Notes under the pieces: generated by a model
Databases searched by the model: none
The model's input: only the letters and a program-made list of their open reading frames with translations
What the model was told of the DNA's origin: nothing
In this document: one piece after another, positions 1 through 24,180 of the stretch
Layout of the letters: the number at the start of each line of letters is the position of its first letter
Position numbering within the stretch: position 1 is the first letter of the stretch
Made by a program: the position numbers and the translations under genes
Source: a virus
Taxonomy: Duplodnaviria > Caudoviricetes
IMG/VR virus record: IMGVR_UViG_3300014862_000005
Coordinates: 1 to 24,180 of that record
Reading direction: 5' to 3' (one strand)
Length of the DNA: 24,180 bases

Positions 1-1
1 A

Positions 2-880
2 GGCCAGTGGGCGAGGTGGCCGATGGACAGCGTCACCCGGATGGAAGCACAGGACTGGGCCAACGTCACGAAGGCCAAACGCCGAGCTCGCCACAAAGGC
101 GTGGACGTCGAACCGGGCGCCGACGCACCGGTCCTGGCCGCGGCCACGGTGCATGCCGTCGTGCATGTGATGTCGTCACTGTTCGAGGCCGCGGTACGGG
201 AACGGCCGCCCATCGTCCTGTCGAACCCGTTCGCTGACCTCGACCTGCCAACCGTGCCGCCCTCCCCGATCGACTTCTACTCCCACGACGAGGCCGCCGC
301 GCTCCTACTCGTGCTCGAGCGGGACTACCCGCCCCAGTGGGCGGCACTGGTCGGTCTCGGGATGTGGCCGGGCCTGCGACCGGGTGAGATCTTCGGCCTC
401 CATGGGGACCGGGTGCACTGGCTCCGCAACCAGGCCGAGGTGACCCGGGTCCTTACCCGGGCCGGGCTCCGGGAGTACCCGAAGACGCGGAAGTCCCACC
501 GGCTCGTCCCGGTCCCGCCGTGGCAGATGCCCCGGCTTTCGGCCCTGATGACCGGCCGGCCGATGACCTCCCCCGTCATCACCGCACCGAAGGGCGGGAT
601 GGTCGACGACTCCGACTTCCGGCTGCGGATCTGGTACCCGGCGATCGAGAAGGCCGGGGTCCGCCGGCTCCCACCTCGTGCCATGCGGCACACTGCGGCC
701 AGCTGGCTGGTCATGGACGGCGTCGACCTGTACCGGGTGCAGGCCCTGCTCGGGCACGAGTCCTACGCGACTACCCAGAAGTACGCACATCTTGCTCCGG
801 ACGCGCACGACAAGGTGCTAGAGAGCTGGCGACGCACGGGTGACGCACGGTCCGGAAACACAAAGCAGGCCAGCGGCTGA
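2..880 (+). CDS. int: Tyrosine recombinase / phage integrase (5' end probably outside window)
   Basis: Catalytic motifs GLRPGE (Arg), PKT (Lys), RAMRHT (HxxR box), LLGH and TTQKY (Tyr). Frame is open from base 2 and the N-terminal arm-binding domain is absent, so the start is likely upstream of the window. Confidence 0.95.
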   Translation, partial: GQWARWPMDSVTRMEAQDWANVTKAKRRARHKGVDVEPGADAPVLAAATVHAVVHVMSSLFEAAVRERPPIVLSNPFADLDLPTVPPSPIDFYSHDEAAALLLVLERDYPPQWAALVGLGMWPGLRPGEIFGLHGDRVHWLRNQAEVTRVLTRAGLREYPKTRKSHRLVPVPPWQMPRLSALMTGRPMTSPVITAPKGGMVDDSDFRLRIWYPAIEKAGVRRLPPRAMRHTAASWLVMDGVDLYRVQALLGHESYATTQKYAHLAPDAHDKVLESWRRTGDARSGNTKQASG

Positions 881-907
881 ATCAGCGCGCTGGCCTGCGG
901 TTTCTTC

Positions 908-954
908 GGTGGGCGATACTGGGTTTGAACCAGTGACCTCTTCCGTGTCAAGGA
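908..954 (-). tRNA. 3' half of tRNA-Val(GAC), att core (not a complete tRNA)
   Basis: Minus strand TCCTT-GAC-ACGGAAGAGGTCACTGGTTCAAACCCAGTATCGCCCACC gives anticodon loop, T arm and 3' acceptor strand. No D arm or 5' acceptor strand upstream. Confidence 0.85.
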
Positions 955-963
955 CGGACGAAC

Positions 964-999
964 CCCTGGTCAACGGCTCACCCCCGCCGTTGACCAGGG
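964..999. repeat. Perfect 14-bp inverted repeat within attP region
   Basis: CCCTGGTCAACGGC (964-977) / GCCGTTGACCAGGG (986-999), followed by tandem CAGCCGTTGT repeats at about 1008-1033. Confidence 0.8.
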
Positions 1000-1054
1000 A
1001 AAGCAGACAGCCGTTGTCAGCCGTTGTCAGCCGACAGCACGGCTTCGTGACGCA

Positions 1055-1522
1055 TCAGCGACGCATGGGCCCATCGTCCTCGTCGCGCGGCTGGGCGGCC
1101 AGCCGCTCCGAGATCCGCCGGCCAGCTGCGATGATGTCTGGCGTCAGGCCGGCGACCGCGATGTTCGGCTGGTCACCTTCTCCGGTTCTCGCGACCACGC
1201 CCTTCGGAAGCATCGACGCGGTGACGACTGCGGTACCCATGACTCTCGCCCGGGGCAGTGGGCCTGTGTCCATTGCCATGTTCTCCAGACGATCCAGCCG
1301 GTTGGCCACCTGACTGCTCATCTGCTCCAGCCAGGTGCGGATCAGCCGGACGGCCAACCACAGGGCCGCCCCGAGGGTGGCCATGACGAACATCAGTCGT
1401 AGGTCGGCCCGGAACCGTGCCGGGTCCTGGGCCAGAAGCGCGATGTCGATGGAGACCAGTGCCACGACGCCGATCAAGATGAGGACGAGCACCCCGACGG
1501 GTACGCGGTAACGCTGAGACAT
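1055..1522 (-). CDS. Hypothetical membrane protein (2 TM)
   Basis: RBS GGAGGGG before ATG; two hydrophobic N-terminal segments. Confidence 0.75.
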   Translation of the reverse strand: MSQRYRVPVGVLVLILIGVVALVSIDIALLAQDPARFRADLRLMFVMATLGAALWLAVRLIRTWLEQMSSQVANRLDRLENMAMDTGPLPRARVMGTAVVTASMLPKGVVARTGEGDQPNIAVAGLTPDIIAAGRRISERLAAQPRDEDDGPMRR

Positions 1523-1729
1523 TTCACCCCTCCAGTTGGTTGATCACCAATGGGGCAACAGGACGCAGGACGACGTCCGTCGCTGGAACTGCCGGGGCAA
1601 CCGGGGTCCGGGGCTGGAGCGGCCGAAGCTTCACTAGGTGTTCTAGCTATCCGCAGATGCGCACGTTGCGCAACCATATGATCACAGGAATGGCGGAAGG
1701 TATGAGCGCCAACTGGATGATCGGCTACG

Positions 1730-1966
1730 TCAATCCGCAGATGCAATCGGCGGATGCTGCGACACCCACCACCCGGCGCCCGGCACGGTGACCACCCACC
1801 CTGCGATCCGGAGCCGGTCGACGGCCACCCGCACGACCTGCTGTGACACGTCGTGTTCCTTGCGCAGTTCGCGGGCGGAGGGCAGTTTGGTGCCGGGCGG
1901 CCACTCGCCGGACTGGATCCGCGAGATGACAGCATCCATTAACGCCTGGGTCTTGCTTCTGGTCAT
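1730..1966 (-). CDS. GntR-family winged-HTH regulator (HTH only)
   Basis: RIQSGEWPPGTKLPSARELRKEHDVSQQVVRVAVDRLRIAGWV..PGAG is a typical GntR HTH; RBS AGGGAG before ATG at 1966. Confidence 0.9.
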   Translation of the reverse strand: MTRSKTQALMDAVISRIQSGEWPPGTKLPSARELRKEHDVSQQVVRVAVDRLRIAGWVVTVPGAGWWVSQHPPIASAD

Positions 1967-2178
1967 GGTGATCTCCCTGGCAGGTGATGCCATGTGATCA
2001 CACCTTCCCGAATCGGTCAACGCCGGCCCTTGACGTAGGCCGGTCATCACCTGTCATCATAGGTGGACCCCCGGAAACCCTGGCAGGAATTCGGGAGTCG
2101 CGGCGGCCGGGTGCCCAACGCAGGCCGTGTTCGGGCCCGGTCGCCGCACCCCGAGGTCTCACCGAGGGAGCAGCAGCC

Positions 2179-2259
2179 ATGAAGTCCTTCGCTCGGATCG
2201 TGGATTGTATCCCCGCGTTCGTCCTGGGTGTGGTGGTCCTGTTGGTGTGGCTCCGATGA
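2179..2259 (+). CDS. 26-aa hydrophobic micro-protein
   Basis: RBS GAGGGAG; MKSFARIVDCIPAFVLGVVVLLVWLR; ATGA overlap with next ORF. Confidence 0.55.
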   Translation: MKSFARIVDCIPAFVLGVVVLLVWLR

Positions 2260-2360
2260 ACCTCGACGCCCTAGGCCGGCGCATCGCTGTCGTGGTTCTA
2301 GTGTTCACCGGAGTCGAGGCGGCACTCCTGCGCTGGCTCGTTGACGTCTGGTGGTCGTGA
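2256..2360 (+). CDS. 34-aa single-TM micro-protein
   Basis: Coupled by ATGA/GTGA overlaps at both ends; hydrophobic core. Confidence 0.55.
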   Translation: MNLDALGRRIAVVVLVFTGVEAALLRWLVDVWWS

Positions 2361-2545
2361 CCGACCTCGAGCAGGCCCAGATGGCCCGCCTCGTCCGGGA
2401 CGAGCACGCCGCGGGCGTTTGCGACGAGTGTCACGGGATCGGGCCCTGCTCCCGCTACAACCTGTGGTTCCCGCTCATCGCAAAACTGCCCCGTCCTGAG
2501 CCTGAATGGCTGGGCGGGGACGACGCGATGAGGTGGTGGATATGA
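2357..2545 (+). CDS. Small protein with H/CxxC/C putative metal site
   Basis: EHAAGVCDECHGIGPC motif; GTGA/ATGA coupling. Confidence 0.6.
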   Translation: MTDLEQAQMARLVRDEHAAGVCDECHGIGPCSRYNLWFPLIAKLPRPEPEWLGGDDAMRWWI

Positions 2546-2709
2546 AGATCCCCGTTGTCACCGGGACCGGCCGACGGCTGGAGTTGGACAGCGTCAACAT
2601 GGACCGGCTGATCGTGGCCGAGGCGTGCGACGAGATCGACCCGCGGTTGTGGGGCCTGTTCGCCGCAGTTCTAGATGTAGGGCTCCCAGCGGTCGAACTG
2701 ATCAAGTAG
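2542..2709 (+). CDS. Small hypothetical protein
   Basis: ATGA overlap, upstream GAGGTGG RBS-like sequence; its 3' end overlaps the convergent gene. Confidence 0.5.
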   Translation: MKIPVVTGTGRRLELDSVNMDRLIVAEACDEIDPRLWGLFAAVLDVGLPAVELIK

Positions 2710-3306
2710 GTCCGACACGGCTAGGAACAGCTGCATCTCGTCAACGGTCTGGGCTTGGCCCACCGTGGACAGTTTCCGAGCGGCGTCCTGCGTATCGGCG
2801 ACGAGCCGGGCGATCTCTGCTGGCGGGGCGCCGATGTACGCAGGAGCGCCTAGCTTGGCCGCTCCCTGCAGTTTGAGATCAAGGATCTGGCCGGCCATGC
2901 CGAGGCTGAGCGCCGCTATTGGGCAGGTCGCTAGGCGGGGGGACCGATTCCAGCAGTTGCGGTCATAACTGGACCAGTCCTTTCGAATGTCGGTTATTGA
3001 CGAGTTCACGATCCCGGCGTACTGGCCAATGGTCGCCACCGCGGCCGCCGATGACGTGGAAGCAGGCGTCATGGTCGGGGTGGCGGTCGGGGTAGCCGCA
3101 CCGTCGCCCAGGAAGTAGGCGGCTCCCGCGGCGAGTGCAACCACGCTGACTGCCGCACAAACAGCCGGCACAAGCCATGGACGGCGTGTTTTCGCGGGCG
3201 GGCTAACCGGCAGGACTGATGCAAGGGTGAACGGCTCCGACGGGCCGGGAATGATGGGTGGCTGGGTCACGGACTCAGGGTGGCGAGTCACTTCCGTGAT
3301 CGGCAC
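2671..3306 (-). CDS. Membrane-anchored hypothetical protein
   Basis: Pro-rich N-terminus, RRPW followed by a TM helix, Thr/Pro linker and helical domain with two Cys; start uncertain. Confidence 0.7.
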   Translation of the reverse strand: MPITEVTRHPESVTQPPIIPGPSEPFTLASVLPVSPPAKTRRPWLVPAVCAAVSVVALAAGAAYFLGDGAATPTATPTMTPASTSSAAAVATIGQYAGIVNSSITDIRKDWSSYDRNCWNRSPRLATCPIAALSLGMAGQILDLKLQGAAKLGAPAYIGAPPAEIARLVADTQDAARKLSTVGQAQTVDEMQLFLAVSDLLDQFDRWEPYI

Positions 3307-3335
3307 TGGATGATCGGATGAGGTCGCTCCGAGCC

Positions 3336-3743
3336 TCAGGCAGGCGCTTCAGCCCGCTCCAGGAGGAAGGGCCGGCTCATGTTGTGCGGCACGTACCACT
3401 TCCGCGGCCGGAGGTAGGAGAAGATCATCCCGACCGACGCGGATGGGGCCACAGTGAGCACGTCGTCAGTCGGTACCGTTTCGTCGGTCACCGTCATCGT
3501 GAACAGGCCAAACCCGAACGGGCTGTCCTCGTCCTCCAACGCCACCATCACCCGCGGGCCCGTATCGTGGAGCAGCATCTTCGCGAAGACCTCGATGAAC
3601 GGCTCGCCATCGCCCGCCATGATGATGTGCTGCCCACCGGCCCATCCGGACCGAGTGAGGTAGGCCCTGAACTCGGCGTTTCGCAGGAGCTTGGCCAGCG
3701 CGAAGCCAGCTGCCGCCGGCCGGCTGTTGATCCCTACGCTCAT
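3336..3743 (-). CDS. Hypothetical protein, coupled partner of upstream gene
   Basis: ATGA overlap with the stop of 3740..4168; GGAGG upstream. Confidence 0.65.
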   Translation of the reverse strand: MSVGINSRPAAAGFALAKLLRNAEFRAYLTRSGWAGGQHIIMAGDGEPFIEVFAKMLLHDTGPRVMVALEDEDSPFGFGLFTMTVTDETVPTDDVLTVAPSASVGMIFSYLRPRKWYVPHNMSRPFLLERAEAPA

Positions 3744-4168
3744 TGCTTCCACCTCCGGATGGACTCTTCCCACTCTGCCTGCATCAAGTCAATGCCTTCG
3801 TCGTACCAGCGACCGATCAGATCGGTCCCACCTGCTTGCGAGATGAACTCGAGGTCGGTGACCATCCCGACGTCATCGTCCGGTTTGTCCTGACGAAGCT
3901 GGTGGCGATGAACCATGTTGTGCTCGGTGTCGATCCGGCAGATCTGCACCCAGGAGCCGGACATCCAGGCCATCTGCATTGCCGCGAACTCCACCACCTG
4001 CCACTGCTGCCACAAGACGAGGCGCGAGCGGATCTCGTGGCCGGCGGCCAGAACGACCGGGATCCCTGGCCATTCCTCACACTCCTCCGGTGGCGGTGGA
4101 TCAAACGGTGGCTCAGGAGGAGGGTAGATCGTCAGGTCAGCCACCCGCCGCCTTGCCCTACCCGTCAT
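3740..4168 (-). CDS. Hypothetical protein resembling DUF7718/TumE-like toxin families
   Basis: ICRIDTEHNMVHRH resembles the R-x-D...H...HxH motif of these families (from memory). RBS GAGGGG before ATG 4168; TATGAT -10-like box near 4200. Confidence 0.55.
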   Translation of the reverse strand: MTGRARRRVADLTIYPPPEPPFDPPPPEECEEWPGIPVVLAAGHEIRSRLVLWQQWQVVEFAAMQMAWMSGSWVQICRIDTEHNMVHRHQLRQDKPDDDVGMVTDLEFISQAGGTDLIGRWYDEGIDLMQAEWEESIRRWKQ

Positions 4169-4282
4169 CTCAATCTTCCCCTCGGTAACGAGGCGCTCAT
4201 CATAGAGTGACGGATACCACTGCCGACTGTAGTCCTTTCGGCTCAATCGGGTGGATCAAGCACGAAAGCACGCCCACTTCGA

Positions 4283-4492
4283 TCACCGGGACGCTCCTCG
4301 AACGCCCCGCGAGATCTTGTAGACCGCGTCGCGGGTGTAGCCGGATGCCTTGATGACCTCGGCCAACGGCGCGCCCGCATCCAATGCCTCCCGGACTGCG
4401 GCGACAAGCTGGGGCCGGAGCTCGTCGAGCTCGGCGCGGAGCCTCTGGGAGCGCTTGCCGAGGCGGCGGAGTGGCTCGATGTCGTGCGTCAT
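4283..4492 (-). CDS. Small HTH DNA-binding protein (putative autorepressor)
   Basis: AVREALDAGAPLAEVIKASGYTRDAVYKI is HTH-like; the ATG lies 7 nt after a TATGCT -10 box, suggesting a leaderless mRNA. Confidence 0.8.
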   Translation of the reverse strand: MTHDIEPLRRLGKRSQRLRAELDELRPQLVAAVREALDAGAPLAEVIKASGYTRDAVYKISRGVRGASR

Positions 4493-4499
4493 AGCACTC

Positions 4500-4598
4500 A
4501 GCATACGTGTCTGTAGACGCGTATGGCCAAACGGTGTAGAGAACTGACCGAAAGTACTACCCTCGCGTATAGCCGTATGCAGACGCGTCTGCTACTCT
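4500..4598. promoter_or_regulatory. Divergent promoters, each with an AGACGCGT-containing palindromic operator in the spacer
   Basis: Minus: TTGGCC-19-TATGCT with near-palindrome CATACGTGTCT-GT-AGACGCGTATG (4502-4525). Plus: TAGCCG-17-TACTCT with perfect palindrome GCAGACGCGTCTGC (4579-4592). Confidence 0.65.
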
Positions 4599-4608
4599 GG
4601 AACTTAGA

Positions 4609-4647
4609 GGGGAAAAGAAGGCCCCGAAAATCTTGACAACTGAACAG
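4609..4647 (+). promoter_or_regulatory. rrn-leader-like boxB/boxA antitermination element
   Basis: GGGG-purine loop-CCCC hairpin (4609-4625) then TCTTGACAACTGAACAG, resembling Gram-positive rrn boxA (TCTTTGAAAACTGAACA). Confidence 0.5.
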
Positions 4648-4817
4648 CGATAGCAAAGACCGAGCCGGGACGAGATCCCCGGCACCCAGCCCGAGGCGAA
4701 CGACGCAGCGCAGAACGCACTCCACGCGGACCGGCGCCCGGGCAAGGACTTCAAGGCCTCGAAACCAAGAGGTCCACGGACGCCCCCATCCGAGGGGCCA
4801 CGGGTTAGGAGCCCGCC

Positions 4818-4976
4818 ATGGACACCAAGGCCTGCGAGATCTGCAAGACCACCGAGACCGAGACCAACCGCGTGGCGCCCGTCAACCTGGGTGCCCGGCC
4901 GGCCCTCGTCGACGTGTGTGACATCTGCTGCGAACTCCTCGCCGCGGACCTTGCCGTTCTCTCCGCTCTGAAGTGA
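4818..4976 (+). CDS. 52-aa zinc-finger-like protein (not in ORF track)
   Basis: RBS AGGAG; MDTKACEICK...VDVCDICCELL has two CxxC motifs. Confidence 0.7.
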   Translation: MDTKACEICKTTETETNRVAPVNLGARPALVDVCDICCELLAADLAVLSALK

Positions 4977-5052
4977 CCGAGTCCGGCAGGTGCTGTGAGG
5001 CCCTGCCGGGCACTCACCCCCACGTCAGGTGGGGCGGCGACAGGAGGTCGCC

Positions 5053-5223
5053 ATGACCGAAACGCCCAGCAAGCAGTCGCTTCTCGCCAAGTACGACCGG
5101 CTCTGCTCCGACATCAACTACGCCGAGCAGGCCGGGCTGAGTAACGAGTTCCTCCGCCGGCACTACGCGGCCGCGGAGAGGCTGAACGCGAAGGCGGTCG
5201 CGGCAGGCTACGGCCCGCTGTGA
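5053..5223 (+). CDS. 56-aa helical hypothetical protein
   Basis: Strong RBS AGGAGG; flanked by hairpins. Confidence 0.75.
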   Translation: MTETPSKQSLLAKYDRLCSDINYAEQAGLSNEFLRRHYAAAERLNAKAVAAGYGPL

Positions 5224-5257
5224 CGGTCACGCCCGCCGGGAGCGTCATCCCGGCACC

Positions 5258-5363
5258 TGCCCCGAGCACTGGTAGTGCAACGAGCGACCTGGACTGGCTG
5301 GACGCGGACGCGGCGTCGGGTTCGGGAAGCGCAAGGAGGGTCGGTTCGAAACCGACCGGGGCA
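5258..5363 (+). ncRNA. tRNA-like element 1 with expanded anticodon-arm domain
   Basis: Acceptor TGCCCCG/CGGGGCA, D arm GCAC-TGGTA-GTGC, T arm GTCGG-TTCGAAA-CCGAC; about 60 nt replace the anticodon and variable arms. Confidence 0.65.
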
Positions 5364-5382
5364 CGAAAGGAGGTGGTCCACA

Positions 5383-5526
5383 GTGGAGGCCATCATCAAC
5401 AAGAGGTGCTGTGTCCAGTGCGACAACGGTGGAGCCGGGTCCCTTGAGGATCCGCCCATCGTTCCGTGGTGGATGCAGATGGTGGAGGAGCGCACCGACG
5501 AGGAGCGCGAGCTCACCGAATCCTGA
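5383..5526 (+). CDS. 47-aa hypothetical protein, acidic C-terminus
   Basis: RBS AAAGGAGG 9 nt before GTG; CCVQC motif. Confidence 0.65.
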   Translation: MEAIINKRCCVQCDNGGAGSLEDPPIVPWWMQMVEERTDEERELTES

Positions 5527-5579
5527 CACCTCCGGTCCGGCCGGTCTCGTACCGGTCGGAGCCGTGGCCGTCAGGCCAA
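5522..5579 (+). repeat. Structured intergenic module, copy 1
   Basis: CCTGACACCTCCGGT-[hairpin]-GCCGTGGCCGTCAGGCCAA; CCTGAC pairs with GTCAGG. Confidence 0.85.
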
Positions 5580-5620
5580 ACCGAGCCAAGCGGATCTTGG
5601 CCAGTCGGAGGGAGACCGAC

Positions 5621-5839
5621 ATGAGGTACACCACGAAGGACGACGCGATCGAGCAGGCGTTCCCCGAGGACGTCCGCGAGCCGGGCTTCGACGTCGATGC
5701 GATCTTCGCCGCGACGTTCGAGTACCGGGTCGACAAGGACGCCGACGGGAACGAGCTGCTCAACACGGCCGGCTTCGAGCAGGTCGTGAGCGAAGAGCGG
5801 TTCTGGGAACTCACCCAGGAGCACGCCCGCGAGTCCTGA
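5621..5839 (+). CDS. 72-aa acidic phage protein
   Basis: RBS GGAGGGAG; D/E-rich MRYTTKDDAIEQA...FWEL. Confidence 0.8.
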   Translation: MRYTTKDDAIEQAFPEDVREPGFDVDAIFAATFEYRVDKDADGNELLNTAGFEQVVSEERFWELTQEHARES

Positions 5840-5844
5840 CCGGA

Positions 5845-5873
5845 CAGTTCCCCGCGCACGCGGGGTTGGACCT
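5845..5873 (+). CRISPR. Solitary type I-E CRISPR repeat (candidate Racr)
   Basis: CAGTTCCCCGCGCACGCGGGGTTGGACCT aligns without gaps to the I-E repeat (E. coli GAGTTCCCCGCGCCAGCGGGGATAAACCG), with the hairpin and 8-nt tail. No second copy or cas gene seen in the window. Confidence 0.75.
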
Positions 5874-5933
5874 GACACCTCCGGTGGGGCTCGGCCCGAA
5901 AGGTCCGAGCCACCGCCGTGGCCGTCAGGCCAA
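5871..5933 (+). repeat. Structured intergenic module, copy 2
   Basis: Same 15-nt 5' end and 19-nt 3' end as 5522-5579, but a different internal GAAA-capped hairpin. Confidence 0.85.
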
Positions 5934-6116
5934 GGCCCAGCCGTCGAGCCTCAATCGACGCCCAGGGATGCCGACGGGTAACACGGCAGCCGCGACGCCA
6001 GCGTAGGGGCGAGGGAAGACGACGCCACAGAAGGTCTCTACCGGTTCCGGGGAATCAGGAGAACGGAGCAGCCGCGGGAATCGTGGCGCCGCCCGCCAGA
6101 GCGCATCTGGCACCTC

Positions 6117-6186
6117 GGGTGGTCGCAATAAGGAGTGCGCCAGGCACCGGGCCTGGTCGGCGGTTCGAATCCGCATCCATCCACCA
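6117..6186 (+). ncRNA. tRNA-like element 2 (non-canonical, ends in ACCA)
   Basis: GGGTGG/CCATCC acceptor plus ACCA, D arm CGCA-ATAAGGAG-TGCG, CCAGGC-ACCGG-GCCTGG arm lacking U33, T arm GCGG-TTCGAAT-CCGC. Confidence 0.7.
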
Positions 6187-6335
6187 ACACTCTTCACAGC
6201 GCAGCGACGTCGAGCCCAGCTCCGTCGGCGACGCCCCGAGGCCCCCGGTCCGGCTCGACAGCCGAGCGGGAGCCGAGGCCCTCGGGCCGAGCATCCCACC
6301 CCCCAACCAGGGGGGTCTATGGGGAGGGAGACCCC

Positions 6336-6920
6336 ATGAACATGCTCGAAGCTCCGTTCCGTGTGCTCGGCCAGATCGGCCCGCGACTCATCATGATCGC
6401 GGCCATGGTCACGAGCTACGACACACAGCACCGTCTCTTCCTTTCGTGGGGCGTGGATGGCCTAACGGCCGCCATCGCCCCGGCCGTGGTCGACCTTCTG
6501 GCGATCACGTGCGCGGAGATCCTGCATGACCAGTGGGTGATCCGTGGCAAGGGCTCGGCCGGGTTCGTCCTGGCCGTTGCCGGGCTTGGCTCCGCGTTCG
6601 CCAACTGGCTGGCCGGGGTCACGGTCGGGAGCAAGGTTGTGCATGCGTCGATGGTTCTGGCGTACGTGCTTGCCGAGTTGGTTGTCGGCCGCGTGCGACG
6701 GGTCATGGAACAGCAGACAGCGGCCGTGCAGGCGGTCACACCGGAGGTAACCGCGGATGAGGCGGCGAGCCCGGACCTGCCGGAGGCGCCGGTTTCGCCA
6801 GCGGTGCCCGGCAAATCTCGCGGGGACTACGGTCCACGCGACCCGGAGCGCGGCTACGCTCCGAGTACTGTGCGGAAGAAGCGGGCTGTTGCGAAAGTGG
6901 CGGCCACGCCGACGGAGTAG
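6336..6920 (+). CDS. DUF2637/SpdA-like multi-TM membrane protein
   Basis: SY..Q..L...G....A...P..VD pattern and S..AN with four hydrophobic segments; RBS GGAGGGAG. Confidence 0.7.
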   Translation: MNMLEAPFRVLGQIGPRLIMIAAMVTSYDTQHRLFLSWGVDGLTAAIAPAVVDLLAITCAEILHDQWVIRGKGSAGFVLAVAGLGSAFANWLAGVTVGSKVVHASMVLAYVLAELVVGRVRRVMEQQTAAVQAVTPEVTADEAASPDLPEAPVSPAVPGKSRGDYGPRDPERGYAPSTVRKKRAVAKVAATPTE

Positions 6921-6966
6921 TCCCTGCCCGGACCGAGAGGTACGGGTAGCCGCTCGGTAACCTAAG

Positions 6967-7008
6967 AGCCCCCGATCCTGTCTACCCGTCAGGATCGGGG
7001 GCTTTTTT
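6967..7008 (+). terminator. Intrinsic terminator
   Basis: 14-bp stem AGCCCCCGATCCTG/CAGGATCGGGGGCT followed by a T tract. Confidence 0.85.
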
Positions 7009-7237
7009 GTGCCCTTTGAAAGGAGCCTCCACTGTGGACACTCGTGGCGTTGCTACTTCGCTACTTTCGCCCAGCATTCGGGCTCGGCTCCACTGTGGAC
7101 ACAGGTGCGACGAATGTAGCGGGAGAGCTTCAACCCTTGACGGCGTCGTCGGCCCTTCGCTGTCCGCTGCAGCGGCGTTTCTCGGCATCGCGACGACTGG
7201 GCTCAGGATACCCCCGAACACCGACAGGCCCCGAACG

Positions 7238-8785
7238 TCAGAACGGCCACGTCTGGTTCTGGCCGGCTTCGAGCAGCGGGATGAGTTTGAACGCAGCGTC
7301 GGTCAGTCCGGCGAACGTGTGCCGGTTCACTGCGCCTGGCCCGTGGCCGAGCCGGTAGCCAGCGAGGTTCCACGTGTAGACCGGGATGGTCGCGGGCACG
7401 AAACCGCCCGGGTTGCCGTCGTGCGCCTGCTCGTCGGTGACGATGACGACCCGATCGTGGCGGGCGTAGTGGGCCTGGACAGCGGCCGCCGTGTACGTGC
7501 CGCCGAGGTTGGTAAACCGCTCCTGCACGATGCGCAGCAGCGAGTCGCCGGCCTTGACCGGGACCAGCGCCGACTTGGTGCCGAACTGGACGAGGTCCAC
7601 GTGGCCGACGTTGCGCAGCGCCAGCGCGGCACCGAAGACGGCCGCCGTGTCGGCGCGGTTCAAGCCCGACCGGGCCGAGACGCCATCGAACATGGAGCCC
7701 GACCGGTCGACGAGGACGAGCGTCCGGCCGGGGAGTTCCGGCACGTTGGCCAGCGACAGGTTCAGCGCCACTTCGAGGCTGTGGCCCCACCGCAGCGACG
7801 GGACCGCCTTGTACGCAGCGAGGAACCGGAACGGAAACTGCCGCGACTTGGCCACGCGCGCCGGGTCGGTGAGCAGTGCCATCACCTCGTGGGCGACACC
7901 ATCTCGGATGCCGGCCTCGTCGAAGTTGCGCAGGTTCCGCAGCAGCGCCATGTAGCCCATCGACGGGATGAGCGCCTCCCACAGTGCCGCCTTGTCCACC
8001 TCGGTCCCGGCCAGGGACAGGGCGTCCTCCCACGTCATCCCGGCCGCCCGCAACGCATCAGCGTCGAGCAGCGGGCCGGAGTGATGCCGGGCCGCCTCGC
8101 GCAGTTGGGCGTTCGCGGCGAGCATCGTCAGCGACTCGGCGCACGTCTGGTCGCGGTTGTGCCGGCGGGCCAGCGCGCATGCGAACAGATCCCCCTGCCA
8201 CGGGGCAGACGGCGACGGGTGGGTGAGGTCGAGGACGTCGGCGAACCGGAAGCCCTTGCTGTTGGTGTCGTACTTGAGCAGGGCGTACTCGTTGTAGAGC
8301 CGCTGCACCGCGTCGGCGATACCGCGCTTGACCGGCTTCGGGATCGCCCGGCCGTACCGAGAGGTCCAGTACGCCAGCGCCTCGCCGGGCTCGTCGGCAC
8401 GCTGAAGCACCGAGGCGACCATCTGGCGGGCGCCAGGGACCTTCGCCGCGAGCAGCGCCCGGGCCGCCTCTAGCGCACCGACGAGGGATGCGGAGCGCAT
8501 GTTGCCGTCGGAGCGGAGCCAGCGCAGGAACCGGCCGGTCCAGTCCGGGTCCTCGGTCGCGACCTGCGCGACGAGACGCTCGTACCGTTCGTCGCGGGCC
8601 TCGGCCTTCTCGTAGAAGGTGTTCTCGCCGACCATGTTCGACACGGCGAGCAGGAAGAGTTCGCCCTTGGCGTCGCGCGCGTAGCCGGGTGCGCCCTCAT
8701 GGGTGAGGGCGGACGGCGTGGCCACGGTGAGGATCGGGCTCGTACCGGACGCGGCGCGGGTGTCCCTGACGTTGAACTTCGACAC
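7238..8785 (-). CDS. rsr: TROVE-domain RNA-binding protein, Ro60/Rsr ortholog with C-terminal vWA domain
   Basis: ELFLLAV..M..E.TFYE, GNMRS, MGYMALLRNLRN, SRQFPFRF; vWA MIDAS LVDRSGSM and IVTDEQ. GTG start (MSKFN) with GGAAGG RBS. Confidence 0.95.
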   Translation of the reverse strand: MSKFNVRDTRAASGTSPILTVATPSALTHEGAPGYARDAKGELFLLAVSNMVGENTFYEKAEARDERYERLVAQVATEDPDWTGRFLRWLRSDGNMRSASLVGALEAARALLAAKVPGARQMVASVLQRADEPGEALAYWTSRYGRAIPKPVKRGIADAVQRLYNEYALLKYDTNSKGFRFADVLDLTHPSPSAPWQGDLFACALARRHNRDQTCAESLTMLAANAQLREAARHHSGPLLDADALRAAGMTWEDALSLAGTEVDKAALWEALIPSMGYMALLRNLRNFDEAGIRDGVAHEVMALLTDPARVAKSRQFPFRFLAAYKAVPSLRWGHSLEVALNLSLANVPELPGRTLVLVDRSGSMFDGVSARSGLNRADTAAVFGAALALRNVGHVDLVQFGTKSALVPVKAGDSLLRIVQERFTNLGGTYTAAAVQAHYARHDRVVIVTDEQAHDGNPGGFVPATIPVYTWNLAGYRLGHGPGAVNRHTFAGLTDAAFKLIPLLEAGQNQTWPF

Positions 8786-8819
8786 GGAAACGGCCCTTCC
8801 CATCGAGAGAGGGCCGCAG

Positions 8820-8984
8820 TTCAGATGTGGGTGCCCGAGATCAAAGTCGACGTCGGAGGTTTCGTACCTTTGCGCTACCAGGCTGCGCTACATCCCCGAC
8901 GAGGCGGGGACGGTGGGATTTGAACCCACGACCCAAGGTTCCCTGTGAAGTATCCGGCACCTTCGCACCGGGCACCCATCTGAA
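8820..8984 (-). ncRNA. yrlA: YrlA-type Y RNA
   Basis: Terminal stem GGGTGCCCGGTGCGA...TTGATCTCGGGCACCC (Ro-binding helix) encloses a permuted tRNA domain: T arm GTGGG-TTCAAAT-CCCAC, closed acceptor-like stem, D arm TAGCGCAGCCTGGTAGCGC. Directly upstream of Ro60. Confidence 0.9.
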
Positions 8985-8990
8985 GTTGTA

Positions 8991-9068
8991 GCGTCTCCCG
9001 AGATCAAGTCGCCTGCGGTCTTTATTCAGCAAGAGTGAAGTATCCGCAAGCTGCGCACCGGGAGGTGC
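8991..9068 (-). ncRNA. Second, short Y RNA (YrlB-like, no tRNA domain)
   Basis: Shares CCCGGTGCG, GGATACTTCAC and TTGATCTCGGG with the adjacent YrlA; its ends pair. Confidence 0.8.
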
Positions 9069-9075
9069 AGGGCTG

Positions 9076-9106
9076 ACGGTAGCACCGAGCCGCGAGAGAT
9101 CGCCAA
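9076..9106 (-). promoter_or_regulatory. Promoter for Y RNA-Y RNA-Ro60 operon
   Basis: TTGGCG-19-TACCGT with TGn extended -10; predicted +1 at about 9068 coincides with the 5' end of the short Y RNA. Confidence 0.55.
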
Positions 9107-9151
9107 CACGAAACGCCCCCGCACCCGGGATGGGTGCGGGGGCGTTCGTGT
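9106..9151 (-). terminator. Hairpin terminator ending the late operon
   Basis: AACGCCCCCGCACCC / GGGTGCGGGGGCGTT inverted repeat downstream of 9204..10379. Confidence 0.7.
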
Positions 9152-9203
9152 CGAAACTTGGAGTTGGGCCGGTCGAATCCAAGTCGACCCGCCCAAACTT
9201 GGA

Positions 9204-10379
9204 TCAGGCGGCGTTGACCGCGCCCAGCGTGTCGTCACGGTAGTTGCCGACCCACGTCACCCCAGACCGGCCGGCCCCCGTGCTGAACCCGTACGCCGGC
9301 CGGTGCGTGGTCGAACCCCCGACCGGGCCGAAGAACCGGTTGTTCCGGTAGGCGATGTTCGATCCACTGGTGGGCACGTACACGGTGTAGGCGCCCGCGG
9401 CGAAGAAGTTGTTCTCGACGGTGACGTTGTTCATGGTCAGCCGGTCCCAGATGATCGACGAGGTGATCGGGTTCGTCAGGTCGAACGTCGTGTGCCGGAT
9501 GACGATGTTGCTGCCCGACTGGCCTTGGATGCCGTCGCCATGGCCGCCGCCGACCTCGGCCACGCCTGTGATGTACGAGTCCTCAACGAGGGTGTTGGAG
9601 CCGACGTGGAAGCCGTTCTCGCAGTTGCGCACCAGCACCCGGCGGGCGGTGAAGTTGGTGTACGCGATGCCGGTGCCCCTGTGGTCGATGCAGTCAACCT
9701 CGCTGTCCTCGATGAGGAGCGTGCCGCCCTCCATGTCGACGCCGTAGAAGCACGGGCCGGTGATCTTCGAGTTCCGGATGGTGACGTTCCCGCCCGAGCG
9801 GATGGTGAGGCCGCAGCCAATCGACTTGCCGGTGATCGTCACTGTGGTCGAGATGGTCAGCGGCCCGGTGTAGGCGGTCAGCACGGTGCCGGCGGGGACG
9901 CCGGTCGAGGTAGTCGTCGGGTACCCGCAGGCGGCGAGCCGGTCGAAGCAGTTCGTCAGCAACCCGGTCGGACTCGGCGTCGTCGGGCTGGGCGTGGGGC
10001 TCGCTGGAATCGTCGTCGCGGGCGGTGTGGTGGCCGTGGGCGAGACAGTCGGGCTCGGCTGCACGGTAGGACTCGAGGATGGCGAGGCCGTCTGCGTGGC
10101 GCTGGGGGCCGGCGTGGGGCTGCCAGGGACGATGCCCGCACCGAACAGTTCGACGCAGTCCTCCAGCCAGTTCCGGGCACCCCGGGACAGACCGGCCGTG
10201 CCCTGCGCCTGTCGGTCTACACACCACTGGCCCAGCTGCTGCGGATCAGACGGGACGAACGCGGCCAGTTCGGCCGGCGGCGAGCTGAGCGGCTGACGCC
10301 CAGACGAAAGTAGGGCCCCCGCTACGAGAGCGAGGGCCACGAGACCTGACGTGAGGGCGATGCGTTTACTGCGGATCAC
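9204..10379 (-). CDS. Secreted right-handed beta-helix (pectin-lyase-like fold) protein
   Basis: Signal/TM N-terminus, Pro/Thr linker, repeats such as VTIRNSKI, LIEDSEV, LVEDSYI, HGDGIQ, VTVENN. Confidence 0.8.
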   Translation of the reverse strand: MIRSKRIALTSGLVALALVAGALLSSGRQPLSSPPAELAAFVPSDPQQLGQWCVDRQAQGTAGLSRGARNWLEDCVELFGAGIVPGSPTPAPSATQTASPSSSPTVQPSPTVSPTATTPPATTIPASPTPSPTTPSPTGLLTNCFDRLAACGYPTTTSTGVPAGTVLTAYTGPLTISTTVTITGKSIGCGLTIRSGGNVTIRNSKITGPCFYGVDMEGGTLLIEDSEVDCIDHRGTGIAYTNFTARRVLVRNCENGFHVGSNTLVEDSYITGVAEVGGGHGDGIQGQSGSNIVIRHTTFDLTNPITSSIIWDRLTMNNVTVENNFFAAGAYTVYVPTSGSNIAYRNNRFFGPVGGSTTHRPAYGFSTGAGRSGVTWVGNYRDDTLGAVNAA

Positions 10380-10548
10380 TGAACTCTCCTGTCTTGACCC
10401 CGTTGATGAACGCGGCCCACGTCTCGCGGCTGAACCGGAGACGTGGGCCGTCTGGATCTTTCGAGTCGCGGACCAGGATGTCGTCGGCCTCGGCGACCTC
10501 GACGCAGTTGGCGCTGTCAGAGCTGTAGCTGGACTTGCGCCACCTCAC
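10366..10548 (-). CDS. DUF397 family protein
   Basis: WRKSSYS...NCVEVA...VRDSKDP.GP.L.F....W.AF signature. Confidence 0.95.
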   Translation of the reverse strand: MRWRKSSYSSDSANCVEVAEADDILVRDSKDPDGPRLRFSRETWAAFINGVKTGEFSDPQ

Positions 10549-10856
10549 GGCTGTCTCAGGTCGGTGATCCCATTGGACGGCTGAACGAGCCGCTCACTGA
10601 CACCCGGCGCGGGCGCCCGGTCAACGTTGACGGTGGTGACCGAGTCTGGCGACGGGTAGAAGACGGGCGGCTTGCCGCTGTTCGGCACCGCCCACACACC
10701 AGCAGCGGTCAGGATGGTCGTGACGGCGATCCCGACCCACTCGTTGGTGACGACGCTCGTACCGCCTGCCGAGTCCGCACCGGTGGCTGCGACGTACAGG
10801 CCATAGGCCACACCCAGCGCGGCGACGATGCACTTGGCGTAGCGGTCGAGGTTCAC
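10545..10856 (-). CDS. Holin
   Basis: RYAKCIVAALG...EW...AAGVWAVPN, a two-TM actinophage holin pattern; GTGA-coupled start at 10856. Confidence 0.75.
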   Translation of the reverse strand: MNLDRYAKCIVAALGVAYGLYVAATGADSAGGTSVVTNEWVGIAVTTILTAAGVWAVPNSGKPPVFYPSPDSVTTVNVDRAPAPGVSERLVQPSNGITDLRQP

Positions 10857-11017
10857 GGCGTACCCCGTCCGCGCCACGTCGCCCACCATCCGAAGGCCAG
10901 GTGCGCGGAGAGCAGCGACAGGCCCAGGTACAGCAGGCTGATCTTTCCGGTGTCGGCGCCCATCAGAACCAGCAGGAACGCCAGGATGAACACGATCAGA
11001 GCCCCGATTGCGAACAT
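10853..11017 (-). CDS. 54-aa two-TM membrane protein (not in ORF track)
   Basis: RBS AGAGGAG; MFAIGALIVFILAFLLVLMG...; stop overlaps the holin start. Confidence 0.75.
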   Translation of the reverse strand: MFAIGALIVFILAFLLVLMGADTGKISLLYLGLSLLSAHLAFGWWATWRGRGTP

Positions 11018-11051
11018 GATCTACTCCTCTACCGATCGATCGCGGCCATCG

Positions 11052-11120
11052 TCAAATGGCCGTCAAATGACATCAGTTGACGTCAGGTGACACTCAACTG
11101 AAGGTTGACTGACATCAGCT
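11052..11120. repeat. Helically phased TCANNTGA array
   Basis: Motif copies start at 11052, 11063, 11073, 11083, 11094, 11105 and 11115 (spacing 10-11 bp; outer copies degenerate). Confidence 0.7.
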
Positions 11121-11366
11121 CCGTCTGGCCCGCTGTCCGCCGTTGGCCCTCGGTGGCACCGGTTTGGCCGGCTGGCCACCCGGATCACCGTGCCAGTCCA
11201 GGTGAGCATCCAACTTCGCCTCGATACGGGCCATGGTGGCTTTCATCTCGTTGCCGTACTTCCACTTCCACACCTCGGACAGCACCTTCCCGACCAACAC
11301 CATGACGGCGGCCATGCCAAGGATCGCCGTGCAGACAGTGGCAACAGTCGACAGATCGATGGTCAT
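11115..11366 (-). CDS. Single-TM lysis-cassette membrane protein
   Basis: N-terminal TM then coiled coil ending LDAHLDWH; lies in the lysis cluster. Confidence 0.7.
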   Translation of the reverse strand: MTIDLSTVATVCTAILGMAAVMVLVGKVLSEVWKWKYGNEMKATMARIEAKLDAHLDWHGDPGGQPAKPVPPRANGGQRARRS

Positions 11367-11426
11367 CGCGGGTCCCGTTCGGGTCGTGCTTGCCGCAGGC
11401 GGGGTCCCGGCCTCGGCGGGGTTGCG

Positions 11427-11810
11427 CTACTTCGTGAACAGGGTGACGACCACCGCGACGACGCCGATGCCACCAACGAGGTAGCCCCACAGCGCCAACG
11501 CACCAGCCCGGCTCGAACCCTTCACGTCGTCTACCTTCTCCGCCAGCGCGGCCATGCGCTGTTCCGCCTCCGCCCGGGGCATGAACGTCGCCGCCTGATC
11601 GGCCAACTGGCCGCGGAACTCGTTGCCCGCCTCGAACCGTTTCTCGGCGGCGATCTCCGCCTTGACGACCGCCTTCTCGGAGGCGATCATCGCGATCTGT
11701 ACGGCTTTATCCTGGGCGGCGATCGCGGCGTCGAACCGGCGGTCCATCTCGGCGAGCAGTGCCAGGATGTGTTCGCGCAGCGAGACGGCATCCGGGTCTG
11801 GCTGCGTCAC
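11427..11810 (-). CDS. Coiled-coil protein with C-terminal TM
   Basis: Helical KAVVKAE..AEKRFE..NEFRGQL region and hydrophobic C-terminus; follows the endolysin. Confidence 0.75.
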   Translation of the reverse strand: MTQPDPDAVSLREHILALLAEMDRRFDAAIAAQDKAVQIAMIASEKAVVKAEIAAEKRFEAGNEFRGQLADQAATFMPRAEAEQRMAALAEKVDDVKGSSRAGALALWGYLVGGIGVVAVVVTLFTK

Positions 11811-11812
11811 GG

Positions 11813-12712
11813 TCAGTCCTTGTCTGCGCCGCCGGCCGACTGCTGATCGTTCTGCCGATCGACGATCTTCTCGATCCGGTCGTAGTCCACCGGCCCACTC
11901 GTTGACCCGCCCGATCCGGCCAACGCCACAGTGGTGACGTCACGGCCCCACCAGGACAGGTCGACGAGCTCGAACCGGCGCTCCGGCGGGACCAAGTTCT
12001 GCCAGCCCTCCAGCTCGGCGCCGGTCATGATCGGGGCGTACCAGAGGCCGTCCCCGCGGTACTGGTGCCCGGCCGGCGTCTTCAGCAGGTACATGGGCAT
12101 GTCGCTCTCGCTCTCCTCGACTTGTGGTGATGTGCTGCCCCCGGGAAAGACCTGGCCCGAATCGGCGCCGCCAGTGACCAGCGCCATGAACACGTCCCAC
12201 GGGAACTCGTTGCCGACGTCGGTGTGGGTGCCGCCGTCCTCGGGGAACGCGGCGGTGATGGTGGCGTGGTCGTTGATGCCCGTCGGCCTGGTCTTGCCGT
12301 AGTACGCCGCCCGGGTCTCGGCCACCGTGAGCCGGCGCAGGGCGAACCCGTGTCGTTGGCAGATCTCCCGCACCAGGGCGGCCGCCGTGACGAGCGTCGC
12401 GTACGAGGTCGGGTCGAGCCACTGGGCCCGGGTCTGGACCGTCCCGCACAGTTCAATGTGGATGCCGATCTCGTTGCCGTGAAAGAGCGCCGAGTGCGAC
12501 CGGTCCCCGTCGGGAACCTCCTGCAACGCCGGTCCGGACGAGTCGACGAAGTAGTGACAACTAGTCCCGTCGGTGCGGCTCTTGTCGTACGCCGCACCGT
12601 TCTCCGCGCTGCTCGGGCCTTCGGACCCGGCCGTGTAGTGCAGAGTGACGAACTGCGGGGCCCTTGCCCGCCCGGCGGTGTAGGAGCGGGGATAGCCAAC
12701 CCAGGTTGCCAT
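11813..12712 (-). CDS. Endolysin, N-acetylmuramoyl-L-alanine amidase (Amidase_2)
   Basis: LHYTAG, SCHYFVD, HIELCG, H...HTDVG Zn-amidase motifs; RBS AGGGAGG before ATG 12712. Confidence 0.9.
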   Translation of the reverse strand: MATWVGYPRSYTAGRARAPQFVTLHYTAGSEGPSSAENGAAYDKSRTDGTSCHYFVDSSGPALQEVPDGDRSHSALFHGNEIGIHIELCGTVQTRAQWLDPTSYATLVTAAALVREICQRHGFALRRLTVAETRAAYYGKTRPTGINDHATITAAFPEDGGTHTDVGNEFPWDVFMALVTGGADSGQVFPGGSTSPQVEESESDMPMYLLKTPAGHQYRGDGLWYAPIMTGAELEGWQNLVPPERRFELVDLSWWGRDVTTVALAGSGGSTSGPVDYDRIEKIVDRQNDQQSAGGADKD

Positions 12713-12734
12713 GCTCAGCCTCCCTTGTGGATGG

Positions 12735-13232
12735 TCACGCCGTCTCGTAGGTGCCGTAGGCGTTGATGCTGTCACCCGTCGCCCACGTCCACGGTGTGGT
12801 CGCGTCGATACCGCCCGTAGAGTTGATCGCCGTCCAGGGGACAAGCGTCACCACACCCGACGAGTCATGGCGCAGCGCGCCCTGCTGGAACCTGGTGCCC
12901 GAGTCCAGAAGCCAGACGGTGCCAGGGAACAGGAACTCGCCACTGACCACATAGTCACTGGCGGGGGTGGCCGGAAGGCTGAACGTTGGAGTCGTACCTA
13001 CGGCGGCGCCGGCACTGAAGGCGAACCGGAGCTTCCAGTCGACGGTCTTTCCGACCCGGCGGTACTTCGCCACCAAGGGTGTTGTTCCCACGGTCAGGTT
13101 CGTGAGCGACGGAACCCACGTCGTCCACGCGGCAGTGAGTGCGGTGGCGATGTCGGCGAGGGTCTGGTCTTCCGACGCCCGGTCCTTAGACCCGGCGGCC
13201 ATCGACGGGACTGTGCCGGTCCAGTCACCCAT
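12735..13232 (-). CDS. Minor tail / tail fibre-like protein
   Basis: WTTWVP...KYRRVGKTV...FSLP...G.YE pattern; last gene of the tail block. Confidence 0.7.
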   Translation of the reverse strand: MGDWTGTVPSMAAGSKDRASEDQTLADIATALTAAWTTWVPSLTNLTVGTTPLVAKYRRVGKTVDWKLRFAFSAGAAVGTTPTFSLPATPASDYVVSGEFLFPGTVWLLDSGTRFQQGALRHDSSGVVTLVPWTAINSTGGIDATTPWTWATGDSINAYGTYETA

Positions 13233-13237
13233 CGGAC

Positions 13238-16200
13238 CTACATGGCTCGGATGATCGCATCCTCGACCTCCATCCTGGTTCCGGCGGCGTGGGCTTTCCC
13301 GCCGACGATGCCGTTGGTGTTACGGGCGGAAACGGTGGCCGTCTGGTAGCCGGCCGCGAGGGCAAGAACGATGCCGTGAGAGACGGCGGACGATCCGCCG
13401 GTCACGACGAGCGACCCGGCCAGCACGATGGCTGGGGTTGTTTGGATGACGTAGTCGGCGACCATTCCCTGGTCGCTGCCGGTGGTAGTCGACCCGTCGA
13501 CCGCCTCGGTGAAACCGGACAGCGCGGCAACGGAGGTCCAGTCGTCGTCCTTGCCGCCGAGGACAAGGACGACGCAGCCCTGCAGGTGGATCTGCGGCAG
13601 GGCCGGGTAGGCGACGTTCTGCGCCGAAGCGTTCACCTGCCCGGCGGACGCGACGACGATGTCCGTCAGGTCAGCGAGGCTGACGGGAGTTCCGCGCAGA
13701 CCCAGCGTGTAGGCGGAGACAGTGTCGCCGGCCGAACCACCCGAGGGTGTGACGGTCGGGTTGGATTCGGATCCGTCGTGCACCTTGACGAAGACCTGCA
13801 TCCTCGACGTCGCAGCCAGTCCGCCGATGGGCAGGCGGGTGTAGTCGGTCGGTGTGGCGAGAGTCCCGGCGCTCGTGGAACGGATGCGGACCACGCACAG
13901 GATCAGGTCGTCGGCCGCGTGTCCGGCGTAGAGCGCCGGCGACACGGCGGCGTTGTCGGCGTGCGACAGGGCCCCGGCGGCGACGAAAGTGCCGGCGGTG
14001 GTGGAGATGCCGGACAGGTCGATGACCTCGCCCTTGATGCGTATCCGCAGCGGCGGGGTGAAGTCGTCGGCGGCGGTGGTCCATCGGTGCCGGTTCGGGT
14101 CGAACGGGATCGACGTGGACGAGGTGGTGATCGCGCCCCGGATGGCGGCCTTCACGTCACCGGACCGGCGGCCGACGTTCACGCCGAGATCCCCTGCCGT
14201 CTCGGCCATGACCCGGACGTGGTTCGGCTGGTACGGGGACAGGTTGGCCCGGACCGACCATTCGTCGTTGGACAGGGTTTCGGTGTAGCCCTCGAGAATG
14301 GTGGGGAGGTCGTCAGGTGGGTATTGGCTGGGCGGGTTGACGATGTCGACGCGGTGGAACAGCCGGCAGGACAGCCACTGTTCTGCGAGCTCGGGTGTGC
14401 GGCGCATGTTCCAGCCCACGGACGGGAACCGCATCCCGGTGACGGTGCCGAGGTTGACCCGCCACCCGGCAAGGTGGAGCAGCATCGTGTCGTCTTCGAC
14501 GTTGAACGTCTGACCCTGCCGGTACTGGCCGGCGCGGGCGATCGAGTCGTTGTCCTTGACGCGCGCCGAGGAGCCGTCCAGGCGGGAGGCTTCGAAGTCG
14601 TTGACGATGTCCTGGTCGTCCAGGGCTGGTTCGAAGCCGGGTGCGATCTCTCCGGCGTCCATGTCCAGGGTCATGGTCGGGTCGATGTTGTCCCGGTCGT
14701 CCCGTGCCGGGAACCACAGCAGTCCAGTCGCGCCGGCGAACTCGCCCGAGTCGTTGAGGACGCAGCCCTCAACAAGCTCCGCGTCCCGGGCCAGCGACAT
14801 GAACGTCGCCACGCCCTGCGGACCCATGGTCAGATCGGACGTCTCCGACTGGTCCATGATGTACGGGATGTTCTGCTCCTGGCAGAGCCGTTGGACCCGG
14901 GCCCACGGCAGGTCCCCTGCGTTGCCGTCAACAACCGCGGTCGACGAGAACGACCCGTCGGCGCCGGGCTCGACGTGAAGAGCAAGCTGGCCGAACCCCG
15001 CGCCGTCCAACCCGCCGATGGCGGCGGGGACAAAGCCCGTCACGGTTCCCGCCGTCCGACCCGTCACCGTTCCGGACTTGGCGGTACCGGCCGATCCGGA
15101 CCAAACCGTCGCGACGAACGAGACGTCCGCACCGCTTTGCGTCGCGGTGAAGGTATAGAACCGTCCCAGGTTGTAGTAGGTGGCTTCGGTGAGGGCGACG
15201 CCGGAGTTGAACAGGACCGAGCCGTCCGATCCGAACACCTGCACCGTGAGCTGTGAGGGTGAACCGGGTGTCAGGGCCAGACGCCAACGGGTGGCCGTAC
15301 CGGTCGTGTAGACATCCATCAGGATGATCTCTGTGGCCGGTTCGGTGGGGACCATCATGCAGAACATGGCCGTCCATGTCCCGGTGTCCGCATAGGTGGG
15401 TACCGCTGCGAAAAGCGGGCTCGCCGTGTCAGCCAACGTGGCCAGTGGTGCGGCGCCAACCACGGACGTGTCCGAGCCGAACGTGACGGTCGGCGCCGAG
15501 ATCGGGGCCACACCGGGCACCGCGCTCGCGGCCACGGTGGCGCCGGACTCGTCCTCAAACGGCCAATGCGCGACTGGCGTCGAGAAACCTGCCGTGGAGA
15601 CCATGCGCTGGATCGCGGTATAGGCCGCCGACTTGAGCACGTCCTCGCCTTGCTGGCGGCGACGAAGCTGGCCCTGCGCCACAATGTCCACCACGGCGAA
15701 CCGGGTCGATGTGTCCCACCGCGGCCGCATCGACGCCAGGAACGCGGTGCCCCGATGGAACCCGTCACCCGCCGGGTTGGTGCCGAAGCCGGTCAGGCGC
15801 ACCCGGAACGGCAGGTTGAGAACCATCTGGTCGGTGTAGGCCCCGGTGGGGTAGGTGAACTCGCCGTTGAGGTTCAACAGCGTAAACGTCATCGACGAGG
15901 GATCGGCTTGGCTGGACCGGTTGGCCCGGCCATGGGTGAGGACGAGCTTCGCCGGGTGGTGGACAAACGACGTCAGGTCGGTCCAGTCCCACTCGGCCGA
16001 GTCGGAGTCCGGGTCAACGCCGAACGCAGCCTCCACCACGACGCCTGTGTCCCCGACTCCCCCGCCGTAGGGGACGAAGTAGGGGTTGAGAGTCAGGGCA
16101 ATGAGGGCGCCGGCGGTCTGGTTCTGGCTGGCCACAACACTGGCCACATATGAAGCGGCCGCGCCCGTGCCGTTTACCGAGTCGCCCACCACGCCGGCAA

Positions 16201-16732
16201 TGTCTGTGCCGGCCCCGGCGTTGGTCGACAGGTCGGCGCGTTCCGTGCCTGTATGTGTCCAGGTCGTTGCTGCGCCGGATGCGGTGCGTACCGCGGCCCC
16301 AGCGCCGATGCCTTGGCCGTCGGCGGGGAAGTTCGTCAGGAGAACGCCGAGTGTTGTGCTCGTGGTCAGGGTCAGGTCGGTGTCGGAGTCGGCGACCACA
16401 TCGTCCGGGTCGACTCCGGTGTAGGCCCCGACCCAACCCCAGTTGCGCTGCGACGTTCCGAGCGTCCATGTCCACGACGCACCCTCGCTGTCTGCGAGCC
16501 TCCGGTACGTCTTGAGGGTCACGTTGTTGCCGGCGTCGACTGCGGTGGTGATGAGCGACCAGCCGGCCGGTGCGGTGAAGGTCGGGGCACCTGTGGCAGC
16601 GATGAAAGCGACCAGTTGGTCGCGGTCCGGGTCCGTGCCGGTGTCGACGATGCCCGCGGGTTTCGACACGGTGACGGACGTGCCTGCGGTGCCGTTCGTG
16701 ACCGACTGGGACGAACGGAAGGCGGTGGACAT
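13238..16732 (-). CDS. Large minor tail protein (hub with LamG/ConA-like insert and terminal beta-rich modules)
   Basis: Follows tape measure; WTDLT...GR...L.N..G.F.P hub-like motif, AHWPFEDESG LamG-like start, related N- and C-terminal modules. Confidence 0.8.
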   Translation of the reverse strand: MSTAFRSSQSVTNGTAGTSVTVSKPAGIVDTGTDPDRDQLVAFIAATGAPTFTAPAGWSLITTAVDAGNNVTLKTYRRLADSEGASWTWTLGTSQRNWGWVGAYTGVDPDDVVADSDTDLTLTTSTTLGVLLTNFPADGQGIGAGAAVRTASGAATTWTHTGTERADLSTNAGAGTDIAGVVGDSVNGTGAAASYVASVVASQNQTAGALIALTLNPYFVPYGGGVGDTGVVVEAAFGVDPDSDSAEWDWTDLTSFVHHPAKLVLTHGRANRSSQADPSSMTFTLLNLNGEFTYPTGAYTDQMVLNLPFRVRLTGFGTNPAGDGFHRGTAFLASMRPRWDTSTRFAVVDIVAQGQLRRRQQGEDVLKSAAYTAIQRMVSTAGFSTPVAHWPFEDESGATVAASAVPGVAPISAPTVTFGSDTSVVGAAPLATLADTASPLFAAVPTYADTGTWTAMFCMMVPTEPATEIILMDVYTTGTATRWRLALTPGSPSQLTVQVFGSDGSVLFNSGVALTEATYYNLGRFYTFTATQSGADVSFVATVWSGSAGTAKSGTVTGRTAGTVTGFVPAAIGGLDGAGFGQLALHVEPGADGSFSSTAVVDGNAGDLPWARVQRLCQEQNIPYIMDQSETSDLTMGPQGVATFMSLARDAELVEGCVLNDSGEFAGATGLLWFPARDDRDNIDPTMTLDMDAGEIAPGFEPALDDQDIVNDFEASRLDGSSARVKDNDSIARAGQYRQGQTFNVEDDTMLLHLAGWRVNLGTVTGMRFPSVGWNMRRTPELAEQWLSCRLFHRVDIVNPPSQYPPDDLPTILEGYTETLSNDEWSVRANLSPYQPNHVRVMAETAGDLGVNVGRRSGDVKAAIRGAITTSSTSIPFDPNRHRWTTAADDFTPPLRIRIKGEVIDLSGISTTAGTFVAAGALSHADNAAVSPALYAGHAADDLILCVVRIRSTSAGTLATPTDYTRLPIGGLAATSRMQVFVKVHDGSESNPTVTPSGGSAGDTVSAYTLGLRGTPVSLADLTDIVVASAGQVNASAQNVAYPALPQIHLQGCVVLVLGGKDDDWTSVAALSGFTEAVDGSTTTGSDQGMVADYVIQTTPAIVLAGSLVVTGGSSAVSHGIVLALAAGYQTATVSARNTNGIVGGKAHAAGTRMEVEDAIIRAM

Positions 16733-18619
16733 CTAGACCCTCAGTCCCAGAACCGCCAGCGTCCCGCCCTTGGCGGCGATCTCCGTGCGGAGCCACTCGA
16801 ACACGACCTCGCCGAGACCGCCGCCGTACAGGTTCAGCGGCGTGATCGACTGCCCAGATCCGCCGCCAGGCACGCCCATGTTCGCGCCCCACTGCGCAGT
16901 CGACGGTGAGATGTAGCCATTCGTTGTGGGCGTGAACACCTCGGCCTTGCCGCCGTCGCCGACGAGGTAGGACACGCCCGCCGACACACCACCACCGGCG
17001 GCCTTCTTGCCGCCGTATCGGGAGCCGACCTCTGGGTTGTACTGGCCGTCGACCCGCCACGTCACCGTAGGAACGGCGAACAGTGCCCCGATGAGTTTCT
17101 CGATCTCGGCTCGGCTGAACCCGGCCGCCTCGGCCTGTTCGTAGAGGCGCTGCTTGTTGGCCTCCAATGCGGCATTCGCTTCTTCCGTCGACATGTGCAT
17201 CGCGATCTGGTCGTCGCGGACCTGCCGCATCTCCCGGGCCATGTCGATCAAGGCCCGTTGGTTCTCACGGCCTTCGTCGGTGAACGAGGAGAGGTCGTTG
17301 CCGTTCTCTTCGAACTGGTCGGCCAGGTCCTGAAGTCCCTGCTCGACGTCTAGCTGGTTGAGGATGTAGGACGCCTGCAGGTCGATGCCCCGCTCGAACT
17401 CGTCGTTGACCTTCTTCAGTGCGGCGGCCTGGTCCTCGGTCGGATCCTCGGCGTCGCGGATGATGTCGGTGAACTTGGCCATCGAATTCCCGGCCCCGTA
17501 CCCCTTGGCCGTGACGGCCTCGAGGCTGTCGTTAACGTCGGCAAAGTAGGCGGAGCCGGCATGGTTGTTGTCCAAGTTGACCAGGCCGAAGGTGAGCACC
17601 TGGGTTGTCGACCGGGCAACGTTCTCGGCGCCGCGGACGATGTCTTCCATGCCGCCCGTGAACTTCGCCCCGATGACGGCCATGTCGTGGAACCGGTCAC
17701 CCAGCCAGCCCAAGACGTTGCCGGTTACCACGATGGACCCGTTGAGCACTTTGAACCCGAACGCCAGTCCCTCGATGGTGCCCTCTGACTCGACAAGATC
17801 CGACAGGAGCGACGACACCGCCACGCCAGTTTCAGACAGCCCTTCAGCGAACACCCCAGTGAACGAGTCGGCCTCGTCCATGACGGCGTTGAAACCGGGC
17901 ATGGTGTTGCCCACCAGATCGGCGATGCCCTGAGCCAGGATCGGCACCGAAGACGCGCCCTTGGCAAGAGCTTCGTCGATGTTCAGGTCTCTGAACTCGT
18001 CCTTGAGGATGTGCAGACCGGCAACGACAGGGGCGACGAACGCCCCACCACCGAACGCCTCGGCCGTAAACTCTCGCGTCAGGTCATGGAACGCGGCCCG
18101 GACCCGGGAGTCGTTCGACGCGGCGATGACCCCACCGGCGATCCCACCGCCCACAGTCGTACCGGCAACCGCACCACCGATGATCGCCCCAATGGCCGGG
18201 GCCGCGGCGACGGCAGCCACGACAAGCCCTGCAATGAGGGGGCCTTTCAAGTTGGAGAACGCACCCGAGAAGTCGATCTTCGCGCCGGCTGAGACACCAG
18301 CCTCAGCCGCCGACTTCGACAACCGCTCCAGTTCCCGCAGCCACGCCCGTTCCTGGTTGACCCGCTGCCGCAGAGACCCACGACCCGTGGTCCGGTCACC
18401 GGTCCTAACGAGTTCCTGTTCGAGTTCCCGAAGTTTCGTCTTCGTCTTCGCCAGTTGGGTATCGAGAGACTCCGACTCCTTCTTGAGGTCCGCGAAGCCC
18501 TTCTCCGCCTTCCCTGCGGACGCGTCGACCTTCTCCAGCCCGGCCGCGGCTTCGGTGGAGCCCTTGGTGTCGGAATCGACCGTGACCTTGACCTTGATGT
18601 CACGGGTTTCCGCAGCCAC
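16733..18619 (-). CDS. Tape measure protein
   Basis: Ala/Gly-rich helical protein; C-terminal AAGGGV....YLVGDGGKAEVFTP motif; position after the chaperones. Confidence 0.85.
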   Translation of the reverse strand: MAAETRDIKVKVTVDSDTKGSTEAAAGLEKVDASAGKAEKGFADLKKESESLDTQLAKTKTKLRELEQELVRTGDRTTGRGSLRQRVNQERAWLRELERLSKSAAEAGVSAGAKIDFSGAFSNLKGPLIAGLVVAAVAAAPAIGAIIGGAVAGTTVGGGIAGGVIAASNDSRVRAAFHDLTREFTAEAFGGGAFVAPVVAGLHILKDEFRDLNIDEALAKGASSVPILAQGIADLVGNTMPGFNAVMDEADSFTGVFAEGLSETGVAVSSLLSDLVESEGTIEGLAFGFKVLNGSIVVTGNVLGWLGDRFHDMAVIGAKFTGGMEDIVRGAENVARSTTQVLTFGLVNLDNNHAGSAYFADVNDSLEAVTAKGYGAGNSMAKFTDIIRDAEDPTEDQAAALKKVNDEFERGIDLQASYILNQLDVEQGLQDLADQFEENGNDLSSFTDEGRENQRALIDMAREMRQVRDDQIAMHMSTEEANAALEANKQRLYEQAEAAGFSRAEIEKLIGALFAVPTVTWRVDGQYNPEVGSRYGGKKAAGGGVSAGVSYLVGDGGKAEVFTPTTNGYISPSTAQWGANMGVPGGGSGQSITPLNLYGGGLGEVVFEWLRTEIAAKGGTLAVLGLRV

Positions 18620-18622
18620 GGC

Positions 18623-19099
18623 CTATCTCCTCACGATTGAGTCGGCGTAGGCATCGGCAGCCTTCTGGGCGTTGTCCACTACCCGGTCACGGGCAAGGTC
18701 GATCGGCTCATCCACGAGGCCCTTGGCAACCCGCTGAACGTGCCAGTGCCGGCGGTTGCCGAACAGCGGGGCCCGGAGGATGCCCCGGTTCAGCGAGGGG
18801 AGGTCCCTGTTTTCCTTCTTGCCCGACGCCAGGACCTTGATGTTGGCGCGGATCATCTTCCCGCCGGTGACCCGAGAGTCGACCTTCACCGACTTGGCCA
18901 CCAGCGCCGCATACCCTTTGCGCTTCGGCAGTTTCACGACCGCGGATGCTTGAACGTCCCTCTTCACCACCGCCGACGACACGGCCTTACGCGTCCCGGT
19001 GAGAAGGTCCTTCTCCAGTTGGGCCGGCGCTTCTACGGCGAGCCGAGTGATGACCGCGCGGAGTTCGGCTCGTCCTTTGACCGATCCACTCAGGGCCAT
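18623..19099 (-). CDS. Basic tail-associated protein (HK97 gp10-like)
   Basis: Lys/Arg-rich, G.LRAPLFGNR..W..Q motif; between chaperone and tape measure. Confidence 0.6.
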   Translation of the reverse strand: MALSGSVKGRAELRAVITRLAVEAPAQLEKDLLTGTRKAVSSAVVKRDVQASAVVKLPKRKGYAALVAKSVKVDSRVTGGKMIRANIKVLASGKKENRDLPSLNRGILRAPLFGNRRHWHVQRVAKGLVDEPIDLARDRVVDNAQKAADAYADSIVRR

Positions 19100-19100
19100 G

Positions 19101-19630
19101 TCACCGCCCCAGCTTCTGGTCGGCGATGTCCTTGCAGGCCTTCCACAGGTCGTGCGGCATGTCGTGGATCTCGCGCCACCATACGATCCCCGGCCACACG
19201 ACCATGAAGTCCAGCACCGACTGATTGATCTCGGCATCGATGTCGCGGTACTGGTCGAGTTCGTCCTCGGTCAGTTCGTGGAGGCCTCTGGGGCCTCCAC
19301 CGCTTTTCCCTCAGCCACAGGCTCCGGCGGCGGTTCGTCGGCCACGATCTCGACCGGAAGTGCGAATTCCAGGGCGCCCAGGTCGACCTCGATGTTGGCG
19401 CGCCGCAGGGCCAGCCACACGAATCCGGTCCACGCCTCGTATTCCAGCTCGACGTCGTCGTTGTCATTGGAGGAGGACTGGAGGGTCCGGAACATTGCCC
19501 GCGGTGACGGGAAGCCCAGCTTCCGCAGTGCGATGGCTTCCCGGTTGGTGACGGATCCGAGGTCGACCGGCATGACCTCGGGACATCCGAGGCGCTGCCG
19601 GTCGGCTTCCTTCAGGCGGAGGTTGGCCAT
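19101..19630 (-). CDS. Tail assembly chaperone, long form via -1 frameshift
   Basis: Slippery G GGA AAA at 19310-19304; the -1 frame is open to TGA at 19101 (…LTEDELDQYRDIDAEINQSVLDFMVVWPG…KLGR). Confidence 0.8.
19271..19630 (-). CDS. Tail assembly chaperone, short form
   Basis: Directly after the major tail protein; acidic C-terminus containing the EGK slippery site. Confidence 0.8.
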   Translation of the reverse strand: MANLRLKEADRQRLGCPEVMPVDLGSVTNREAIALRKLGFPSPRAMFRTLQSSSNDNDDVELEYEAWTGFVWLALRRANIEVDLGALEFALPVEIVADEPPPEPVAEGKAVEAPEASTN

Positions 19631-19664
19631 GTCAGCTCACTTCTGTTGGACGGGATGGAGACGG

Positions 19665-20063
19665 TCAGCCGACCTTCGCGATGGTCGAAGCGGCTTCCCA
19701 GTTCGACGACACCGTGGTCGCGCCGGATACGCTCGACGAGAACGAGACGTCCGGGTTGATGGTGCCGAAAAAGTACTGGGTGTTCGTGGTGGTGTTGGTG
19801 TAGAGGTAGAACTTCCGCGCCACACCATCGACGGCCGCGGTGTAGGTCTGCGCGGTGGACTCGTCGTAGAACCCGGAGAACGCTCCGGTCGCCTCGGGCA
19901 GGCCAGCGACCGTCACCTTGTTCGGGTCCCCGAACGCAGTGACGTCGATCTTCGGGGTGGTGAAGTTGATCGACCATTCGGCCTGGAACGCCACCGGCTC
20001 GGCAGTGCCGCCGCTCGCGATCCCCATGTAGATCCTGCCGTTCCTACCGGCGATTCTGGCCAC
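19665..20063 (-). CDS. Major tail (tube) protein
   Basis: ARIAGRNGRIY...WSINF...DVTAFGD..K..VAGL tail-tube pattern; RBS GGGAG. Confidence 0.8.
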   Translation of the reverse strand: MARIAGRNGRIYMGIASGGTAEPVAFQAEWSINFTTPKIDVTAFGDPNKVTVAGLPEATGAFSGFYDESTAQTYTAAVDGVARKFYLYTNTTTNTQYFFGTINPDVSFSSSVSGATTVSSNWEAASTIAKVG

Positions 20064-20113
20064 AGTGACCACACTCCCTATTGCGTTGGTGTTGAACGGC
20101 CGGCGGCCGGGTC

Positions 20114-21133
20114 TTAGGCGTCGAGGAGACGCAGCAGCGACTTGGCGCTGTTCGTGAACGTGCGGTCGGCGATCGCCTCACGGGCGAGGGTGGCGAGGCG
20201 CTGCCGCTCGGCTGGGCGGTTGAGCCAGTACCGCAGCAGATCCGACGCCTCGTCCGGCGACGTGAACGAGGGGAGCATCGGGAACACCGCGTCCGACTCT
20301 TGGCGTGGATCCCGCAGGAAGAAGCACCCCGTGGCAGCGAGCTCGACCTCGCGCGGACCGATCGCGTACCCGGCAGCCAAACCGGGTCGTTCGGACTCGC
20401 GCCGGTAAAGGTTCATCCCGACCGCAGCCGACCGGTAGACGTCCGCCGTCTTGGTGTTGTCGAGGCAGTCGCCGAGGTCGTGAGCGACGTGTTTGCGCAG
20501 CGGATGGTCGTCGTCGAGGAGTTGCCAGTTCCCCGCCAGCAACACATCCAGCCCGTCAAGGTCGAGCTGCTCGAGGAACCCGACGCGTGATGGGTAGCCG
20601 GTGCCGACGAAAGCGAAGTCGGATCTCAGTTCGGCAACGGCCGGTCCGGGGTGGTGGATGCTCGGCCGGTAGGCGTGCGGCAGGTACCGGGTGCCCTTGG
20701 GATACCGGTCGATGTTGATGGGGTCGTTGACCAGGTTCAGGTCCGCGTACGGGGCGAGCTTCAGTTGCCGCTCGTCCTCGTACGGGCTCTCCGTATGAAG
20801 GACCACCACGCGGGTCCGGGTCCGGCGGGCCCTGTCAAGGAGCTTCGGCGGGACGAAGAAGCCGGAGACGATCAGCAGGACATCGGGCCACGTCTGGTAC
20901 AGCGTCGCGTACAGGCCTTCGATGGCCATGTCGTACGACTGCGCCGGCGTGACGGCCCGCTTGAACTTCCCCGGCTCATCGGTCTCCATCAGGACCGAAC
21001 CGAAGAAGGTGAGCCTCTCGTCCAGCGAATAGGTGTGGACGTCCTGGCCGAGTTCGCGCAAAGCCTCAACCCAACCAGCGAACAGATCCTGAACCGAGAA
21101 GGAGGGCCCGGGCTGGCAGACGAGCCACCTCAC
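20114..21133 (-). CDS. Glycosyltransferase, GT-B (CgeB/Glyco_trans_1_2-like)
   Basis: TESPYED, DFAFVGTGYPSR, GMNLYR, GPREVELAATGCF motifs; GTGA-coupled start at 21133. Confidence 0.85.
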   Translation of the reverse strand: MRWLVCQPGPSFSVQDLFAGWVEALRELGQDVHTYSLDERLTFFGSVLMETDEPGKFKRAVTPAQSYDMAIEGLYATLYQTWPDVLLIVSGFFVPPKLLDRARRTRTRVVVLHTESPYEDERQLKLAPYADLNLVNDPINIDRYPKGTRYLPHAYRPSIHHPGPAVAELRSDFAFVGTGYPSRVGFLEQLDLDGLDVLLAGNWQLLDDDHPLRKHVAHDLGDCLDNTKTADVYRSAAVGMNLYRRESERPGLAAGYAIGPREVELAATGCFFLRDPRQESDAVFPMLPSFTSPDEASDLLRYWLNRPAERQRLATLAREAIADRTFTNSAKSLLRLLDA

Positions 21134-21555
21134 GTGTACACCTTCACCGGCAGTTCGGCGCCGAAGTAGACGACACCGTTCCACTCGACGTCTCCCCAGC
21201 CGCGTGCGGTAAGGATCTCCAGGTCGGCCACCGTGTTGCCGAGCTTCGAATCGGCATACAGCACCGTCCGCAGCGACAGGGCACCCGAGCGGGAGAAGTA
21301 GTCCATCAACGACCGCTGGCCGGCCTCGGTGGCCTGTGCCCCGACGATGACCTTGATAGTCAGTTCGATCTCGTCCTTGCCTTCGAACGTCACATCGAAG
21401 TCCAGAAACTCCCCAACCGAGGGGACGACGATGATGCACGGCGGGTCGATCGAGTCCTTGCCGAACCCGTACGTCCGGCCGGCGATCGTCTGGTTCACGT
21501 AGCCCGTCTGGATTCGGATCACCATCGCATCAATGACGTCCTTCAGGTCGGCCAT
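21130..21555 (-). CDS. Putative tail terminator / tail completion protein
   Basis: Size, PPCIIV motif and position after the head-tail connector. Confidence 0.6.
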   Translation of the reverse strand: MADLKDVIDAMVIRIQTGYVNQTIAGRTYGFGKDSIDPPCIIVVPSVGEFLDFDVTFEGKDEIELTIKVIVGAQATEAGQRSLMDYFSRSGALSLRTVLYADSKLGNTVADLEILTARGWGDVEWNGVVYFGAELPVKVYT

Positions 21556-21556
21556 C

Positions 21557-22411
21557 TCAGCCCACTAGTACGGGGTTGAGGATGTACGGCTGGAGCCGGC
21601 GCATCGCCATCGGGTTGTCCCGAACCCGGACCGGGCCGAACTGGTCCATGTTCGCCACCCCGAACGGGGCACCCTTCAGCTTCGACGTCTCCGACGCGAG
21701 CATCAGGCACGCCTGCTTAACCGGCGACGGGATCGAGGACCAACCCCACTTCGCCGTCACCTGCAACGTCCGCCTACGAGAGGAGGAACAGGGGAACGAC
21801 CAGCCGACGGCGTTGATGCGCGAGTACGGCCATCCCGGCTCACCCGACACCATGCCGTTGGCCGGATCCAGTTCGTAGTCGGTGTAGGCGGTCCAGGTGG
21901 ATCCGTCGGTGCCGGTCTCCACAATCAGCCCGGTCGTGGTCCAGAAGTCATCGACCAGAGACCAGCAGTGCGTCGTCGGCTGGAACTGTCTCGCGGTTGC
22001 GGTAGTGGACATGGTGAACGTCCGCCCGCACGTCTCGGTGATCCCTCGCGAGGCCGAGTCGAGCGCATCCATGAGGGCTGCGTCGTCGGTGGTGTCGGTG
22101 ATCTGCATGTACGCCTTCAGTTCCGGCAGCGTCGCATACAGGGCTGGGCTCGGACTGGCAGCGAGGACCGAACCGCGGTCCACGTCGACCACCGTGCCGG
22201 AGATGGTCCACACCCACGACCAGGCGCCGGCAGATGAGAGCGTGAACGACGCGGTGTAGATCCCGACCGTCGCCGTCGACACCACCGGAGTCGACGTGGT
22301 CCCATCTGGGGCCGTCACGGTCAGCACCACCGTGGCGGCGACAAGGACCCCGGACGCGTTGTAGACGTTGTGCTGCAGGTTCAGCTGATCGCCGACGTCG
22401 CGTGTGGTCAC
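21557..22411 (-). CDS. Head-tail connector (gp6/gp15-like) with N-terminal Ig-like domain
   Basis: YATLPELKAYM...DD..L..AL..ASR.I...CGR.F and VTAKWGW..IP..VKQACL; N-terminal LTVTAPDGT...G.Y beta domain; GTGA-coupled start. Confidence 0.8.
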   Translation of the reverse strand: MTTRDVGDQLNLQHNVYNASGVLVAATVVLTVTAPDGTTSTPVVSTATVGIYTASFTLSSAGAWSWVWTISGTVVDVDRGSVLAASPSPALYATLPELKAYMQITDTTDDAALMDALDSASRGITETCGRTFTMSTTATARQFQPTTHCWSLVDDFWTTTGLIVETGTDGSTWTAYTDYELDPANGMVSGEPGWPYSRINAVGWSFPCSSSRRRTLQVTAKWGWSSIPSPVKQACLMLASETSKLKGAPFGVANMDQFGPVRVRDNPMAMRRLQPYILNPVLVG

Positions 22412-23214
22412 CGCGCACCTCCCGATGACGAAACGGCCCGGAACCCACCGGACGAAGAGCTGGACCGGAAGGCGGACGAGGAAGACATGAGCGGCGGGCC
22501 GGCCCCGATGGCGATGACGGTGTCCGACGAAATGAGCACCTCGACCGCGGCCGCGGCGTAGTTGAACACCGCTCCACCACCGGACCGCAGATCCGCCCAC
22601 GGCACCGTGGTGGAGTCCGGGTTGGTCTTCACCTGCGTTTGAAGCCCACCCCAGTCGGTGTTGTGCACCTCGTGAAGCTCGTCCCACCCCGACCCCGGAG
22701 TGACGCCTGCGCTGGGCGACTTGCAGACCCCCGCCGCCGCCACGATCTCCGACGTCCCGGCGGGAGTGCTCGACAGTGTGAGTGAGATCGGCGTAGGAGG
22801 ACCGGTGAAGCCACCCGACTGCTGACCGGTCGCCGTCTCACCGATCGGATCGGTGAGGTCGTGGCCGGTGTAGGCGAGCACCGAGATGGAGTAGATGCCG
22901 ATCGACCTCGCGCCGCAGTCCAGCACGATCGTCATCTCCTCGTTGAGGAACACGGGCGCCGTGTAGATGGCCGTCGCTGCGGTGAACCCGGCACTCACCC
23001 CGGCGGAGGCGCGCAGCGAGTAGGCCAGGTCCCCGCCGGCGATAGTCAGGTCTGGCAGGAGTGAGTCGGAGCCGCCGTTCTCGATCGCGCTCACGCAGGC
23101 GACGAGGAGTGAATCAGCGGGTGGGGTGAAGGCTGTGCTGGTGAACGTGCTGGTTCCGTAGTTGCCCGACGCTCCCGAGATCTGGCCGAGGAGGGACGTG
23201 CGGGCGAGGACCAC
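22408..23214 (-). CDS. Hypothetical Ser/Thr/Gly-rich, probably virion-associated protein
   Basis: Beta-rich composition similar to the terminal modules of 13238..16732; TAGTG-coupled start. Confidence 0.65.
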   Translation of the reverse strand: MVLARTSLLGQISGASGNYGTSTFTSTAFTPPADSLLVACVSAIENGGSDSLLPDLTIAGGDLAYSLRASAGVSAGFTAATAIYTAPVFLNEEMTIVLDCGARSIGIYSISVLAYTGHDLTDPIGETATGQQSGGFTGPPTPISLTLSSTPAGTSEIVAAAGVCKSPSAGVTPGSGWDELHEVHNTDWGGLQTQVKTNPDSTTVPWADLRSGGGAVFNYAAAAVEVLISSDTVIAIGAGPPLMSSSSAFRSSSSSGGFRAVSSSGGAR

Positions 23215-23822
23215 TACAGCCCCCACTTCTCCCGGACACGCTTCATCGCGTCGTGGAAGCCGGTCAAATGGTCCGGGTCGCGCGAGTTGTTGGTGTTGTG
23301 CGCCACCAACTCATGCCCGCCGTCGAGGCAGTAGTTCGGCAGGCCGCGGGCGAGCATCTGCGAGCAGGCGTCGTGGTCGTAGCCGTGCCAGCCGCCGATC
23401 GTCTCGTCCCAGTCCACGTTGTGGACGGTGGCGAGGAGCAGCCCGTCGAGGAACGTGCAGGGCCCGCCGCCACCGAAACCCAGCACGCCGAGACGGCCGT
23501 CGACGACGGACCCGAGGCATACCCCGTTCCACCACGGGTAGGTGCGGCTCCGGCTCCCGATCAGGCCCACCATGCCAACCGCTTCGGTGGCGTAATCGAG
23601 TAGTCCCGTCCGTAGCCGGGGAAGGTCAAGAACTTGCACGTCGTGGTGGGCGTAGCAGCGGACCTGGTAGTCGGCCTTGGCCTGACCTTCGTTGTACGCC
23701 ACCGCGATCGACGGGGCGTTCTCCACGACGATCACCTGATCGGAGCCGACGTCAACCATGGACGCGGCGAAGTTCTTCAGGAGAATCGTCGGATCGTGGG
23801 AGGCGACGATCCACGAGATCAT
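23214..23822 (-). CDS. Glycosyltransferase-like protein, GT-A (Glyco_tranf_2_5-like)
   Basis: SIAVAYNEG, HHDV, GMVGLIG, LDGLLLAT, WHGYDHDAC motifs; ATGA-coupled start. Confidence 0.8.
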   Translation of the reverse strand: MISWIVASHDPTILLKNFAASMVDVGSDQVIVVENAPSIAVAYNEGQAKADYQVRCYAHHDVQVLDLPRLRTGLLDYATEAVGMVGLIGSRSRTYPWWNGVCLGSVVDGRLGVLGFGGGGPCTFLDGLLLATVHNVDWDETIGGWHGYDHDACSQMLARGLPNYCLDGGHELVAHNTNNSRDPDHLTGFHDAMKRVREKWGL

Positions 23823-24180
23823 GAGCGCGAGGTGTAGTAGTAGTCCACCGTGACCTCGGGCACGAACACCCACGTCGCCCCGGCCAGCACCCAGGCCTGG
23901 ACGAGTTGCCAGTCGACGCAGTACTCCGACGGCACCGGCCACAGCCCGAACTTCAGGTGGGTATCCGCGCGCTGCATGAGGATCGACGAGTCGATCCCAC
24001 CGTGCTGTGGTGGTTCGGTCCCGATCTCGTCGCCGATGCCGTGCCGGTACATGCGCGAGTAGGCGAAGTCCCGGTCCGGGTTCGCCTCGAGCGCCGCCAC
24101 GAGACGCCCGATGTGCTGCGGGCGGAAAGCATTGTCGTCGTCGAGGTAGGCGATGAAGTCCCCGGTGGCCACCTCAAGGC
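23819..24180 (-). CDS. Glycosyltransferase family 2 (5' truncated by window)
   Basis: ATGDFIAYLDDDN DxD motif; frame open to the window edge. Confidence 0.85.
   Translation of the reverse strand, partial: LEVATGDFIAYLDDDNAFRPQHIGRLVAALEANPDRDFAYSRMYRHGIGDEIGTEPPQHGGIDSSILMQRADTHLKFGLWPVPSEYCVDWQLVQAWVLAGATWVFVPEVTVDYYYTSRS

Follow-up and report, generated by a model that had tools for sequence, protein, structure and literature searches.

The early operon of phage T7 places small host-directed genes on one transcript, with RNase III sites of the R1.1 type between them. An internal loop is described as restricting RNase III to a single cut, after which a 3′ hairpin remains as protection, and GC pairs at certain positions as blocking the E. 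coli enzyme (PMC1540722). For RNase P, the part of the substrate that is read is the acceptor stem together with the T-stem–loop, and acceptor, T-stem and T-loop are reported to be sufficient (PMC11143913). Other phages carry repeated stem–loops, such as the PeSLs of T4-type phages, which are reported to mediate shuffling (Arbiol et al. 2010, PMC2839356), or solitary CRISPR repeats near acr genes, termed Racrs (Camara-Wilpert et al. 2023, PMC10651486), whilst 254 bacteria and 22 phages are on record as carrying Rsr–Y RNA (Chen et al. 2014, PMC4201824). In the literature searched, no phage family was found to combine tRNA top halves, stop-embedded hairpins and a CRISPR repeat in the role of interchangeable gene joints.

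Organization of the operon and its relatives

The window analysed here is a 24 180 nt stretch of phage DNA, within which a plus-strand unit (4593–7011) lies divergent from a small HTH gene accompanied by operator palindromes. The unit contains a boxA-like leader, four ORFs of 47–72 aa and a DUF2637 gene. One hairpin is present three times in it, alongside two tRNA-like RNAs and a lone type I-E repeat. Its source is a temperate phage, likely of actinomycetes, although both host and expression timing are inferred, because there is no isolated phage among the relatives. One RNA run returned scattered low-depth contigs only, spread over the whole phage and with no RNA ends among them.

The same plan is common to more than 20 uncultured phage contigs, where it lies between integrase and lysis genes and comprises a divergent repressor, an operator-overlapped promoter, a structured boxA-like leader, small ORFs that vary between contigs, RNA joints, a DUF2637 gene and a terminator. 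No two of the 24 loci examined (referred to by L numbers below) have an identical gene list; gene orders are mosaic, with breakpoints at the modules. Every feature listed in a preliminary description of this region is present in the sequence, and its proposal of small ORFs and structured RNAs in one operon under repressor control is borne out in related phages, with structures conserved and compensatory changes present. The lack of structural conservation that it named as a refuting result was therefore not encountered.

Repressor, promoter and leader

The small HTH repressor gene (4283–4492, minus strand) matches PHROG 686 (E = 8e-9), with no Pfam match, and runs divergently from the operon; its mRNA is probably leaderless, with an alternative start at 4504. 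Homologues hold the equivalent divergent position in L110, L130, L125 and L117. An operator-like site in the leftward promoter (4511–4528) shares the AGACGCGT core with a perfect 14 bp palindrome (4579–4592), a putative operator abutting a TG-extended −10 (the whole at 4579–4598, plus strand), and with one mismatch allowed the core matches these two sites only in the 24 kb window. The −10 itself (TGcTACTCT, 4590–4598) was identified by eye, as a sigma-70 consensus scan returned no promoters because the −35 is weak. Relatives possess equivalent −10 elements but different palindromes, their repressor slot being filled by different repressor genes, each with different palindromes of its own. Some of these repressors are RHH-like as judged by eye. 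Inverted repeats over the promoter, as predicted binding sites, together with an HTH gene give the layout of an acr–aca locus.

The structured leader (4605–4817, plus strand) comprises a small 5′ hairpin, a boxA-like motif downstream of it (4632–4645), an internal-loop hairpin (~4690–4743) and the start module of ORF A. The layout of this candidate boxA and part of its sequence fit the B. subtilis consensus given in PMC13753749. Upstream of the stop-embedded hairpin in 23 loci, the box motif gave nine sense and two antisense matches. The internal-loop hairpin is conserved, with compensatory change at 5 of its 20 predicted pairs in an eight-sequence alignment. At the far end of the operon, an intrinsic terminator (6964–7011, plus strand; fold z −6.2) consists of 17 nt arms (6964–6980 and 6990–7006) followed by a T run, and was missed by the automated terminator scan.

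Small ORFs

ORFs A–D encode 52, 56, 47 and 72 aa, respectively, all on the plus strand and with strong SDs. ORF A (4818–4976) has two CxxC pairs and a homologue in L018, and is preceded by GGGTTAGGAGCCC, which shows 12/13 identity to the cluster K SAS consensus as given by Pope et al. 2011 (PMC3203893). Homologues of ORF B (5053–5223) occur in L023, L089 and L096 within other gene orders, and ORF C (5383–5526), the TGA of which sits within the 5′ arm of hairpin 1, has an N-terminal homologue in L089. In the predicted fold of the ORF D start module (5588–5620, plus strand), a short hairpin immediately 5′ of the ATG presents the SD in its loop; an exact 19-mer from this module recurs in 10 contigs, across 14 viral stretches. 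ORF D (5621–5839) is acidic and belongs to a conserved family with 19 homologues; its structure model is confident (pLDDT 91.6), with no fold match in the PDB and with matches in BFVD to uncharacterised phage proteins only. The final gene, here and usually in relatives, encodes a DUF2637 membrane protein (6336–6920, plus strand; Pfam PF10935, E = 2.5e-9). This gene does not figure in the preliminary description, nor do the third hairpin and the 185 nt block described below.

Across the 24 loci, 69 small cassette ORFs fall into 50 families, and 57 of them are net acidic by raw count. None scored above the Pfam cut-off, a single one was assigned to a PHROG (of unknown function), and no known acr, aca or anti-defence family was recognised among the 69 or for the HTH protein, such that the proposed Aca identity of the latter finds no support in family matches. 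The cargo of small, mostly acidic orphans probably serves host takeover or counter-defence, as candidate roles.

tRNA-like modules and the conserved RNA block

A short hairpin ending in GGCACC is followed by tRNA-like RNA 1 (5235–5363 in all, RNA 1 at 5258–5363, plus strand), which displays a 7 bp acceptor, a D-like hairpin, a long irregular arm and a T-arm, has no encoded CCA, and possesses homologues in L022 and L031. tRNA-like RNA 2 (6117–6186, plus strand) comprises a 6 bp acceptor, a D-arm, a 7 nt loop arm and a T-arm, with a very short variable region and an encoded ACCA. Alignment with its homologue in L109 reveals two compensatory changes within the acceptor and a single one within the D-stem, the loop arm being identical whilst the stems covary. 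Both RNAs are unrecognised by ARAGORN and Rfam (RF00005), and both pass a test for acceptor plus T-arm, for which shuffled sequence gave a mean of 0.35 hits. The same test found 17 sense and no antisense folds in 48 962 nt; when applied to another 18 loci as a second set, it gave 10 sense and one antisense.

What the modules retain is the acceptor and T-arm; the anticodon arm is missing or variable in shape, its canonical form being absent from RNA 1 and from most modules of relatives, and the 7 nt loop of RNA 2 lacks U33. Functional tRNA genes were rejected on the absence of an ARAGORN or Rfam cloverleaf and of a conserved canonical anticodon arm. The idea that these RNAs offset anticodon nucleases also fits poorly with this pattern of retention. 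The geometry of an RNase P substrate, namely an acceptor stacked on a T-stem with T-loop, is present in both, RNA 1 having 7+5 bp and RNA 2 having 6+4 bp that include mismatches; approximately half of the modules have a 6 bp acceptor, one below the 12 bp ruler. CCA is encoded in 5 of 16 intergenic modules. Tandem modules occur in L089 and L109, and the L130 operon contains ~700 nt of RNA modules, with no SD-led small ORF evident by eye. Between hairpin 2 and RNA 2 lies the 185 nt structured block (5932–6115, plus strand), which ends in a GGCACC hairpin, is 81–96 % identical in L031, L101 and L054, and shows compensatory change at 4 of 50 predicted pairs across four sequences. Rfam holds no family for these RNA joints.

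The stop-embedded hairpin family

Three copies of one hairpin are found on the plus strand of the operon, at 5521–5576 (copy 1; fold z −3.3), 5870–5930 (copy 2; fold z −4.9) and 6234–6287 (copy 3; covariance model 37.3 bits, E = 7.5e-8), the last being without a stop codon and altered on both sides of the outer stem. The family, known from 23 distinct loci including the window, is limited to the operon in all five near-complete records. The hairpin is an imperfect inverted repeat of 55–66 nt. Its outer stem is conserved and takes in the stop codon of the ORF upstream; it also has an internal loop, a top that varies and a bulged base that shifts or vanishes between copies. Thirty distinct copies are 96 % paired, with compensatory change at all seven upper-stem pairs; the lower stem shows U–G/C–G interchange at three pairs, its invariance being partly a product of search patterns that required that stem. 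In 24 of 32 copies, the TGA of the hairpin is the stop codon of an SD-led ORF (the other frames giving 0 and 2), and the ORFs closed in this way (n = 26) belong to 19 families. Folding energy shows no sense preference, the sense strand being better in 10 of 29 and G–U pairs numbering 34 versus 37.

An intergenic hairpin with an internal loop between two helices, supported by covariation, has the layout of an RNase III site, for which cleavage is predicted; the stems are GC-rich, and the rules at hand are those of the E. coli enzyme, which may not be those of the host. No promoter-like site or U-tract was seen in the hairpins, which therefore lack the promoter–terminator pairing of a PeSL.

The lone type I-E repeat

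A solitary type I-E CRISPR repeat-like unit (5845–5873, plus strand) begins 5 nt past the ORF D stop and overlaps hairpin 2 with its 3′ end. It matches plasmid array repeats at 25/29 and 24/29 positions, with the first handle base altered, and is in sense orientation, for which the side of the leader in the L102 array served as the reference. This intergenic unit is the single match in the window at ≤3 mismatches and, the L022 copy aside, the next-best match in 349 kb scanned is 20/29. It was found in 2 of 23 loci, with no copies in 18 further loci and no exact matches to its core in viral contigs. The same ORF D occurs in L061 without it, in comparison with which the unit appears as a 36 bp insert with CCTGAC duplicated. 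Neither a promoter of its own nor a conserved guide-like flank accompanies it. Its best BLAST score is 42–43 bits against plasmids, flanks included and under settings that differ from those of SRUFinder, where the cut-off is 41.1 bits at 90 % coverage against its own repeat library. From its sequence, the repeat is a fair Racr candidate.

The neighbouring Ro60–Y RNA locus

Converging on the operon is a Ro60/Rsr gene with TROVE and vWA domains (7238–8803, minus strand; TROVE E = 1e-19), the probable start of which is a GTG at 8785. Upstream on the same strand, as at other Rsr–Y RNA loci, lies a YrlA-like Y RNA (8832–8975), for which Rfam YrlA gives 38 bits at 8844–8960 against a gathering cut-off of 69, followed by a second, YrlB-like hairpin (8995–9066, minus strand) that repeats the 5′ and 3′ stem motifs of YrlA and is conserved in L090, L001 and L002. 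Both Y RNAs have stems that can be aligned with their counterparts at five further Ro60 loci.

Possible roles of the RNA joints

Conservation of the joints as folds is observed directly, as is the sense-strand location of the tRNA-like ones (one antisense case in the second set). The explanation preferred here, given about an even chance of being correct, is that of a repressor-gated early operon in which host RNase P and RNase III cleave the RNA joints, these joints serving at the same time as seams for the exchange of genes. Upon DNA entry, with repressor absent, the unit would fire strongly and Nus-type antitermination would carry polymerase across the non-coding stretches, until HTH protein bound at both operators brought about shut-off. 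The acceptor plus T-arm modules would serve as RNase P substrates and the internal-loop hairpins as T7-type RNase III sites, cutting of which would yield small stable RNAs as well as monocistronic messages with protected ends and, on each, a strong SD left accessible. Where the host has a type I-E system, Cas6e could also cut at the lone repeat. Judging from the gene orders, the repeated joints may further act as recombination seams for gene swaps. Against this explanation stand the folding energies of the hairpin, which do not favour the sense strand, the GC richness of its stems, the 6 bp acceptors in about half of the tRNA-like modules and the encoding of CCA in 5 of 16. Also counting against it are the tandem modules and the ~700 nt of RNA modules in L130, which exceed the needs of punctuation.

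Those same tandem modules and the almost ORF-free operon would suit a possible, if less probable, situation in which the released RNAs are themselves the product, with tRNA top halves and a Racr acting as decoys beside small counter-defence proteins. This is compatible with the proposed RNase processing, and is the idea of the preliminary description minus Ro60. The top halves would bait defence enzymes that recognise either the acceptor end or the elbow, with Cas6e/Cas7e soaked up by the lone repeat; its 25/29 identity to genuine array repeats, its sense orientation, its altered first handle base and a solitary state like that of Racrs all point this way, as do the identical loop arm of RNA 2 on covarying stems, the predominance of acidic ORFs (57/69, raw count) and a repressor gating that resembles Aca control as described in bioRxiv 10.64898/2026.07.27.740549. 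Such a role sits uneasily, however, with the rarity of the repeat (2/23 loci, 0/18 further loci, no exact core match in viral contigs), its absence beside ORF D in L061, its placement 5 nt past a stop codon with neither promoter nor guide-like flank, the anticodon arms that are not conserved across modules, and the lack of an Acr or anti-defence family among the 69 ORFs or of a solved-structure match for ORF D. A scheme uniting both, wherein RNase P, RNase III and Cas6e cut one early transcript and the released top-half mimics and Racr titrate tRNA-end-targeting toxins and Cascade, is doubtful. It is unlikely that, instead of being nuclease sites, the modules act chiefly at the DNA level as PeSL-like shuffling cassettes or as pause/termination signals: mosaic gene orders that break at the modules, a hairpin that folds equally well on both strands and the shuffling ascribed to PeSLs would be expected of such elements, but a hairpin without promoter or U-tract and T-loop folds numbering 17 sense to 0 antisense would not, and homologous recombination would have no need of compensatory changes. 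The geometry of the hairpin is one that we take to resemble attC, with its imperfect repeat of 55–66 nt, outer stem including the stop codon, internal loop and variable top, and the 36 bp insert with duplicated CCTGAC might be read likewise; nevertheless, a single-stranded recombination site in an integron-like cassette array is very unlikely, given that some copies have the bulged base elsewhere or lack it, the outer stem of copy 3 differs on both sides, many gene junctions are built on other modules and the integrase is a generic phage-integrase match only. Least probable of all, and scarcely credible, is a single system in which the phage Ro60 takes the cassette RNAs as its clients. The two loci are adjacent and convergent in the window, and L090 likewise carries both, but 9 of 10 related records are without TROVE, including all five that are at least 90 % complete, the hairpin family was not found at E<0.1 within 7 kb in seven Ro60 loci, L096 has a tRNA-like gene in the Ro60 slot, and Ro60–Y RNA pairs are commonly described alone in bacteria and phages (PMC4201824). 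The link to Ro60 drawn previously is thereby lost, and the Ro60–Y RNA pair is an independent neighbour, a separate accessory locus.

If the joints serve as punctuation only, the operon would be a modest but useful variant of T7 and PeSL biology; if the counter-defence reading is true, it would be a plug-and-play array of phage gene cassettes built upon RNA joints. Orphan genes with early expression could be harvested by using the joints as a sequence handle, which has yielded 50 families from 24 loci, and these orphans are a likely pool of new actinophage counter-defence proteins, comparable to the use of aca genes in acr discovery. The modules of 40–106 nt would be naturally occurring, minimal substrates of RNase P; the repeat is a candidate type I-E Racr.

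Comparison with known systems

With the T7 system the operon shares a single, probably early transcript of small, probably host-directed genes and intergenic internal-loop hairpins; a lone cut leaving a protective 3′ hairpin, as described in PMC1540722, is predicted here too. It differs in that the hairpin overlaps the stop codon and is reused with many unrelated genes, and in that hairpins alternate with tRNA-like modules and a CRISPR repeat in a temperate phage with a divergent repressor. Repeated intergenic stem–loops, a region of non-essential genes and putative shuffling seams are shared with PeSLs as portrayed in PMC2839356; those, however, combine promoter and terminator, whereas the present modules are without both and include acceptor plus T-arm folds. 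Like the Racrs described in PMC10651486, the repeat is a lone, intergenic, sense phage repeat with an intact hairpin, but it lies between a stop codon and a hairpin inside a polycistron, with no promoter of its own, no recognised acr neighbour and presence in only 2/23 loci. A small HTH gene, inverted repeats over the promoter and small orphan genes recall acr–aca loci (bioRxiv 10.64898/2026.07.27.740549), although here the repressor is divergent and matches no known Aca or Acr family. The SD-containing start element before small non-structural genes is shared with the SAS/ESAS of cluster K as reported (PMC3203893), but a single such copy exists in the operon, at ORF A, the other genes using different hairpin-framed SDs. 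For the Ro60 neighbour, two Y RNAs upstream on the same strand are as described for Rsr with YrlA/YrlB (PMC4201824), with no difference of note, making it a further member of that group. Finally, acceptor and T-stem–loop are shared with the non-tRNA phage RNase P substrates M3 and C4 and with minimal substrates (PMC11143913), whereas the operon family harbours many distinct versions (40–106 nt) as interchangeable joints. Each ingredient has precedent, and it is for their mixed use as interchangeable gene joints that no published account was found.

Operon organisation and its recurrence in other phages

The operon (4593-7011, +) contains every feature that the preliminary description had listed for it, and three more besides: a fifth gene, encoding a DUF2637 protein (6336-6920), a third copy of the hairpin, and a 185-nt block that is conserved (5932-6115). 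Its promoter and terminator were identified by reading and folding of the sequence; consensus scans of the window detected neither, and ARAGORN and Rfam made no call within the operon. Rather than being a one-off island, the operon belongs to a family of 23 distinct hairpin loci, including that of the window. A pattern derived from two hairpin copies retrieved 8 viral, 17 metagenome and 1 genome stretches. With the pattern relaxed, 68 viral stretches were obtained, for the most part coincidental matches without the inner stem, which were dropped. The set was then reached by collapsing duplicates, excluding L045 (a chance match), L021 (the contig of the window itself) and L020 (which nearly duplicates L063), adding L089, and counting the window. 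Two independent patterns, for the start module and the leader core, returned 14 and 10 stretches, respectively, amongst which the hairpin model matched L110 and L113, with a weak match to L125.

Where flanks are long enough, the loci follow a common plan. The 5′ part comprises a divergent small repressor gene (in the window an HTH gene, 4283-4492, -), palindromes over a TG-extended -10, a boxA-like motif and a structured leader, whilst the 3′ part holds variable small ORFs, RNA modules, a DUF2637-type gene and a terminator. The boxA-like motif lies upstream of the hairpin 9 times in sense and twice in antisense orientation amongst the 23 loci, although a number of these do not extend far enough to include it. 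In one uncultured phage contig (L089:3939-4020) the motif does not occupy the 5′ end but follows both a divergent copy of the hairpin and the first small ORF. Three related loci (L031, L101 and L061) share a structured leader of about 400 nt with a T-arm at its end, for which the copy in L010 has no Rfam match. A 13-15-nt element at the start of ORF C (5376-5390) recurs inverted twice just beyond the terminator (7025-7039 and 7088-7100), the two copies being 61 nt apart, and similar GTCCAC/GTGGAC motifs lie 3′ of the terminator in several relatives.

Across 24 loci there are 69 small ORFs (median 70 aa) in 50 families, with no two gene lists alike, and ORFs A-D of the window (52, 56, 47 and 72 aa) are each found elsewhere beside different neighbours. 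None of the 69 passes a Pfam cut-off, and one matches a PHROG of unknown function. For ORF D, peptide patterns revealed no relative in viral contigs and Foldseek no match in the PDB; its best ESM Atlas score (0.83) was to unnamed clusters, and its best BFVD hit (E 1.3e-3) to an uncharacterised protein.

The stop-embedded hairpin

The hairpin, present in the window at 5521-5576, 5870-5930 and 6234-6287, consists of two helices separated by an internal loop. In 30 distinct copies, 96% of cells are paired and the upper stem displays compensatory change at 7/7 pairs; the covariation score was reached by 0/500 shuffles, a control inflated by kinship, and the lower helix is almost invariant, which is partly an effect of search design. 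Structural conservation in related phages, the lack of which the preliminary description had listed among its refuting outcomes, is present. Copy 3 of the window is altered on both sides of the outer stem, so that the fold there counts for more than the sequence. The hairpin TGA closes a Shine-Dalgarno (SD)-led ORF in 24 of 32 copies, compared with 0 and 2 for the other frames, and 26 ORFs in 19 families end in this way. Folding energy shows no preference for either strand (G-U strand test), whereas interchange of U-G and C-G at three pairs points to the sense strand. Matches are confined to the operon in all five near-complete records, and comparison with isolated phage records yielded 25-nt chance matches only. 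In shape, the hairpin would suit a single-cut RNase III site, of the kind described in PMC1540722, and is a candidate for one.

tRNA-like modules

The window carries two tRNA-like RNAs, RNA 1 (5258-5363), with homologues in L022 and L031, and RNA 2 (6117-6186), whose homologue in L109 differs by three compensatory changes. We searched for a T-loop with its stem and, directly adjoining it 3′, an acceptor strand. The 48,962 nt of cassette sequence contained 17 matches on the sense strand and none on the antisense strand; 20 shuffles averaged 0.35, and 125,724 nt from outside cassettes contained 5. In another 18 loci there were 10 sense matches and 1 antisense match, a few of them apparently due to chance. 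One of the 17 falls within an ORF; of the 16 intergenic modules, seven are preceded by a short hairpin ending GGCAC, five begin no more than about 10 nt from a stop codon, and five encode CCA. Module length ranges from 40 to 106 nt. The conserved portion is the one that RNase P recognises (PMC11143913).

Phage and likely host

The window, which is the entire 24,180-nt virus record, reads as a temperate phage fragment, with a tyrosine integrase (23-880, +) and lysis, tail and connector genes from 9.2 kb on (-). An actinomycete host is suggested by its GC content of about 67%, a DUF397 gene, Ro60 matches to Gordonia and Streptomyces phages, and lone-repeat matches mostly to Streptomyces plasmids. 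The sole genome match to the hairpin pattern (L033) is in a MAG labelled Chloroflexota, on a possibly mis-binned contig, and was left out of host naming. The 50,697 isolated phage records contained no relative of ORF D or of the HTH protein. The HTH gene is followed immediately by a DUF7718 ORF with its closely coupled partner (3336-4246, -), a pair-like arrangement missing in the relatives examined.

Proposed processing and alternative readings

The most likely reading, to which we give about an even chance, is that of a repressor-gated early operon. The repressor would gate early transcription, and host RNase P and RNase III would cleave the transcript at the joints, yielding protected single-gene messages with exposed SD sequences alongside small stable RNAs; the joints may double as recombination seams. 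ORFs A, B and D and the DUF2637 gene each have a hairpin-framed SD. Whilst architecture, conservation, strand bias and mosaicism are direct observations, we infer the timing, repression, antitermination, cleavage and recombination. One RNA run (X2) contains 21% of the words of the sequence, but its contigs are short and of shallow depth (2-6) over early and late genes alike; they are therefore indistinguishable from DNA carry-over, and they show no transcript ends.

That the RNA modules act as decoys is possible, if clearly less probable, and is compatible with processing. Tandem tRNA-like modules (L089 and L109), together with an operon of the same plan whose RNA modules take up about 700 nt and which lacks any evident SD-led small ORF ahead of its last gene (L130:2950-3660, -), suggest that the RNAs may be important in themselves. 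The earlier idea that they offset anticodon nucleases is disfavoured, as the anticodon arm is missing or irregular, which argues against replacement of cleaved tRNAs. An unlikely alternative is that the modules are DNA or transcription cassettes akin to the PeSL stem-loop cassettes of T4-type phages. It is highly improbable that the hairpins are attC-like sites. Least probable of all is that the cassette RNAs are Ro60 clients. The adjacent Ro60 gene (7238-8803, -) and its two Y RNAs are genuine, and Ro60-Y RNA loci have been reported from 254 bacteria and 22 phages (PMC4201824). However, TROVE occurs in 1/10 related records (0/5 near-complete ones) and the hairpin is absent from 7/7 other phage Ro60 loci, placing Ro60 outside the operon system of which it had been proposed as a possible part. 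In one relative (L015:2334-2421), the slot of Y RNA-Y RNA-Ro60 is taken by a tRNA-like gene whose anticodon arm is long. Our search, beyond which lay most subscription journals, found precedents but no description of this operon family.

The lone CRISPR repeat-like unit

The type I-E repeat-like unit at 5845-5873 (+) matches real array repeats at 25/29 and 24/29 positions in the transcribed orientation, and probably derives from a CRISPR repeat. Elsewhere in 349,372 nt scanned the best score is ≤20/29, except for a 24/29 copy in L022. The notion that it is simply a CCCCGC hairpin of the kind found throughout this operon family was rejected, such hairpins scoring ≤20/29. It occurs in 2 of 23 loci, each time behind ORF D, whilst in L061 ORF D is present and the repeat is not; a contig of run X5 extends across ORF D and the repeat with few changes. 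In L090 (oriented 5537; L014 about 3495-3525) there is another I-E-like repeat, distinct from this one, which has a loop of 5 nt and is antisense to the operon. Separately, Streptomyces phage Piccadilly (L103:3370-3690) has six degenerate I-E-like repeats in succession within an intergenic region, unannotated, and related isolated phages contain matches to them. The lone repeat is a candidate Racr. It lies inside a polycistron in which no acr gene was recognised, whereas PMC10651486 describes RacrIF1 as having a promoter of its own and Racrs as enriched in the vicinity of acr genes.

Follow-up and report, generated by a model that had tools for sequence, protein, structure and literature searches.

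Results

Genomic context of the repeat

The window analysed here is an entire virus record of 24,180 bp, estimated to be 30% complete, whose 33 scanned ORFs include genes for a tyrosine integrase, a TROVE protein, an amidase endolysin and head-tail proteins. A type I-E CRISPR repeat is located among five small, co-oriented ORFs (Table 1). The repeat is intergenic, in sense orientation, and starts 5 nt past the stop codon of a gene for a 72-amino-acid acidic protein. Each of the five ORFs has a purine-rich, ribosome-binding-like site, and together they likely form a single early operon, from which the repeat would be transcribed in sense. A consensus scan found no promoter, and at the repeat there is no room for one of its own.

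Table 1. Features of the early gene region discussed in the text, with positions in the window
Feature	Position	Strand	Remarks
Five small co-oriented ORFs	4818–6920	+	4818–4976, 5053–5223, 5383–5526, 5621–5839, 6336–6920 (DUF2637)
Hairpin module, copy A	5521–5577	+	Starts on the stop codon of ORF 5383–5526; without repeat
72-aa acidic ORF	5621–5839	+	pI 4.2; 19 D/E
36-bp gain (absent from the empty site of the orthologue)	5835–5870	+	Comprises the first CCTGAC with the stop codon, 4 nt and repeat positions 1–26
Solitary type I-E CRISPR repeat	5845–5873	+	Hairpin 5850–5865; predicted Cas6e cut after 5865; 8-nt handle 5866–5873
Conserved phage hairpin module, copy B	5870–5931	+	Predicted to pair with the handle of the repeat
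Hairpin module, copy C	6234–6288	+	Compensatory changes in the foot stem
Strong hairpin with T-run	6964–7008	+	Likely operon terminator; z −7.4; not called by the consensus scan

Further elements accompany these features. Right behind hairpin modules A and C lie hairpins with a ribosome-binding site (5580–5620 and 6290–6335), an arrangement common to relatives. Two stretches of the plus strand (6117–6187 and 5340–5357) look tRNA-like by eye, one combining an acceptor-like stem, a T-loop motif and a CCA end, the other being a lone T-arm-like hairpin; ARAGORN called no tRNA at either. On the minus strand, a YrlA-like Y RNA (8844–8960; 38 bits, below the gathering score of 69) is found directly upstream of the TROVE/Ro60 gene (7238–8803), and three glycosyltransferase-like ORFs occur among the head-tail genes (20114–24172). 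In another record (L174), a TROVE gene is likewise near the same acidic ORF.

Which host does this phage infect? Behind the integrase gene, a 45-nt att-like core (909–953), interpreted as such because it looks by eye like the 3′ half of a tRNA-Val gene, recurs with 0–1 mismatch in 26 of 301 sampled Actinomycetes genomes. The phage is therefore most likely temperate and actinobacterial. Exact copies of the core are present in several actinomycete genomes of unrelated size. The best named match of the integrase is Micromonospora phage pMLP1 (36%), and no integrase match at 1e-30 was found in two sets of 61 genomes. When 786 array spacers (both strands counted) were compared with the window and ten related pieces, none of the 20 matches listed was longer than 25 nt.

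The product of the acidic ORF has 20 homologues including itself, all of them unnamed or hypothetical, and its 90% cluster holds two further, near-identical proteins (P0021 and P0022) that are encoded on other contigs, of 3.5 and 2.3 kb. The structural model is confident (pLDDT 91.6). Searches against PDB sequences and folds returned no match (best Z 3.1), no solved anti-CRISPR protein (Acr) and no named family, and the structural look-alikes are uncharacterised viral proteins only. In the absence of a match to a solved structure, the protein is not a recognised Acr.

Identity and solitude of the repeat

The original prediction had described a 29-nt match to the I-E repeat with an intact hairpin, and this description holds. 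A degenerate I-E pattern matched the window once, at the repeat (2 mismatches), and matched none of 100 shuffled sequences. With a matrix of host repeats, partly made from arrays that had been found using this very repeat sequence, the repeat scores 37.0 of 42.7 bits, the runner-up site in the window 7.1 bits. In silico folding within the native flanks gives the repeat hairpin pairing probabilities of 0.95–1.0. Rfam holds no family at the repeat or at the hairpin module, and the repeat did not turn up in the searched text of the supplementary files of PMC10651486.

Comparison with I-E arrays of candidate hosts, suggested along with the original prediction, revealed near-matching actinobacterial repeats: The closest full-length identity is 26/29, to array repeats of Nocardiopsis and Streptomyces. 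Within a species-level genome collection, a 24-nt core of the repeat is exact at seven loci in six genomes, all Nocardiopsis or Streptomyces; all seven loci are arrays with a 61-bp period, and cas8e is present in each of the five genomes with the exact core that were searched for it. The closest variant sharing U22 differs from the window repeat at positions 2, 4 and 29, all outside the hairpin. Genuine arrays also contain U22, and several of these vary at position 29. In the genomes whose repeats are most similar, no exact copy of the att-like core is present; at least three positions differ. In one att-matching genus, I-E arrays with related repeats were found in 8 of 151 genomes, with an identity of only 24/28, and cas8e in four of the five array-bearing genomes checked.

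The repeat is solitary, as judged from a best ungapped identity of only 14/29 to the ~150 nt on either side, and families for Cas6e, Cas7 and Cas1 were not found in the ~30%-complete record. The earlier statement that array and cas genes are lacking from the window is thereby confirmed for these families. To count as a solitary repeat unit, SRUFinder asks for at least 90% identity and at least 90% coverage relative to a known repeat and a bit score of at least 41.1 (PMC10651486). Compared with 81 distinct repeats collected here, a subset of the full repeat library, the window repeat aligns with 25/25 identity over 25 of 29 nt (50.1 bits) or with 25/26 over 26 of 29 nt (44.1 bits), which passes the bit-score threshold at a coverage (86–89.7%) just below 90%. 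As the same procedure further asks, there is no second full or partial repeat within 100 bp, and the repeat is intergenic, on a mobile element and not tied to cas genes.

According to PMC11656645, viral CRISPR mini-arrays need two repeats and borrow a host repeat without cas genes. The latter is also seen here, whereas the window has a single repeat and, consequently, no enclosed spacer; it thus lies outside the definition of such arrays (at least two repeats enclosing a spacer). Four other viral records contain three-repeat I-E mini-arrays with closely related repeats (L201:1441–1591; L202–L204:1378–1530, minus strand).

The hairpin module

The hairpin that follows the repeat is one of three copies in this region and belongs to a family shared with related phages. 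The module comprises a 6-bp foot stem (CCTGAC), a 5 × 5 internal loop, CGG/CCG, a bulge and a variable top stem. In an alignment of 16 copies, 96.3% of cells pair and 8 of the 17 pairs are changed on both sides; none of 500 shuffles scored as high for paired cells and covariation, a test that overstates the support because the structure was drawn from these same related sequences. By a simple placement rule, the stop codon of the upstream gene lies inside CCTGAC in 9 of the 15 module copies outside the window, and the flanking genes differ between phages. We found the module neither in 151 class-wide genomes nor at six pattern matches in one genus. It may serve as an RNA processing or 3′-end signal.

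The early region of phage T7 carries RNase III processing stems. Similar to these, the module has an extended stem interrupted by an internal loop and directly follows small early genes, but its sequence and host group are different and its cleavage is only a proposal. The module family could also mark a seam of gene shuffling. A reading as integron attC, raised by the stem-loop-bulge shape, is disfavoured by G-U variants on the sense strand (5 cells; A-C cells uncounted).

Filled and empty alleles of the site

How did the repeat get here? One orthologue of the upstream gene (L003, identical to L173; 87% DNA identity) ends in a stop codon that runs directly into the module and has exactly 36 bp fewer than the window, with boundaries of the gain that can slide by 6 bp. 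Behind the other two of the three orthologues found, there is neither module nor repeat. None of eight loci retrieved in a viral scan for the downstream module is preceded by the repeat, nor do any of 15 module copies in nine related phage records have a repeat within the preceding 120 nt. Given the allele without the 36 bp and the 15 sister modules without a repeat, a recent, lineage-specific gain is the simplest reading of these sequences. The discrete insertion originally proposed from a comparison within the window is now supported by a true orthologue.

That proposal had further placed the repeat between two CCTGAC hexamers. Their positions (5835–5840 and 5871–5876) are correct, as is the layout of the sister site, where the stop codon TGA (5524–5526) within CCTGAC (5522–5527) runs into the module. 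The repeat does not, however, lie between the hexamers, as its last three bases (positions 27–29) are the CCT of the second. Since this second CCTGAC both overlaps the repeat and constitutes the foot of the conserved phage hairpin, the pair does not represent a clean target-site duplication. Duplication of the hairpin foot by two recombination junctions would better account for the doubled hexamer.

Scans beyond the related phages gave no second example. A junction pattern matched 20 times in metagenomes, namely in the record of the window itself, in 17 ordinary arrays and at two unrelated single repeats. In viral sequences, an exact 25-mer of the repeat had no match, the repeat core with position 22 left free had four (all in three-repeat mini-arrays), and a pattern of hairpin plus module end had eight, none with the module. 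A comparable repeat was absent from ten related records in whole-record pattern scans and from ten 20-kb pieces scored with the matrix (best 11.6 bits); two look-alikes, in G548 (8.4 bits) and G547 (10.2 bits), are within background. Among the sequences scanned, the filled site is a single occurrence, carried by the window's own record, and shows no sign of conservation or selection.

Predicted cleavage products

As described in PMC5965380, Cas6e cuts I-E repeats into a 21-nt hairpin portion and an 8-nt handle and remains on the hairpin; the cut position in Table 1 follows from this rule. The original prediction envisaged a handle fused to a strongly structured pseudo-spacer. The position of the handle was right, but the supposed pseudo-spacer is an older phage hairpin: The 32 nt behind the repeat form the 5′ arm of the module that related phages carry without a repeat. 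Seven of the eight handle positions are predicted to pair with the far side of this module (probability 0.73–1.0). Upon folding, the unpaired value of the handle together with the 32 nt that follow it is 0.26, lower than in any of the 60 array controls (minimum 0.29), whereas the upstream 55 nt (0.41 unpaired) resemble the average of 60 array repeats (0.40). The four bases past the predicted cut are mostly paired, with an unpaired value of 0.08; 12 of the 60 array repeats are equally low. Folding thus predicts an upstream product with the openness of an ordinary spacer and a buried handle on the downstream side. A guide role of the downstream product appears unlikely in such a model, because the older hairpin would bury the handle.

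Discussion

What could be the role of a lone CRISPR repeat behind a small phage gene? Our preferred explanation, to which we assign a probability of roughly 50%, is that of an RNA anti-CRISPR (Racr) on the tail of an mRNA, laid out like acrIC5-RacrIC1. Here, the repeat, likely captured from a host array, would be transcribed in sense from the promoter of the early operon, as part of the tail of the 72-aa gene's mRNA. Host Cas6e would bind and cut the repeat hairpin and would stay, probably together with Cas7, on the upstream product, which has no 5′ handle. This decoy RNA would lower the host's I-E immunity, and little guide RNA would form, since the downstream handle is predicted to be buried.

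Several precedents frame this explanation. RacrIC1 shares an RNA with acrIC5, which it follows at a distance of 11 nt, and is inhibitory on its own, and two I-E Racrs, RacrIE1 and RacrIE2, are known (PMC10651486). In the case of RacrIF1, the upstream cleavage product inhibits, binding Cas6f and Cas7f on 70–76 nt, and RNA consisting of the handle only does not (PMC10651486). The weight that the original prediction had put on the downstream product finds no support, the more so as the handle is predicted to be paired here. Like RacrIC1, RacrIE1, RacrIE2 and RacrIF1, the window has a single repeat of host type whose Cas6 hairpin is intact and which follows a small gene at a distance of a few bases, with neither array nor cas genes. 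Unlike these, it has no promoter of its own, follows a protein that is not a recognised Acr, has a handle that an older phage hairpin is predicted to bury, and is known from sequence alone; in turn, an orthologous empty site reveals the 36-bp gain. As a solitary repeat close to actinobacterial array repeats and a discrete gain, the repeat is a fair candidate Racr, just as proposed at the outset.

Some observations count against the Racr explanation. The upstream product would be translated mRNA of ~300 nt or more, as opposed to the 70–76 nt of RacrIF1. Moreover, the filled site was seen once, no promoter was found, the four bases past the predicted cut are mostly paired, the upstream protein matches no solved Acr, and the genomes with the closest repeats lack an exact att core, while the att-matching genus has less similar repeats. 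In favour of the explanation, the same gene region of a related record (G007) holds an I-E-like unit of repeat, spacer and degenerate repeat, which hints that phages of this group encounter I-E systems. The unit (L234:995–1086, plus strand) consists of a repeat with a 5-nt loop, a 32-nt spacer and a degenerate repeat, runs antisense to early genes behind what may by eye be an extended −10 element, and is a candidate Cracr or mini-array; a search of 151 genomes from one genus returned no match to its spacer.

A more elaborate version of the Racr explanation, which we regard as unlikely, would have the Racr born as a plug-in. The repeat would have recombined into the hairpin seam, with the duplicated hexamer keeping both stop codon and hairpin. 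The handle would thereby be locked away and only the decoy half of the cut RNA be usable, and the acidic gene would encode an unknown anti-CRISPR, making up a protein and RNA pair directed against actinobacterial I-E systems.

Alternatively, the repeat could be a neutral scar of a rare recombination with a host array, which persists as stop codon and hairpin were left intact, and at which Cas6e may cut without a selected effect. We consider this, the main rival, possible, if clearly short of probable. In line with such an origin, viral and metagenome scans retrieved the repeat only once, and the duplicated hexamer restores the ORF stop as well as the whole module. Recombination between a host spacer and its protospacer would be a route by which a repeat could enter a phage, and AAN is a PAM of I-E systems. 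An AAC triplet precedes the repeat start by 34 nt, close to the spacer length of 32 nt, and points weakly to a crossover of this kind; with that PAM assumed, its chance occurrence is ~12% over five positions (AA, 0.0255 per position). Spacer–protospacer recombination followed by a return via 2–3 bp of microhomology at the repeat end would explain the doubled hexamer; a literature search for this mechanism found no primary paper. Against a scar, none of the two to three differences from the nearest repeats falls in the hairpin, though selection cannot be demonstrated from three changes, and the orientation is sense, for which the chance is one in two. Moreover, a non-targeting crRNA alone reduced I-F interference (PMC10651486), so that even an accidental repeat, if expressed, could act.

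Might the repeat instead be a processing site that makes the amount or stability of the acidic protein or the downstream RNAs depend on the host's expression of I-E Cas proteins? The repeat does lie exactly at the seam marked by the conserved hairpin, and a cut would separate gene from hairpin. However, Cas6e stays bound after cutting (PMC5965380), and any such use would consequently titrate Cas6e as well. We deem this role improbable.

We consider it very unlikely that handle and following 32 nt act as a guide RNA, loading Cascade either to repress a host cas promoter in the manner of a Cracr or to attack sister phages with the empty allele (homing). The handle has canonical length, and several related phages have modules in which the 21 nt directly after the repeat recur unchanged, but no second repeat ends the guide, and the segment is less open than any of the array controls above. 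In 188 kb covering ten host CRISPR-cas regions, the best seed was 12 nt long, which is the commonest value among shuffles, and none came with an AA-type PAM; the suggested match of the downstream ~32 nt to a host cas promoter hence did not emerge above chance in these regions. As for homing, CCT occupies the PAM position in empty and filled alleles alike, which would leave Cascade unable to distinguish the two under the known I-E rule. Cracrs need a PAM-proximal match of at least nine bases to a cas regulatory target (bioRxiv 10.1101/2024.10.29.618823). The repeat shares with these and other crlRNAs of that survey, which covers Actinomycetota targets, the nature of a phage-borne I-E repeat-like RNA. 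It differs in that we found no spacer-like segment with a cas-promoter seed match and no second pseudo-repeat, and in that a conserved phage hairpin lies downstream. An assembly chimera of phage and host array, finally, is hardly credible: The junction is known from one record only, but its overlaps of 2–6 bp would be far below usual assembler words, and the repeat is identical to none of the 81 distinct repeats collected.

What, then, does the candidate mRNA-tail Racr add? Racrs are already established, and one more candidate is modest news; a literature search found no paper in which a Racr had been assayed against the I-E system of a Streptomyces. The interest lies mainly in the matched empty allele and the predicted burial of the handle. 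The allele pair resolves the entry of a lone repeat into a phage to the single base, and, being filled and empty versions of one gene end that are 36 bp apart, it offers a natural control for the effect of an mRNA-tail repeat on I-E immunity.
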